Shown piece after piece: positions 1 through 64,000 of a stretch of 64,000 bases of DNA. The notes under the pieces are model-generated. The model had not been told where the DNA came from. It worked only from the letters and a program-made list of their open reading frames with translations, and ran no database searches. A program made the translations under genes and the position numbers. Origin of the DNA: Bacteriovoracaceae bacterium (GTDB lineage: Bacteria; Bdellovibrionota; Bacteriovoracia; Bacteriovoracales; Bacteriovoracaceae); NCBI GenBank assembly GCA_018649885.1, contig JABIHA010000066.1, positions 1-64,000 on the forward strand, written 5' to 3'. Each line of letters begins with the position of its first letter. Position 1 is the first letter of the stretch.

Positions 1-492
1 ATCGAATTTACCCTCAATAACGATGATGGCAGGAACCTTGCTTCTTTAAGCCTAGCAGATGTTATACTTGTGGGAATTTCACGAACATCAAAAACGCCTC
101 TATCAATTTATCTCTCTTTACACGGTATAAAAGTGGTAAATGTCCCTCTTATTCACGGCGTAGAAGCCCCCAGTGAGCTACAAAAAGTCGATCAAAGAAA
201 AATTTTCGGACTCACAATTGACCCCGATACATTGCATGAAATTAGAAAAAATAGGCTCACTAGACTAGGCACAACTGGGCATAAGGGTGACTATGCTGAA
301 ATTTCTCGAGTAATCCAAGAAGTTGAATGGGCCAATGACATTTTCAAGCAAAATAAAAGATGGCCCGTTTTTAATGTCACTGGAAAAGCACTTGAAGAAA
401 CAGCCGCAGAGATAATGAAATTAATTAATATGAGAAAACAAAATATCTATAAGCAATCAAAAAAATACACAAAAGAAAAAGAAACTAAATAG
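1..492 (+). CDS. ppsR: PEP synthase/PPDK regulatory kinase-pyrophosphorylase (DUF299), 5'-truncated by window edge
   Basis: Frame open from base 1: IEFTLNNDDGRN...ADVILVGISRTSKTPLSIYL...NVPL...EETA, the family motifs. Confidence 0.92.
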   Translation: MEFTLNNDDGRNLASLSLADVILVGISRTSKTPLSIYLSLHGIKVVNVPLIHGVEAPSELQKVDQRKIFGLTIDPDTLHEIRKNRLTRLGTTGHKGDYAEISRVIQEVEWANDIFKQNKRWPVFNVTGKALEETAAEIMKLINMRKQNIYKQSKKYTKEKETK

Positions 493-501
493 AGATTTTG
501 T

Positions 502-2418
502 TTATTCGAGAGTAAGTCTTTTATCTTCTTCAATCTTAAATTTAATAGATCTTTCAGTTCCAAATTCAGGATTATAGATTTTAGCATCATAACTTCCCGC
601 TGGAAGTCTTTCAGGCTCATTTCTCACTGGAAGTCTTATTTCTTCCTCTTCATCATCAATTATGACCTTTAGAATTTGCCCAGGGTAGTAATTATTACTT
701 GTAGTAAGTTCACCGTAAACAACATCTTGAAGTGTGGGAATCAGCACTTTCTGTGGCTTACTGCTACCCAAGAAGAATGTTTTCGAGAAAGGTTTCTTGT
801 CTTCATCGACAATTTTCACTGTATATTCTTTATTTGCCTCAAGTTCGATTCCAACAACTTCATAATCGTAATCTTTACCATTAACATAAACATCTGCAAA
901 CGTTGGTAGGTTTTCAAGGAATAATCTTTGAGTCTCTATTTCAGGTGTATTGACTTCAACCTTTTCTACACCTTGATTACTTGCTGGCTGTCTATTAAGG
1001 CCAAGATATTCTTTTGCCTTATTAACAATTGGATCTTTCAGAACTCCAGCGATTGAAATAATAATTGCAACACTTGCAACTACTTTTATCAATTTTCTTC
1101 TTTTTTTGACTTTTCTTTGCTCTCTAATATCAACTTTTTTCGAGCCCTGCCCTTCTTTTTGCTGTTTTTCTTTTTCTGTCAAAGCGGTCTTGGCCTGATC
1201 TCTTTTTGCTTCTGTATTAGTTCTTTCAATTTCAAAGGCATCAGCTGTTTTGTCTTCACATACAACTCTTCCCGTTTTATCTTTTGTAAAACCAAAGTCA
1301 AAATCTTGTGCCTTATGAAGAAGAGTTTTCTTTGTTTGCTCACCTTGTTTACTGCCACCGCTATCCATGGAGAGACCAACTGCATCGCCATTAGGATTTT
1401 TTGCCATATCACTTAGAAAGTCTGTGATATCAACTTGTCCAAATTCATAGAATTTCTCTCTGTCACTTTTGATCTCTTCTGCAAAGAGTTTTTTAGCAAA
1501 CCTAGACAGATCAGTTGGATTAAAATCAGGATATTTAGAATACAAGAATTTAACAAGTGCTCTGTTGAATTCATCCATATTAGCAAAACGATCTTTTCTA
1601 TCTTTTTCCAGCGACTTCATAATTATGTCATCTAGCTCTTTTGGAACAACTGGATTAATTTTCGAAGGAGGAACGATTTTACATTCCTGAATTAGCTTTA
1701 AAACAGCGAGATCATTTTTCGCACTAAAATGTTTACGCCCACAAAGAAGTTCCCAAAGAGTAAGTCCAACTGCGAACTGATCATAATTATGATCAAGGTC
1801 AATGCCTTCGAGATACTCAGGTGCGAGATAGGGCATTTTCCCTTTGATCGTCCCCGCTTGGGTCGCTTCAGAGTTACTTTCTGCTTTTGCAATTCCAAAG
1901 TCAATAACCTTCACTGCCCCTTCATAGGTAATCATAATATTATGAGGAGAAATATCTCTGTGAATGATATTGGATTTTTTTCCACTTAGCTTATTTGTAA
2001 AATTATGAGCATAACTTAGGCCCTGACAAGTTTGAGAAATTATGTAAACTGAGATTTGAATTGGAAAAACAAATCCCTTTGACTTAAGACGGTCTAATAT
2101 CTGCTTAAGATTTTTCCCATCAACGTATTCCATTGCACAAAATAGCTGATTGTCGACTATGCCATAATCGTGAATCTTAGCAATATTTGGGTGATTCAAA
2201 CCAAAGGAAACTTTTATTTCATCAAGGAACATTGTTTTGTATGCAGGATCTTTTGAGTATTGAGGCTGAACCATCTTAATAGCATCAATTCGTTGAACAT
2301 CTTCACTCAAAAACCTGGCGCGACAAATCTTGGCCATACCGCCATCGACAAGATGATCAAGAAGAAGATATCTTCCAAATCTCTTTAAAATTAAATTGTC
2401 ATCGTGCTCATCTGACAT
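502..2418 (-). CDS. Hanks-type Ser/Thr protein kinase with TM helix and extracytoplasmic C-terminal domain
   Basis: GGMA, AIK, HRDISPHN, DFGIAK and YLAPE motifs; TM VVASVAIIISIAGVL. Confidence 0.93.
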   Translation of the reverse strand: MSDEHDDNLILKRFGRYLLLDHLVDGGMAKICRARFLSEDVQRIDAIKMVQPQYSKDPAYKTMFLDEIKVSFGLNHPNIAKIHDYGIVDNQLFCAMEYVDGKNLKQILDRLKSKGFVFPIQISVYIISQTCQGLSYAHNFTNKLSGKKSNIIHRDISPHNIMITYEGAVKVIDFGIAKAESNSEATQAGTIKGKMPYLAPEYLEGIDLDHNYDQFAVGLTLWELLCGRKHFSAKNDLAVLKLIQECKIVPPSKINPVVPKELDDIIMKSLEKDRKDRFANMDEFNRALVKFLYSKYPDFNPTDLSRFAKKLFAEEIKSDREKFYEFGQVDITDFLSDMAKNPNGDAVGLSMDSGGSKQGEQTKKTLLHKAQDFDFGFTKDKTGRVVCEDKTADAFEIERTNTEAKRDQAKTALTEKEKQQKEGQGSKKVDIREQRKVKKRRKLIKVVASVAIIISIAGVLKDPIVNKAKEYLGLNRQPASNQGVEKVEVNTPEIETQRLFLENLPTFADVYVNGKDYDYEVVGIELEANKEYTVKIVDEDKKPFSKTFFLGSSKPQKVLIPTLQDVVYGELTTSNNYYPGQILKVIIDDEEEEIRLPVRNEPERLPAGSYDAKIYNPEFGTERSIKFKIEEDKRLTLE

Positions 2419-2441
2419 GAAGGTTTAATCTCCTAATATAC

Positions 2442-2468
2442 TCATCGGAGTCTTAGGAGAAAAATTTA
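2442..2468 (-). promoter_or_regulatory. sigma28/FliA-like promoter upstream of the kinase
   Basis: Minus strand TAAA-N15-TCCGATGA versus consensus TAAA-N15-GCCGATAA, just upstream of the RBS/ATG. Confidence 0.6.
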
Positions 2469-2493
2469 GAGCTGATTGATTTACTCAGGAATA

Positions 2494-3024
2494 TCAATTA
2501 CTTGACAGGTACTCTGTGTTATATCCAGGGACGGTGACCACGATTTGGCCATCTTTTAAATTTCCTTTCTGGCAAAATCCACTCACTTTATGTTGATTTA
2601 GCCCATAGGAAGGCCAGCTAGGGTGAGATTTCAAGTTCTTTGAAAAAGAATTTACAATAATTTCATTCAGTCCGTTTAGCTCTATGGTATTTCTAACTTC
2701 TGAATGGGACACTCGTTTAGCATCAAGTGAGTAACGAAGGGCCACAAAGAATTGATTACAACCTTTAACTAACTCTTTTTCATCATTAGAAAACCAAGCA
2801 AAATAGGGGCTGTCTTCACCAATCGGAGACCAAAGAACATCATATAGAAGGGTAAGCTCTTGCATCCAGGAAGTTCTTTCAAATCTCAGTTTACCCTTCC
2901 ATTTTTGGTCCGAGTAAACCCCTTCTTTAAAGGTCACTTTCCCACTAGTAACAAGATTCTTACTATAGTGTGAGCAAGAAGATAGAGCGATTATTGTAAA
3001 GATGAGAAAGCTAAAATACTTCAT
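2494..3024 (-). CDS. Hypothetical lipoprotein
   Basis: Signal peptide with lipobox LSSC; ATGA overlap with upstream gene. Confidence 0.75.
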   Translation of the reverse strand: MKYFSFLIFTIIALSSCSHYSKNLVTSGKVTFKEGVYSDQKWKGKLRFERTSWMQELTLLYDVLWSPIGEDSPYFAWFSNDEKELVKGCNQFFVALRYSLDAKRVSHSEVRNTIELNGLNEIIVNSFSKNLKSHPSWPSYGLNQHKVSGFCQKGNLKDGQIVVTVPGYNTEYLSSN

Positions 3025-3992
3025 CCCTTAGGCCTCACTAATTCAGTTAACCAATTATAGATATCATTAAAAACTATTTCACTATTTAAGTCATTTAAAA
3101 TATCGTGGTGACCATCTGCGTACAATGAGAGTTTTTTATCATCAGTTGGTATCCCTTGGAAGAATAGCTCTGTAGTACTGGGACAATTAAGCTTTGTTTC
3201 ACCTGAAATAAGAAAAAGTGATGGGATATCAATATAATAAGCAAAACGTCGAAGTTGATCGCTTGATTTCATAATTTCATTAATTAATGAAAGGCTTATT
3301 TGTGAACTCACAAGCTGATCAGCCATATATTCATGCATCTTATTTTGATCTCTCGTTAAATTATAAACATCAATTGGAGATTTCAATTGAAATTTTGAAG
3401 AGGAAAATAGAGATTTTCCATACTTAAGAAGTCTACGACTGGATTTCTTTAAATCAAATGTAGGGTAGATAAATGGGTTTGTTAAAATCATAGATAAATT
3501 TTCAGTAGTTTCTAAATCGCTACGAAAATTAATGATCGTTTTAATAGTCATTAAACCACCCATTCCGGTCCCCATGAAAACATTGTGGGAAACTGGAAGT
3601 GTTGATGGATAACTATTAACAAAGTCTACAAAATCAAAGCAATACTCATCGAAAGATTTTATATAGGCACGGCTACCTGAACTCATTCCATGACCTTTGA
3701 GGTCAATTAATGAAACCACGATATTTTCGGGTATCATTTTCAATAGATAAGTTACAAAATCAAGATAGCGACCGTGATAATCAGCAATATCATGAACAAA
3801 CCACAAGTGAATAAGCTTCTCACTTGAGATATGTTTTTTAGGAGTGTATCTCTTAAAGAAAATACTTTCTCCACCATTTTTACTTCTAAAATTTCCTGTA
3901 GATTTGTGAAACCGCTCTTTCGGATTCCAACTCTCAGCTAGCTCTTCGGCGCTATGATTGATCTTCACCGTAGATATAGGAACGGATGACAT
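3021..3992 (-). CDS. Lysophospholipase-like alpha/beta hydrolase fold protein, nucleophile motif degenerate
   Basis: DLKGHGMSSG and C-terminal HHDILND match the Hydrolase_4 family; GxSxG reads GTGMG. Confidence 0.85.
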   Translation of the reverse strand: MSSVPISTVKINHSAEELAESWNPKERFHKSTGNFRSKNGGESIFFKRYTPKKHISSEKLIHLWFVHDIADYHGRYLDFVTYLLKMIPENIVVSLIDLKGHGMSSGSRAYIKSFDEYCFDFVDFVNSYPSTLPVSHNVFMGTGMGGLMTIKTIINFRSDLETTENLSMILTNPFIYPTFDLKKSSRRLLKYGKSLFSSSKFQLKSPIDVYNLTRDQNKMHEYMADQLVSSQISLSLINEIMKSSDQLRRFAYYIDIPSLFLISGETKLNCPSTTELFFQGIPTDDKKLSLYADGHHDILNDLNSEIVFNDIYNWLTELVRPKG

Positions 3993-4770
3993 TTAAGGAC
4001 TCCTCACCTAAATTAATAAACCTAAATGAAAACCCCTGATTTCCATCAAGCAACCTTACCACTTCTCCCGAAGCAACAAAATGAAAATTACTATTTTCCG
4101 GGTGCACATTTACAGAAATCTTATCTCCAGCTTTTCCTGGAAATTGATTTACAAGTATTTGCATCCCTCCAATAGAAACATCCCTGCAAAGTCCTTCAAA
4201 CAATTTCTCATTGTCATGAAAAAATAACCGCGCTACAAATGGTCTTCTCGGGTATTCTCTTCTATCACTATCATCGACCTCTGGTGGATCTTTTTGAAAT
4301 AAACTTTTATAAATTGGAACATCAGCAAGCATTGTCCAATTTGAAAGTCCTCTGCACCAAACAAAAGTTTTTCCATTGACCCTGCTTTTTTCAAATAAAT
4401 CGACAAGAAGGCTCAGTGAGTATGGTCCATAGTGAGAACCTGAGGTTCCGCGATCCTTTCCTGTGAGAACAAAAAATTTCTTTTCTTCTTTGTCTACGCT
4501 ATTCCAATCAAATTCTTCAGCACTATCTGTATCAACGGGATAATCGCTATCCACTTGCAAACTGCTGTTTTCAGACTGATAGCTGCTCTCGCCTGAGATA
4601 AGTTGATAGAATTTTTCTATATCTTTTATTTTCGACCAGTTCTCAAAGCCCTTAGTCCATACATAATCATCAACGCCTAGACGACTAGAATTTATAAAGC
4701 TAATTAGCTCTTCTTCTGAAACCGGACCTACTCTTTGTCCACTTTCAACATAATACCAATTTGAGCTCAT
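3952..4770 (-). CDS. Tandem GYF_2 domains plus PilZ domain protein
   Basis: WYY..GQRVGP..VWTKGFENW, second YGPYS..VWCRGLSNW; PilZ motifs RxxxR (REYPR) and DVSIGG. Confidence 0.85.
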   Translation of the reverse strand: MSSNWYYVESGQRVGPVSEEELISFINSSRLGVDDYVWTKGFENWSKIKDIEKFYQLISGESSYQSENSSLQVDSDYPVDTDSAEEFDWNSVDKEEKKFFVLTGKDRGTSGSHYGPYSLSLLVDLFEKSRVNGKTFVWCRGLSNWTMLADVPIYKSLFQKDPPEVDDSDRREYPRRPFVARLFFHDNEKLFEGLCRDVSIGGMQILVNQFPGKAGDKISVNVHPENSNFHFVASGEVVRLLDGNQGFSFRFINLGEESLNVIRSYIYGEDQS

Positions 4771-4882
4771 AAATTTCCCTCAACTCTGCGTTTTCTTTAA
4801 TTTTACCCCCTATTCAAGAAATTGTTTGCCTTGGAAATTCTTTCCCAAATTATGGGAGTAAAAATGTTTTTTATCCACTATA

Positions 4883-4910
4883 TCAAGTATGAAATCCAAT
4901 TAACCGAATG
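4883..4910 (+). promoter_or_regulatory. FliA-like promoter upstream of the VWA lipoprotein
   Basis: TCAAG-N15-ACCGAATG about 20 nt before the ATG at 4930. Confidence 0.4.
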
Positions 4911-4929
4911 GTCTTGAGCGAGGGAGAAC

Positions 4930-6369
4930 ATGGGTAACAAAATATTTAAATTGATTTTATTTACCATCATACTTGGGCTACTTGCTTGCTCTAAGGAAAG
5001 TTTTTCGCCAACAGAAAACACTGAAAGCTACTCCACAGCAGATGCACTTATAAATTCTCAATCAAGTTGTGCACAGCATACTCTTGTTAAGCCAGAGGTT
5101 GACCTTTTAATTCTATGGGATAACTCTGGAAGCTCACTTCTAATTGACGCTAATACTAAGTCATCAATTGTTAGTGCCATTGGGAATATCTCCGAGGATT
5201 TTAGTTATAGAATGCTCATGGCCCCTCTGATTAAACCGGCCTCTGATGAATTAAAATACTATACAAATGACAATGATGATCTCAGTGGAGGCTATTCAAT
5301 TTCAAATATTGCAAGCCTTACTGCCTTTAGCACCGTTTCAGGTGGCTCAATTGAAAAAGGCTTTGAGAGATCCTACGATCTTCTAAATAGTCATAAATCT
5401 ACTTTTTTTAGAAGTGGTGCTTACCACATAGTTGTAATTATCTCTAATGAAGATGATGACTATTATGATGAAGACGACGATACGTCCTACTGGGTCAATG
5501 CCAGAGCACAGGTGGACTACAATAACTGGAAATCAAGTTTTGATTCTCTAAAAAGTAGCTTAAACACATCAATGTTTAGATTTATTTCTATCCAACCTCA
5601 TTCATCATCAGGCGATTGCACTAATCCTCCTCATCACCGCTATCGTGATATGTCTAATGAGTTTTATGGACAAACATCTGAGGATTATTCTGGAGGTGCC
5701 ACAGATCAAAATGGCAGAACTTATCCAGACTCATACGACTTATGTACCACTGAACACGCTCAACTCTTTGATGGGCTCTATAGCAGTATTCAATCAACCG
5801 TGCAATCTCACGTCTATGAGTACTGGCTAGTAGATGAAACAACTAGCCCGACAGTGAGTTGGGACACAGATTCCCTTGCCGTCAGCGACCTGTATGGAAG
5901 TACTATTCCTGAAAGTGACACTAATGGTTTTAAATATGTTGGCTATAAATATAATCAGTACACAAGAGCTGGATACTATGTTGATTCATCCTTTACAGAG
6001 GATGAGGGTGAAGAAATGACAGGCCACTTTATTCAACTTGTTGGAAACTATGCTCCCACGGCCTCTAGCAGGATTCAATATCCAAACTGCCTTTTCATTA
6101 CAACTTCCAACCCTATAGACACCTATGGCTACGTCTATATTAGCGAAGAACCAGATGCGAGCACCATTGAGCTGACAATCAACGGAGCCGCTGTATCACA
6201 AAGTAATTCCAACGGATGGCAATATATTGGCTATCAAACCAATCTCAATATGAAAGTCTCTGGCTCTCCAGGGATGTACCGAACTGGCTATTTTTTACAA
6301 TTATTTGGTAACGCTCAGTACTCCAATGGAGCTTCCGTTAGTGTCCGTTATATAAGGGCTTCAAATTAG
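4930..6369 (+). CDS. VWA-like domain lipoprotein
   Basis: Lipobox LLAC; MIDAS-like DNSGS; acidic SNEDD motif; repeated C-terminal module. Confidence 0.75.
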   Translation: MGNKIFKLILFTIILGLLACSKESFSPTENTESYSTADALINSQSSCAQHTLVKPEVDLLILWDNSGSSLLIDANTKSSIVSAIGNISEDFSYRMLMAPLIKPASDELKYYTNDNDDLSGGYSISNIASLTAFSTVSGGSIEKGFERSYDLLNSHKSTFFRSGAYHIVVIISNEDDDYYDEDDDTSYWVNARAQVDYNNWKSSFDSLKSSLNTSMFRFISIQPHSSSGDCTNPPHHRYRDMSNEFYGQTSEDYSGGATDQNGRTYPDSYDLCTTEHAQLFDGLYSSIQSTVQSHVYEYWLVDETTSPTVSWDTDSLAVSDLYGSTIPESDTNGFKYVGYKYNQYTRAGYYVDSSFTEDEGEEMTGHFIQLVGNYAPTASSRIQYPNCLFITTSNPIDTYGYVYISEEPDASTIELTINGAAVSQSNSNGWQYIGYQTNLNMKVSGSPGMYRTGYFLQLFGNAQYSNGASVSVRYIRASN

Positions 6370-6474
6370 TTAACAATCAATTTTTCAACTTGTAAAAAGT
6401 TCTGAGATCATCATAAATCATTGATAATTCAATATTTCATTCCTAAATTGCCTTTAGAAATAAAGGATTCAAAA

Positions 6475-8976
6475 ATGCTAATTAGACTCACGACTACCTT
6501 GTTAATATCATTACTTTTCCTGGCAAATTTAAAAGCAAATACCTTTCCAATCGAATTTGGCGATAACTTTGTCTCGCCCCAAAAAGGTGTTCCGTTCAAA
6601 GGCACTAGATTAAGACTCAAAGATCATAACCAATATTCAAGCTTCTCAGAAAAATCATTAGAATTGAAATTCTTAATCGACAAGCTTGGAACAAAAAATC
6701 AAGTTCTCTATTTTCAAGACCCAGAGACCTATCCCTTTCACTATCAGCTGGCAGGAGCTCTTGATGGCACTGAATATGATAGAACTAGCTTTGCGAGTAT
6801 GTGCCAAGCACTTAAAAAGCGCTTTCTCTGTGGATATATAAAGTATGTTCCCTATGACGAAGAAAGGAAGTTCCAAAAACTAGGTTATCTTTGGTCAGTT
6901 CCAGAACACACCTTGCTTACCGTAACCGAAATCACTTCAGCTCAAAAGATTTTAAAGACCAACCTACCATTTAAAGAACTTTGGGATATGATAGGTGGCG
7001 GCGGTCTCTCATACAAATTCAGCACCTTTTGGATGCCTCAAGGGAGTGAACAAAAACTAATGGCCACAAACCCTAAACTTAACAGTACCCCTATAGTTTT
7101 CCCAGAAGACTTGATTAAAAAAGGTGAGGAAAAAATTCTCAATTTTGGATTTACTGTGGGCCTACTTCGTGAATACAAAAAAAATGAGTCCCAAAAATTG
7201 TTGCCTTCTCCTACTGATATCGTTCTCCTTGACTACCTTCCGCTTGATCTTCCACCAGTTGCTGGAGTTATTACCTCAGTAGACCAACCTGAGCTAAGCC
7301 ATATTAACCTTCTCAGTAAGAATAGAGGAACACCCAATGTCTATATTGAAGGTGTTCTCGGGGATCCAAAATATCTAGGCCTTGTAGGAAAATTGGTTAA
7401 ATTCAGAGTTAGATATGGAAGTGTGGCCATCCTTCCAGCAACAATGGAAGAGTTCGAAAGATTCTGGTCCGTGAAACGTCCCGATAAAGTAAGCAATATC
7501 TCATACAACGCAAACTACCAGGAAATTGAAAATCTTGAAACCACAAGCCTCTCCCGAGATCAACTTAAATCGATATTCGGATCGAAGGCAACGAATCTAG
7601 CAACACTTTCGAAGATAGACGGCATAGGAACACCTGATTTTATTTTTGGAGTTCCATTTTCCTTTTACCAGACCCATATGGAAAACTCAGGGTTGCAATC
7701 TCAATTAAGCGATCTTCTTAGTAATACTAGTTTTAAAGAAAGCTCTGCCATAAGAGAAGAAAAGCTAAAAGAATTCAGAAAGAAAATAAAGAAGTCGGTA
7801 ATAGATCCTCATCTTTTAGAAAAAATCAGAGAAATCCTTATTTCTCGTGGCCACGATGGTAAGCCTGTTAGATTTAGATCCTCATCAAATGTAGAAGACT
7901 TAGAATTTTTTAATGGAGCAGGTCTATACAGCTCTAAAACTGGCTACGCCAATCCACCAACTCCAGAAGAAGGAAAAAAGCATAAGTCTATACAAAGAGC
8001 AATTCTAAAAGTGTGGGCAAGTCTGTGGAACTTTCAGGCTTTTGAAGAAAGAGAATTTTACAAAATAAACCACCATCTTAGTGCCATGGGAATTCTTATC
8101 CATCCAGCATTCCCATCTTCAGTTGAACTGGCAAATGGTGTCGCCTTAACAAGAAAAGATAGATATGGATTCTATGCTAATATTTCTATCGCCGAAGGTG
8201 ATAAAAGCATCACAAATCCAGATTTAGATGACCTGCGAGCTAGCTTTAAAATAATGGCCAGCATTTCTTTTCACGACAATATCCTCAAAGTAAAAAGTCC
8301 GAGTGATGATTATTTGAAAATCATATCAAAGGACAAGCTAGAATCTCTTGTTAAACAATTCCAAAGTGCCCATAGTGAGCTCGAAAAAAGCCATACATTA
8401 AAATCTGGTGACAATATGGATATTGAATTTAAACTTGTATCAGAAACTAAGAAAATAATGCTCAAACAAATTAGACCATCCAAGTTAAATACAGCAGTCT
8501 ATGGACTTCCTACTGAAGAGTTAAAAAGCAGAAAATCATATATTGATAGACAAAAATCTGCCCCTTATATCTATAGAAGCCATTGTGTTTCAAACAAACT
8601 TGAGTACTTTGAAGAAAACTATGGAACTAAAGACAGAGAGCCAGGTACTGGCCACGTATTAATCTCCCTGAAGCAGGATATTATGGGGATAGGAAAAGCA
8701 GGTGATCAGTTTGAATTTTTTAACGGCGAAGATCAAACCTATATAGGCCATCCTTTTATGCACCATGGCCCCTACGATTTGTCTCTCAATGCTCCTAAGC
8801 ATCCAGTCATTCAAGACTTCCAGGTGATACCAGGAGGAGGTATAACCATTAATGGTCATATTAGTGGAGGCAGCCTTAAGGGACCAATGGGACAATGTGA
8901 TCATGAAGATATTTTTGAAAACCACCCAGTGATACTAGAAATGGAAATGAAAGAAATAATTGGAGCACCCTGGTAA
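6475..8976 (+). CDS. PEP/pyruvate-binding (PPDK_N ATP-grasp) domain protein with signal peptide
   Basis: GSKATNL, RFRSSSNVED..FNGAGLYSS, VWASLWN, DIEFK and QIRP motifs; hydrophobic N-terminus from ATG 6475. Confidence 0.85.
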   Translation: MLIRLTTTLLISLLFLANLKANTFPIEFGDNFVSPQKGVPFKGTRLRLKDHNQYSSFSEKSLELKFLIDKLGTKNQVLYFQDPETYPFHYQLAGALDGTEYDRTSFASMCQALKKRFLCGYIKYVPYDEERKFQKLGYLWSVPEHTLLTVTEITSAQKILKTNLPFKELWDMIGGGGLSYKFSTFWMPQGSEQKLMATNPKLNSTPIVFPEDLIKKGEEKILNFGFTVGLLREYKKNESQKLLPSPTDIVLLDYLPLDLPPVAGVITSVDQPELSHINLLSKNRGTPNVYIEGVLGDPKYLGLVGKLVKFRVRYGSVAILPATMEEFERFWSVKRPDKVSNISYNANYQEIENLETTSLSRDQLKSIFGSKATNLATLSKIDGIGTPDFIFGVPFSFYQTHMENSGLQSQLSDLLSNTSFKESSAIREEKLKEFRKKIKKSVIDPHLLEKIREILISRGHDGKPVRFRSSSNVEDLEFFNGAGLYSSKTGYANPPTPEEGKKHKSIQRAILKVWASLWNFQAFEEREFYKINHHLSAMGILIHPAFPSSVELANGVALTRKDRYGFYANISIAEGDKSITNPDLDDLRASFKIMASISFHDNILKVKSPSDDYLKIISKDKLESLVKQFQSAHSELEKSHTLKSGDNMDIEFKLVSETKKIMLKQIRPSKLNTAVYGLPTEELKSRKSYIDRQKSAPYIYRSHCVSNKLEYFEENYGTKDREPGTGHVLISLKQDIMGIGKAGDQFEFFNGEDQTYIGHPFMHHGPYDLSLNAPKHPVIQDFQVIPGGGITINGHISGGSLKGPMGQCDHEDIFENHPVILEMEMKEIIGAPW

Positions 8977-8991
8977 GTGCTAATTAATTTA

Positions 8992-9023
8992 AGGCACAAC
9001 CTCAACAATTTGAGGTAGTGCCT
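8992..9023. terminator. Hairpin between convergent genes
   Basis: AGGCACAACCTCA-loop-TGAGGTAGTGCCT. Confidence 0.6.
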
Positions 9024-9032
9024 AGAGAGTTA

Positions 9033-9380
9033 TTAATCGTTTGAAGTATTTCTATAGATACATTTTTTATTAAATTTATAAACAATCCTTCCTGCATAAC
9101 TGCCAGCTGGCATTTTATATTCACTGGCGTAAATAACTACCGCCCGATCAGTTTGAGGAAGCCTTTTAAGCTTGCTCAGGCAATCTTTAAATTCTCTTAA
9201 ATCTGGATTATAGAGATCATAAAATGGAATTGTAGACCCATCAAACATACTAACACTTTCTATCTTATATATATTTGAAGTGATCTTCGACATCCTGCTG
9301 TACTGAGTTATTTTTAAAACTTTTCCCCAAGCAAAGCTTGAAAGGCTTAATAGAGTAATGATTAGCATTGTTTTTTTCAT
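9033..9380 (-). CDS. Hypothetical secreted protein
   Basis: GGAGG RBS; MKKTMLIITLLSLSSFAWG signal peptide. Confidence 0.7.
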   Translation of the reverse strand: MKKTMLIITLLSLSSFAWGKVLKITQYSRMSKITSNIYKIESVSMFDGSTIPFYDLYNPDLREFKDCLSKLKRLPQTDRAVVIYASEYKMPAGSYAGRIVYKFNKKCIYRNTSND

Positions 9381-9549
9381 CGAGGGACCTCCTATAGTCA
9401 TTGATGTAAGTATCTAATATTAATATGTGCCAGATCAAATTCAACCGAGTGAATTCCTTTAATGTTTCACCAGTTAGATTCAAAAATTGAGTAAAATAGT
9501 TAGAGATACATATACAGCAAAATCAGGTTATCATTTGGATAACTGAAGA

Positions 9550-10626
9550 TTACTTATTGTGAGCATCATTAAATTTTCTTAAGGCATTGGAGAATTTTAC
9601 ACATGAAAAAGTGCTGTCGAATTTTTCTATATTGACTTCAACACTCAAAACATTTCCTTCACCTACAAGAATATCTCCAACAAAACCAAACTCCCTAGCT
9701 TCTTCTAGGTCTGAAATATCGATGGCAACATTTCTTTCTTTGAAATAATTTAGAGTCGGTGTCATTGGAACATTGCACTTGGGACCTTTTAGTCCCTTAT
9801 TTTTAACTGTATCTACGATGTGATCCATAAGTGTTTCACACTTAGCAGAAACTCTGATTTTTTCATTATCTTTCGAATTTCTTTGAGTATTGATAAACAT
9901 GAACAGCTCTTTAACTTTTTCAATGTCAGGCATCGACATTAGATTTGGAAGACCATCATCATCATTAGCAATCTCAAGATAGCCAGTTTCTTTGAGAAGG
10001 GTGAAGAATTCTTCATACTTTGCTTCTGAAATAGCAAAAATATCTCCAGCATAAAATTTAAAAATTTTCTTACTCAAGGTGTGGCTAGGGCCATCATCTC
10101 TCTTTTCACCAAAAGATTTCCCCACTAGGTACAGTACTGTTAAGATTTTTACAATTTCAGCATCTTTTAAAAATGCGTAGTGACCAGCTGATCCATATCC
10201 GCCGCCCACATTATTAGACTCGAGTGCTTTAACTTTTGCATTCGTCTTTCTTAGCCTATCTGCCAGTGTGGTTACAATAGTTCTAAACCAGGGATTTAAA
10301 TTTAGGAGGGCCTTTTCAAGAGCAGAAAATGAAATTGCAATCACTTCAGTTTTAACAATGGCCGCAGCTGAACACGATCTTCTTGAATCGGCCCCCTCAC
10401 CAAAATAGGCCATCTCACCTAGAACTTCACCAGATCTTAAAACAGCTAGTTCTACAAAGCCTTTCCCTTTTGGCTTGTACAACCTGAGTTGCCCTTTTTG
10501 AATGATGTACAAACAATCAGCAGCATCTCCCTCTTTAAATAAATCCTGCCCCTGCGCAAGCGCAATTAAGCCAGATTTAGATCCTTTAGATTGTGCTGGT
10601 TGACGTTTTGCGGCCCCTGCTGCCAT
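9550..10626 (-). CDS. Cyclic-nucleotide-binding (Crp/Fnr-like) domain protein
   Basis: LFKEGDAADCLYIIQKG, GEVLGEMAYF..RRSCSA. Confidence 0.88.
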   Translation of the reverse strand: MAAGAAKRQPAQSKGSKSGLIALAQGQDLFKEGDAADCLYIIQKGQLRLYKPKGKGFVELAVLRSGEVLGEMAYFGEGADSRRSCSAAAIVKTEVIAISFSALEKALLNLNPWFRTIVTTLADRLRKTNAKVKALESNNVGGGYGSAGHYAFLKDAEIVKILTVLYLVGKSFGEKRDDGPSHTLSKKIFKFYAGDIFAISEAKYEEFFTLLKETGYLEIANDDDGLPNLMSMPDIEKVKELFMFINTQRNSKDNEKIRVSAKCETLMDHIVDTVKNKGLKGPKCNVPMTPTLNYFKERNVAIDISDLEEAREFGFVGDILVGEGNVLSVEVNIEKFDSTFSCVKFSNALRKFNDAHNK

Positions 10627-10668
10627 AAGCTACTATGCTCCCTTTTTCTATAATAAGGGTAACCTGAA

Positions 10669-11829
10669 TCACCTTCTTCTTACTATCAGGGCAAGAGCTT
10701 CCCCTCCTCCAATACAAATACCCGCCATTCCCAATCTCTTATTTTCTCGTTTCATAGCATTCATTAATGTAACTACAATACGTGTTCCAGAACAGCCGAT
10801 GGGATGGCCTAAACTTACAGCTCCGCCATAAATATTTACCTTACTGTGCTCAATTTCTAGGTCTTTCATTGCCGCCATAGTGACAAGTGCGAAGGCCTCA
10901 TTGATCTCAAACAAATCAATCTCAGAAACCTTTTTACCTGCTCTATCAAGTGCAATTTTCATAGCTTCGACAGGTGCTGTAGTAAACCAGGTAGGGTTTT
11001 GGGCAAATGAGCCATAGGATAAAATTTCAAATTCAGCGCATGGATGTTTTTCATCATTACCTAAAACCACTGCTGCAGCACCATCATTTATTGTAGAGGC
11101 ATTTGCTGCGGTAATTGTTCCATTTTTTTCGAAGGCAGCTCTAAGGGTTTTCATTTTTTCGAAATTTGCTTTTGATGGCCCTTCATCGCAGTCAACTATA
11201 GTTTCTGCTTTTCTAGTTTTAACTGAGACTTTCGCTATTTCATCACTAAAAGCCCCAGACTTTTGAGCGGCCTGTGCCCGAGTAAAAGATTCAATTGAAA
11301 ATTGATCTTGCTGCTCTCTCGTAAAGCCATATTTCTGTGCACACTCTTCTGCACAACTTCCCATAGGCCTATCTGAATAAACATCCCAAAGGCCATCATT
11401 TTGCATGGAATCCAGCATGCTAACATTTCCAAATCGAAATCCATTTCTAGAGCCCGGAACTAAATGAGGCGCCATAGACATATTTTCCATTCCACCTGCC
11501 ACAACAATTTTATTATCTCCACATTTTATTGTTTGAGCTCCAAGTAAAATTGTTTTAAGGCCAGAGCCGCAAACTTTATTAATGGTGGTACAAGGAGTTG
11601 ATTCATCAATTGATGCAAATAGTGCAGCTTGCCTAGCAGGAGCCTGACCAACACCGGCCGTAATAACATTGCCCATAAAAACTTCATCAACATCACTTGT
11701 GCTTACATTGGCCTTTCTTAAGGCCTCTTTGATGGCAACAGCTCCAAGCTTTGGTGCACTTACCGTGCTGAGGGAGCCCATGAATGAGCCCAGCGGAGTT
11801 CTAGCTCCAGATAAAATATAGACAGACAT
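10669..11829 (-). CDS. atoB: Acetyl-CoA C-acetyltransferase (thiolase)
   Basis: NKVCGSG, NEAF, GHPIGCSG and CIGGG motifs. Confidence 0.93.
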   Translation of the reverse strand: MSVYILSGARTPLGSFMGSLSTVSAPKLGAVAIKEALRKANVSTSDVDEVFMGNVITAGVGQAPARQAALFASIDESTPCTTINKVCGSGLKTILLGAQTIKCGDNKIVVAGGMENMSMAPHLVPGSRNGFRFGNVSMLDSMQNDGLWDVYSDRPMGSCAEECAQKYGFTREQQDQFSIESFTRAQAAQKSGAFSDEIAKVSVKTRKAETIVDCDEGPSKANFEKMKTLRAAFEKNGTITAANASTINDGAAAVVLGNDEKHPCAEFEILSYGSFAQNPTWFTTAPVEAMKIALDRAGKKVSEIDLFEINEAFALVTMAAMKDLEIEHSKVNIYGGAVSLGHPIGCSGTRIVVTLMNAMKRENKRLGMAGICIGGGEALALIVRRR

Positions 11830-11902
11830 AATTAGCTCCTTTTCTAATAAGATAGCGGCATATTAGCCTCTTAATGATCAGATAAAAATAGAAATTAGGA
11901 AA

Positions 11903-12241
11903 TTAGCATTTACGCTTAAGTGCTACCGTGTGATAGAAATCTTGGAGACACCCCGTGTCAATCCCTAGACAAAGGCCCTTGCAATCACCGCTGTTTTTGG
12001 CCTTGGCAGTGAAATTAAACTCTTTATGTCCGTCATTCTCTGGAAAGAAAATGGAAACGGCTTTGATATCGCCAAGATCTACGTCTTCAATACTTTTTTC
12101 AAAAATTAGCTCCTGGTCTCCTAAGTGGGTGGCCTGAGGTAGTGGCTTAGCCGAAGGACGACTCCTTCTTTCAAACCAAATTTTGATAGGAAGATCACTT
12201 AGGGGAATAGGCTTTCTTTGTAGTTCTCTTGAAATATCCAT
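11903..12241 (-). CDS. Hypothetical protein
   Basis: Open frame from ATG 12241, divergent from the next gene. Confidence 0.5.
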   Translation of the reverse strand: MDISRELQRKPIPLSDLPIKIWFERRSRPSAKPLPQATHLGDQELIFEKSIEDVDLGDIKAVSIFFPENDGHKEFNFTAKAKNSGDCKGLCLGIDTGCLQDFYHTVALKRKC

Positions 12242-12287
12242 GCTTTCAGTGTAATTAATGGCGAAACACTTGTACAAGAGGGAAAGG

Positions 12288-12740
12288 ATGAACACATTGG
12301 CCCGTAAAACCCAAGAAGTGGGTGGCACACACCTACCTGCCCAGTGGAAAGACCAGGTTACTCAAGTTTTAGAGCTTACCTATGAAACTGGACTCGCATC
12401 AAAAAATAGTTGTTTTGATGTCTTTGGTGTTAGCTTTGATAATGAAATCCTAGTTGTTCTCTCTGTTATCAATAAAGAAAAAGTCGAAATACTTCCAACA
12501 ACACTTTTCCTCTCTGCTGACATGGAAGACAGTGAAAAAAACCTACAAAAAACTCTCGCAGCATTAACTGATGCTTCAGGCGTATTTTTCGATGCCTTTT
12601 TTGAGCAGGAACACTACGATGACTACATCACAAATTGGGCCCCCGAAAAATTTAAAGAATTAGATTTTTTCTACAAAATTTCCAGAGAAAATATCTCCCT
12701 CACTCTAATCGCAAACGAATTACTAAAAGAAGAAAAGTAG
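12288..12740 (+). CDS. Hypothetical protein
   Basis: Purine-rich RBS before ATG 12288; protein-like composition. Confidence 0.75.
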   Translation: MNTLARKTQEVGGTHLPAQWKDQVTQVLELTYETGLASKNSCFDVFGVSFDNEILVVLSVINKEKVEILPTTLFLSADMEDSEKNLQKTLAALTDASGVFFDAFFEQEHYDDYITNWAPEKFKELDFFYKISRENISLTLIANELLKEEK

Positions 12741-12915
12741 TGTCACCCATATTTAGCTTTCTTGGTGTTACCACATATTAACTTCAAAAATTAAGACACG
12801 ACCTGACAGCTTTCTCAACCTTGCTTCGATCTTGTCTAGTATGGGCAATTGTGCAAAAGAGTTGTACTTCTTCCAATGAATTAATAATCAAGTCATTATG
12901 AGTTCTTTCAAAATC

Positions 12916-12971
12916 AAGATTTACTCAATATAGCCGGGAAATTCCAAAAGCTAGGCATTTAGAAAACATTA
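12916..12971. repeat. Flank repeat A, copy 1 (paired with 15569-15624)
   Basis: Hand alignment 38/56 identical, ungapped, mismatches mostly transitions. Confidence 0.65.
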
Positions 12972-13153
12972 ATCATCTGAGCTTTTGCGTAACCCAATTT
13001 TTTTTTTAGGTGAGCTCACAAACCTTGCTAATTTTGTAGACAGGGATGTACTTACAGTACAGTAGACACCCTATTAAGTCCCACCAAATTCATTAATCTT
13101 CTAAATTATCAAAGTTTAATAATAGGTCCCTCTTTTCCTTTTCAAGCTCCAAA

Positions 13154-13170
13154 TTGGCATCAGTATTGCA
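13154..13170 (+). promoter_or_regulatory. sigma54 -24/-12 promoter
   Basis: TTGGCATCAGTATTGCA, GG-N10-GC spacing, about 54 nt upstream of ATG 13224. Confidence 0.7.
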
Positions 13171-13223
13171 ACTTAAGCACTCAAAACTTAAAGAGATAGG
13201 TCCTGAGAAAAAGGAGAATACTG

Positions 13224-13813
13224 ATGAATATGTTACTTTTTAGCTTATTAATTGCTTGTGGAGTTGGACAACATCAATTTACTCTTGATGACGTAGAAGG
13301 AATTCTTTCTTCAAAAACTGAAGAGCAAGAATCACTCGCAATGCTTTTGCGTACGATAGATCTCTTCCACAAACCCCTGAAGAAGAAGAAACTCTCTATC
13401 TCGATGGAAAAATAGTAGACATCAAAGATACTGATACCTCCTTAATTAAGTCTGTCGATCTTGAGTTTGGAGCTTTCAGAGAGTTTGGAGGAGCATTTGA
13501 TTTTTATTATAATCTGGGAATACTTTCTCACTCTGAACTGATGGATTTAATGGACAACCCCAGTCAGAAGTTGGACCTTTCATTAATTACTCCAGATGAC
13601 TATATTGTTCGTGGGGAAATTGTTGAGATTAGAGATGATGTTTATCCAATGGAAATAAAAATTGACTTTGTCGTTGATAATCGACACCAACCTGGAATCT
13701 ATGCTGGCTATGCTAATAAACATCAATATGCAGAACCTATAAGCCTAGTAGATTTGGAACATGAGGCAGCTCCTTACGTAAAAGATGATCTTTCTGAAGT
13801 TTGTACTGATTAA
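13224..13813 (+). pseudogene. Frameshifted lipoprotein gene (ORFs 13224-13415 and 13541-13813 joined by a -1 shift)
   Basis: Lipobox LIAC; the downstream frame is open from 13322 to 13813 and overlaps the first ORF. Confidence 0.65.
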
Positions 13814-13818
13814 TAATC

Positions 13819-14014
13819 CTAAGTTCTAACTTTAAAAATAATTATTAAAGCTCGCAATTGTAAGCGAGCTTTTTTCTTTGCCCTTAATCAAAATTTTTGT
13901 ATTAAAAAAGAGACTTCTCTGAATAATATTTCTCCAAATAAGATTTGGCATAGCTTCAAAATGCCTGATAGATCAAAACTTAATTTCTTATACGTAAGAT
14001 CGGATTTTAAATTT
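13819..14014. repeat. Flank repeat B, copy 1 (paired with 16045-16214); probable decayed minus-strand ORF
   Basis: Shared TGGCATAGCTTCAAA, TAGATCA, TACGTAAGATC and CTAAGTT blocks. Confidence 0.75.
13848..13875 (+). terminator. Intrinsic terminator-like hairpin
   Basis: AAGCTCGC-AATTGTAA-GCGAGCTT followed by a T-run. Confidence 0.6.
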
Positions 14015-14032
14015 TAAATTTTACTTTTGGGT

Positions 14033-14105
14033 TTTTTGCTTTTTTTTTGGTACGCACCTGAAATTAGAGCGCTCATTGCACCTAATCCTTAGAATATGGA
14101 GCTAC
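14033..14105. repeat. GGTAC palindromic (REP-like) repeat C, copy 1
   Basis: T-rich run then GGTAC...TCATTGCA...TAC; homologous to 15462-15545; overlaps the HNH stop codon. Confidence 0.6.
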
Positions 14106-14980
14106 GAAAAACTAATTTTTAAGCAGATTTTTTCCAAAGACTTGGCCCCAAAGTCTAAAATAAATTGCCTGGTATTGTGGTTTTTGCATACAAGTCTTAA
14201 ATTCTCCAATGTATTTTTCCCTCCCTTTGAATAGGGGATGATGTAGTGATCAAATTCCAGGTTTCTGGTTTCAGTGCACCTTCCCCTGTGCATGCTAACA
14301 TGCTCGCAGGTGTAACCCGCCCTTCTTCGAATCTTTCTTTTTATCACTTGGGAAATATACCGAGATCTTGTACCTTGTATTGGAGAAGGCCTTCGAATTG
14401 CTTTTAATTCACATTTTTTAACTTGTTTCAATTTATCTTCAAGGGCCACTTCAAGCAGTTTGGTCTGATCCTCTCCTGTGAGATCTTGCAGCTCATTTAA
14501 AAGTTTCAAGATTTTCTTAGAGACCTTTAATTTAGGGAGGACTTCACTTTTTGGTGAGTACGAAGGCCTTGACGGCGGCGTAGACAAAATCTCTCTTGCT
14601 TTTGATATGGGGACTCCCACAATTTTTGAAATAACTTCCTCTTTTTTTGCCACCGATTTGTCGGACTGCTTTGTGAGATAATCACTGGCCACAACCGCAG
14701 CAGTTAGTGAGAGCTCTCCTTTTTGGATCGCCTTTTCAATTTGATCCGAGTTTGCCATTAACTTCATGGCCGTGACCCTATAATAAGCCTCTCCACGAGT
14801 ATAACCCAGCTCTTCCACACAATACTCATTGAGTGTTCTGCAGTTATACTCAGTAAACAATCTTCTTCTATAAATTTCTTTCAAGTGGAGAAGCACAATA
14901 TGGAGTTGATCCTTTTCTTTTTTCACTTCTAGTAGAACACTTTTTAATAATTTATCATCACTCATCTTCTCAATAATCAC
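14102..14980 (-). CDS. HNH endonuclease with helical N-terminal domain
   Basis: GGAGG RBS plus GTG at 14980; C-terminal CEH..RC..LEFDH..PYSKGG..NLRLVCKNHN; N-terminal LLHLKEIYRRRLF..YCVEELGY. Confidence 0.88.
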   Translation of the reverse strand: MIIEKMSDDKLLKSVLLEVKKEKDQLHIVLLHLKEIYRRRLFTEYNCRTLNEYCVEELGYTRGEAYYRVTAMKLMANSDQIEKAIQKGELSLTAAVVASDYLTKQSDKSVAKKEEVISKIVGVPISKAREILSTPPSRPSYSPKSEVLPKLKVSKKILKLLNELQDLTGEDQTKLLEVALEDKLKQVKKCELKAIRRPSPIQGTRSRYISQVIKRKIRRRAGYTCEHVSMHRGRCTETRNLEFDHYIIPYSKGGKNTLENLRLVCKNHNTRQFILDFGAKSLEKICLKISFS

Positions 14981-15461
14981 CTTTAACCTCCAATCGCTCC
15001 AGCAGCTTACCACGGATTTATCACCCAAATTCTGGACCCATAAAGCACAACAAGAGCCACTATATTTTAAATTTGATTATAGATGTTGAATAGTATTAAA
15101 GAAGCACCATCTAGGCAGTTCTAAAGAGTGTAGCACCCTCTAAAAAGAATCTCATTTCCATTTCTCCCACTCAAAACTGAAGGAAAACTTAACTCCCAAG
15201 CACTTTCTCCTAATAAAACCTATCATCAAAGTCAGCAATTCCAAAATTGAAATCCCTCCCCAAACCTCCCCATAAAAGAAATCCTCAAAAACATATACCA
15301 ACTACAAAATACCCACATCACAAAACTCATCAAAACAACTCTAAACTATACCGTGATAAAAGGGCCGCCCCAAAACTAAACCTGAAACTCAACCTTCCCA
15401 CGGCCCGTGAACTACAAATCCCCTTGTTTGAACGTCTTTGAAGGCAAAATATTTGTGGTGC

Positions 15462-15545
15462 TTTTTGCATTTTGTTTTTTGGTACATCCACACCCATGAG
15501 ACTTAGTGTGTTCATTGCATTCAGTCCCAAAAGTGTAGACGTACC
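15462..15545. repeat. GGTAC palindromic (REP-like) repeat C, copy 2
   Basis: GGTACATCCACAC...GTGTAGACGTACC and TGAGACT...AGTCCCA inverted arms. Confidence 0.7.
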
Positions 15546-15568
15546 TAATTGTACCTAATTGCCTAATT
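15541..15568. repeat. Short tandem repeat GTACCTAATT x2 plus GCCTAATT
   Basis: Directly visible, abutting the palindrome. Confidence 0.85.
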
Positions 15569-15624
15569 GAAATTCACTCAGGATAGCTGAGGAATTCCAA
15601 AAATCGGGAACACAAAAACCATTA
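15569..15624. repeat. Flank repeat A, copy 2
   Basis: See 12916-12971. Confidence 0.65.
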
Positions 15625-15724
15625 CTTTGCAGAAAAAAAATGCAAGGTTTACATCGATTAGTACAATTATTATCGGAAGTCTATATACTTTGGTTACATA
15701 CACGCCAACCAAGGAATAAAATTA

Positions 15725-16048
15725 ATGAAACCATTTTTTTTTGCTCTAACTCTTTTAGTTTCTTTTAACCTAAGAGCTTATGACGTCCTTCATAAAACAA
15801 AAATAGAATATACAGTAAAGTTGTACCCCCCCATAAAGGAAAAGAATGTCTCTCCAAGCAAAGTAAAAGAATGGGAAGACTTGGCAATACAAAAATTAAA
15901 AGGAGAGGCTGCTTCATGGTCAGGCTCCGGAAAAATCATGAACTTGACAATAAATGAAGATTGTCAAAAAGAATGCTTCCATCAAACATTTGGATCTGTA
16001 CTTGAAGGCGTTACTTGTACTGCTGAAATTCTCTATTTAAAAGACTAA
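15725..16048 (+). CDS. Hypothetical secreted protein
   Basis: AAGGA RBS; MKPFFFALTLLVSFNLRA signal peptide. Confidence 0.72.
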   Translation: MKPFFFALTLLVSFNLRAYDVLHKTKIEYTVKLYPPIKEKNVSPSKVKEWEDLAIQKLKGEAASWSGSGKIMNLTINEDCQKECFHQTFGSVLEGVTCTAEILYLKD

Positions 16049-16214
16049 GTTTTAATACTTAATATGCTCAAAAAGACCCGCAATTTCGAAGCAATTCTTT
16101 TATTTTAAGGTAACATAACCCTTGTGTTAAAGAAGATCTACAATGATTGTGGCATAGCTTCAAAGCCTCCGACTAGATCACAACTTCTTGTACGTAAGAT
16201 CAGATTCTAATTTT
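16045..16214. repeat. Flank repeat B, copy 2
   Basis: See 13819-14014. Confidence 0.75.
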
Positions 16215-16221
16215 TGGATAT

Positions 16222-16255
16222 AAAAAAGCCTCACTGTAGTTAGTGAGGCTTTTTT
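16222..16255. terminator. Bidirectional intrinsic terminator
   Basis: AAAAAAGCCTCACT-GTAGTT-AGTGAGGCTTTTTT. Confidence 0.85.
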
Positions 16256-16290
16256 GTTTATTTATAATAATATTCTAAAGAATAAAAAGA

Positions 16291-17289
16291 TTAGCCTATT
16301 TCGTCTTCTTCGAAAGTTCTTGCAGCCGGGCTTACGGCCTTTGTCTCACTTGCCATATCTGTATCGGCATCGAGGTCAATATTCTCACCTTCATCAAACT
16401 CAAAAGTTGTATCGATATTTAAGCTTTTTAAAACTGTGTAGAAGGTTTTTTCGTCAGATAACTCACCTCTGACTGCTTCAATAAATTTCGGTGGATATTT
16501 CTCTACTAGCTCCATTATTGATTCTACAAGTTTTCCCTCTTCGAGAATAACTCTTTTCTTAATAATACTCTTCCAGTTGGAGATATAATGAAGTCTACAG
16601 TAGCCAGAAGTTGTAGCTAGGTTTTCACAGCCTCTTTCCCTGCACTCATCTGTACCAGTCAAATTATAGTAATCAAGTTCAATTAGCGCTTTTCTAATAT
16701 CTTCTAATTTATAGCTCTCACTTAAGGCCACAATCTCATCAACAATTTTCTCTTCTACTTCCTGAGTAATCTTAGCCTTTTCTTTCTCAGGCATATTGGC
16801 CACTGACTTGCTATTAAGTTTTTCTTCTTTTTTAGCAGCGGCACTAGTTTTCTTGGCCTTAGTAGTTTTTTTCTCTACAACCTTTTCTTTCTTTTCTGGA
16901 GCAGCCTTTAAACTTTTAACAACTCCTTTGATACCTTTTACGATTTTAGAGGCAGTTGAAATTGGGTTTTTATCGGCCTTAACTGATTTTTTCAGATCTT
17001 TCTTTGAGACCTTTTTAACAACTTTTTTGACAACTTTTTTGCTAGCAGCTTTTTTTGCCACTTTTTTTGCCACTTTTTTTGCCACTTTTTTAGCTACTTT
17101 CTTTGCAGCTTTTTTCGCAACAACTTTTTTGGCCACTTTTTTCTTAGCAACTTTTTTGGCCACTTTTTTTGCAGCTTTTTTCGCAACAACTTTTTTAGCT
17201 ACTTTTTTCTTAGCAACTTTTTTGGCCACTTTTTTCTTAGCTGTCTTCTTAGATGCTACTTTTTTCTTAGCAGTTTTTTTCTTTGCCAT
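16291..17289 (-). CDS. Histone H1-like Lys/Ala repeat protein with C-terminal Cys/His domain
   Basis: About 90 aa of KKVAK repeats; CRERGC-x9-CRLH; acidic tail. Confidence 0.8.
   Translation of the reverse strand: MAKKKTAKKKVASKKTAKKKVAKKVAKKKVAKKVVAKKAAKKVAKKVAKKKVAKKVVAKKAAKKVAKKVAKKVAKKVAKKAASKKVVKKVVKKVSKKDLKKSVKADKNPISTASKIVKGIKGVVKSLKAAPEKKEKVVEKKTTKAKKTSAAAKKEEKLNSKSVANMPEKEKAKITQEVEEKIVDEIVALSESYKLEDIRKALIELDYYNLTGTDECRERGCENLATTSGYCRLHYISNWKSIIKKRVILEEGKLVESIMELVEKYPPKFIEAVRGELSDEKTFYTVLKSLNIDTTFEFDEGENIDLDADTDMASETKAVSPAARTFEEDEIG
17054..17233. repeat. Coding tandem repeats (12-nt unit x3; 66-nt unit x2)
   Basis: TTTGCCACTTTT x3 near 17054; 66-nt period starting at 17102 and 17168. 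Confidence 0.8.
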
Positions 17290-17352
17290 TTTGAGTCAAC
17301 TCCGAAAATAAGGGTGTAGAGGCTGTGTACCGTAGCACTATCTATTTAAAAG

Positions 17353-17748
17353 TTAAAGTTTCACCGTCTCTTTAATGTATTTGGCCATTTCGGCAAGTCC
17401 AGATCCAGAGGTAAATATCTGGGCAACGCCCTGGTCCAAAAGGCCCTGATGATCCGCATCGGGGATAATTCCCCCCAAAATCACCTTTTTATCCTCTGCT
17501 TCATTGTCTTTGAGAAGTTTCATTACCTCAGGCACAATCTGTCCATGGGCACCTGACAGTATGGAAAGACCTATGACATCCACATCTTCATCAAGTGCAG
17601 CCCTTACAACCATTTCCGGAGTTTGGTGTAATCCAGTATAGATTACCTCCATACCGGCATCCCTCAGGGCCTTGGCTATTACTTTGGCCCCGCGGTCGTG
17701 CCCGTCGAGACCAGGTTTTGCAATAAGTACTCTTATATTACGAGACAT
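17353..17748 (-). CDS. Cobalamin-binding small subunit of an acyl-CoA mutase
   Basis: AKPGLDGHDRGAKV, GLSILSGAH and GGIIP motifs. Confidence 0.92.
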   Translation of the reverse strand: MSRNIRVLIAKPGLDGHDRGAKVIAKALRDAGMEVIYTGLHQTPEMVVRAALDEDVDVIGLSILSGAHGQIVPEVMKLLKDNEAEDKKVILGGIIPDADHQGLLDQGVAQIFTSGSGLAEMAKYIKETVKL

Positions 17749-17753
17749 AATTT

Positions 17754-18896
17754 CTACCTATAAGCCTTAAGTTCATTTCCAGCAATGACTATGCGCTGAA
17801 TTTCTGAGGTTCCCTCATATATTTCTGTAATTTTCGCATCTCTGAAATGCCTCTCCGCTGGATATTCCTTAATATAGCCATTGCCACCAAGTGTTTGAAC
17901 TCCTTGATTGGCCACCCACATGGCCGCCTCACTAGCAAAAAGCTTACATTGTGCCGCCTCTTTAGAGTACGGCAAATCTTTGTCCTTCAGCTCACTTGCG
18001 TGCTGAATCAAAAGCCTTGAAGCCAGTATTTTCGTCGCCATATCTGCGATTTTAAATTGTATCGCCTGAAGCCCACTGATGGGTTTCCCAAAGGCCATTC
18101 TTTCAGTGGAATATTTTATGGCCACCCGGTAAGCAGCCTCAGCGATGCCAAGTGCCTGAGAGGCAATACCAATTCTTCCACCGTCTAAAGTCATCATGGC
18201 AACTTTAAAACCTTTTTCGTTTTCACCCAGAAGGCTATCTTTAGGAAGTTTCACCTTTTCAAATACTATTTGAGCAGTTGATGAACCTTTGATCCCCAGT
18301 TTTTCTTCTACTTTTTGGACAGCAACACCGTCTGCTTCCATATCCACAATAAAAGCACTAATGCCTTTGTAGTTATCTGTTTTTCTAGTCTTGGCAAAAA
18401 CGACTGCAACTTTTGCTTCCCTGCCATTGGTAATAAAGTTTTTGCTTCCATTAAGTTCATAGTGATCACCTTTGTCTTCTACAAAAGTAATCATGGCACC
18501 TGGGTCAGAGCCTACATTTGGTTCTGAAAGGCAATAGCAGCCTATGCCATCCCCACTGGCCATTTTGGGAAGCCATTTAGACTTTTGCTCTTCACTTCCA
18601 AACTTTAATATAGGCCACACAGCAAGTGAGTTGTGAGCAGAAAGTAAAACACCACATGAAGCACAACCTCTAGAGACCTCTTCAACCATAATAGAATAAG
18701 AAGTGTAGTCCATACCGGCTCCACCATACTCTTCTGGAATAAAGATACCGAAGAATCCATTTGCTGCCATTTTGGTATAAAGTTCAGCGGGAATCATTGC
18801 CTCTTTATCAATTTTTTCTGCAAGGGGAGCAACTTCACTGTCTGAGAATTTCTCACACATATTTTTTATATCTTTATGCTGTTCACTTAACATCAT
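17754..18896 (-). CDS. Acyl-CoA (butyryl-CoA-type) dehydrogenase
   Basis: CLSEPNVGSD, GRIGIASQALG and IYEGTSEIQR motifs. Confidence 0.93.
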   Translation of the reverse strand: MMLSEQHKDIKNMCEKFSDSEVAPLAEKIDKEAMIPAELYTKMAANGFFGIFIPEEYGGAGMDYTSYSIMVEEVSRGCASCGVLLSAHNSLAVWPILKFGSEEQKSKWLPKMASGDGIGCYCLSEPNVGSDPGAMITFVEDKGDHYELNGSKNFITNGREAKVAVVFAKTRKTDNYKGISAFIVDMEADGVAVQKVEEKLGIKGSSTAQIVFEKVKLPKDSLLGENEKGFKVAMMTLDGGRIGIASQALGIAEAAYRVAIKYSTERMAFGKPISGLQAIQFKIADMATKILASRLLIQHASELKDKDLPYSKEAAQCKLFASEAAMWVANQGVQTLGGNGYIKEYPAERHFRDAKITEIYEGTSEIQRIVIAGNELKAYR

Positions 18897-18907
18897 CTCT
18901 AAATCCT

Positions 18908-19708
18908 TTATTTTCCAGTAAACTCAGCTTTTCTTTTTTCTAAAAAGGCAGTCGTTCCCTCTCTCATATCTTCTGACTTAAAGATGATAGAGAACTCTTC
19001 TAACTCATAATTTAATGCTTCTTTTAAGGGAAGATCAACGGCACCATTTATCACTTTTTTCGAACAACCAACTGCTAGTGGGGAGTTTTTTAATATTTCA
19101 GAAAATGTTTTGTTAGCAGCTTCTAGAAGTGCTTCTTTACTGGGAAATACTCTAGAGACGAGGCCTAATTCCTTTGCCTCAGCAGCACCAACATTTCTAC
19201 CGGTATAAATTAACTCTCTGGCAGTGGCCCTGCCGACTGCTCTGGCAAGCCTTTGAGTGCCTCCAAAACCAGGAATCAATCCCAGCTTAACTTCAGGCTG
19301 CCCAAATAGTGCATTCTCGGTGGCATAGATAAAATCACAGGCCATGGCCATTTCGCATCCGCCACCAAGTGCAAAGCCATTGACAGCCGCAATCACAGGA
19401 ATATTTAATTCTTCCAGCATCACACTTACCTCTTGGCCCAACTTAGAAAACTCATAAGCCCCACTATCATCAAGGCCTTGCATTTGCTTAATATCAGCTC
19501 CAGCTATAAAAGCTTTCTCACCTGATCCTGTGAGGATTAAGCCTTTAACAATGTAGTCATCATTTGAGCTCAGCTCTCCCAGAACACTTCTTAGCTCAGA
19601 TAGAACATCGGCATTGAGAGCATTGAGTTTGTCCGCGCGATTAATAGTGATCTGAGCGATCCCTTTGTCACCAACTTCAAATAATATATTTTTGAGATCA
19701 ATATTCAT
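18908..19708 (-). CDS. crt: Enoyl-CoA hydratase (crotonase)
   Basis: AFIAGADI, ALGGGCE and PEVKLGLIPGFGGTQRL motifs. Confidence 0.9.
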   Translation of the reverse strand: MNIDLKNILFEVGDKGIAQITINRADKLNALNADVLSELRSVLGELSSNDDYIVKGLILTGSGEKAFIAGADIKQMQGLDDSGAYEFSKLGQEVSVMLEELNIPVIAAVNGFALGGGCEMAMACDFIYATENALFGQPEVKLGLIPGFGGTQRLARAVGRATARELIYTGRNVGAAEAKELGLVSRVFPSKEALLEAANKTFSEILKNSPLAVGCSKKVINGAVDLPLKEALNYELEEFSIIFKSEDMREGTTAFLEKRKAEFTGK

Positions 19709-20555
19709 AAAATCCTCTCTTATTTTTTCTTCCCAACCTTCCAGCACTTACATATTGCTTGAGAAGTGGGCATGGCCTGTATTTGGTATCTCCCAAACCA
19801 TCATGAAGTACTTCCATTATGGCCAAACAAGTATCAAGGCCTATAAAGTCAGCTAGCTCAAAAGGACCCATTGGCTGATTACAACCAAGTTTCATGGCAC
19901 TATCAATATCAGAAACACTTGCCACTCCTTCAAACAGCGCATAGCAAGCTTCATTAATCATTGGCATTAAAACTCTGTTTACCGCAAAACCTGGATAATC
20001 AGAGGCCTTAATAAATACTTTTCCCATTTTTTCGGCACACGCTTTAACGGCCTCAAATGTTTCGTCCGTTGTTTCAAGTCCTTTTATTCCCTCAACCAGT
20101 TTCATCACTGGCACGGGATTCATGAAATGCATTCCCGCCACTTGAGTTGGTCTTTTGGTAACCGCTGCAATCTCAGTAATAGAGATTGAAGAAGTGTTCG
20201 AAGCTAGAATAGCTGAGGGCTTTAAAATTCGGTCTAGTTCTTTGAAGATCTCAAACTTTATTCCCTTATTTTCTGTGGCAGCTTCAACTACAAGATCGCA
20301 ATCTTTTAGATCATCTATCTGTGCCGAGAACTCAATTTTATCCATGCTTTTTTGGACAAAGCTCTCTTCCCACTTTCCTTTACTTGCGCCTTTTTCTAGC
20401 TGCTTTTGAATAAAGTCCTTGGCAAAATCTAATGCTTTTTTATCAATATCATAAACTTTGACACTGTAATCTGACATGGCCGCCACCTGGGCAATTCCAC
20501 GACCCATCTGACCAGAGCCAATAACAGCAATGCTTTCAATTGAAGTTGACATCAT
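19698..20555 (-). CDS. hbd: 3-hydroxybutyryl-CoA dehydrogenase
   Basis: GSGQMG, SNTSSISIT, GMHFMNP and PMGPFELAD motifs. Confidence 0.92.
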   Translation of the reverse strand: MMSTSIESIAVIGSGQMGRGIAQVAAMSDYSVKVYDIDKKALDFAKDFIQKQLEKGASKGKWEESFVQKSMDKIEFSAQIDDLKDCDLVVEAATENKGIKFEIFKELDRILKPSAILASNTSSISITEIAAVTKRPTQVAGMHFMNPVPVMKLVEGIKGLETTDETFEAVKACAEKMGKVFIKASDYPGFAVNRVLMPMINEACYALFEGVASVSDIDSAMKLGCNQPMGPFELADFIGLDTCLAIMEVLHDGLGDTKYRPCPLLKQYVSAGRLGRKNKRGFYEY

Positions 20556-20781
20556 TAACCTCGTTTTGCGATGTGACAATCGCATTAATATAGTAGAGAA
20601 CTACAATTCGAAGGCAAAATATCTCGATATTTTGACTCTTGGTCAAGCCAAATGCACCAATGGATGGCCCCAACACTCAAAAAACTTGCTCGACGAAACA
20701 CTGGACAGATCACCTTAAGTGATTTAAAAATCGGAAGCTAATAAACTTGAAAGAAGTAAACTGTCCATCGGGAGTTATAAC

Positions 20782-21042
20782 GTGGCCAATCATAAGTCGG
20801 CGAAAAAAAGAGCAAAACAAAACACTAAAAGAAATGCGGCTGCTAAGGCCAAAAAAAGTGAAATGAGAACTGGCCTTAAGAGTCTTTATCTTGCCATTTC
20901 TGAGAATAATAAAGAAAAAGCTGCTGAGTTATTCAAACTAGTTCAATCTAAATTGAGTAAACTTGCTAAAGGCAGTGCGATGAAAAGCAAGACTGCGTCG
21001 CGTAAAACTTCTAGATTAGCTTCTCAAATTTCACAATTATAA
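20782..21042 (+). CDS. rpsT: 30S ribosomal protein S20
   Basis: MANHKSAKKRAKQ...ASRKTSRL. Confidence 0.95.
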   Translation: MANHKSAKKRAKQNTKRNAAAKAKKSEMRTGLKSLYLAISENNKEKAAELFKLVQSKLSKLAKGSAMKSKTASRKTSRLASQISQL

Positions 21043-21115
21043 GAACAGGAAAGATGACACTTTAAGATTTTAAAGTGTACATCCCTCCCAATCCGATATT
21101 TGTTTTATCCTGTGG

Positions 21116-21143
21116 AAAGGCACCGATTAATTGGTGCCTTTTT
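21116..21143. terminator. Terminator hairpin between rpsT and the convergent gene
   Basis: AAAGGCACCGA-TTAA-TTGGTGCCTTTTT. Confidence 0.65.
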
Positions 21144-21426
21144 CATTTTCGTAGGTTTCAGCCTCAGATTCTAATTTTACTTGTGCAGCCTCAACCCCTT
21201 TTATTTTGGCCTTCATTTCTTTCATTTCAGCCACCAATTTCGTTAGCTGCTCTTTCATGGTGGCCATCTCTTGAAGCTGGCCGTGAAGCTGAATTTGCCT
21301 TTTTTCAATGAGATTGATTCTCTCATATTTGTTCATGCCGCCATTTTCAGTGGAATTAAAGGAAAGCTCTTCAGCATGCCCCATATTCAAGGCCAAAAGT
21401 GTCAAAAAGAGGGTAAAAAATTTCAT
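21127..21426 (-). CDS. Hypothetical secreted coiled-coil protein
   Basis: Signal peptide; heptad-rich sequence. Confidence 0.65.
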   Translation of the reverse strand: MKFFTLFLTLLALNMGHAEELSFNSTENGGMNKYERINLIEKRQIQLHGQLQEMATMKEQLTKLVAEMKEMKAKIKGVEAAQVKLESEAETYENEKGTN

Positions 21427-21499
21427 AGTCTAATATTAGCCTTTAACAAGGAGCACAACAAGTCTATATTTTCACAAACAAAAATCAAACGAGTTAGCT

Positions 21500-22048
21500 G
21501 TGAGTGAAGAGTTTAATGGCCCTACCCCGAAAATGAGTGACACTGAGATTGCTTTCAGTGAAATTATCGGTGACCTGGTAGAACAGTGGGGATTTAAAAG
21601 ACATCTTGGGCGAGTTTGGTCACTATTATATCTAAGAACTAACCCCCTCAATCCTAAGCAAATTCAAGAAGAACTCAATCTTAGTGCAGGCTCTGTCAGC
21701 GCCACACTTGTAGAACTTCAAACATGGGGAGTGGTAAAAAGAATCAGAGTTGCAGGAGACAGAAATTTTTATTTTGAGGCTGAAACCCATATTTGGAAAT
21801 CAGTCTCTAATGTCTTGAGGGCACGTGAGCTTAGAATCCTTGAAGAAGCCTACTCGGGAATAAAGAATCTTACAAAAACCATGGCCCAAAACGATGATCA
21901 GGATATGGCCAACTTTCACATCACAAGAGCTGAGCACGTTCTCGATGCCATTAGTACTTCAAATTCCATTATGGAGCACTTTGTGAATATGAACCCTGAA
22001 AATGTTGAAAAGCTCGCAAAGTTAGTCAAAAAACTTACCTCACTTTAA
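21500..22048 (+). CDS. GbsR/MarR-family transcriptional regulator
   Basis: QWGFKRHLGRVWSLLYL..LSAGSVS..WGVV..GDRNFYF winged HTH. Confidence 0.85.
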   Translation: MSEEFNGPTPKMSDTEIAFSEIIGDLVEQWGFKRHLGRVWSLLYLRTNPLNPKQIQEELNLSAGSVSATLVELQTWGVVKRIRVAGDRNFYFEAETHIWKSVSNVLRARELRILEEAYSGIKNLTKTMAQNDDQDMANFHITRAEHVLDAISTSNSIMEHFVNMNPENVEKLAKLVKKLTSL

Positions 22049-22052
22049 AACC

Positions 22053-22532
22053 TCAGCACACCCGAATCACTTCTATTTCTTTTTTTCCCTTAGGAGTCAC
22101 AAGCTCAATAATCTCACCCTCAACTTTATTCATCAGTGCACTTCCAATGGGAGAATAAGTTGTCACAACTTGAACACGCACGTTATCTATATTTAAACTC
22201 TGCCCTTCACCCGAATGAATCAGAAAATAGAGAGCTTGTTCAGTTGAGTTTAAAACTGTAACGAGTGCACCACTTGTGATGGGATCTGAGGGACTAAATT
22301 CTTTTAGAGTAAAATTTTGAAGTATGCCTATTTGTGACTTTAACTCTTCAAGTCTTTTTTTCTGTGCACCTGCAAGATAGCCAGCTTCAATACTTCTTGT
22401 GTCCCACTTACTTTCTGCTTTCGTATCTTGATCGCAGGCCCCCGCTTTTGTGAATTCATAGGCCTGCAAGATACCGTCCAGTTCGCAGTTTACAATCCGC
22501 ATGAGCTCATCAATAATCCTTTTTTTATCCAT
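22053..22532 (-). CDS. GreA/GreB-family protein
   Basis: KAESKWDTRSIEAGYLA and SPIGSALM motifs. Confidence 0.85.
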   Translation of the reverse strand: MDKKRIIDELMRIVNCELDGILQAYEFTKAGACDQDTKAESKWDTRSIEAGYLAGAQKKRLEELKSQIGILQNFTLKEFSPSDPITSGALVTVLNSTEQALYFLIHSGEGQSLNIDNVRVQVVTTYSPIGSALMNKVEGEIIELVTPKGKKEIEVIRVC

Positions 22533-22562
22533 AGCTAATGTTTTATATCACTGTGAGAAATT

Positions 22563-22823
22563 ATGAAAGTTAATATTGATTTTGATGGCAAAGAGCAGTC
22601 TACCAACCTAACCTTCTATCACGATCAATTTAACACTGATCGCGACTACAATGTGGCCATATCCATTGTTCAAACCTTTTGCGCTGATTTTGATATGGAC
22701 CCAGAGTTAGAAGTGGAAGATTTTAAGGAAATCATCATCAAGAGTGGTGAAAAAGAGAGCCAAAAATTTACTTTTATTATCGACGAAGAGGGTATCGAAG
22801 TCGATGTTGAAGGAAATGTCTAA
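22563..22823 (+). CDS. Hypothetical acidic protein
   Basis: 86-aa ORF with plausible composition. Confidence 0.6.
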   Translation: MKVNIDFDGKEQSTNLTFYHDQFNTDRDYNVAISIVQTFCADFDMDPELEVEDFKEIIIKSGEKESQKFTFIIDEEGIEVDVEGNV

Positions 22824-22963
22824 AATTTAATATTGGCAGGTCACAGTGACAAAAAAGCGACTAAAACTGATCCCTTCTTCATAGCGGCGGTAATTGGTTT
22901 TCCATTTTACACCACCCCCACCCAGACGTAGAATACTTCACTACCTTAAAAAAGGATGACCCC

Positions 22964-23551
22964 ATGGATGCAGTGTTAAAAATTGCTAATGCCTATCCCG
23001 TATTTTTTGGCATGGCCCTAATTGGGACATTACTATTTGTTCTCAAAGTTTTGATGCTCTTTATGGGAGGCGACTCAGATGCTTCAGACATTGATGGAGA
23101 TTTAGACTTTGATGGTGAAACCCATGTAGATGGAGCGGAATCATTTACTCTTTTTTCTGTCCAATCTATTTTGGCCTTTATCATGGGATGTGGCTGGGTC
23201 GGACTGGCAGCCAGACATGAATGGAAAGTTGGACAGGGACAGGCGATTGCCATGGCTGCTGGATTTGGTTTTGCGATGATGCTTCTCAATGCCTTTTTAA
23301 TGGGAAAAATGAAAAGTTTAAATTCCAATCCAAGAGATGATACCAGCTCGGCCACTGGTCAAACAGGGCAAGCCTACACCAACATCCCTGAAAGAGGCCA
23401 AGGATCAGGACAAGTTGAAATTGCCGTTGGGGGGAAAAAACAAGTTTTGCAAGCATTTAGTGTAGGTGAAAAAATCGATGCCTTTACACCAATCATAGTT
23501 AAACAAGTAGATTCTACCGGAAACCTCCACGTGGAAAAACATCAAATTTAA
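22964..23551 (+). CDS. NfeD-like membrane protein
   Basis: TM segments plus C-terminal OB-like domain, directly upstream of flotillin. Confidence 0.8.
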   Translation: MDAVLKIANAYPVFFGMALIGTLLFVLKVLMLFMGGDSDASDIDGDLDFDGETHVDGAESFTLFSVQSILAFIMGCGWVGLAARHEWKVGQGQAIAMAAGFGFAMMLLNAFLMGKMKSLNSNPRDDTSSATGQTGQAYTNIPERGQGSGQVEIAVGGKKQVLQAFSVGEKIDAFTPIIVKQVDSTGNLHVEKHQI

Positions 23552-23565
23552 ATAAGGATACCACC

Positions 23566-25179
23566 ATGATTTTTAGCTCATTTTCGATAATGGCCTTTAT
23601 TGTTGTTCCGGTCATTATAGTATTATTTTTCGCCCTCTTTCTCTCAAAACAATACAAAAGATGCCCCTCAAACCAAATCCTTGTTGTTTTTGGGAAGGTA
23701 ACTGGTGCTAAGGCTGCCAATTGTATTCATGGAGGGGGTGCATTTATTGTCCCACTACTCCAAGACTATACTTTTCTCTCCTTAGAGCCTCTTGCTATTG
23801 AGATTGATTTAAGATCCGCTCTATCAAAGAAAAATATTCGAGTTAATGTTCCCTCTACTTTTACAGTCGGGATATCAACTCAAACAGCAGTCATGAATAA
23901 TGCTGCCGAAAGATTACTTGGATTAACCAATACAGATATCAGCACACAGGCCCAAGATATTATTTTGGGTCAAATGCGTCTTGTTATCGCAACACTTTCC
24001 ATTGAAGAAATTAACCAAGATAGAGAAAAGTTTTTAGACCTTGTAAATAAAAACGTGAATCTGGAGCTTAACAAGATTGGTCTCGATGTGATTAACGTCA
24101 ATATTAGAGATATCACTGATGAAAGTGGATATATTGAAGCTATCGGTAAAAAAGCAGCAGCTGAGGCCATTAACACAGCAAAAATTGAAGTTGCCCAGCA
24201 AGTAAAAGACGGTGCCATCGGTGAGGCAACAGCTGTCAACGAACAAGAAGTATCTGTTGCCAAACAACAGGCCCAGGCAGTTATGGGTCAAAAGCAAGCT
24301 GACCGAGATCAAAGGATAACCGTTTCCAAGTATGAAGCCGAAGGTGTTACAGGAGAAGCTTCTGCTGAAAGAGAAAAACAAGTTGCCATGGCCCAAGAAA
24401 AGGCCAAAACAGTTCAAGGGCAAAAGCTTGCCGACAAAGAAAAAAGACTTGTACTGGCCAGCTTGGAAGCCGAATCAGTCATGGGTGAAAATGAATCGAG
24501 AGCAAATATTGCTGAATATGATGCCAGTCTAAAAGCAAGACAAGCCGATGCTAAAAGAAAAGGTGAGGTGGCACTTGCAAATTCTGCAAGAGATGTACTC
24601 CTCGCTGAAAAAGAACAAGAAGTGGCCTTGCTTGAAAAAACAGAGCTGGCGCAAAAAGAAGTTGATAAGAAAAAAATTGAAATTGAAGCAGAGGCAACTG
24701 CAGAGAAGACCAGAAGAATAGCTAGAGGGGACGCTGATGCCGTACTAGCAAAATACGAAGCCGAAGCCAAAGGTTTAAAAGCTGTGCTCGATGCAAAGGC
24801 CCTAGGTTATAAAAACTTACTAGATACTGTTGGAAAAGATAAAGGCCTTGCTCCAACCCTTCTACTTGTAGAGAAAATGCCAGAGCTTATAGAAATGCAG
24901 GTTAAGGCCATCCAAGAACTTAAAATCGACAAAGTCACTGTTTGGGACGGCGGAGGAAAAGACTCCAATTCAACCTCTAATTTTTTAAAGGGACTCATTA
25001 ATTCACTTCCTCCGATTCACGACCTGGCCAAACAAACAGGGGTGGAACTTCCTGAATTTTTGGGACAAATAAAGCCTGAGTACCTAAACTCTTATTTTAA
25101 AAAGACAGGAGATGGCTCAAGCGGTGATAGCTCCGGAACGCAGGGAAGTGATTCCAATGAGAAACCTGTTACGCAATAG
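23566..25179 (+). CDS. Flotillin/SPFH domain protein
   Basis: YKRCPSNQILVVFG, GGGAFIVP, GQMRLVIA; Ala/Glu coiled coil; KIDKVTVWD. Confidence 0.92.
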   Translation: MIFSSFSIMAFIVVPVIIVLFFALFLSKQYKRCPSNQILVVFGKVTGAKAANCIHGGGAFIVPLLQDYTFLSLEPLAIEIDLRSALSKKNIRVNVPSTFTVGISTQTAVMNNAAERLLGLTNTDISTQAQDIILGQMRLVIATLSIEEINQDREKFLDLVNKNVNLELNKIGLDVINVNIRDITDESGYIEAIGKKAAAEAINTAKIEVAQQVKDGAIGEATAVNEQEVSVAKQQAQAVMGQKQADRDQRITVSKYEAEGVTGEASAEREKQVAMAQEKAKTVQGQKLADKEKRLVLASLEAESVMGENESRANIAEYDASLKARQADAKRKGEVALANSARDVLLAEKEQEVALLEKTELAQKEVDKKKIEIEAEATAEKTRRIARGDADAVLAKYEAEAKGLKAVLDAKALGYKNLLDTVGKDKGLAPTLLLVEKMPELIEMQVKAIQELKIDKVTVWDGGGKDSNSTSNFLKGLINSLPPIHDLAKQTGVELPEFLGQIKPEYLNSYFKKTGDGSSGDSSGTQGSDSNEKPVTQ

Positions 25180-25277
25180 GTTATAGAATACGTAGATTAA
25201 ATACCATGGGGCCCCTTGTGTTCTTTCAATTGGCCCCCATGTTAGTTGTTGTGCGATTAATTAAGGAGCAAGCAAGT

Positions 25278-25862
25278 ATGAATCATTATAGGATGAACAC
25301 TTTTTTAATTTTAGTATTGGCCATTTTTCTAACTTCCTGTGGAATTAGATCAATCCCGCAAACCCTTAATCAGGTTGAAGCTGACTGGGCCGAAGTGCAA
25401 AACCAATACAAAAGAAGAACAGACCTCATACCCAATTTAGTCGCCACAGTAAAAGGCTATGCCTCTCATGAGAAAGAAACCCTTGAATCTGTAATTAGTG
25501 CAAGAGCATCTGCAACTCAAATTAAAATTGATCCCACTAATCTAAGCGCGGAAAAGTTGAAACAATTCTCTAGGGCGCAAGGACAGCTCTCAGCAGCCCT
25601 AGGAAAGCTAATGATGGTTTCAGAGAGATATCCTGATCTTAAGGCCAACTCAAACTTTCTAGCACTGCAATCCCAATTAGAGGGCACAGAAAATAGAATT
25701 ACAGTTGCACGTGGCAGATATATTAGAACAATAAATAAATTTAATAATCTTGTTACCGTATTCCCCACAAATATAGTTAACTCATTTTTATTCAAGCACG
25801 AGAAAAAACCTCAGTTTACTGTAGCTGAAAGCGAGACAAAAACTCCAAAGGTGACATTTTAA
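25278..25862 (+). CDS. lemA: LemA family protein
   Basis: QYKRRTDLIPNLV, YPDLKAN and LEGTENRI motifs. Confidence 0.93.
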   Translation: MNHYRMNTFLILVLAIFLTSCGIRSIPQTLNQVEADWAEVQNQYKRRTDLIPNLVATVKGYASHEKETLESVISARASATQIKIDPTNLSAEKLKQFSRAQGQLSAALGKLMMVSERYPDLKANSNFLALQSQLEGTENRITVARGRYIRTINKFNNLVTVFPTNIVNSFLFKHEKKPQFTVAESETKTPKVTF

Positions 25863-25865
25863 ACA

Positions 25866-26759
25866 ATGAAATATCTAATTTTTCCAAAGTGGTTGATCTT
25901 ATTTAGTCTACTCGCGGGCCCTAGCATTTTATTTTCAGAGGTTAGCCTTCCAAGCCTCGCTAGCCCTGTCACCGATTTAGCTGGTGTTCTTAGTGTAGAA
26001 GAAAAAAGTGACTTGGATGCAAAAATCAGAAAACTCCATGAGGTTTCTGAGATTAAAGCATCCATACTTGTTATCCCCTCACTTGAAGGAGAAACCATTG
26101 AGCAGTTTTCTATTAGGCTTTTAGAGAAAGAGACTCTTGGGAAACAAGACGTAGATAATGGCCTACTCATAACACTGGCAATGAAAGAGAGAAAAGTAAG
26201 AATTGAGGTCGGCCTTGGCCTTGAGGGAAGTATGACTGACTACGTCTCTCACAAAATCATCAATAACATTTTTGTTCCCCATTTTAAGCAGAGAAATTTT
26301 CATGGTGGCTTTGTAGCAGGTTTAAATGAAATCGCTAAAATTCATGGAAGTGCTGGCGCACTTGGTGGTGGCACAAACTTTAAGCCAATAAAAATTAGGC
26401 GATATAAAAAAAGAAAGAAGAGCCCTCTCATCACAATTATGTTCATCGCATTTTTGGTGGGAAGCATTGTTCTTTCCGGAATAAAATCGAAACCTATTAA
26501 AGGCATAATTAGCTCACTAATATTTTGCACCGTTGGATTTTTTGTCATTGGAAGCGCATTTGGTTTATTGGCCTATGTCGGAATAGCTGTTGTTGGTTTC
26601 CTCTTTGGAATAATGGGCTTTAATAGAGGCATCTACTATTCAAGTGGTGGAGGCTTTCGCAGTGGCAGCAGCGGTGGTGGATTTAGCTCAGGCGGCGGTG
26701 GTAGCTGGGGCGGAGGCGGCGGAGGTTTCTCTGGCGGCGGCGCTTCGGGGGATTGGTAG
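25866..26759 (+). CDS. TPM domain protein (YgcG-like)
   Basis: VTDLAGVL, DNGLL, RIEVGLGLEG; Gly-rich tail GGGASGDW. Confidence 0.9.
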   Translation: MKYLIFPKWLILFSLLAGPSILFSEVSLPSLASPVTDLAGVLSVEEKSDLDAKIRKLHEVSEIKASILVIPSLEGETIEQFSIRLLEKETLGKQDVDNGLLITLAMKERKVRIEVGLGLEGSMTDYVSHKIINNIFVPHFKQRNFHGGFVAGLNEIAKIHGSAGALGGGTNFKPIKIRRYKKRKKSPLITIMFIAFLVGSIVLSGIKSKPIKGIISSLIFCTVGFFVIGSAFGLLAYVGIAVVGFLFGIMGFNRGIYYSSGGGFRSGSSGGGFSSGGGGSWGGGGGGFSGGGASGDW

Positions 26760-26761
26760 AT

Positions 26762-27415
26762 ATGGACTGGAAAAGAAGTATACTTTCTGCAAGAGAAGAA
26801 GAAAAAATTGAAAATAAAATTTTAGAGTTCGAAACAAAAACAGCAACAGAGCTTGTGGTTTGCGTTCTTAAGGCAGCGGACCCTTATCCGGGTGCTATCT
26901 ATAGATTTGCTATTTTATTTTCCCTACTCTTTGCGACAGCAATAACTTTCTTATTTCAATTTGATCATGAGTTTTATTTAATTCTACTAATTGGATTTTT
27001 AATCATTCTAGGAACGGTACTTGGAAAAATGCCTTTCATAAAAAAATTGGCACTAGTCCAAGAAGAGATAAACCGTGAAGTACGAGAAAAAAGTATCGAG
27101 TTATTCCAAAGCTTAGAAATAAATAGAACAAAAGATAAAATTGGAATACTGCTACTACTATCTCTACAAGAGAGAAAAATTGAAATCTTAGTGGGTAAAA
27201 AACTATCAGAAAAAATTTCGGGGGAAGACCTAGATAATATCGTGAAGCACCTTTCGGATAACTTCAAAAACAATGATTTTGGAGTCGGTTTTCTTTGGGC
27301 GATAGATAATCTAGGTGAAAAAGTAACTCACTTCTTCCCCAAGCTTTCAGACACAATCGATGATAGTAAAAATGAGCTATCAAATAAGATTGTATGGGGT
27401 GATTTTTCAAAATAG
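26762..27415 (+). CDS. TPM domain membrane protein
   Basis: ETKTATELVV, GILLLLSLQERKIEI; standard lemA-TPM-TPM context. Confidence 0.8.
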   Translation: MDWKRSILSAREEEKIENKILEFETKTATELVVCVLKAADPYPGAIYRFAILFSLLFATAITFLFQFDHEFYLILLIGFLIILGTVLGKMPFIKKLALVQEEINREVREKSIELFQSLEINRTKDKIGILLLLSLQERKIEILVGKKLSEKISGEDLDNIVKHLSDNFKNNDFGVGFLWAIDNLGEKVTHFFPKLSDTIDDSKNELSNKIVWGDFSK

Positions 27416-27579
27416 TACTTCAAAAACTCACTTACACCCCATGAAATCTTCGTAAATTCCACAACTTATGGGTAAAATTTTCATAGTATTCCTCTGAGAG
27501 GAAACGCTTAGATTCAAAAATCTGGCATTTTTTCAGTGGTTTGCTATATTTCACAAGCAAAAATACTACGGAGTCTCTC

Positions 27580-28104
27580 ATGCTAAAAAAATGCTGTTGC
27601 ATTTTTTCTATTCTCACATTTTTTAATATCAGTGTGTACGCTAACAGCAAATTATCAACTGCTCACTTTCGAGGAAATTACAGTGGTATCTGCGTAGAAA
27701 AAGAAAGCGGTGATCGTGAATTTAGCTATCCCATCCAGCTAGAAATTCAAAGTGAAATTGGGAATGAACTGATTATCAAGTCTAATTCAATAAATAGATT
27801 ATTTTCGGATGGTTTCTATTTTATAAATTCAGGAAAAATCAATGAATTAAAATACCAAGCAAAGCTGGGATGTTTCTCTGACGTCTTGCAAACACAGCTA
27901 ATAGGAAGGAGCATTATTGAAAGATCTAGCTCTGGCTTTGAATTATTTTGTTCTAATTCACATTTTTTAAAAATAAGCAGCTACCGAAAATTAAAATATA
28001 TTGATCATGAAAATATAAAATTCATCTATAGATCCTCAACTATTTTGAGCCAGCAAAGAATTCATTGCAATTTAAAAAGAGTTTCTAGTGGCCCACTAAC
28101 GTAG
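27580..28104 (+). CDS. Hypothetical secreted protein
   Basis: GGAG RBS; signal peptide. Confidence 0.6.
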   Translation: MLKKCCCIFSILTFFNISVYANSKLSTAHFRGNYSGICVEKESGDREFSYPIQLEIQSEIGNELIIKSNSINRLFSDGFYFINSGKINELKYQAKLGCFSDVLQTQLIGRSIIERSSSGFELFCSNSHFLKISSYRKLKYIDHENIKFIYRSSTILSQQRIHCNLKRVSSGPLT

Positions 28105-28106
28105 AG

Positions 28107-29057
28107 TTAGTAATTTGAAATAGCGGCTAACCTCAGCTTCGCCTTGAGTTGTGTGGATTTCTGTTTGGACAAAATTTCAAAGTCAGAAATCTTCACAATT
28201 TCTTTTTCAATTTCATCACCGCTCCAATTCTTTGAAAGTAGCAAGATTTCTTGGTCATACTTTGATAGTTTACCCTTTTTTTTCATATAACTTGGGTCAC
28301 TGAGTTTAATGAAATGAGATCTAAAGAAGGAAAAAACTTGATGGTACTCTTCAAAACTAACTTCATTTTGTACAAGACTCTCGTAAACATTTGCAAATCT
28401 CTTTCTTCCATAAAGAGAAGCTAGCTCAAATTTATCTATTTTCCCTAGGGCAATAAAGGGTTTGACTTGCTCAGATGTTAACTCATTGTGATTAGGATAT
28501 AAAACGGAAAGGTTTTGCAATACACTATAAAATTCTGAACACTGGTGCTCAACATTTTCTAAAATCAGTTTTTGACTTGCATAATCTAATCTCACATTTA
28601 GCTCAGAGCTCATAAAATGAAGGAGCTTTTGCATCTCCCAAAACTTTGGTGCCTCAACTTTTATATGATTTGCTTCTATTTTTTTCCAAACTTCTTTTTT
28701 ATATTTAGCACCAAAAATAAAAAAGATGAGAAATCTATCATCCATTGGTAATTTAGTACTACTTAAGTATTCGATTGCCTGAACAGAGGTTGTCTCACTA
28801 CCAAGAACTAAATAAGACTCGTCCCCACCAAATAAACTTAAACCTAAAAATGTATTTTCAAGCCAATCCGCACTAATATCGGCCCCTACTAACTTGGTTA
28901 ACTTTCCACTAGTAAATGCTGCCCTTTCCAACCGATTTTGGAGAATTCTTCCAAGAAAAATATCCGAGAGATAGAAGACATAAATCCCAGGTTTGCTCTC
29001 TTGAATAAGATACGGGCTTCCTTTTACAAAATCCCAAGGTTTCCAGCTAGAATGCAC
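28107..29057 (-). CDS. holA: DNA polymerase III delta subunit (divergent)
   Basis: Downstream of lptE; LSLFGG motif; size and C-terminal helix fit. Confidence 0.65.
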   Translation of the reverse strand: MHSSWKPWDFVKGSPYLIQESKPGIYVFYLSDIFLGRILQNRLERAAFTSGKLTKLVGADISADWLENTFLGLSLFGGDESYLVLGSETTSVQAIEYLSSTKLPMDDRFLIFFIFGAKYKKEVWKKIEANHIKVEAPKFWEMQKLLHFMSSELNVRLDYASQKLILENVEHQCSEFYSVLQNLSVLYPNHNELTSEQVKPFIALGKIDKFELASLYGRKRFANVYESLVQNEVSFEEYHQVFSFFRSHFIKLSDPSYMKKKGKLSKYDQEILLLSKNWSGDEIEKEIVKISDFEILSKQKSTQLKAKLRLAAISNY

Positions 29058-29727
29058 GTAGAATAAGCTCCTTAAATTTAGTTGCTGCAACTTTTGCCAC
29101 ATCATCAACAGCACGGTTAACTTTCCCTCTATTTTGAGTGAAGTTCACCTCATGCCCTCTTAGGCCATTATCTGAGTCGTTAAATCTTGTTCTCTCAAAG
29201 GTACTAGTCAAATCAAAAGATTCATAAAAAATCACTTTGGGGTGTACCGATACATGCTTGCCTAGAGAGGAAGATAAAACCTCAAGCTCCCCCTTAAGAG
29301 GCTTCTTTACAAGAATCAAAGTCAACTTCAAATTGAGTGTTGATTCTTTGGGAATTAAAAAATCTTGTCTCGCCCCAATTGCACTTTCACCTCCATCGAG
29401 AGCTTTTACAGTAGTGGTGCTTATGGTTTTTATAGTTTGATCCAGCTTATTGGTTGAACCTACAATTCCCAGAAGCACAGCATCGGTTGACTTGTTTATT
29501 CCTGGATAAACGCGAAGCCCTTTGTATTCAGAAAGTAATAAAAATATTTCCTTAGTCATTGGTGAAGAAACAAATGGCAAAGTTGTTTGATTGGTAAACA
29601 TAGGAATTGAAACGGTCCTTATGTCATACCAGATAAAAGGATTGTTTTTCTTTCGCAGACGGTACCCAGAGCAGCTGCTCAAAATTAAGGTGCTGAGTAC
29701 CAAAAATGTGAAAACTTGAAATTTCAT
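29047..29727 (-). CDS. lptE: LPS assembly lipoprotein LptE-like
   Basis: Lipobox SSCSGY, VSIPMFTNQT; lptE-holA order. Confidence 0.7.
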   Translation of the reverse strand: MKFQVFTFLVLSTLILSSCSGYRLRKKNNPFIWYDIRTVSIPMFTNQTTLPFVSSPMTKEIFLLLSEYKGLRVYPGINKSTDAVLLGIVGSTNKLDQTIKTISTTTVKALDGGESAIGARQDFLIPKESTLNLKLTLILVKKPLKGELEVLSSSLGKHVSVHPKVIFYESFDLTSTFERTRFNDSDNGLRGHEVNFTQNRGKVNRAVDDVAKVAATKFKELILRAF

Positions 29728-29781
29728 GCCGACTACTATATCCCTAGTACCAACAAAAGTCCTCAGAGTTTAGGTAGCGAT

Positions 29782-30300
29782 TTGGTAAAAAAATTTAAAA
29801 AAATGTCTGAATTTCTTCCCTCTGACGATCTGAGTAAAGATCGCTCACACTCCCCAAAACAGGCAGAAGGCACTGATTTTATTTCCCTTATTAGGAAATG
29901 GAAAGTCGTTGTGGGAGAGCATATGGCAAAAAATACAATGCCTCTTCGCATAAGAAGCCAATCCTTATACATCGCAGTGAAAAATGCCTCATATTCTCAC
30001 CAACTCTCTTTTCTAGAAAGCACTATAATTGATAAAATAAAACTTCACTCTCCTGCAGTTGGTAGAAAATTTAAAAATATAAAATTTGTAACAACTACTG
30101 CCCCCTTTGAGCTACTTAAGAAAAAAGAGGAGGTAACTTCAAAGGAAAAACTGACCTTTCATAAATATGATCCGCAATTTAGACAGGCAAAAAAAGACTT
30201 TAAAGAAAAAGTTCAAGACTTTGAGGATGAAGACTTACTAGATCTTCTGGCTTCTATCTCCATGCAGGCCAGTGAGAAGAACGATGGAAGACCTACTTAA
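29782..30300 (+). CDS. DciA/DUF721 family protein
   Basis: WKVVVGEHMAKNTMP..LYIAV..QLSF. Confidence 0.75.
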   Translation: MVKKFKKMSEFLPSDDLSKDRSHSPKQAEGTDFISLIRKWKVVVGEHMAKNTMPLRIRSQSLYIAVKNASYSHQLSFLESTIIDKIKLHSPAVGRKFKNIKFVTTTAPFELLKKKEEVTSKEKLTFHKYDPQFRQAKKDFKEKVQDFEDEDLLDLLASISMQASEKNDGRPT

Positions 30301-30840
30301 TTTTTTTAGAATCTCTACTTTAAAATTGTTTTTTTTCTCCCCAAGATGTTTCAATAAATTATCTGTGAGTAAAATCAAGCAGCGACCTTCATCATCCAGT
30401 TTACTTTCAATAAAATTAAAGAGATCAAATGCATCTTCAAGCGCTATTGACCTGCAAAGAGACTTAGATTGATTCGGAGAAACTCTAGACTCCTCACTTA
30501 TATAATATGGTGGATTGCACACTATTAAATCATAACGATGATAGTTTTCATTTTCTAGAGTTTCTTTAAAGTCTATATTGTATATTTTGGACTTCCAAGA
30601 TTTCCCTAACATTTTTTTGGTATTTTCTTCTAAGTGAGAAATAAAGGCTTCTTGCATTTCTAAAAAGTGAATCTCTCCTGAGCAATTTAATCTTTTGATA
30701 AGCTCAAGGCCAACAATCCCACAGCCACTCATTAAATCAAGGACTTTAACCCCATCATGATAACTAAGTGCTGAAGCTGCACTTGCTAGCAAGATGGAGT
30801 CTTCAGAAAATGTATAAAAATTAGGCTGAGAATACTTCAA
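30238..30840 (-). CDS. SAM-dependent methyltransferase (TrmN6/YfiC-like)
   Basis: FSEDSILLA, LDLMSGCG and CNPPY motifs. Confidence 0.82.
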   Translation of the reverse strand: MKYSQPNFYTFSEDSILLASAASALSYHDGVKVLDLMSGCGIVGLELIKRLNCSGEIHFLEMQEAFISHLEENTKKMLGKSWKSKIYNIDFKETLENENYHRYDLIVCNPPYYISEESRVSPNQSKSLCRSIALEDAFDLFNFIESKLDDEGRCLILLTDNLLKHLGEKKNNFKVEILKKLSRSSIVLLTGLHGDRSQKI

Positions 30841-31417
30841 GGCTCTTTTTTACCTCATCGACCTTGGCACCTTGACGCAAAAACTCAAAGTCACCATTTT
30901 CATTATAAATAACGATAGTAGACACACTACCACTCAAACACTTTTCTCCCGCAGGCCCTATGAAAATGCCATTTTGAACATGGTGATCAAAAAATTCTTT
31001 TGCACTTTCAGTGGAGGTAATGGGGGGATCTCCTGAAAAATTTAAGCTGGTAGATACCATTGGACCACCGATTTGAGTACATATCTCCTTACACCATGGA
31101 TAATCAAGCAACCGAATGGAGACATAATCTGAACCACATAGAACAGACTCAGAAATAGCTGAAGAATCAATAAATTTCCGAGAAAGACAAAGAGATGTTT
31201 CAAGCCTGAAAAAAGAGGACAACCAACTTTTCGAAAAAATAGAGGGCAAATTAATATTCTTTTCTAGTAATTCAAAATCTGAAAATAAAATAGACATGGG
31301 TTTTGAGGCTGATGATTTTTTAATAAGATGAACTTCTTTAATCAGCTCAGCATTACCAGCATCACACCCTATTCCCCAAACAGTATCTGTAGGATAAACA
31401 ATTAATTGGTTTTTCAT
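30821..31417 (-). CDS. tsaC: L-threonylcarbamoyladenylate synthase (YrdC/Sua5)
   Basis: YPTDTVWGIGC, STSLNFSG and LRQGA motifs. Confidence 0.88.
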   Translation of the reverse strand: MKNQLIVYPTDTVWGIGCDAGNAELIKEVHLIKKSSASKPMSILFSDFELLEKNINLPSIFSKSWLSSFFRLETSLCLSRKFIDSSAISESVLCGSDYVSIRLLDYPWCKEICTQIGGPMVSTSLNFSGDPPITSTESAKEFFDHHVQNGIFIGPAGEKCLSGSVSTIVIYNENGDFEFLRQGAKVDEVKKSLEVFSA

Positions 31418-32586
31418 AACTCCGGCTTTATTAGTACCCAATAAATCAATTCTGGGTCACTATCGCCAAGGCGGGCCAAATTGTAAAGGCTATATTCGAT
31501 GGCCTCTCCCCTTTGTAACATTTCCCGGTAAAACTCTCGTTTTAGAACAGGTAGTGGTCTCTTTAAGCTAGTATGGTTTGCTGACAAGGCCTGTTTAAAA
31601 AATGGTACTTCTAAAGCGCGAAAAAAGAGATCACGATCATGATTTTTTTTAGATTTTGATAATTCTATCATTTTTTCAATAAGCAACTTTCTAATAGTGT
31701 CATTTTCAGGGTACCAACTTGTTAATAATTTCATATAAACATTTGGATACTGATTAATATTAATTGGATGGTATGAAGCCCTTAGATAATCTGTCCATTC
31801 CTTAAATGTTGTTCTTCTATAAAGTTGGGGAGACCAAATATTTGGATACCTGAGTCCGTAATGCACTCCTTTTATATTCTCCCTAATTTCAGAAAGACTC
31901 CACGTTTGTTTTATTTTCTCAGACACTTCGGGGTAATTCCAAAGGACTTTACCAAGTTTGTATTTAAAAATCTTGAGAAGTGTTAAGTTGTGAAATCCAC
32001 TACCATCAATTCTTTCAATGGCCCCTAATAAACTGCTACTTGTGGCCAAGACTTGAGCTTTTGTAAAATATTCTCTCGGTGAATCAAAAATTAATTGATA
32101 GTCATCAAGAAGAATGAACTCATGGATTAGTTTTTCAACTTTCATGTAATTATCATGAGCACTATAATAAAAGACTCTTCCCAGAATTGATAAAAAAGAT
32201 CTAGGGTATTTGGAAAAAACTGCTAAGTTTTTTCTAGAAGATTCCTTTACCTGATCATTTTTTGTTGAATCTAATATATCGATATAAGCATCTGCCAATT
32301 CACTGCCTTGTTTTTTGATCTTCGAAATTTTTTTTAATTTTTTGTATAGTTGAGATTTATTTTTCAGTAACTGAGGAGCGTTGTAAAATAAAAATGGCTT
32401 GAGGGATTTTTTACAACCTTCAAATACCTTTTCCCTCTCCTGCTTACTACCCTTAAAATACAAATAGGATAGTTGAATAAATAGTGGAAGCTCACTATCA
32501 CAATCTTCTATTTTCACCAATTTCACATCAAAGTTTAAACCAAATAATGTGATTTTCGGGTCAATTGTGTTTTTCTGTGAAATCAA
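31414..32586 (-). CDS. Hypothetical helical protein; probable C-terminal part of a frameshift fusion with 32598-33350
   Basis: Only a TTG start with no clear RBS; frame stays open upstream to the A9 run at 32610-32618. Confidence 0.7.
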   Translation of the reverse strand: MISQKNTIDPKITLFGLNFDVKLVKIEDCDSELPLFIQLSYLYFKGSKQEREKVFEGCKKSLKPFLFYNAPQLLKNKSQLYKKLKKISKIKKQGSELADAYIDILDSTKNDQVKESSRKNLAVFSKYPRSFLSILGRVFYYSAHDNYMKVEKLIHEFILLDDYQLIFDSPREYFTKAQVLATSSSLLGAIERIDGSGFHNLTLLKIFKYKLGKVLWNYPEVSEKIKQTWSLSEIRENIKGVHYGLRYPNIWSPQLYRRTTFKEWTDYLRASYHPININQYPNVYMKLLTSWYPENDTIRKLLIEKMIELSKSKKNHDRDLFFRALEVPFFKQALSANHTSLKRPLPVLKREFYREMLQRGEAIEYSLYNLARLGDSDPELIYWVLIKPEL

Positions 32587-32597
32587 GTTTGGAAGAT

Positions 32598-33350
32598 CTA
32601 GAGGATCACTTTTTTTTTAGGATTTGTCATAAAGCTTGGGTCAGATGCCATTGCAGTACTAACAACGGTAAAAAATTTGACATTTTTCATGAACTTTTGA
32701 ACAAGGCCTAGACGGTACACAAGAAACCCAGCAGTCAAAATAGCAAATAAAACCATTAATAATTTTTTAATATGAGACTTTCCAGCTGGACTCGCCTGAG
32801 CATCTTCTTTGTACCCTAATTCGCTAGAATGTTCTTCAAGACCATTTCCAATTTCTTCGGCGTCAACACTTCTTTCTTCACCTGGCTGATCTTCAACAAT
32901 GCGTAGAGGGTTGTCATCGCTGAAGCTTTCTTCTACGGAAGCCATTTCTGGAGCTGGCGGTTCTTCCTCAAAGGGCTGGTCTCCTCCAAGGCTTACAATG
33001 CTTGAAACACCAATTTCAGGTTCTGGAAGTGGATTCTCTGCTGAACCACCTTGATCATTTTCTCCAAAATTCTGATCACCTATTTCATTTATATTTATTA
33101 CAGCTGTTTGATCTTTTTTTAATGTTAGAACATTTTTAGCTTCAGATAGAGGGTTGAAACACTGCTTCTCATCTCCAAAAACATATTTATCTACTAAGTC
33201 TTTTTCATTTAAATTAAACCAGTACCCATTTCCAGAGCAAATCTCATCTTGAGGTTTTATTGCACCCGTCTCAATTAATTCTACTATTTTACTCTTTGAG
33301 ACAGGTCCCAATAGGTGATTATTTTTTGTTCTTATCAACCATCTACTCAT
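32598..33350 (-). CDS. GYF-like domain, acidic linker and TM helix protein
   Basis: WLIRTKNNHLLGPVSKSKIVELI..DEI; TM LLMVLFAILTAGFLVY. Confidence 0.78.
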   Translation of the reverse strand: MSRWLIRTKNNHLLGPVSKSKIVELIETGAIKPQDEICSGNGYWFNLNEKDLVDKYVFGDEKQCFNPLSEAKNVLTLKKDQTAVININEIGDQNFGENDQGGSAENPLPEPEIGVSSIVSLGGDQPFEEEPPAPEMASVEESFSDDNPLRIVEDQPGEERSVDAEEIGNGLEEHSSELGYKEDAQASPAGKSHIKKLLMVLFAILTAGFLVYRLGLVQKFMKNVKFFTVVSTAMASDPSFMTNPKKKVIL

Positions 33351-33357
33351 AACTAAT

Positions 33358-34755
33358 CTAAAAGAAAAATCCTATTAGTCCCTTTAAGTCTTCATCTGTA
33401 AATCGAAGACCAGCTCCGATTGTCATACTTTGCTGTTGAACCTTTGAAACCAAATCTTCAAAGGCCAATCTGCCGTAGAATATATTCCATATTTCTATTT
33501 CTGATAAAAGTCTTAAGTTAGGTCCAAATTCCCTTGAGTAATCAAATGCCTCAAATGAAAACTTCGCTCCCCAACTAGTAAGATAGTAATCAATCCCGAC
33601 ACCGCCACTTGATTCAAATAGACCTGCACGTAAACCGAAATCATGTATTCTTCTTCCTATTTGAACATTGAATTTAAAACTATTTTTATCCTTCTCCTGT
33701 CTAAGAAGAACAGTTTCACTTCCACCGTCTGACCTATTTGTGGTAGTAATCAAACGCTCTTTTTCAGGACCAAACTCAGAAGTTACAATACCAAGTTTGT
33801 AGAATCTCTCAGGCGCAGGGAAAAGATTAAGGTTTATGCCTGTTTGTCCATCAGTCTCAGTATTAACACCACTGTAAAGAGATAACTCAGTCCTAATGAT
33901 ATTAACCTTATTAACAAGCTTGTTAACACCTGAGAGTGTTTCAGACACTTGATCTATGACTTCCTCATCCCTTAATAGCTTGCCGACAGTTCCCTTGCCT
34001 GCTTTTAAATCAGCTAGAATTGTTTTTAAGTCAGCAGTTGCACTATTAACATTGTCTAATATCGGGCCAACTTTTTTGAAGTCTGTAATAAGAGATCCAC
34101 TTTCATTTGGATCAAGTTGAAAGGCCAATGAAGCCATCATTTTATCAAGATTTCTAATCGCATTAGCTAATCTTTGTTCATTATCGGTAATTATTCTTTT
34201 TGCACTTCCTGTAACATCTTTAATATTGTCTGTAATATCTTGAAGGTTTTTAACAATTTTCTTAATCGGACTTTCTCCATGGGAAGGAGTAAGTGTATCT
34301 TTGATACTACCCATTATGGCCTTAAGATCGGCCATAATCTCTGAAGCATCTTTAGTTAAATCTTCAAGACCTCCGGCCATTTGAGCCGGTATTAACTCAT
34401 TTTCAGCCAGTCTACCATCAGCCTGATCTCCGACGTAAATATCAATATATTTATCTCCAAGAAAACCAATTGTCTTTATTCTCAATATAGATGATTTAGT
34501 GATTTTTATTGAATTGAGAACCTCAAAAGTTATAAGGGCTTGATGTCCAAGGAGCTCGATTTTATGAATTCTTCCGGCGTTAATTCCTGCAACCTTAATA
34601 GGAGTTTTAGGAAAGATGCCAGCAGCATCTGTAATAATGGTTCTGTATTTTGTATAATCTCCAAAACCAGACTGATTACTAGTTATTTTAAGAGACATGA
34701 AAACGCCCATGGCTATAGCTACTATTGCCAAAAGGCCCACTTTAAATTCGCTCAA
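33358..34755 (-). CDS. mlaD: MCE/MlaD family protein, long form
   Basis: EFKVGLL TM, IKVAGINAGRI, GFLGDKYIDI; GTVGKLL. Confidence 0.88.
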   Translation of the reverse strand: MSEFKVGLLAIVAIAMGVFMSLKITSNQSGFGDYTKYRTIITDAAGIFPKTPIKVAGINAGRIHKIELLGHQALITFEVLNSIKITKSSILRIKTIGFLGDKYIDIYVGDQADGRLAENELIPAQMAGGLEDLTKDASEIMADLKAIMGSIKDTLTPSHGESPIKKIVKNLQDITDNIKDVTGSAKRIITDNEQRLANAIRNLDKMMASLAFQLDPNESGSLITDFKKVGPILDNVNSATADLKTILADLKAGKGTVGKLLRDEEVIDQVSETLSGVNKLVNKVNIIRTELSLYSGVNTETDGQTGINLNLFPAPERFYKLGIVTSEFGPEKERLITTTNRSDGGSETVLLRQEKDKNSFKFNVQIGRRIHDFGLRAGLFESSGGVGIDYYLTSWGAKFSFEAFDYSREFGPNLRLLSEIEIWNIFYGRLAFEDLVSKVQQQSMTIGAGLRFTDEDLKGLIGFFF

Positions 34756-34770
34756 AGAATCTTCTCCATC

Positions 34771-35511
34771 CTAGAGTTCTAAAAACCTTCTTACGAGAGG
34801 TTCTTTTGATTCTAAAAATTCATCAACAGGGCGATGTTCAATAATTTTACCATGATCGAGAAAAGCCACATAGTCTGAAATTTTTAAGGTGGCTTTTACA
34901 TCGTGTGAGATAATAATTGATGTTAATCCTATATCTTTATGTGCATCTGTTGTGTCTTTAATTAACTCGTTGACCATATTAGTCGTAATTGGATCTAGGC
35001 CAGTAGTGGGCTCATCATATAACATGATTTTTGGACTCAATGCTAAGGCCCTAGCAAGCCCTACTCTTTTTCTCATACCACCAGATAATTCCGAAGGAAG
35101 TTTATGGTAGGAAATTTCTTCCAGTCCCACAGACTTCAACAATTTAAAACCCTTATCTTTAATCTCGGCCTCATTTAGTTTTGTAAATTCTCTTAGTGGA
35201 AATGCTACATTTTCAAATGATGTCATAGAGTCAAAAAGAGCTGCATACTGAAAAAGCATACCAAAATTTCGTCTGAATTCACGAAGACCAACTCGGTTAA
35301 GAGTACTCAAATCAGTATCAAGAACTCTTAGCATTCCACTTGTGGGCTTAAGTAGCCCCAGGATGTGTTTCATAAGAGTCGATTTACCAGCACCTGAAAA
35401 ACCCAATATTGTGGTTATCTTTCCACGTACAATATTAAAATTTAAATTGTCTAAAACAGTGTGTTCACCAAATCTCTTCGTTAAATTAATTACTTCAACT
35501 GCATTTTCCAA
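34771..35511 (-). CDS. mlaF: ABC transporter ATPase MlaF/Mkl
   Basis: GFSGAGKS, LFQYAALFDS, LSGGMRKR and YDEPTTGLDP motifs. Confidence 0.92.
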   Translation of the reverse strand: MENAVEVINLTKRFGEHTVLDNLNFNIVRGKITTILGFSGAGKSTLMKHILGLLKPTSGMLRVLDTDLSTLNRVGLREFRRNFGMLFQYAALFDSMTSFENVAFPLREFTKLNEAEIKDKGFKLLKSVGLEEISYHKLPSELSGGMRKRVGLARALALSPKIMLYDEPTTGLDPITTNMVNELIKDTTDAHKDIGLTSIIISHDVKATLKISDYVAFLDHGKIIEHRPVDEFLESKEPLVRRFLEL

Positions 35512-35520
35512 TTCTATTCC

Positions 35521-36339
35521 TTATAAAATATGCACTAAAAAACTAGTCAAAAAGAAATCCACAACTAGAACAGTTATCATTCCCCAGACAACTGCTAAGT
35601 TTGTACCTTTTCCGACTCCTTCTGCACCACCAGAGACCGAAAAACCATGATAAGTACCAATACAAGCGATAATAAATCCAAAAAAGAATGCCTTGATTAT
35701 TCCTTGGAAAAAATCTTCAAGAAACATAAGCTGGGATAACTTTGAAAAATACATAACCTCGTCTATACCTAATACTTTTGTGCCAATAAGATAAGATCCA
35801 AGGTTTCCAACAAAGCCATGAATAATTGTTAATATCGGAAGTGCAATTGTCCCAGCAAGAATTCTTGGAACTGCAAGATACTGGTTAGCATCTACTCCCA
35901 TGACTTCAAGAGCATCAATCTGCTCAGTCACTTTCATCGTTCCTATTTGAGCTGCCATTGCAGCTCCTGCCCTTCCGGCGACAATTAAGCCTGTTAAAAC
36001 GGGAGATAGCTCTCTAGCAAGCGACATAGAAACAATAGGTCCTACAAAAGTATCCATGGAAATAAGTTTCGAGCCATAATACATCTGATAGGCCATCACC
36101 ATTCCAGTAAATGCACCTGTCAGGCAAACAATGAATACACTTTTATTTCCAATGAAAAAAAGTTGATCAAAACCTAATTTCACTCTGAATGGAGGTTTTA
36201 CACTCCAATAGAAAAATTTAATTGTAAATAATGCAAAATCGCCAAGGCCTTTAATATCATCAATTACAAACGATCCAAAACTTTGAACAATCTTTTTTAA
36301 AAAATTTGGTTTCCGTGCACTGGCGATACTTTGTTCCAT
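35521..36339 (-). CDS. mlaE: ABC permease MlaE
   Basis: RELSPVLTG..AGRAG..QIGTMKVTEQIDAL. Confidence 0.93.
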   Translation of the reverse strand: MEQSIASARKPNFLKKIVQSFGSFVIDDIKGLGDFALFTIKFFYWSVKPPFRVKLGFDQLFFIGNKSVFIVCLTGAFTGMVMAYQMYYGSKLISMDTFVGPIVSMSLARELSPVLTGLIVAGRAGAAMAAQIGTMKVTEQIDALEVMGVDANQYLAVPRILAGTIALPILTIIHGFVGNLGSYLIGTKVLGIDEVMYFSKLSQLMFLEDFFQGIIKAFFFGFIIACIGTYHGFSVSGGAEGVGKGTNLAVVWGMITVLVVDFFLTSFLVHIL

Positions 36340-36374
36340 AAAGTATATATTATACCAATTAAGTGAAAAAATGT

Positions 36375-37520
36375 TTATGTAATGCACCTCTGGCCTGAGT
36401 AGACACGTGGGACTCTTACACTTACTTGACAAAAGAGCTCGTAGGGAATTGTTTTGAGATGCTTACAAAGCTCTCCCACTTGGGACGACGAATGATCCCA
36501 AACACTAATTTCATCTCCAACTCTTAATTTTTTTTCCATAGATGGTGGAAAAAGAACTTGGGCCATATCCATATTAACCCGTCCAATGATCTGCCCACTA
36601 TCTCCGTGATGAGAGATTTTTGCTCCACTATAATAAGTGGAAAGCCCATCACCATAACCAAGTGCGATTATTGCAAGTTGCCCATCTCTTGGACATGGAT
36701 TCGCTCCATACCCGATAGGAGTTCCTTTTTTAACTGCTCTAAGTCCAATTATCTTTGTCTTTAATGATGAGATGATCTTTCCATCCCAAGGATTACTCAC
36801 AGTGACATTTTCCATGGTGCTCTTAGGTCCATACATCATAAGCCCAGGACGTACATGAGACTCCTCGAGTCCAATTCCTTGCTCTATGGCAGCTGAATTT
36901 GAAATTGAAGTTCTCTCCACAGAGATTAACTTACTTTTAAAGTAATCTTTTATGATATTAAAATTTTCTAATTGTCTTGAAGTAGTACCATTTTCTTTAA
37001 ACTTCAAATTAGCGCACCCCAGGTGGGTCATCAAATGATGAATAGAGCTTCTTGATGAAAGCCGTATTAGTTTAAATACTTCTTCGAGATCAGTTACACT
37101 AAATCCGATTCTATTCATTCCTGTATTGAATTTCAAAACCAGTGGGAGACTTTTAAATATTGGAGTTTCTAAAAAAATCTTTAAATCAATTAAATTGCTA
37201 ATAACTGGAATGATTTTTCTTTGAGCATAGAGTTCAGCATGCCTCGAGATCCCCAGATTTAAGTCGGAGAAAACGTAGAGGTTAAAATCAGTGGATTTAA
37301 TTTCAGATCTTAAAAGGTTGGCCTCACCAAGGCTTGCAAGTCCAAAATTTCTTACTCCCAATTCACTATGTGAAAAGCTAGTAATTGGCACAATACCATG
37401 GCCATAGGCATTTGCTTTAACCATGAAAATCAATTCACTCGAGCTACACCTTGATTTTACTTTTGTAAGATTTTCTCTCAAGAAATCAAAATTTACATGA
37501 AGCTTACTTTCATACCTCAT
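36375..37520 (-). CDS. alr: Alanine racemase
   Basis: MVKANAYGHG, NTGMNRIG, VRPGLMMYG, GYGDG and TIPYE motifs. Confidence 0.92.
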   Translation of the reverse strand: MRYESKLHVNFDFLRENLTKVKSRCSSSELIFMVKANAYGHGIVPITSFSHSELGVRNFGLASLGEANLLRSEIKSTDFNLYVFSDLNLGISRHAELYAQRKIIPVISNLIDLKIFLETPIFKSLPLVLKFNTGMNRIGFSVTDLEEVFKLIRLSSRSSIHHLMTHLGCANLKFKENGTTSRQLENFNIIKDYFKSKLISVERTSISNSAAIEQGIGLEESHVRPGLMMYGPKSTMENVTVSNPWDGKIISSLKTKIIGLRAVKKGTPIGYGANPCPRDGQLAIIALGYGDGLSTYYSGAKISHHGDSGQIIGRVNMDMAQVLFPPSMEKKLRVGDEISVWDHSSSQVGELCKHLKTIPYELFCQVSVRVPRVYSGQRCIT

Positions 37521-38994
37521 TCATAGTGTCCCCAAATGAATTAACATCTACGGCACTACCCCAAGCGATTTTCTTACTATCATTTGTCTGAAATGTTCTT
37601 CTTCTACTCTGCTGAGCATCTTTTGGTTTTTGTATGTAACTTAAATATGCCCTGGCTGAAACGGGCACCATCTTTACATCGGCTTCTATAATCTCTGAGA
37701 AAATTGTGTCTTCATCTTCAAAATAACGCCAGTAGGAGAAATCCATGGCATATTTTTTTATAAACTCAAATTCTCCATGATCTGTTTCACCCTCAAGTAA
37801 GACGGCCAGGTGATCAACCCCAAAAAATGAAAGAGTGAGTGGTTTTTTAATTCCTTTTCTGAGACCAGTAACAAAATCATCACAAAAGCTTTTCCAGAAA
37901 AATGCTACACCTTGATTTTTGTTTATAAGATTGTGGAGCTGGCCAAAACCAATATCAATTAACTGAGACTTTCCCTTAAAATTTTCATTAAACTCTTCGT
38001 CTAAAACAGTTAGAAAATTCCAACTTGAACTTTTCTCCAAATGGCCTTTTTCGTATTCATCACTTATATACTCTTTTCTAAAAGCACTACTTAGAAATGT
38101 TTCAAACACTCTCCAATCAAATAGTGATTTTACACTTTCCTCAATATTTAGAAATAAGAGAGCATCAGGCAGGTCATTTTTCCCGTAGATACGGATAACT
38201 TTAACTTCCTCTCCCAGTAGATCAGATGCTACCTGGTAGGCCATATTTTGAGCAAAGTATTCAATACCATTTTTTCCTTTCTCGCCAAGCCACAAAGAGG
38301 GAATCATCGTATACTTGCTGGACTGCACTTTAGGAGAAATGAGTTTGTTCCCAGAATCAGATAACTCAAAGTAGGCAAAGCGGTCCAATTCCTTCCAAGA
38401 ACTCATTGCATAATTTATTCTATCAAAAAAACTAAGAGCACTAGGAGCTGCCTCCACTCTATCTATAATTTTTATCTGCAACTTTTCAATTTCTCTTTTT
38501 TGTCTTTGTCTTTGACCAGATGAGATCAAAAGCCTAGTTTTATTCCTTTCACGTTTTAAATCATCAACAAGCCTTGTGTTGTCATTGCCAAGATCCACAT
38601 ATTTATTCACTCGTTTTAAAACCGATTTAACTTGGCCATCGTAATTACTATGAAGCTGGGCCCTGCCCTCTTCTTTGCAAATAAAACCAAAATGAAAAAT
38701 ATCAGTTGTTGATGACAACAGTGCTTTTGTTTGCTCTTTATAATAAAACACGAGAGGGAGGGATTCAGATTTTACATGTGGGTGATCACCCAAAAAGAAA
38801 TTTCTATCACTCATAACTTTGATATCAACAATTGCCAGCACTGGTTTTTCTTCTAGCGTTGCCTTCCAAAATTCTCCCAAGTTGGAAAAATACTGGGGAA
38901 GAATCCCTAGTTTTCTAAATGTGCGATTAAATTTTTGAGCCTCTTTAATATCTTCTAATAAAAGAGCTACAAAAGGCGCTTGTGAGTTAGACAT
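37510..38994 (-). CDS. Hypothetical protein, possible degenerate receiver, coiled coil and GGDEF-like fold
   Basis: N-terminal alpha/beta LLLED..PVLAIVD; C-terminal FFGVDHLAVLL. Confidence 0.6.
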   Translation of the reverse strand: MSNSQAPFVALLLEDIKEAQKFNRTFRKLGILPQYFSNLGEFWKATLEEKPVLAIVDIKVMSDRNFFLGDHPHVKSESLPLVFYYKEQTKALLSSTTDIFHFGFICKEEGRAQLHSNYDGQVKSVLKRVNKYVDLGNDNTRLVDDLKRERNKTRLLISSGQRQRQKREIEKLQIKIIDRVEAAPSALSFFDRINYAMSSWKELDRFAYFELSDSGNKLISPKVQSSKYTMIPSLWLGEKGKNGIEYFAQNMAYQVASDLLGEEVKVIRIYGKNDLPDALLFLNIEESVKSLFDWRVFETFLSSAFRKEYISDEYEKGHLEKSSSWNFLTVLDEEFNENFKGKSQLIDIGFGQLHNLINKNQGVAFFWKSFCDDFVTGLRKGIKKPLTLSFFGVDHLAVLLEGETDHGEFEFIKKYAMDFSYWRYFEDEDTIFSEIIEADVKMVPVSARAYLSYIQKPKDAQQSRRRTFQTNDSKKIAWGSAVDVNSFGDTMNEV

Positions 38995-39061
38995 GTAATC
39001 ATTCCTTGAAAATAATAAAACTGAGTAAAACCATCCGTTTTTTTGGCCCTCAACCTAAATA

Positions 39062-39601
39062 TTATATATTGATTCGGTCCGAAATAAAACTGTGCAAAAA
39101 GTTGTACTCGCTGTCTGGATCCGCGATTTGAAATTCTGCTTGAGAATAAAAAACCACTCGCTCCAAATAGAGCTTTTGCAAATCATCATCACTGAGTGCT
39201 GAAAGAGGCCTCGTTTGTTGATCCTGGCGAATTCTGTCTAAGCATGTGGAAAAAGGAGTGTTAACCCAAATTAAGTGAGCAGCTCCGGTGATATGGACGA
39301 TATTTTCAGCGTTTAAACTTCCCCCACCGAGTGAAATGATATGGTCTCTCTTGGCCGTTAACTCAGTCAGCAGCTCACCTTCGAGCTTTCTAAAGCCGTC
39401 CATCCCATTTTTTCTGACAAATTCAGGGATACTGCACCCTAGCACATTGTCTTCGAGTACTTGATCGGTGTCTAAGTATACTAAATCATTAAAATCACGC
39501 GCCAATCTTAGCCCTAATTGGGATTTTCCCGAAGCCATGAAACCGCACAAGCAAAAGAGAGCTTTATAAGTAGATATGTGATTCATCTTTACCACCTGCA
39601 C
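39062..39601 (-). CDS. aroK: Shikimate kinase
   Basis: GFMASGKS, DTD, FRKLE, ISLGGG and RPL motifs. Confidence 0.88.
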   Translation of the reverse strand: MQVVKMNHISTYKALFCLCGFMASGKSQLGLRLARDFNDLVYLDTDQVLEDNVLGCSIPEFVRKNGMDGFRKLEGELLTELTAKRDHIISLGGGSLNAENIVHITGAAHLIWVNTPFSTCLDRIRQDQQTRPLSALSDDDLQKLYLERVVFYSQAEFQIADPDSEYNFLHSFISDRINI

Positions 39602-39711
39602 TAAAAGACATAATTCTCTTGTTTAAAAAGGTGCATCCCTTGCCATTTGAGCACCTATTTAGTAATCAAGATACCTTGAATTTAATGAAATTAGTATGGC
39701 CGGAGGTTATA

Positions 39712-39927
39712 GTGGCGGTTCCAAAGAAAAAAACATCTGTTTCCAGAAAAGGCCTTAGAAGAGCAGGCCATACCCATAAGCTTCAAAGAAGGTTTACAAT
39801 TGCATGTCCAAATTGCGGAGCAGCTGTTGTACCTCTACATATTTGTCCTTCTTGTGGAACTTATAAGGGTAAGGAATATATCCAGCTCAAAGCTGATACT
39901 GAAGAAGAGAGTGGTGACCAAGCTTAA
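39712..39927 (+). CDS. rpmF: 50S ribosomal protein L32
   Basis: GGAGG plus GTG; AVPKKKTS..CPNCG..HICPSCGTYKG. Confidence 0.95.
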   Translation: MAVPKKKTSVSRKGLRRAGHTHKLQRRFTIACPNCGAAVVPLHICPSCGTYKGKEYIQLKADTEEESGDQA

Positions 39928-39996
39928 TCAATTTAATTTGATTTTGTGGACCATCTTGATCTTGCCGTTTAAAAAAAAGACATGTTTAATCTGTTG

Positions 39997-40038
39997 ACCT
40001 TCTGTCTCCTACGCTTAGGATCCAGAAGGTTTTTTTTT
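39997..40038 (+). terminator. Intrinsic terminator after rpmF
   Basis: ACCTTCTG..TCCTA-CGCT-TAGGA..CAGAAGGT plus a T-run. Confidence 0.7.
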
Positions 40039-40043
40039 ACTCG

Positions 40044-40148
40044 TATACTGATTCCAGTTTGGATTTCAAGTGAGTGGATGACGAAGAAGGCGTGTAACAC
40101 ACTCCGATGAGGAATACGCCACTTGAAATCCAAACTGGGATCAGTATA
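40044..40148 (+). repeat. 105-bp TATAC-ended palindromic element (MITE/ERIC-like or structured RNA), copy 1
   Basis: 29-bp inverted arms with one T-G pair around a 47-nt core; second copy at 43151-43255. Confidence 0.9.
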
Positions 40149-40170
40149 GAGGCAATTTGAGGAAGAGCAT

Positions 40171-41172
40171 ATGACCCAGTTTCGAACAAAAATTTTGGCA
40201 ATGGGGTCAAACCATCCCGAAAAAAAACTCACTAATTTTGACCTTGAAAAAATGGTTGATACCAATCATGAGTGGATTGTTGAAAGAACAGGTATTAGCG
40301 AGCGCAGAATAAGTGACAGAAGAAAGGGAGAGCTGCCATCAGATATGGCGGCAAAAGCAACTCGCCAGGCACTTGATAAAGCAAATTTGAATGCAGACGA
40401 AATTGATCTGATCATTTACGCGACCAATACCCCCGACAACAATCTCCCCAATAGTGCCGTCCAACTTCAACAAAAATTAGGAATTACAAACCAGTGTCCA
40501 GCATTTGACTTAACGGCTGCATGTTCAGGGTTTGTTTACGGCATGTCTATGGCCGACAACCTCATAAAAGCTGGCGCCTATAAAAAGATCTTAGTTGTGG
40601 GAACAGAAATGCTCTCCAATATGGTTAACTGGTCAGACAGGTCCACCTGTATATTATTTGGTGATGGAGCAGGCGTTGCTGTCGTAGGAAGGGCCTCAGA
40701 GGGTGAGAGTAGTGAAATTCTCGCAACCAAGCTTGGAAGTGATGGCTCAGGAAAAGAATCCCTTTGGATTCCAAATGGGGGCTGTGCCAAACCTATAACA
40801 GAAGAAAATGTGAACGATCCCGATCGATATATTCAAATGGTCGGACAAGATATATTCAAATGGGCCGTACGAACTCTCGCCAAATGTGCCAAAACAGTAC
40901 TTGAAGATGCAGGAAAAACTCTCGCCGATGTAGATTGGTTTATTCCCCATCAGGCAAATATGAGAATTATTCAAGCAGCAGCAAAAAGACTCGATATCCC
41001 ACAAGAAAAAGTCATTATAAATATTGAACGTTTTGGAAATACCTCTGCGGCCACAATACCAACTGCCATGGATGAAGCAATTGAAGATGGTCGTATAAGA
41101 AGAGGGGATCTCATTTTAATCGACGCCTTTGGTGCTGGCTTAACCTATGGTGCAAGCCTGCTCGTGTATTAG
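40171..41172 (+). CDS. fabH: 3-oxoacyl-ACP synthase III
   Basis: AACSGF, FGDGAG, PHQAN and GNTSAA motifs. Confidence 0.95.
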   Translation: MTQFRTKILAMGSNHPEKKLTNFDLEKMVDTNHEWIVERTGISERRISDRRKGELPSDMAAKATRQALDKANLNADEIDLIIYATNTPDNNLPNSAVQLQQKLGITNQCPAFDLTAACSGFVYGMSMADNLIKAGAYKKILVVGTEMLSNMVNWSDRSTCILFGDGAGVAVVGRASEGESSEILATKLGSDGSGKESLWIPNGGCAKPITEENVNDPDRYIQMVGQDIFKWAVRTLAKCAKTVLEDAGKTLADVDWFIPHQANMRIIQAAAKRLDIPQEKVIINIERFGNTSAATIPTAMDEAIEDGRIRRGDLILIDAFGAGLTYGASLLVY

Positions 41173-41180
41173 GATTAGAA

Positions 41181-42137
41181 ATGACAAAGCCTTTGGCCTT
41201 ACTTTTTCCAGGACAGGGATCACAATATGTGGGAATGGGCAGTGAATTTGCCTCGAACCCACTCTTTGATACCGTCAACTCAGTACTTGATGTCGACTTA
41301 AAAAAAATGATGCTTGATGGTCCTGAGGATCAGCTCAAGTTAACAATGTACACCCAACCAGCGATTCTAACGCACTCATATTTTCTGTTTCAAAAAATAG
41401 AATCACTTTTAAAGTCTAAAAATATATCCGCGCAATATGTCTTGGGACATTCTGTGGGAGAATACGCTGCACTTGTTGCTGCAGGCTCAATCCCTTTTGA
41501 AAGTGCCGTAAAAGCGGTTTTCTTAAGGGGCAAGTACATGCAAGAAGCCGTAGCAGTGGGCGAAGGAAAAATGGCTGCCATTCTCAGGCTTGAAGATGAT
41601 ATCGTCTCCCTTGCCTGTAAAAATGCAACCACCGAACAAGAAAAAGTCATGCCTGCCAATTTCAACTCCCCTGGGCAAGTTGTTATATCGGGGCATTCAG
41701 CAGCTGTTGATAGGGCCATAGCGTGGCTTACACAAAATAGTGAAGCTCGCTTTAAAAGTGTAGAGCTTCCTGTATCTGCTCCCTTTCACTCAGCTCTTAT
41801 GAAACCAGCTGAAAATAAGCTGAGCGCACACTTTGACGAAATACCATTCGCCTCAAATACCACCACTTATATTGCCAATATTGATGGCAAAGAATACGTC
41901 GCTGGAAGTGATCCCGGGTTAATTCGGTCGAACTTAGTGAGCCAAGTTTGTGGTAGCGTATTGTGGAGAAGCAGTATTGAAAATCTCCCAGACAATACCA
42001 TTTGCCTGGAAGTTGGACCTGGCAAAATACTGACGGGTCTAGTGAGAAAAATTAATCGAAATCTAACTGTCATCCCAATGGATAGCGAAGATGGCACTCA
42101 TAAGCTCGAGCAAGCTTTGAATGGAGATAACTCATGA
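41181..42137 (+). CDS. fabD: Malonyl-CoA-ACP transacylase
   Basis: FPGQGSQ, TQPAI, GHSVGEY and APFHS motifs. Confidence 0.95.
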   Translation: MTKPLALLFPGQGSQYVGMGSEFASNPLFDTVNSVLDVDLKKMMLDGPEDQLKLTMYTQPAILTHSYFLFQKIESLLKSKNISAQYVLGHSVGEYAALVAAGSIPFESAVKAVFLRGKYMQEAVAVGEGKMAAILRLEDDIVSLACKNATTEQEKVMPANFNSPGQVVISGHSAAVDRAIAWLTQNSEARFKSVELPVSAPFHSALMKPAENKLSAHFDEIPFASNTTTYIANIDGKEYVAGSDPGLIRSNLVSQVCGSVLWRSSIENLPDNTICLEVGPGKILTGLVRKINRNLTVIPMDSEDGTHKLEQALNGDNS

Positions 42138-42892
42138 GCGAAGTAGTTTACCGTGATCTCAATGACAAAGTGATCTTAGTTACAGGTGCCACCCGTGGCA
42201 TTGGAAAAAAGATTGCCTGCTCTCTTGCTGAGCAAGGTGCTCACGTGGTTTTTAATTATAGAGGTGATGATGCTGCAGCTAATGCATTAAAAGATGAGCT
42301 CACATCCATAGGCGGAAAAGCATCTGCGTTAAAATTTGATGTCACTGACACCGAAACAATGAAATCGGCCATTAAAGATTTTACAGCGGAGCATCAAATA
42401 ACTGGCCTTGTAAATAATGCCGGAATTTCAAAAGATCAGTTAATCCTCAGGCTTAAAGAAGAAGATCTTCAACAAATTATTGGTACCAACTTAAATGCAG
42501 CCATAATGCTCACCTCGATTCTTTCCAGGAATTTTCTCAAGGCGAAAGACGTCTCTGTCATTAACGTCAGCTCAGTGGTTGGACTCATGGGAAATGCCTC
42601 TCAAGTCCCCTATGCTGCATCCAAAGCCGGTCTCATCGGTTTTACCAAGTCCTATGCCAAGGAGCTTGCCAGCAGAAATGTAAGGTGCAATGCAATTTGT
42701 CCCGGATTTATTGAAACAGATATGACTCAGAGTCTGGACGATAAAGTAATCGAAAGCTATAAGTCTGTAATACCTTTATCTCGTATGGGAAGTGGTGAGG
42801 ACGTTGCTGCACTTTGTATGTTTTTATTATCAAAGGCCTCTTCCTACATTACTGGAGAAGTGATTAAAATAGATGGTGGATTATATATTTAA
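42134..42892 (+). CDS. fabG: 3-oxoacyl-ACP reductase
   Basis: TGATRGIG, NNAG and YAASK motifs. Confidence 0.95.
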   Translation: MSEVVYRDLNDKVILVTGATRGIGKKIACSLAEQGAHVVFNYRGDDAAANALKDELTSIGGKASALKFDVTDTETMKSAIKDFTAEHQITGLVNNAGISKDQLILRLKEEDLQQIIGTNLNAAIMLTSILSRNFLKAKDVSVINVSSVVGLMGNASQVPYAASKAGLIGFTKSYAKELASRNVRCNAICPGFIETDMTQSLDDKVIESYKSVIPLSRMGSGEDVAALCMFLLSKASSYITGEVIKIDGGLYI

Positions 42893-42925
42893 ATATTAGT
42901 AGAAATATTATTAGGAGTAGAAAAA

Positions 42926-43147
42926 ATGGAAGCAAAAGTTATCAAGTTAGTAAGTGAAGCAACAAAAATTGAACCAGATAAAATCAGTGGTGCAACTTCT
43001 TTTATTGATGATCTTAATCTCGACTCACTCGATATTGTTGAGCTTATGATGAAAATGGAAGATGAGTTTGGAGTTGAAATTCCAGAAGAAGACGCTGAAG
43101 GACTAAAAACCGTAAGCGATGTAGTAAAATACTTAGGAAGTAAGTAG
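42926..43147 (+). CDS. acpP: Acyl carrier protein
   Basis: DDLNLDSLDIVEL motif. Confidence 0.95.
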   Translation: MEAKVIKLVSEATKIEPDKISGATSFIDDLNLDSLDIVELMMKMEDEFGVEIPEEDAEGLKTVSDVVKYLGSK

Positions 43148-43150
43148 CTT

Positions 43151-43255
43151 TATACTGAAGCGCTTCAGGCTTTCCAGTGGCGTGTTCCTCGTCGGAGTGT
43201 GACACACGCCTTCCTCGTCACCCACTCACTGGAAAACCTAAATCACTTCAGTATA
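43151..43255 (-). repeat. 105-bp TATAC-ended palindromic element, copy 2 (inverted relative to copy 1)
   Basis: Same length and ends; core 41/47 identical to copy 1 on the minus strand. Confidence 0.9.
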
Positions 43256-43280
43256 AAAGCAAATTCTAAAGGACAACGGA

Positions 43281-44534
43281 ATGGGCCAATCTTCAAAAAA
43301 AATTGCTGTTACAGGTATGGGGTCTATTTGTGGTCTCGGTAATAACCTAGGCGATATTTGGCAGGGATTGATTGACGGTAAGTCAGGAATTTCAAATGTA
43401 GATAAAATCGATCTCTCTGAGATGCCCACCAAATTTGGTGGCATCGTTAAAGATTTCCAGATCAGTGAGAAAATTTTATCTCCCAAAGACGTAAAAAGGT
43501 ACGATGACTTTTTACTATTTATTCTAAATGCTTCAGCCGAAGCATATACAGATTGTGGAATAGTAGATTCAGACTATCAAAAAGATAAAATAGGCTGCAT
43601 TTTAGGTGTTGGCATGGGTGGATTTCCCATGATTGAAAAAACCCACGAAATCTACATGGCCAAAGGCCAAAGACGGGTCTCTCCCTTTTTTATACCTGGT
43701 GTAATTCCCAATATGAGCTCTGGACTTGTCTCTATTTATCTCGGACTACACGGTATTAATTATTCTATTTCTTCGGCTTGTGCCTCAAGTGCCCATGCAA
43801 TCTCTGCTGCTTGCTATGAAATTCAAAGTGGAAGACATGATGTCATGGTCACTGGTGGTGGCGAGGGTGCCATAAGCTATCTTGCCTATGCAGGTTTTTC
43901 TTCAATGAAGGCCCTTTCCAGAAGAAACGAAAATCCCGAAATGGCCTCTAGGCCTTTTGACAAAGACCGTGATGGATTTGTTATTGGTGAAGGTGCTGGA
44001 GTTCTAGTGCTTGAAGAACTAGAGCGCGCGAAGGCCCGCGGTGCTAAAATCTATGCCACTATTGAAGGGCATGGAGCGAGTAGCGATGCCTATCATATTA
44101 CAGCTCCACATCCTGAGGGAATCGGCGCTATTATCAGCATGGAAAAGTGTATTAAAGATGCAGGTATTTCTCCTGAACAAATTGGTTATATTAATGCCCA
44201 CGGTACTTCAACACCTCTAGGTGATATTGCTGAAACGACTGCTATTAAAAAAGTCTTTGGAGATTGTGCAAAAAATATCAATATCAGCTCCTCAAAATCC
44301 ATGACAGGTCACTTACTGGGTGGAGCAGGAGGACTTGAAACGATTATTTGTATCAAGGCCATGATGGAGGGGATCATTCCTCCCACAATTAATTTAGACA
44401 ACCAAGACCCTGCGTGTGATCTCAACTATACCCCCAATGTTCACGTTAAACGCGATATACCCTATGCCCTTAATAATTCTTTTGGATTCGGGGGAACCAA
44501 CTCTACGCTTATACTAAAAAACCCCAACTTATAA
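43281..44534 (+). CDS. fabF: 3-oxoacyl-ACP synthase II
   Basis: SACAS, NAHGTST, GHLLG and NSFGFGG motifs. Confidence 0.95.
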   Translation: MGQSSKKIAVTGMGSICGLGNNLGDIWQGLIDGKSGISNVDKIDLSEMPTKFGGIVKDFQISEKILSPKDVKRYDDFLLFILNASAEAYTDCGIVDSDYQKDKIGCILGVGMGGFPMIEKTHEIYMAKGQRRVSPFFIPGVIPNMSSGLVSIYLGLHGINYSISSACASSAHAISAACYEIQSGRHDVMVTGGGEGAISYLAYAGFSSMKALSRRNENPEMASRPFDKDRDGFVIGEGAGVLVLEELERAKARGAKIYATIEGHGASSDAYHITAPHPEGIGAIISMEKCIKDAGISPEQIGYINAHGTSTPLGDIAETTAIKKVFGDCAKNINISSSKSMTGHLLGGAGGLETIICIKAMMEGIIPPTINLDNQDPACDLNYTPNVHVKRDIPYALNNSFGFGGTNSTLILKNPNL

Positions 44535-44543
44535 GAGGTTGCT

Positions 44544-45797
44544 ATGTTTCACAAAAATGCCACAAGTCTTGAATCAATGGACCCTGAGATTTTTCAATTA
44601 ACTAGACAAGAACTTAAAAGACAGGAAGAGGGTTTAGAGTTAATCGCCTCTGAAAATTATACCTCAAAAGCCGTGATGGAAGCACAAGGTAGTGTACTCA
44701 CCAATAAATATGCAGAGGGCTACCCCGGAAAAAGATATTATGGTGGTTGTGAATGTGTTGATAGTTCTGAATCACTAGCTATATCGAGAGCGCTTGAGCT
44801 CTTTGGCGCAAGTTATGCCAATGTTCAACCACACTCAGGTTCCCAAGCTAATATGGCAGCCTACTTTGCGGCCATAAAGCCAGGAGAAAAAGTACTGGGA
44901 ATGAACCTTAGTGAGGGAGGTCATCTCACTCATGGAAGCCCCGTCAATTTTTCGGGGAAATTATTTGAAATTGTAGCTTATGGACTCAATCCAGAAACTG
45001 AAAGAATTGACTACGACCAACTTTCTGAAATCGCTAAAAAAGAAAAACCAAGTCTTATTGTAGCAGGGGCCAGTGCTTACCCTAGAACTATAGACTTTAA
45101 AATATTTAAAGAAATTGCAGATAGTGTTGGAGCGATTCTAATGGTGGACATGGCTCACATTGCAGGCCTCGTGGCCACTGGTCACCACCCAACTCCAGTT
45201 GGAATTGCTGACATTGTCACCTCTACAACACATAAAACTCTTCGTGGTCCAAGGGGCGGGCTAATACTCGCCACTGATAACGAAAGATGGATGAAAAAAA
45301 TAAATTCAAATATCTTTCCAGGAATCCAAGGTGGACCACTCGAGCATGTCATCGCTGCAAAAGCAGTTGCCTTTAAGGAGGCGCTCGATCCAAGTTTCAA
45401 GGTATATTCAGATAATGTGGTAAAAAATTCCAAGGCGCTTGCTGAAACCCTTATGAACCAAGAAATTGGTTTAGTTTCAGGAGGAAGTGACAACCACCTC
45501 ATTTTGATAAAGACTGACTCAGTTAATATGTCAGGGAAAGTTGCTGAAAAACTTCTTGAAACCGTTCACATCACCACTAACAAAAATATGGTCCCGGGGG
45601 ATACTAGATCACCTTTTGTTACAAGCGGTATCCGAATTGGTACTCCTGCTATGACCACTAGAGGCCTTGGCACTACTGAGATGGAACTAGTAGGTAATTG
45701 GATTTCATCAGTACTAAAAAACCCAACAGACTTAGGTCTTCATGAAAAAGTTAAGGGTGAAGTGATGGAATTATGTCGAAAATTTCCTTTGTACTAA
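44544..45797 (+). CDS. glyA: Serine hydroxymethyltransferase
   Basis: LIASENY, YAEGYPG and [13 protein letters not shown] motifs. Confidence 0.97.
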
Positions 45798-46054
45798 TTC
45801 TATTCATAGCAATTGCATTAGCCGGATGCTCTTCTTCTAAAGAGCATCAAGGCAATCAAATCAGAAAAGAGAAAACCTATCTCAGCGATATGATTTCGGT
45901 AAAAAGGGCAATTCAGCTTGCTAAGGTTTCCTATATAAAAGGCTGCACAGAGCACGCAAAATCGATGAGACAGAAAATATTCCATAAAAATTGCGTAGTT
46001 AGAGCAAGTGAATATGTAAAATCCAATATTCTCTCCATTTTAGAGACGGAATAA
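45773..46054 (+). CDS. Hypothetical lipoprotein
   Basis: Lipobox LAGC. Confidence 0.65.
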
Positions 46055-46176
46055 TTACACACCACTGTTAATTATTTCTTAATTAAATAAATGTTAATTT
46101 TTCACCTCACCGGTAATAATCTACCCATTGATAACGCATCGTGCTAATTAAATTTTACAAGCAAAGGAGATAAGAC

Positions 46177-47019
46177 ATGAAATATTTCAATTCTAGTATT
46201 TTAATTTTTCTCATAACTTTTTCGGCCATGAGCTCTACCGAAATAGAGACGCTGAAAAGCTGTATTGTAGATTACCAAAGAAACTCTATTGAAAATAAAG
46301 TTATCGAAGGAACTGCTGCGACTTCACTTGTTCTAGCGGGATCTACAGCTGCTGGTTTTTTTGCTCCCGTAGATGATGGGCCGATTTTTGGTAACTTTTC
46401 TGATGAGGGAAAAAAAGCAGTTGGGATTTCTTATATAGCACTAGCTGCCGCAACAGGCACGATTATTGGAACCACATCCCTGGTAAAACTTATACGTTAC
46501 AAGTATCTCCCAAAATTATTACAAGAGGTTTTACATCAGAACCAACCTATAGACCAATATGCACTCTCAAAACAAGAATCAATGTGGGCATCAACGGTAG
46601 AAAACCAGAAGGATGTTAGTGAAAAGAAACTTGCTAGGTCATTTGCCAGAAAATTTCCAGCAGATTATCGAATTCTTTTAAAACAACGTCGAATTAGAAA
46701 GCGTCTAGGAAGAAAGGGCCTCAGGCTTGCAAAGAAAAAAGCCACTGCAAAAGCTTTAAAGGCGCTGGAAACAGATGAAAGAGGCTCAATAACTGAGGAG
46801 CAACTCTATAGTGCTATTTTAAAAAATGCAGTGTCTCTATGTGATGGAAGCGTTAGAGATAGCTTTCATGATGTGAAGAAAAAATACAAGAAACAATTGA
46901 TATGTGATGAAAGTAACAATTGCGAGTTACAAAATGTAGAGGTAAAACGTTCGAATAAACTCGCAAGTCATTCCGATTTTATTAAGTATATGCAAGAGAA
47001 ATTCTCAGAACTACTTTAA
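46177..47019 (+). CDS. Hypothetical secreted protein with hydrophobic hairpin and basic region
   Basis: AGGAG RBS; signal peptide. Confidence 0.7.
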   Translation: MKYFNSSILIFLITFSAMSSTEIETLKSCIVDYQRNSIENKVIEGTAATSLVLAGSTAAGFFAPVDDGPIFGNFSDEGKKAVGISYIALAAATGTIIGTTSLVKLIRYKYLPKLLQEVLHQNQPIDQYALSKQESMWASTVENQKDVSEKKLARSFARKFPADYRILLKQRRIRKRLGRKGLRLAKKKATAKALKALETDERGSITEEQLYSAILKNAVSLCDGSVRDSFHDVKKKYKKQLICDESNNCELQNVEVKRSNKLASHSDFIKYMQEKFSELL

Positions 47020-47931
47020 AAAGTCGACAATCTGTTGAAGGTGAAAATCAGGTTTAAAATTAGTAGATTTTTTGAAATTAGAGCTATCCACCATGCAAGT
47101 ATATTTTAAATGACTTAACTCAGGTGGTGGATAGTTAGTATAATGAATGGCCCACAATTTCTTCAAAAGAGATTTAGCAAAAAATTCTGGTAGTGGTACC
47201 GGTGATCTCTTTAACTTTTTCAAAAGATTTTTCAGTGAAATTGTTACTTCTGATGAAATATTGAAAATACCTTTAATTTGATTTTCTATACATAATTCAA
47301 TTGCGCTAAGAAGATCTTCTTCATGAATAACTTGAATCATGGGATTGAACCCTAAAAGAGTAATGGGTGATTTTAGTTTTAGATATCTAGTCGGTGCATT
47401 TTTAAGATTCCCAATAATATGACATGGCCTTAGGATCACAATATCCATTTCAGGGGCCTTCCAGAAATAATTTGAGGTGGTCATATCCATTTCAACAAGA
47501 TCATCTATAGCATCAAACCCTGAAGCACCTAAGAGTGGATGATCCTCATTAATAAACTGAGGATTCTCACTTCTTGGCCCATATACATTGGCACTAGATA
47601 ATAAAATAAATTTCTTTACGCCATGTTTTTTAGCAAGTTTCAAAAGTTTGTCGGTACCCATTACGTTAAAAGAATAATGCTCCTCTTGAGTCTTTCTTAA
47701 ATCGTGCATGATATTTAAATGAATAATAGTATCAATTTTATTTTCTGAAAAAAGTTTCTCAACCCTTTTCTGTCTTATATCAAAGGAATAGGTAAGATAT
47801 TTGTTATCTATTTTAGTGGCCCTTCGATCAAGACCTATAATGGAGTGACTACTTGAAATTCGCTCGGCCAACTTACTGCCCAGGTTTCCTAGAATGCCTG
47901 TTATCAGAATATTTTTTTTTGCAACTATCAT
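47011..47931 (-). CDS. NAD-dependent epimerase/dehydratase family protein
   Basis: ITGILGNLG, SSANVYG motifs. Confidence 0.85.
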   Translation of the reverse strand: MIVAKKNILITGILGNLGSKLAERISSSHSIIGLDRRATKIDNKYLTYSFDIRQKRVEKLFSENKIDTIIHLNIMHDLRKTQEEHYSFNVMGTDKLLKLAKKHGVKKFILLSSANVYGPRSENPQFINEDHPLLGASGFDAIDDLVEMDMTTSNYFWKAPEMDIVILRPCHIIGNLKNAPTRYLKLKSPITLLGFNPMIQVIHEEDLLSAIELCIENQIKGIFNISSEVTISLKNLLKKLKRSPVPLPEFFAKSLLKKLWAIHYTNYPPPELSHLKYTCMVDSSNFKKSTNFKPDFHLQQIVDFLK

Positions 47932-47933
47932 AG

Positions 47934-48773
47934 CTAAGTAAAATACCCCTCTCTTTCTGCTAGTCCCCTATTTATCAATACTTGGATTTTCTCTTGAACC
48001 TTTTTAACATTGATTTCTAAATTTTCATCTACATTTTCAGGGTAAATGGGAGGACCAAAATAAATATGATATTTCACTGGAAGTGGAAGCATCCCCATAG
48101 GACCGAGAATTGGAAAAAATGGAGTAATTGGAAGCCCTGGAGCCCCAAAGATCTTCCCTATTGATTTCAAATTATATATGGATGGAAATTGCTCTTCAGC
48201 TCCTATAACAGCAGTAGGAATAATGGGAACTTTAAACTCACTTGCCAATTCATAAAATCCCGTTGGGAATTTTTTGAGACGGTATTTTTCGAAGATTGTT
48301 TTGCTTATCCCCTTAATACCTTCGGGAAAAACAAGAATACTCTCCCCTCTCTCCATTAATATTCTAAAATTTTCAGGAGTGCCTGTAGCTTGCCCCCAAG
48401 CAGAGAAAAACTCACTGACAAAAGGAAGCGTTGGAACCCATTTTTCAAGCATTGATCTAAGAAGCACTGGAGGGTTCATCTCAAACATTAGTGCAGCAGT
48501 TACCATCATTGCATCAAATGGCACTTGCCCTGAATGATTACCCACAAACAAAGCATTTCTTGAAGGTATATTTGAAATTCCATGTACCTGGACACGAAAA
48601 TATTTATTGTAAAGGAAATCAATAGCTGGAACTGAAAATTTTATCCTGCTGGGATCTAAACCAAAGGGATCTTGACCCAACTCTTCCTGATCTTTGACTA
48701 TCTGGTTAAACCAAAATGTGATCCTATCTTTTAGTACAGTATTCATAGGGTAATTATCCATGGCAGCTCGCAA
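47934..48773 (-). CDS. Lysophospholipid acyltransferase family protein
   Basis: NHSGQVPFD, VFPEG and PIIP motifs. Confidence 0.88.
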   Translation of the reverse strand: MRAAMDNYPMNTVLKDRITFWFNQIVKDQEELGQDPFGLDPSRIKFSVPAIDFLYNKYFRVQVHGISNIPSRNALFVGNHSGQVPFDAMMVTAALMFEMNPPVLLRSMLEKWVPTLPFVSEFFSAWGQATGTPENFRILMERGESILVFPEGIKGISKTIFEKYRLKKFPTGFYELASEFKVPIIPTAVIGAEEQFPSIYNLKSIGKIFGAPGLPITPFFPILGPMGMLPLPVKYHIYFGPPIYPENVDENLEINVKKVQEKIQVLINRGLAEREGYFT

Positions 48774-48784
48774 AAGTAAATGAG

Positions 48785-50089
48785 CTATGTCAATTCTATA
48801 GGTGTACTCGCTTGAGCTACCTTCTGAAAATAAGAATCCAGCATTGATTTCTCAAACTCTACATTTGATTCGTATTCATAACCAAAAACAGGCTTCCACA
48901 GTGATTTGTTTTCCATGCAAAGATAAAAGAAAACATGGTCGTGCCAAGGCTTAAGGCTTTGATAAAGATGTGAAAACATCTCTACTTTGATATCCGCGCT
49001 GTAAGATAATTTTCCATCTGCCTGAACTAAAGGCATTTGAAGTACCTTGCTCATCACACCACTTTTACGAATATGAGTGATTACATTTTTTGTAAAAGTA
49101 AGTGTTCCTAGAGAAACCAAAGCCACTTCGCTCGCCAGAAAGCTCTCAGTTAAAATTTGGCAGATTCTTTCATAATCTTCATTGAAATTACTATAGTAAA
49201 ACATTGGATGAAAATGAAACCCTACTAGCACTCCTTTATCCGCAAGCTCCCTTGCAGACCTAATTCTCTGCTCTAGACTGGCAGTAAAATACTCTTCAGA
49301 TTTAATTATTTCGCTTGGATTTAGCGTCCAAGTACAAATCACATTTGAAGGAATTTCATTTTCTAAGAAAAATTTCACATTATTTGATTTAGTCTTAAAC
49401 TCTAAAATAATATTTGGGTTTTCTCTACAAAAAGTCATGAGATCATCTAGTATTCCGCCCTTATTTCCCAAAAACAAGGAGTCTGATGATTGACCTGTTC
49501 CTATATGATAACGCTTCTTAGGATCTAAATTTGCAGCTCTCAATTTTTCCAGCAAATTTGTCTCAAAGAAGATATCCTTATCAGAATTAAAAGTTTGAAT
49601 ACTACAATACGTACAACCAAATCCACAATTTGCAATTGTATCTAGTGTTTGCAAGTTACAGCAAAGAGTTTTCTCTGAAGCAACCGGACACTTCCCCAAT
49701 ATCTTATTGTTAAGTGGTTTAGTTGAAGGAAGAGTTTTTACTTTAATAGTATTTACATATTTCCCAGCGGTTTGGTGAAAACTTGAATAGTCTTTTTCAG
49801 AAGCCTTAATCTCTTCCCAGCTATTTTTTACTTTTTGGAAAATAGATTTCTTTAGTTGCTTTGAATTAAGATTCTTATTCAGATCAGTAGGCCAATATTC
49901 ACTTATATCCCCTTCACCCCACATAAAAAAATCAATTGAAATATCAACTAATTGCTTGAACTCTTGAAATGAAAAACCGTGTGTTTTCTGGGCGTCTTCT
50001 AAAAAGTCTCTCTGGGGCTTTTTTAAAAAATGAAAGAGTGTCGACTCTTTAAAAGTAACAAGCTTGTGATCAATTTCGACTGGCTCCAT
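48785..50089 (-). CDS. Spore photoproduct lyase-like radical SAM protein
   Basis: CGFGCTYC, IGTGQSSDS, LEFKTKS, GFHFHP and YLCME motifs. Confidence 0.85.
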   Translation of the reverse strand: MEPVEIDHKLVTFKESTLFHFLKKPQRDFLEDAQKTHGFSFQEFKQLVDISIDFFMWGEGDISEYWPTDLNKNLNSKQLKKSIFQKVKNSWEEIKASEKDYSSFHQTAGKYVNTIKVKTLPSTKPLNNKILGKCPVASEKTLCCNLQTLDTIANCGFGCTYCSIQTFNSDKDIFFETNLLEKLRAANLDPKKRYHIGTGQSSDSLFLGNKGGILDDLMTFCRENPNIILEFKTKSNNVKFFLENEIPSNVICTWTLNPSEIIKSEEYFTASLEQRIRSARELADKGVLVGFHFHPMFYYSNFNEDYERICQILTESFLASEVALVSLGTLTFTKNVITHIRKSGVMSKVLQMPLVQADGKLSYSADIKVEMFSHLYQSLKPWHDHVFFYLCMENKSLWKPVFGYEYESNVEFEKSMLDSYFQKVAQASTPIELT

Positions 50090-50300
50090 CTATTAAACCT
50101 TATTTAAAAATTAAACTCTTAGCTTAATTAAAAAGGTTGATCAAATATTGAAAACAGCAGGACGCGCAGCGCCCACCTTGTTCACTATTAGTCAATTTTA
50201 AGTACTCTATTAATTTATTATCAGTTCAAATTTGCCTACTTATCCTTTAATTTTAAATAGGTAAGAGGGGCTTAAGAGTCTCAAACAAAGGGGAGAAAAG

Positions 50301-50687
50301 ATGAAAACAATTATCATTAGTTTATTGGTTCTAGCAGCTACTACAAATGCGGCCATGGCCTCCGTAAGGCTTGGCGCTGTCACAATGTACGACTCTAGAA
50401 GTACACAAGCACTACACCTGGCAAAATGCCGATTTTCAAGAAATGTTGCCGTTTCAAAAGTACAGCTCTTGGTAAAAAACCAGCAAACAGACATTGACCG
50501 ACTGAGCTTCAAATTTCACAACGGTCAAAGCCAGAGCGTAGACGTTAGGGAGAACATTAGACCCGGAGGCAAAACACGCTGGATCGACCTTAAAGGGTCA
50601 AGAAGGTGCATCAAAAAAGTCACCATCACTGGCGATACAGATGGTTGGATGGCAGATCCTGCTAGAATTGTAATTTTTGGAAAATAG
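50301..50687 (+). CDS. Secreted DUF2541/YaaI-like protein
   Basis: Signal peptide; F.NG..Q..VR..I.PG..TRWIDL.G..RCI pattern. Confidence 0.6.
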   Translation: MKTIIISLLVLAATTNAAMASVRLGAVTMYDSRSTQALHLAKCRFSRNVAVSKVQLLVKNQQTDIDRLSFKFHNGQSQSVDVRENIRPGGKTRWIDLKGSRRCIKKVTITGDTDGWMADPARIVIFGK

Positions 50688-50747
50688 AATTTAATAAAAG
50701 GAGGCCCTCAAGAGGAGGAGCACATTTTCCTTTGAGGGCCACCCACC

Positions 50748-50781
50748 CAATGGGAAGAGCATAGCTCTTCCCATTGTTTTT
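50748..50781 (+). terminator. Intrinsic terminator
   Basis: CAATGGGAAGAGC-ATA-GCTCTTCCCATTG plus TTTTT. Confidence 0.85.
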
Positions 50782-50964
50782 AGGGGTTTATATTAAGTTT
50801 TCTTAACTCTACTGATAAGAAAAAATTCCGTCAATGCTTAACAAGATACTCCGCCCAACCAAAAATAATAGCACAGCGTCGTAAAATTAAAATAGACACA
50901 TTGCCAATTCTCTAAAACTTGGATAAAAACAGGTCAAATATTTACTCAGAAGTTGTCGAAATCT

Positions 50965-51462
50965 ATGAAATGTCCATTTTGCTATGCCCAAGATACAAAA
51001 GTTGTCGACTCCCGGCCGGTACAAGACGGACTTGGGACAAGACGTCGAAGAAAATGTGAAAATTGTCAAAAAAGGTTTTCAACTCTCGAAAAAGCAGAGA
51101 TGGCCATGCCGCTTGTTATAAAAAATGACGGCCGTAGAGAAAACTTTGATAAAGCAAAAATCCAAGACGGGATTGAGAAGGCTTGCCAAAAAAGACCAGT
51201 AGGTACCAGCCAAATAGAAAATATTGTTGGCAGCGTAGAAAGAAATGTAATTGAAAAAGGTGTTAAAGAAATAAGTACCAAGACAATTGGCGAATTCATA
51301 ATGAGCTATCTTCGGATTTTAGATCCTGTTGCTTATGTTAGATTCGCTTCAGTCTACAAAACATTTCAAGACATAGATGAATTTGTAAAAGATCTAGAAG
51401 AAGAGTTACCGTCAAAAACCTATCAAAATAGTTCTGGCAGTCAGCCCGAGGCCACACAGTGA
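50965..51462 (+). CDS. nrdR: Transcriptional repressor NrdR
   Basis: [30 protein letters not shown]. Confidence 0.95.
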
Positions 51463-51902
51463 CACCTAGAACCAAAGCAAGAGAATTTGCCTTTAAATTT
51501 ATCTATCAACTGCATTTTCAAGATGAATTAAAACAATATAGTGTAACCGACACAAAAGACTTCGGTGAACAATTTGGACAATTTCTAAGCCAAGTTGATG
51601 AAAGCTATATGGGCGAGCTTGAGGAAAATGCAAGAATTTTTTCAATAGAGCTCATTTTAAATTGCTTAAACAATTACGATGAACTTGAAAGCCAAATCTC
51701 TGGGCACTTAAAAGGTTGGAAAATACCTCGCTTGCAAAAAATTGATTTTGCACTACTTGTGCTATCAAGTGCTGAACTCCTATATTCAAAAGATACTCCA
51801 AAAGCAGTTGTCATTAATGAAGCTATTGAGCTGGCGAAAAAATATGGAGGAAAAAACTCCTCCTCTTTTGTAAATGGAATTTTAGACTCCATTGGAAATT
51901 AA
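51459..51902 (+). CDS. nusB: Transcription antitermination factor NusB
   Basis: [22 protein letters not shown] and FVNGILD motifs. Confidence 0.93.
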
Positions 51903-51904
51903 GT

Positions 51905-52327
51905 ATGTTTGTAGATGAAATTGGAACGTCTTTTTTAGATTCTGTATCGACGAACTGCAGAGGCATTATATGCTCAAAAAATATGCAATCTATGCATAAG
52001 GCGGTTCGAACTGGCTTAAATTATATACTAGATGGTCAACTGACGACTTCAAATTCTTTAGCTGATGATCAACACAGCCTCTTTTTTTCAAATAATAGTG
52101 GATTCCCTTTCTTTGTTTTATTAATCCCAGGAGCCATACAACCCAAAAAACTGGAAGATGTATTCTCACTTATTGAAAAAACAATCAATCAAACTGAAAT
52201 GCCTTCCATAGAAGAAATTGCAGAAAAAATATTATTTATTGATCAGCAATCTAACTCTTCTTCAAAAGTCATAAATTCATTTAAAAAAGTTTTTCCAAAA
52301 ATAACTATTGAGTTTTTAAAAGTCTAG
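51905..52327 (+). CDS. Hypothetical protein
   Basis: Coupled to nusB; LNYILDGQL. Confidence 0.6.
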   Translation: MFVDEIGTSFLDSVSTNCRGIICSKNMQSMHKAVRTGLNYILDGQLTTSNSLADDQHSLFFSNNSGFPFFVLLIPGAIQPKKLEDVFSLIEKTINQTEMPSIEEIAEKILFIDQQSNSSSKVINSFKKVFPKITIEFLKV

Positions 52328-53489
52328 ACCTTGAAAATTGCCAAATTTTTCTTCTTCCCATATTGACCTCTAACATATGATTGAAAATAGATGGGCAAAA
52401 ACTAAGAATCCACAAAGCAACTCTTCTCACCCAGGGGAAATAAGTAAAGACTAGTGCAAGAGAGGTCACTCTCAAATAATTCGTTTTAATATTCACAATC
52501 TTACTTATGTAACTCTGAACCCCACTGGCATGGCCAAGGCTAAAAATATTCTCTGCGAGTAACTTCGATTGCTCGAATGAAAGAGATAAACCCTCCCCTG
52601 TAATTGGGTCAAAGAAAAGACAACTATCTCCAACGAGAATCACTTGACCTTGAATTGGCCCTTTAGATCCTGTAGGAAGTGGTCCATAACTTCTGAGTGG
52701 ACTTAGCTTTTCTACTCCTTCGACTTTTTTCTCTAGTTCGGGAAAAAAGCTAAATAGACCTGACTCTAGACCACTGCTTTTACCTTTGCCTTGGGGTTTT
52801 ACAACATCATGATCCCACCCAAAAACAAACTCTACTATTTCTTCAGATACGGGGGCCACATAACACTCGATGCCTTTATTCCACCACACATCCACACAAT
52901 CACTCCAAGGTGCCATTTTAAAATGTGCTCTAGCGCCGATCCTCTTTTTATCACTAGGAGGACTTGAATCCATATTGGCGATTTTTCTAACCCTTGAGCG
53001 AATGCCGTCACAGCCAATTATATAATCAAAATTTTCAATGCTTTGTTCACTGCCTGAAGAATCATCCCTCACATAGACCGTGATTTTACTATCATCTAAT
53101 TTAAAATTGATGAATTCAGTAAAAGGATGCAAGCTTATACTGGGATATTCACAAGCCTTTTTATAAAGTGCTTGGCTTAGGGCCGTTCGCCTAACAACAT
53201 AGCCTGTCCCAGACTGGAACTCTCCGCGGGCCTTCCCCTTTCCAAGACAATCAATATAATTAATGCCAACAAATTTTCTATAAAACTTGCTATCAATTAA
53301 CTCAAAGACTCCAAATTCTTTTAGTATTTCTACACCCGAGGGCATAATCCCTTCACCACACACTTTATCTATTGGCCAAGAAGATTTCTCAATCAGGGCG
53401 ACCTCTACACCTTTACGTGCGAGCGCAATGGCCGACATCATCCCCGAGGGTCCTCCTCCAATAATCGCAATTTTCAGTTCACTTTTCAT
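52305..53489 (-). CDS. FAD-dependent oxidoreductase/monooxygenase
   Basis: GGGPSG, DKVCGEG, GCDG and GD...DPITGEG motifs. Confidence 0.88.
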   Translation of the reverse strand: MKSELKIAIIGGGPSGMMSAIALARKGVEVALIEKSSWPIDKVCGEGIMPSGVEILKEFGVFELIDSKFYRKFVGINYIDCLGKGKARGEFQSGTGYVVRRTALSQALYKKACEYPSISLHPFTEFINFKLDDSKITVYVRDDSSGSEQSIENFDYIIGCDGIRSRVRKIANMDSSPPSDKKRIGARAHFKMAPWSDCVDVWWNKGIECYVAPVSEEIVEFVFGWDHDVVKPQGKGKSSGLESGLFSFFPELEKKVEGVEKLSPLRSYGPLPTGSKGPIQGQVILVGDSCLFFDPITGEGLSLSFEQSKLLAENIFSLGHASGVQSYISKIVNIKTNYLRVTSLALVFTYFPWVRRVALWILSFCPSIFNHMLEVNMGRRKIWQFSRSRLLKTQ

Positions 53490-53833
53490 AGGTGGATTTT
53501 ATGATAATGGTGATTGATCTAAAATACAAAAGAGCATGAATTTATCCAAACTTCATCAGTTTTTCATCATCCTGCCCAAAAGAACAAACCATGTAAAATT
53601 ACAAAGTATCATCTTGTCATTCCATTTTATCATCTTGGAAATAAAATAGATTCGTTTCCAATAGAAGAAAGAATGTTGGATACTTTCTCACATTGGAGGG
53701 GAAAGCAAAACGCTTTCAGCATGACAATCTTCCGAAAGAGAGCGCAGAGTTTTTCATGGGTAGCGAGTGTTTCATAATTCCCACCCAGTGATTTTTTATA
53801 CCGAATGGTAAGAAGAATCTTATTCAGAGCAAG

Positions 53834-53865
53834 AAAGCCCCTTACTACTCAGGGGCTTTTTTTTT
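53834..53865. terminator. Terminator hairpin
   Basis: AAAGCCCCT-loop-AGGGGCTTTTTTTTT. Confidence 0.75.
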
Positions 53866-54367
53866 ACAATTTTTTACAAATAATTTTTGTTTCAAGAATA
53901 ATTTGATCTAAATCTGGACTATTTAATTTTTCCATTTCTTCCTCAGAATAAACCTCTCTAAGCTCGTCCTCAACTCTTAAATCATTAACCTCTAAGTCAC
54001 CTATTATTCTTCCTGCTCTCTTACTTTGCAGCTGAGTAAGTTCATTGTAATCAAAAGTTGCAGAAAGCCACTTTTCGCAAAAATCAGAATAAGATATTTC
54101 AATTTTCCCATCTACTACTTCAGGGCTTTCAATAAGACCGACATATGAGTAAGTGGAGTCATTTAAACTATTTTTAGGGATTTCATGCTTAGGGTTTTTT
54201 GATAATACGTCAATAAATACCAATTTATTTTTGAACCAAGGTAGGTAATTCGTAAATTTCCCTGTTTCAAGGGTGCACTCTATTGATAATGGTTTCGAAT
54301 CAATTGCCTCTGCAGAGTGGGTGACAAATGAGATTGTTAAACTTAATGCAACTAACATAGTCTTCAT
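53864..54367 (-). CDS. Hypothetical secreted protein
   Basis: AAGGA RBS; MKTMLVALSLTISFVTHSAEA signal peptide. Confidence 0.7.
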   Translation of the reverse strand: MKTMLVALSLTISFVTHSAEAIDSKPLSIECTLETGKFTNYLPWFKNKLVFIDVLSKNPKHEIPKNSLNDSTYSYVGLIESPEVVDGKIEISYSDFCEKWLSATFDYNELTQLQSKRAGRIIGDLEVNDLRVEDELREVYSEEEMEKLNSPDLDQIILETKIICKKL

Positions 54368-54495
54368 GGTGATTTCCTTTTTTTCCATCTTCTATAAGTT
54401 ACCCAAGTGACTGGCTAGACTGGGTGCTCAAAAAAATGTAATCTTTACACAAAAAGCCTTTAAACTAGAGTTAAGGTTCAGCTAAGGGGAGCTTT

Positions 54496-55155
54496 TTGCA
54501 AGAAAACTACTGGAACAATCGATGGATTACAGGGCAAACAGCCTGGCATATGTCAGAAACGAACCCAAGGCTTAAAGAGCATTTTCACTTATTGGAATTA
54601 ATAAAAGGGGATAGTGTATTTGTTCCACTTTGTGGACAAAGTTTAGATTTAAACTTTCTTCTTGAAAAAGATCTATGTGTTACAGGTTTAGACATATCCC
54701 CAGTAGCTGCTTACAAATCTTTCGAGTCCCAAAGCGTTGGATTCAAAAGTTACCCACTTGAAAGTGGCCAAGTGGTACAAGCAATGAGATCTAAGCTCAC
54801 TTATATAATTGGCGATTTTTTTAAAACTATTCCAAGACTGTCCTTAAATTTTATGGCCATTTGGGATAGAGCTTCACTTGTGGCCATATCTCCAGATACA
54901 AGAAAAAAATATGGTGAAATCAATTCCCAAATATTATCTGACAATGGGAAAATACTACTCGACACAATCTCATACGAATCAAGTGAATTACTGGGGCCTC
55001 CTTTTTCTGTGAATATTGAAGATGTTAAAAATATTTATCCAGGGTTTAAAGTTGAGCAAATCCTGTGCAGTAATTTCCCTACGACAAAACCTCGTTTTCT
55101 TGAAAGTGGTATAAATGAATTAACACAAAATCTTTTTGTACTTTCAAGAGCATAG
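54496..55155 (+). CDS. tpm: Thiopurine S-methyltransferase family protein
   Basis: WNNRW, VFVPLCG, WDRASLVA and GPPFSV motifs. Confidence 0.88.
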   Translation: MQENYWNNRWITGQTAWHMSETNPRLKEHFHLLELIKGDSVFVPLCGQSLDLNFLLEKDLCVTGLDISPVAAYKSFESQSVGFKSYPLESGQVVQAMRSKLTYIIGDFFKTIPRLSLNFMAIWDRASLVAISPDTRKKYGEINSQILSDNGKILLDTISYESSELLGPPFSVNIEDVKNIYPGFKVEQILCSNFPTTKPRFLESGINELTQNLFVLSRA

Positions 55156-55222
55156 TTCACAATGGTGACGGTTTTCCCTACGTCAACCCCCGATAGTTTT
55201 TTAGTTTTTTAATTTTTCATAC

Positions 55223-55250
55223 CTTGACACTGGCCTTTATTGAACCATCT
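55223..55250 (+). promoter_or_regulatory. Putative heat-shock-type promoter of hsp20
   Basis: CTTGAC..ACCATCT resembles sigma32 CTTGAA/CCCCATNT; also contains TTGACA. Confidence 0.45.
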
Positions 55251-55315
55251 TTGGAATAGAGGTGGGGGATCACTATACTCTCCCAATAAATTTTATTTCA
55301 AACTGGAGTTTAAAT

Positions 55316-55753
55316 ATGACACTTGCACTTAGAAGAAATTTTTGTAAACCTACAACCAACTCCCTAGACAGTGATTTCTTTCACGATTTCTTTTCGGACT
55401 TAGGTCTTAAAACCTCCCATGAGGAACAAAGTATTAATCCTAAGATTGAGTTTTATGAAGATGATAAAAGATTCATCTTCCTGGTAGAAGTTCCTGGGAT
55501 GAAAAAAGAGGATATTGCTCTTACTACTGAGAATGGACTACTTAAAATCAAAGGTGAAAAGAAGAGAAAAATGACTGATAACTCTGATGGAATTTTTAGA
55601 AGCGAAATTTCCTACGGAAAATTCGAAAGAGTTTTTAAACTTCCTTTGAATATTTCAACAAAAGAACTTGAAGCAAAACTTGAAGATGGTATTTTAAAAC
55701 TAACTCTTCAAAAGAAGGAAGAACTCAAAAGTAGAGAAATAGAAATCAAATAA
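55316..55753 (+). CDS. Hsp20/alpha-crystallin small heat-shock protein
   Basis: EVPGMKKEDI, EISYGKFER and LEDGILKL motifs. Confidence 0.92.
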   Translation: MTLALRRNFCKPTTNSLDSDFFHDFFSDLGLKTSHEEQSINPKIEFYEDDKRFIFLVEVPGMKKEDIALTTENGLLKIKGEKKRKMTDNSDGIFRSEISYGKFERVFKLPLNISTKELEAKLEDGILKLTLQKKEELKSREIEIK

Positions 55754-55755
55754 AT

Positions 55756-55792
55756 AAAAAAAGGGTTAAAAGAAATTTCCTTTAACCCTTTT
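55756..55792. terminator. Bidirectional terminator
   Basis: AAAAAGGGTTAAA-loop-TTTAACCCTTTTT. Confidence 0.8.
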
Positions 55793-55817
55793 TAACTATT
55801 TTACTAAAAATGATTTT

Positions 55818-56066
55818 TTATTCGCATCTACCTTTGTCTTCAAGTCTTTGTAAAAGACCTGCAGCATCGCTATAGGTATACCAGTATTGATTAAATGGTT
55901 GGCCATCTAATGCAACTCTATAGTGATCTCTTCCTTCTCTTTTTTCCAGCTTACAACCTGAGTCAGTAGAAGCAATATACCTGCTACCCTCAGCCTTGTG
56001 ACTTGTGGATGAACAACCTACGGCCATCATAGACATGACAACTAATAGGAGCGCGTAATTTTTCAT
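55818..56066 (-). CDS. Small hypothetical lipoprotein
   Basis: GGAG RBS; lipobox AVGC. Confidence 0.72.
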   Translation of the reverse strand: MKNYALLLVVMSMMAVGCSSTSHKAEGSRYIASTDSGCKLEKREGRDHYRVALDGQPFNQYWYTYSDAAGLLQRLEDKGRCE

Positions 56067-56115
56067 GTGTTTTCCTCCATTTTTCTACTTTTCCCAAAAG
56101 CATTTACTGCAAAAC

Positions 56116-56142
56116 TTTTCGGTAAGCTTGATCATTCACTTA
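56116..56142 (-). promoter_or_regulatory. FliA-like promoter upstream of the small lipoprotein
   Basis: Minus strand TAAG-N15-ACCGAAAA. Confidence 0.4.
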
Positions 56143-56268
56143 AGGTATTTACGAGAAAACATTGCCGATTCCTTTCATTTCGACTCTTTAACCAGCTAAT
56201 ATTAAACAAAATACCTTTTAACCGACTATCTAACTCAATTGGCGACCCAATCTACCGAAGGGTAAGCC

Positions 56269-56871
56269 ATGCAAAATATAAGGTACGGCTTAATTCTAAT
56301 AATTTTAGTGCTCACCTTCCCACTCAATTCTAGTGGAGAGAGCACTGGCACTATTGCTAGTGAGCAAGTACCGGAGAAGCCCTTTCAGGTTAGTATTTCC
56401 TTTAATCGTCAGCACAAGAGCATTATTGTATTTGAAGACGAGCTGACCTTCTGGGAGAACGATGGAATAATCCTTCTTAAGGTCAAAGAATGTAATAAGA
56501 GAATGGTCAAGGGTCTTGTGAACTCAATTAAGTATGTCCTTAATACAAGCTTAATTTACCATAACCCTCAAAAACATCTACGCGAAGTATATTTTCATTA
56601 TAAAGGTGAAAATAAGATTGCACCTTACAACTCAAGAATAGGCAACTACCTTAGAAGACTGAGTGAGCATGTCACAAAAATCTTCAGCAACTCGAAGGTC
56701 AGCTGCATTGTTCCTAAGGAAATGGAAATATTTCATCCAATGTACAGCCGAATTCAGTTCTGGGTGGAGAGAAAAGACAAACACAAAGTTGGAAGACCAT
56801 ACCATTGGTACGAATTTCCCAAACATCACCGTGAAGTTTACATTCCTTTTTGGTATGATCCCGAATATTAA
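56269..56871 (+). CDS. Hypothetical secreted protein
   Basis: Signal-like N-terminus; 200-aa ORF. Confidence 0.6.
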   Translation: MQNIRYGLILIILVLTFPLNSSGESTGTIASEQVPEKPFQVSISFNRQHKSIIVFEDELTFWENDGIILLKVKECNKRMVKGLVNSIKYVLNTSLIYHNPQKHLREVYFHYKGENKIAPYNSRIGNYLRRLSEHVTKIFSNSKVSCIVPKEMEIFHPMYSRIQFWVERKDKHKVGRPYHWYEFPKHHREVYIPFWYDPEY

Positions 56872-56889
56872 ATTTGTTGGAGAAAGATT

Positions 56890-57792
56890 TTGCAATATAA
56901 ATTAAATACCGAAAAAATGCATTCACTGCACAAGGAATTCAATGAATGGATTGAAGAGACATCTCAATCCAAAATATCTTCACTCTTTGAAAGAGCAAGT
57001 CACCCAATAGAAAAAAACCTAACAAAGGCATCTAAGTTACTTCCAGAAAATTTTAGAGAACAAATTGAAAAAAGCGTAGAAAAAAGCTTCTTGGGGCTTT
57101 TGAACTTATCTGAATACTCAACATCATCTGAAAAAACCTGGAATGCCCTGGCCAAATTAAATAACACTAATATTGCATCCATTGACGATTTATATGAACA
57201 AGACTTCTCACACATTAAAAAATTTATTTTTTCACAAATCGCCCTACACCAAAAATGGTCAATGACTCATGGGTTTGCATTAGGACTTGGAGGCGCTTTT
57301 CTTACAGCAACAGATGTCCCGCTCGCCATTAGCAGTGGACTCAGACTCATTTTAGTAATTGGTCAAAGCTTTGGAATTGATTTCAATATTGTGGAAGAAA
57401 GGCTTCTTTGCTTTCACATACTATCAATGTCGTTAGTAGAAAAAGGGACTGAAGAATTTATAAAAGGACTGGATACTCCATTTGATAAAATAGGCATGGA
57501 TTCTAGCGTTGCCATGAAAATATTAAAGTCTAAAGGCAACCAGATCACCTTGCTAAATAATCCCATATTGAAAAAAATATTTGATAACCTAATTAAAAAA
57601 TCAACCCAATCCATATTTAAAAGAAAAATAGCTCAGCTTGTACCTGTTATTGGAGGTATCGCAGGGGCACATAGTAATTTTCAATTTATAAAAAATGTTG
57701 GAGTAACAGCTTATTACCTATACCTTAAAAAGGTAATCCTAGAATCTAAAATATCAAATGGTTTAAGTGATGTGGATATAGAAGATGTTTAG
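56890..57792 (+). CDS. EcsC family protein
   Basis: GLGG....DVP, IGQSFGID..EER and QLVPVIGG motifs. Confidence 0.8.
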   Translation: MQYKLNTEKMHSLHKEFNEWIEETSQSKISSLFERASHPIEKNLTKASKLLPENFREQIEKSVEKSFLGLLNLSEYSTSSEKTWNALAKLNNTNIASIDDLYEQDFSHIKKFIFSQIALHQKWSMTHGFALGLGGAFLTATDVPLAISSGLRLILVIGQSFGIDFNIVEERLLCFHILSMSLVEKGTEEFIKGLDTPFDKIGMDSSVAMKILKSKGNQITLLNNPILKKIFDNLIKKSTQSIFKRKIAQLVPVIGGIAGAHSNFQFIKNVGVTAYYLYLKKVILESKISNGLSDVDIEDV

Positions 57793-58784
57793 GATTCTCG
57801 CTCTCTTTCATAGCCTGCAAAGGCCAATCTGAGTGCATCTGTACAACGAGGAATAAGCTCAGGGTCGAATTGCTTTCCTCTATCATATTCTAAAATTTTA
57901 ATCGCCTTTTCATAGGTTTCTTCTGAACGATTCTTTTCTTCACAGAGTACACCATCCACTATATTTGCGATGGTCACAATTTTAGTCAATTCATATATTT
58001 CTTTATCCTTTAAACCTTTTGGGAATCCCTGTCCATTGTGTTGCTCGTGATGCTGCAATACTATCGTCAGTACAGGATCTTGTAGTCCCCCTATTTTTTT
58101 GAGGGCATCAACACCCTTTTTGGGGTGATCTTGAATCGCTTGTGAGTACATGGCATTATTTGGATTCTCCAAAACATTTGCTGGAATTTTCGCCTTGGCA
58201 TAATCGTGAAAAAGAGCTCCCAGGTAAATATTCTCAAGAACATTTGGATGACCATGACCGCAGACCATTCCGAGATAAAGTGCAATTTGAGCAGTATTTA
58301 CAGAATGCTCAGCAACCGATTGGCTCAATTTTGTAATTTTAGCGAGGACTTGAGTTGCTTCTTTTTTCTTAGATACAATCTGAATAAACTCTTCTACTTG
58401 TTCTTGTAATAACTCTACAGTTTCTGTTGAAAGGTGTTCATCTGAGAAAGTTTCAAATACCGTCTCTGCAATATTTTCTCTTTTCTCAACAATATCTCGA
58501 TTCTCTTCACCAACTTCATCTACCATTTCTTGGATGACTTCTTCTTTTTTCTCTCCCACCCACGTATTAAATTTTCCAGATTCAGAGTTATCGATATAAA
58601 TGCCTTTTACATTTTTCGACATAAAAAAATTGAACTTATCAGAATCAAGGATGTCTCCCTCATTTTTATACTTCAAATACTTTCCATTGATTTTCAAAAA
58701 TATTGAAGAAGGAAGCTCTCTCCCTGGAGAAATTTTAGAAAGTGAAACAAAAACAAAATCGTCATCTTGGGAATCTGCGGTCAA
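57789..58784 (-). CDS. HD-GYP domain protein
   Basis: EHS, HDYAK, HP, HHEQHNGQGFPKGL and QFDP motifs. Confidence 0.87.
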   Translation of the reverse strand: MTADSQDDDFVFVSLSKISPGRELPSSIFLKINGKYLKYKNEGDILDSDKFNFFMSKNVKGIYIDNSESGKFNTWVGEKKEEVIQEMVDEVGEENRDIVEKRENIAETVFETFSDEHLSTETVELLQEQVEEFIQIVSKKKEATQVLAKITKLSQSVAEHSVNTAQIALYLGMVCGHGHPNVLENIYLGALFHDYAKAKIPANVLENPNNAMYSQAIQDHPKKGVDALKKIGGLQDPVLTIVLQHHEQHNGQGFPKGLKDKEIYELTKIVTIANIVDGVLCEEKNRSEETYEKAIKILEYDRGKQFDPELIPRCTDALRLAFAGYERERES

Positions 58785-59078
58785 GCTATACTCCGAATTT
58801 TTTCAATTATTTAATATCAAGTATATACCATCCCTTAAACGGCTGCTAAAAAGTAAAATAATTTCCCATCTCTCATAATTATCAGATCGAAACGTTTTAA
58901 TTGGTTTAGATGATCAATACCACCTCAATAAACCTTATTGATTTTGCACCACACAGATATTGCGTGGTAAGTAGCAGATTTTAAAACACATTTTTTCTCA
59001 CTGCCAAATATCATTGGTAAGGCCGAGTCCCCCTCTCCATGCTATAATGTAGCGTTTGAATATCCGGGGGGATTATCT

Positions 59079-59828
59079 ATGAGAAAGCGTCCATTCTTTT
59101 TCGTTTTCCTTACAATTGTTCATTTAATAGAGCCGCTAATAAAGATATTTTATTTTAAAGCTTTAACCCATTTTTCATGGGACACAATTTTTCAGAATTT
59201 AATGAGCCTAGATTCGCCAAAGCTTATTTTTGATTTTTGGTTCGTCTTCCCACTTGCTGGGTGGGCCTTATTTGGGGTCAAGAAATGGAGTTATCCATTA
59301 TTTTTGAGTCTACAATTTTACTCTGTACTCAATCATGTGTTTTATCAAAAATATGCTTGGCCCTATGTTAGTGAAACACCGTTTCTAACAAATTATCTTA
59401 TACTTTTTTGCAATGTAAGCATTATCGTCTATTTTCTAATTCCAAGTGTAAGAAAACCATTTTTCGACCCTAAAGTTAGGTGGTGGGAGACAGACAATCG
59501 TTACTCTTGCACTATTCCTTGTACATTAACTGATACCAAGACAGGGCAATCCATCAGCTGTCACATTCTCAATATTTCGACGACAGGAGTCTTTACCAGT
59601 CAAGTTTTTGACTCAACTGAGGAGCAAGGCACTGTTAAAATTCAAATTCATCATGGAGATACCGAACTTTTATTATCTGGAAAGACCATGAATATACATA
59701 GGTATAAGAATACAAACGGAACAGGGATCAAATTTGACTTCACCAATATTTGGGAAAAAATAGCTGTCTTGAACTTCGTATCAAAAATAAAAAAGGGAAG
59801 TAAACATATCTTACCCAACGCCGCTTAA
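59079..59828 (+). CDS. Membrane protein with C-terminal PilZ-like domain
   Basis: Four TM segments; RWWE..R and NISTTG motifs. Confidence 0.75.
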   Translation: MRKRPFFFVFLTIVHLIEPLIKIFYFKALTHFSWDTIFQNLMSLDSPKLIFDFWFVFPLAGWALFGVKKWSYPLFLSLQFYSVLNHVFYQKYAWPYVSETPFLTNYLILFCNVSIIVYFLIPSVRKPFFDPKVRWWETDNRYSCTIPCTLTDTKTGQSISCHILNISTTGVFTSQVFDSTEEQGTVKIQIHHGDTELLLSGKTMNIHRYKNTNGTGIKFDFTNIWEKIAVLNFVSKIKKGSKHILPNAA

Positions 59829-59871
59829 GAAGCCGGTGTTTAACTTTTATTTTCATGGTAAAAAACCTATA

Positions 59872-59905
59872 ATTTAACCGAGGTATATATGTATCTCGGT
59901 TAGAT
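59872..59905. other. Intergenic palindrome (operator or hairpin)
   Basis: TAACCGAGGTAT-ATAT-GTATCTCGGTTA. Confidence 0.45.
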
Positions 59906-59931
59906 AATTTTTCAAATAAATTGAGGAAATA

Positions 59932-60948
59932 GTGGTTTTGTACATAGCCATTTGCATAGTAGCTCTTCTAATAGGCATTTTCTTATTTGCAGTCGGTGGG
60001 ATTCAGCGCTGGGGTGTAATTGGTGCAGAAGTAATTACTAATCCACAATTTCTAGATCAAGATTGTACTAAAAGCTCACTTAAAATCATCTCTTGGAATA
60101 TTTCATTTGCACAAGGAGAAGGCTCAGGGGGCGAAAGGTACACTCCAAGAAGCGAAATCGAAATGAAGCAAGCTTTAGATGGGATCGCAAGTTTTTTAAA
60201 AAGCCAAGATCCCGATATCATTTTACTGCAAGAAATCGATTTCGACTCCAAAAGAAGCTACTATACTGACCAGCTTAATTATCTTTCAAATGCACTTGGA
60301 TACCGTTACTCAGCAAAAGCTCTTTCTTGGAAGGCAGGATATATTCCATACCCCTACTTCCCCATAAAAAATCAATTTGGTAAAATCAGGTCCGGTGGAG
60401 CAGTTATTTCAAAATGGCCCATTAACTCTAATTCAATATTTCTGCACCCCAAGCCTGATACTCACTCTTGGTGGTATAATGCATTTTACCTATTTCGATA
60501 TTCACAGGTTTTAAGTTTCAATGTCGCTGGAAAAACTTTCAGTGCAATTAATAATCATCTAGAAGCATTTGCAGCTCAAAATAGACAGCTGCAAGCCCAG
60601 AAATTGATTGAAATCATAGGCGAAAACCACGTGGAAGTTGCTTTTATCGGTGGCGATTTTAATACTATTCCTAGAGATTCTAAAGTAAAGTCTTTTATAG
60701 ATGGAGATAATTACGAATTTGATGAAACATATTGTATTTTCGAAAGTATGAAAGATTTTAGAGAAATTGTCCCTCATAAGGAATATATCAAGAGTGAGAA
60801 GAGTTATTTCACTTTTCCTGCCAAAGGCCCAAATCGAAGATTAGACTATATTTTTGTCAATTCCAAATATCAATTTGAAAATGTTGAATTCCATCACCCC
60901 GGTGAGATGTCTGATCATCTTCCTATTTCGGTTGAGATACTATTATGA
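59932..60948 (+). CDS. Endonuclease/exonuclease/phosphatase family protein
   Basis: SWNI, LQEID, NHL, GGDFN, LDYIF and SDHLP motifs. Confidence 0.9.
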   Translation: MVLYIAICIVALLIGIFLFAVGGIQRWGVIGAEVITNPQFLDQDCTKSSLKIISWNISFAQGEGSGGERYTPRSEIEMKQALDGIASFLKSQDPDIILLQEIDFDSKRSYYTDQLNYLSNALGYRYSAKALSWKAGYIPYPYFPIKNQFGKIRSGGAVISKWPINSNSIFLHPKPDTHSWWYNAFYLFRYSQVLSFNVAGKTFSAINNHLEAFAAQNRQLQAQKLIEIIGENHVEVAFIGGDFNTIPRDSKVKSFIDGDNYEFDETYCIFESMKDFREIVPHKEYIKSEKSYFTFPAKGPNRRLDYIFVNSKYQFENVEFHHPGEMSDHLPISVEILL

Positions 60949-61760
60949 ATTATTATCAAGCACTCAATTTAGAGAATAATTTAGAAGAGTTGTTGTTAAA
61001 TTACTTTGTATTTTGCATTGTTTATTTTTTAGTGTTCTTTCTAATTTCAGTCCTAAGGGATGACTATAGCTCGGTTGATTCAGGGTGGAGCATAGGGATT
61101 GTCCTCTCAACACTACTAACTTACTATTTTAAAACAGAGGCTCAAACCTTTTATTCTAAAATCATTATATTTCTTGTGTTTATTTGGGGAGCCCGGTTAT
61201 CGCTCCATCGACTTGTTAGAAACATTAGAGACGGTGAAGATTTCAGGTATCAAAACTTACGTATCAAATGGCCAAAGTTTTTTAAAACTCAAATATTTTT
61301 CAAGGTATTTCTTGTGCAAGCCATTTTGCAATTTGTTGTGATCCTCCCTCTAATTGTAGGATTAAATTCTCCTTTACCAAAAATTAAATTTAGATTTAGC
61401 TTAGGAATTATCGTTTTCATTATTGGATTTGCAATAGAATCTATTTCAGATTTTCAACTCTTTAGTTTTAAATCTTTAAAGAAAAATCACAAAAAAGTTT
61501 TATCTTCTGGAATGTGGAAATGGTGTAGGCATCCAAACTACTTAGGTGAAATTACTTTGTGGTGGGGAATATTTCTTTGTTGTTACACAAAAAACTATAA
61601 ATGGATTTATACCGGTCCTATGATGCTAACCCTATTTATTGCCAAAATATCTGGAGTGCCTCTTATAGAGAGGAGATTTTCGCACAATAAAGATTATCAA
61701 TTGTACAAAGACAGAACAGGGTCAATATTCCCTATTTCAAAAAAGCCTCACTCTGATTAA
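60945..61760 (+). CDS. DUF1295 / steroid 5-alpha-reductase-like membrane protein
   Basis: VDSGWS, WGARL, EDFRY and RHPNYLGE motifs. Confidence 0.87.
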   Translation: MNYYQALNLENNLEELLLNYFVFCIVYFLVFFLISVLRDDYSSVDSGWSIGIVLSTLLTYYFKTEAQTFYSKIIIFLVFIWGARLSLHRLVRNIRDGEDFRYQNLRIKWPKFFKTQIFFKVFLVQAILQFVVILPLIVGLNSPLPKIKFRFSLGIIVFIIGFAIESISDFQLFSFKSLKKNHKKVLSSGMWKWCRHPNYLGEITLWWGIFLCCYTKNYKWIYTGPMMLTLFIAKISGVPLIERRFSHNKDYQLYKDRTGSIFPISKKPHSD

Positions 61761-61783
61761 GATCACCTGTGCTTACTTGCTAC

Positions 61784-63958
61784 TTATACTGATCCCAGTT
61801 TGGGGTAAACCCTTTTGTAGCTCCCCTTGAGCCACTGCTTTATTTCTGAACAGTAATAAGAGGAAAATCTTCTATCTGAAGGACCTCCAATAAGCCGACT
61901 TTCCAAACCTTTTTCTGCCATATCAATAATAATCCTAATTGAAGGTCCAAAGCTTGTCTGACGTCCACCTGAATTGTATACCTGCCCTTGGTGAACACTT
62001 GATCTACCACCAGCGAGGGGTATTGGTCCCTTATTAAAACCAAATTTCCCTAGTGGACTATCTCCTAGTAATATATGTTTTAAAACTATTTGGTTTTTAT
62101 CACCCCATCTTTGTGGTACCCACTGAGCTTGTGCTGCCTCTAACGATTTCTTGAAAATATTTTTCCTTGATCTCTTCGCAAACCAAGTAGACTGCTCCTT
62201 TGCAATAATTGAATTAAAATTGCCAAAAAAATCTGCAAATATCCCCGTCTTCTCTAGCATATAATTAAAGACATCATCTCCAAAAACATCTCCAAAAATT
62301 TCACTCAAAAGGTTTTTTCGAATTAGCTCAAATAATGTCGGTGCACAAGAATCTGGATCATAACAAAAATCCCAGTCATTTAATAATTCTGGAAGACAAT
62401 CTTTCCCCAGATCAAAGGTAAAGAGGTCTAGTAACCATTTGGCTTCTAATGAAAAAAGATCACATTGAAGTTTTGCCATTGATTTCGTTGATATTTTTTC
62501 ACCTGAATCAATTATTTTTTTGAGAACGCTATGAATTTGTTGTGAGCGATATGGACCCATTGGCATTGTAATGGCCTTGCATGTGCCATATTGATTTAGA
62601 TCTTCATTTGCTGTAACAAAGTAACCCTCACTAGGGTTATAACTTTTTGGTAATGCCGAAGGTTTTTGAAAACCCTTCCAATCATTTTTTGGAGTCCAGC
62701 CTGGGAGCGGAATTGCGCCACTTAACCCAGATGATCTGAGTGGTGCTAGCCCAGACATTTGATAACCAATATTATCAGAAGTATCTGCCAGTACCCAGTT
62801 AAAGGAGATTTCAGATGTTTCAAAAACCTTCATTCCCTCTTCAACACTATCAACTCGAAATAAATCAAAAACCACTTTTAAAGAAGCTGTAGTAAATTCT
62901 GAACCACTCCACCTCGAACTTAGGTAATATCCTTCAGTGCCTGGGTCCCCAAGTAGAACTCCATGCTTGCTCTCATGGTATGTGGCCAGGTAATCCGAGT
63001 TCTTCTTTCTTTTGATGGTCTCAACTCTTTTACTAAATTCTTCCCATTCATTATCAGAGATTCTTCTTTTGCCATCTTGGCAATGCTCTATCCAAGTATC
63101 GATAGAATCTAAAAAGGTGTAAGTTGCTCCCCAGGAAACTTTGTTAGTTCTACCAATAACCAAACCTGGTAGGCCTGGAACAGTTGCTCCAACGGCATAT
63201 CTACCTGGTATTTCCATAATTACCTCGGCCCAAACATTAGGGAGTCTATTAATTTCAAGGTGAGGGTCATTACACAAAAATGGTTTTCCAGATTCAGTGT
63301 ATTTTCCAGAAACTACCCAATTATTTGAGGCCATGAGTGGCGTTAAAGCGCAATTCCATTTAACTTCATCAGGAATTATCCTATGAGATAAATTTACTTT
63401 CTTTAGTGCCTCCAAGTCTAATCCACCTAACAGCCCAGGTAGTAACTCTTCAAGTTGGTCACCGTTCACTCCACCTTGCACTAATTCCACAACTAGTTGC
63501 TCTAACTCACCTTGAGATTGAGCGAGTGTTAGATAGCCTATCATCTTGGCCATCATACTTGAGTCCTTGGGAGTCCATTTCTCATATTTATAACCTAACA
63601 TTTTGAGCTCCCACGGAAGATATTTCTCAAAACGTTTATTTATTCCCATGCAATAAGCTTGCATGCTTTCGAGATTTGTACCATCAAGTGATTCTCCGTC
63701 ATCACCCCAATTCATTCTTCTAAAAAATAAATCGACTTCAAGCATTTCCTCACTATCATTTAACAACTCACAGGCCCTTCCCTGACCTAAGATTCTCATC
63801 ATAAGAAGTTGCAAGCCGCGATCAAACGCGTGGGCAAAACCTAGTCCGTAACACATTCCCAATTCATTCTCTGCTAGAATGTGGGCGACACCATTTTCAT
63901 CTCTTTTAATTTCTACGTGTCCGTGCTCACCACTTATTTTAGTTTTCTTAAGAATCAA
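61784..63958 (-). CDS. Penicillin acylase family Ntn-hydrolase
   Basis: RDENGVAHI, GFAHAFDR and ASNNWV..NDPHL motifs; no obvious signal peptide. Confidence 0.9.
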   Translation of the reverse strand: MILKKTKISGEHGHVEIKRDENGVAHILAENELGMCYGLGFAHAFDRGLQLLMMRILGQGRACELLNDSEEMLEVDLFFRRMNWGDDGESLDGTNLESMQAYCMGINKRFEKYLPWELKMLGYKYEKWTPKDSSMMAKMIGYLTLAQSQGELEQLVVELVQGGVNGDQLEELLPGLLGGLDLEALKKVNLSHRIIPDEVKWNCALTPLMASNNWVVSGKYTESGKPFLCNDPHLEINRLPNVWAEVIMEIPGRYAVGATVPGLPGLVIGRTNKVSWGATYTFLDSIDTWIEHCQDGKRRISDNEWEEFSKRVETIKRKKNSDYLATYHESKHGVLLGDPGTEGYYLSSRWSGSEFTTASLKVVFDLFRVDSVEEGMKVFETSEISFNWVLADTSDNIGYQMSGLAPLRSSGLSGAIPLPGWTPKNDWKGFQKPSALPKSYNPSEGYFVTANEDLNQYGTCKAITMPMGPYRSQQIHSVLKKIIDSGEKISTKSMAKLQCDLFSLEAKWLLDLFTFDLGKDCLPELLNDWDFCYDPDSCAPTLFELIRKNLLSEIFGDVFGDDVFNYMLEKTGIFADFFGNFNSIIAKEQSTWFAKRSRKNIFKKSLEAAQAQWVPQRWGDKNQIVLKHILLGDSPLGKFGFNKGPIPLAGGRSSVHQGQVYNSGGRQTSFGPSIRIIIDMAEKGLESRLIGGPSDRRFSSYYCSEIKQWLKGSYKRVYPKLGSV

Positions 63959-64000
63959 TTTTTTCTCCGCAGTTAATAAAATTACAGTTCATTACAGGTA

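What the first reader, a model, noticed from the sequence alone, without database searches (positions are those of the whole stretch)
40044..40148. 105-bp palindromic element family with covarying arms and a conserved core, twice in the fab operon
Seen: two elements of identical length (40044-40148 and 43151-43255, inverted), both TATACTGA...TCAGTATA. The 5' arms differ between copies at 8 of 29 positions, yet pairing is retained through compensatory changes (T-A to A-T, C-G to G-C, G-C to T-A, A-T to C-G). The 47-nt core is more conserved (41/47). It holds two GA(C/T)GA(G/A)GAA motifs facing each other across a GG.GTGT-loop-ACAC.CC hairpin. Established: ERIC and pneumococcal BOX repeats also have TATAC/GTATA ends and sit in intergenic DNA. 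Inference: an undescribed mobile repeat or structured RNA under selection for structure, with a protein-binding or catalytic symmetric internal loop.
Basis: partly seen in the sequence, partly recalled or inferred. Interest (0 to 1): 0.82.

Follow-up and report, generated by a model that had tools for sequence, protein, structure and literature searches.

The report
IS630 mini-transposon with one-strand GA ladder
The two 105-base palindromes are copies of a 21-copy, gene-less repeat whose ends match those of IS630 jumping genes in related bacteria, so it is likely an ordinary hitch-hiking mini-transposon, but its middle is predicted to fold on one strand only into a ladder of G·A pairs shared with similar repeats in several phyla, for a purpose that is inferred, not shown.

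Summary
In detail: 8/29 arm differences, core 41/47. The assembly has 21 full copies in two arm subfamilies. The arms are transposon ends. An intact IS630 element in a same-family genome has ends 24/28 and 25/28 identical to subfamily B; another has a right end 24/28 identical to A. The arm 'covariation' therefore likely reflects two IS630 end types plus arm-to-arm copying, not RNA selection. TA duplication is supported indirectly. No IS630 gene was found in this assembly.

The core is separate: three GA/GA tandems whose spacer pairs covary. It was not detected in the IS630 loci, but occurs in rods with unrelated ends in several phyla. It folds better on one strand (21/21 copies), with no link to host transcription (4:5) or replication (10:9) here. 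There is no Rfam match and no hammerhead core.

Verdict: a new MITE family of the ERIC/RUP kind. Earlier notes of this scan reported the same core on other DNA; the matched IS630 partner and an 18:2 orientation bias in Bdellovibrio-genus copies are added here. The core's function is open; my best guess is a fold selected on one single strand.

The parts
40044..40148 (+). Copy 1, arm subfamily A, including both terminal TA dinucleotides; the purine-rich, well-folding strand is the + strand, the same sense as rpmF and fabH
40044..40045 (.). Left TA, inferred target-site duplication
   Evidence: inferred from IS630 chemistry (PMC2170065) and two stop-codon insertions elsewhere in the genome
40046..40072 (+). 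Left terminal inverted repeat; conserved blocks TACTG and TTTCAAGT with a variable spacer
40073..40119 (+). 47-nt core: GA tandems at 40080-81, 40083-84, 40086-87 predicted to face GA at 40112-13, 40109-10, 40106-07, separated by single pairs (40082-40111 C-G; 40085-40108 A-T, G-C in other copies); apical hairpin 40089-40105
40120..40146 (+). Right terminal inverted repeat
40147..40148 (.). Right TA, inferred target-site duplication; 22 bases upstream of the fabH start codon
43151..43255 (-). Copy 2, arm subfamily B; begins 3 bases after the acpP stop and ends 25 bases before fabF; the well-folding strand is antisense to the operon
43180..43226 (-). Core of copy 2; carries the G-C form of both variable pairs (element positions 35-72 and 42-65)
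61785..61803 (+). 19-base remnant of a subfamily A arm, no partner arm nearby
   Evidence: (19/19, E 0.009)

Best explanation
The element is a 21-copy, non-coding palindromic repeat whose 28-base ends match those of intact IS630 insertion sequences in related bacteria, so it is likely a MITE moved by a borrowed IS630 transposase into TA sites, and its core is predicted to fold on one strand into a G·A ladder that is likely selected while that strand is single-stranded. Shown: copy number, end similarity, IS630 identity of the partner gene, covariation of the pairs between the GA tandems, one-strand bias. Inferred: TA duplication; mobilisation by IS630; that subfamilies A and B track two IS630 end types; that arms are homogenised by arm-to-arm templated copying. 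Committed guess for the core (about even odds on its own): G·A and G·T mismatches let one strand fold into a nearly complete rod while the duplex stays an interrupted palindrome. The element would then keep a folded single-strand form that helps its own copying or survival, most likely as DNA, without being a long perfect palindrome.
For: Ends: a motif made of the two conserved arm blocks led to a 1105-bp element in G241 (L410) bounded by such ends and encoding an IS630 transposase (NF033545, 216.5 bits, cut-off 100). Its ends are 24/28 and 25/28 identical to subfamily B. IS630 copies found by protein similarity alone have ends up to 24/28 (L438) and 23/28 (L457) identical to subfamily A; the null reached at most 20/28 in 1.86 million positions; three distant IS630-like loci (22-28% protein identity) reached only 15-18. 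TA: removing the copy and leaving one TA puts a stop codon exactly at the gene end in C81 and C134, where homologues also end. Arm copying: 5 private Watson-Crick double changes in the 21 copies against about 0.27 expected; 9 against 0.46 with the 168-bp family. Core: pair 42-65 is A-U 11, G-C 8, G-U 1 of 20 and both states occur in both arm subfamilies. In model-found relatives the spacer pairs flip between G-C and C-G while the GAs stay (G-C 54, C-G 12, A-U 2, unpaired 1 of 69). The GA/GA mismatches persist although arm copying would erase them (inference). One strand: 38 G·T against 4 A·C cells, 12 against 3 distinct events, p 0.035; three full IS630 end pairs show 3 against 4. The purine strand folds better in 21/21 copies as RNA and as DNA. 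No tie to host transcription (4 sense, 5 antisense among 9 tandem contexts) or inferred replication strand (10, 9, 2 unclear). None of 22 parsed apical loops is GNRA or UNCG.
Against: No IS630 transposase was found in G000 itself (assembly 92% complete, repeats may be collapsed). No empty allele was seen. The TA test rests on two genes, and C134 fits TATA as well; C54 fits no duplication as well; C99 reads oddly under TA. Fifteen of the 28 bases of the G241 right end were fixed by the search motif. ISY100 needs only its 24-bp ends on double-stranded DNA (PMC2170065 passages), so nothing known requires a folded strand. The DNA energy gap is small (3.8 kcal/mol against 10.7 as RNA), and none of the 22 loops is a DNA-type GNA loop either. 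The G·T bias is weaker in same-family relatives (24 G·T, 12 A·C, 42 other cells in 17 non-independent elements). Copies are related, so cell counts overstate. In Bdellovibrio-genus copies orientation is strongly biased, which a host-RNA effect explains equally well.
Confidence: 0.6

Rival explanations
1. IS630-type MITE whose core is selected as RNA: when co-transcribed, one orientation gives a rod that changes processing or stability of the host message, as reported for ERIC and Correia elements, and lineages that are tolerated or useful persist.
For: The strand gap is larger with RNA energies. Many copies abut stop codons. In five Bdellovibrio-genus genomes 18 of 27 hits have the gene on their 3' side pointing towards them. 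Orientation-dependent mRNA effects of ERIC and RNase III processing of Correia RNA are reviewed in PMC2229807 and PMC10969869 (passages).
Against: In G000 orientation is unrelated to transcription; the two copies in one operon are opposite. No RNA tetraloops in 22 apical loops. The 105-bp family is patchy among relatives (0 of 40 by BLAST), as expected of a parasite, not a host regulator.
Confidence: 0.22
2. Plain double-stranded cut-and-paste MITE; the core is an inherited spacer of the right length or bend between the ends, and its apparent fold is a relic or by-product.
For: IS630 chemistry needs only the ends. Templated copying can create paired changes without selection. Several G000 copies have lost ladder positions.
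Against: Spacer pairs take three forms between invariant GAs across phyla and across unrelated ends; copying between arms would convert GA/GA to GA/TC; G·T exceeds A·C on the same strand.
Confidence: 0.13
3. A catalytic or retro-mobile RNA: the ladder is an active site or a reverse-transcriptase substrate and the element spreads through RNA.
For: One-strand structure. Remnants of subfamily A resemble the 3' arm more often than the 5' arm (12 against 3, 2 unclear). One reverse transcriptase gene is in the genome.
Against: Ends match DDE transposon ends. No hammerhead core, no Rfam ribozyme match. Several remnants are collapsed hairpins with both termini, and the 3'/5' call rests mostly on one base that 3 of 17 full copies share in both arms. 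No copy of the element lies beside the RT or the three Y1 transposase genes.
Confidence: 0.05

Closest known systems
ERIC / IRU, ISFinder MITEEc1, and its relative MITEPlu5 of Photorhabdus
   Same: Short TA-flanked rod with TATAC-type ends; MITEPlu5 ends resemble IS630 elements (PMC6267812 section 13, read in full). Three ERIC copies fetched here fold better on their purine strand by 12-15 kcal/mol and carry an AAGG...AAC internal loop and a GA/GA tandem near the tip; L388 also has the TTTCAAGT block.
   Different: 127 against 105 bases; TTTCAAGT sits 7 bases nearer the end in ERIC; CCC-type against CTG terminus; one apical GA tandem against three. Models R1 and R2 did not detect the E. coli copy. 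Local alignment is weak: 1, 9 and 120 of 500 shuffles scored as well.
RUP (repeat unit of pneumococcus)
   Same: 107 bp, TA target, ends similar to IS630-Spn1 and proposed to be moved by it (PMC2229807 and PMC3049150 passages).
   Different: No RUP sequence was fetched, so sequence and core were not compared.
Correia / NEMIS elements of Neisseria
   Same: About 104-157 bp, 24-26 bp inverted ends, TA duplication, size classes with shared ends, folded transcripts (passages). G000 likewise has 105- and 168-bp classes with shared end blocks.
   Different: No Correia sequence was fetched; a core resemblance is recalled only and untested. IHF site and promoters were not found or not tested here (one search found no promoter-like site in the element).
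IS630 / ISY100 insertion sequences
   Same: Ends of the G241, G192 and G412 elements share the two conserved blocks; TA duplication is established for ISY100.
   Different: The autonomous elements are about 1105 bp, encode a transposase, have less complementary ends (69 of 84 positions) and no detectable ladder core.
Pneumococcal BOX element
   Same: Intergenic, folded, proposed to be moved by ISSpn2.

Membership tests
IS630-type MITE (RUP/ERIC kind) | Short, non-coding, dispersed multi-copy element | tested here: met
   21 full copies at distinct loci on 17 contigs; intergenic or at gene ends; only 35-codon frames
IS630-type MITE (RUP/ERIC kind) | Terminal inverted repeats | tested here: met
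   556 of 609 arm positions Watson-Crick, 38 more G·T
IS630-type MITE (RUP/ERIC kind) | Ends similar to an autonomous IS630 element | tested here: met
   24-25/28 (G241) and 23-24/28 (G192); null maximum 20/28
IS630-type MITE (RUP/ERIC kind) | TA target-site duplication | tested here: inconclusive
   Two stop-codon reconstructions favour TA; no empty allele seen
IS630-type MITE (RUP/ERIC kind) | Cognate transposase in the same genome | tested here: inconclusive
   None found in a 92% complete assembly; repeats may be unassembled or the partner lost
IS630-type MITE (RUP/ERIC kind) | Mobilisation in trans by the transposase | not testable with these tools
   Needs an assay
ERIC family | About 127 bp and alignable to ERIC along its length | tested here: not met
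   105 bp; R1 and R2 miss the E. coli copy in L297; weak local alignment to three copies
ERIC family | TATAC-type ends and one-strand rod with purine internal loops | tested here: met
   shows likeness of plan, not membership
Correia/NEMIS and BOX families | Sequence similarity to the family consensus | not tested
   No copy was fetched
Hammerhead ribozyme | CUGANGA and GAAA core at a three-way junction, invariant A14 (features from my own knowledge) | tested here: not met
   No CTGANGA on either strand of either copy; single rod; equivalent position covaries A-T/G-C
Any Rfam 15 family | Match at the gathering score | tested here: not met
   0 in the window; only sub-threshold matches, the best to miRNA hairpins; none over the element in 19 and 6 relative loci
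REP/REPIN with RAYT | Element copies flanking a Y1 transposase gene | tested here: not met
   Three Y1 genes in G000; none has the element or its arms in the flanks inspected

The most novel reading that the evidence does not exclude
Bacterial MITEs of several transposase families share a portable structural module, a purine ladder that folds on one strand only. The folded single strand, in which the two arms rebuild one double-stranded transposon end, is itself a transposase substrate and gives these elements a copy-gaining route that their parent IS elements lack. ERIC would be a distant member of this superfamily.
Probability: 0.2. Interest if true: 0.8.

Novelty: new member of a known kind. 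Interest (0 to 1): 0.4.

Why it matters
As a repeat family it is ordinary. Its value is as a test system. A 2007 review says there is no experimental support yet for how bacterial MITEs move (PMC2229807 passage). Here a 101-base element and an intact transposase with near-identical ends are both in hand, so one can ask directly whether the enzyme moves it and whether the folded core matters. If the one-strand ladder raises copy number or survival, it would explain why ERIC-like repeats in unrelated bacteria keep an elaborate fold that transposition is not known to need. It also warns that paired changes in palindrome arms can come from transposase end types and templated copying, and are not by themselves evidence of an RNA gene.

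Tried and rejected
Rfam: nothing at gathering score. BLAST of copy 1 against 40 relatives: 0; model R1: 1 of 150 phylum genomes; plasmids: no match for copy 1 or L120. Strict core pattern in metagenomes: 17 of 17 loci were the same organism. Viral contigs: 120 listed matches to a loose pattern, none with convincing arms; two stricter patterns and the IS630 protein gave 0. Empty sites: none among paralogues or in 8 of 20 listed runs laid; contigs drop rare variants. Expression: no RNA holder listed. Transposase between these ends in G000: none; IS1595 family none. A 1680-bp end pair in G005 proved to be two separate MITEs. No autonomous partner for the 157-bp G084 family by its end motif. 5'-truncation idea: 12:3 bias but confounded. 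Outward promoter TTGAAA-16-TATA: not picked by the scan, flanks not enriched for the needed bases. Lengths near multiples of 10.5 (105, 136, 146, 157, 168) were noted, but 107, 125, 150, 172, 174 and 184 also occur; dropped. Literature: nine searches found no description of this family or of the ladder core; subscription papers, ISFinder and the MITE catalogue of PMC11602168 (outline and abstract only, supplements not read) could still hold it.

Full report
OBSERVATION. The two elements are at 40044-40148 and 43151-43255, in opposite orientation, between rpmF and fabH and between acpP and fabF (gene names from my reading of the translations). No shuffle of 200 folds as well. Rfam has no match at gathering score.

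A REPEAT FAMILY. The window's assembly (G000, 5.45 Mb, 92% complete) holds 21 full copies and 4 partial ones by iterated nhmmer; a covariance model gives the same 21. Seventeen have the arms of copy 1 (A), four those of copy 2 (B). Copies are intergenic or at gene ends. Of 21, 4 are sense and 5 antisense within tandem genes, 8 lie between convergent and 4 between divergent genes (simple ORF calls). By contig GC skew 10 are on the leading strand, 9 on the lagging, 2 unclear. The genome also has rods of 168, 184, 146 and 136 bp with similar ends. The 168-bp class shares the end blocks TATACT and TTTCAAGT in the same register, and one 168-bp copy (C54) carries A-like arms.

THE ARMS ARE IS630 ENDS. 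I searched 150 same-family genomes with the two conserved arm blocks. Twenty-one had at least one match; the reversed control matched once in 7 genomes, so single hits may be chance. Among the loci inspected were sister MITEs of 105, 107, 127, 150, 172 and 174 bp, several hits without a partner end, and in G241 an end pair 1105 bp apart around a 336-residue gene. That gene is an IS630 transposase (216.5 bits, cut-off 100). Its ends are 24/28 and 25/28 identical to subfamily B. Fifteen positions of the right end were fixed by the query, but 11 of the 13 free ones also match. The protein found relatives in 20 of 150 family genomes. Of 13 loci examined, those about 50% identical have ends of 19-24/28, the best two (L438, L457) matching subfamily A; three distant ones reach 15-18; some loci are fragments with one end missing or poor (L437 left, L439, L440). 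The null never exceeded 20/28 in 1.86 million positions. So A and B arms resemble the ends of two IS630 lineages. G000 itself has no IS630 gene by family or protein search.

TARGET SITE. No empty allele turned up. Among 12 gene-end contexts reconstructed, two are informative. At C81, leaving one TA gives a stop right after the last codon, whereas leaving none or TATA gives 17 or 11 extra residues; one homologue ends nearby. At C134, leaving TA or TATA gives a stop and leaving none gives 38 extra residues; 11 homologues end within a few residues of the same point. C43 gives the same two-residue tail filled or empty. C54 and C99 do not decide. With the TA duplication shown for ISY100 (PMC2170065, passages) the element proper is probably 101 bp.

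WHY THE ARMS COVARY. A transposase needs both ends, so a change of end type changes both arms. In addition, single copies show private Watson-Crick double changes: 5 in the 21 copies against about 0.27 expected from independent changes, 9 against 0.46 with five 168-bp copies. This suggests one arm is copied from the other, a known behaviour of imperfect palindromes (my own knowledge). The strong covariation scores (13 of 41 pairs) come mostly from the A/B split and are not evidence of RNA selection.

THE CORE. On the purine strand the core is predicted to form three GA/GA tandems separated by single pairs, below a short hairpin. Pair 42-65 is A-U in 11, G-C in 8 and G-U in 1 of 20 copies (the 133-bp copy was left out), and both forms occur in both subfamilies. 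I kept 18 with paired arms, from records titled Bdellovibrio, Gemmatimonadota, Steroidobacteraceae, Nitrospinota, Saccharibacteria, Liptonbacteria and Proteobacteria, and three without a shown title. Their core letters were fixed by the query. A model built from them (R2) found 21 of 150 phylum genomes, 0 of 23 in the window's family, and three same-family G005 copies only weakly. In 29 model-found rows the parser placed a ladder in 26: the inner pair was G-C 13, C-G 8, unpaired or misparsed 5. One search gives G-C 54, C-G 12, A-U 2, other 1 of 69, on an alignment fitted to the model that includes short chance matches. R2 found no core in the IS630 loci, so the core is not a remnant of the partner IS.

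ONE STRAND. Arm mismatches are G·T in 38 cells and A·C in 4, or 12 against 3 distinct events (p 0.035). Three complete IS630 end pairs show 3 against 4; 17 related MITEs show 24 against 12. The purine strand folds better in 21 of 21 copies, by 10.7 kcal/mol as RNA and 3.8 as DNA. None of 22 parsed apical loops is GNRA, UNCG or GNA. Three ERIC copies show the same asymmetry and a similar loop plan, though R1 and R2 missed the one E. coli copy tested. In five complete Bdellovibrio-genus genomes 23 of 27 hits have the purine strand on the lagging strand, 18 of 20 after merging orthologues by flanking proteins; replichores were taken from four skew samples per genome. Most of these also lie antisense to a gene ending at their 3' side, so replication and transcription cannot be told apart there.

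MECHANISM. Best reading: an IS630-mobilised MITE (about 0.9 on its own) with a core kept because one strand folds (likely), most plausibly as single-stranded DNA in the element's own copying or survival (about even odds). The argument is inference. G·A and G·T are mismatches that are stable on one strand and unstable (T·C, A·C) on the other, so the element can be a nearly complete rod when single-stranded and an interrupted palindrome when double-stranded. The indifference to host transcription in G000, the lack of RNA tetraloops and the use of the same core with unrelated ends fit this. Against it: ISY100 needs only its ends, the DNA energy gap is small, and the Bdellovibrio bias fits a host-RNA effect too. 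A hammerhead-type ribozyme is excluded.

KNOWN AND NEW. IS630-like ends are in print for RUP (PMC2229807 and PMC3049150, passages) and for the ERIC relative MITEPlu5 (PMC6267812, section 13 read whole; supplements not read). Compensatory changes in a folded repeat are reported for bcr1 (PMC3184786, passages). PMC2759123 and PMC10969869 were seen as passages, PMC11602168 as outline and abstract. Nine searches found no account of this family or of the ladder. Earlier notes of this scan describe the same core superfamily on other DNA; they are unchecked, I reuse the word 'ladder' from one, and I had noted the three tandems before reading them. Verdict: new member of a known kind, interest 0.4; the open question is what the one-strand core does.

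Noticed in passing
G093, G119, G145, G150, G155 (loci L298-L324, L502-L519): Ladder-core rods in five complete Bdellovibrio-genus genomes are strongly oriented: purine strand lagging in 23 of 27 hits (18 of 20 independent loci), mostly antisense to a gene ending 0-10 bases from their 3' side; the four leading-strand hits are beside tuf and tRNA genes. Arms differ from copy to copy at nearly constant length.
   Followed up: partly
G000:C17:32897-33065, C122:8103, C47:33099, C128:24076, C105:89241, C54:7338: A 168-169 bp rod family with the same end blocks and an apical GAA/GA loop; arm mismatches are G·T with no A·C in all six copies; C54 has A-type arms on this core.
   Followed up: partly
G000:C83:73098-73281, C72:188633-188816, C20:145495-145640, C105:75545-75680: Further rods of 184, 146 and 136 bp with TA-type ends and repeated purine internal loops on one strand.
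   Followed up: partly
G000:C27:21658, C81:8805, C128:2768, C3:18750, C105:76588, C134:8134: Collapsed remnants of 18-50 bp that keep both termini, consistent with deletion between short direct repeats in the hairpin.
   Followed up: partly
G000:C143:9468-9717, C36:20319-20734, C82:18823-19238: A 250-416 bp element with TATACGTTG ends and GGGCAA-type repeats in the arms; a different family.
   Followed up: no
L469-L480 (G412): A 125-bp multi-copy MITE with ERIC-like TATACCC ends, the TTTCAAGT block at the register of the window's element and a superfamily-type core, in a genome that also has IS630 ends at contig breaks; a possible link between ERIC and this family.
   Followed up: partly
L309 and other G084 loci: A 157-bp family with GGCTCC ends and the ladder core, 16 model hits, nearly all at contig ends; no autonomous partner found by its end motif.
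   Followed up: partly
L393, L398, L415, L416, L419: Tandem or nested short hairpins built from these end sequences without a ladder core in G180, G334, G188 and G418.
   Followed up: no
L056, L057 (G000:C65, C118): Y1 (RAYT-like) transposase genes flanked by strand-skewed short tandem repeats, unrelated to this element.
   Followed up: no
L059:1273-2589 (G000:C141): A lone 438-residue reverse transcriptase gene next to a CBS-like gene; class not determined.
   Followed up: no
window 13148-13166: Weak 17/19 resemblance to an arm (E 4.7); probably chance or an old remnant.
   Followed up: partly
L096:245-346 and L100: Ladder-core rods sit between 23S and 5S rRNA genes in a Nitrospinota record and between tRNA genes in a Bdellovibrio record.
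   Followed up: no
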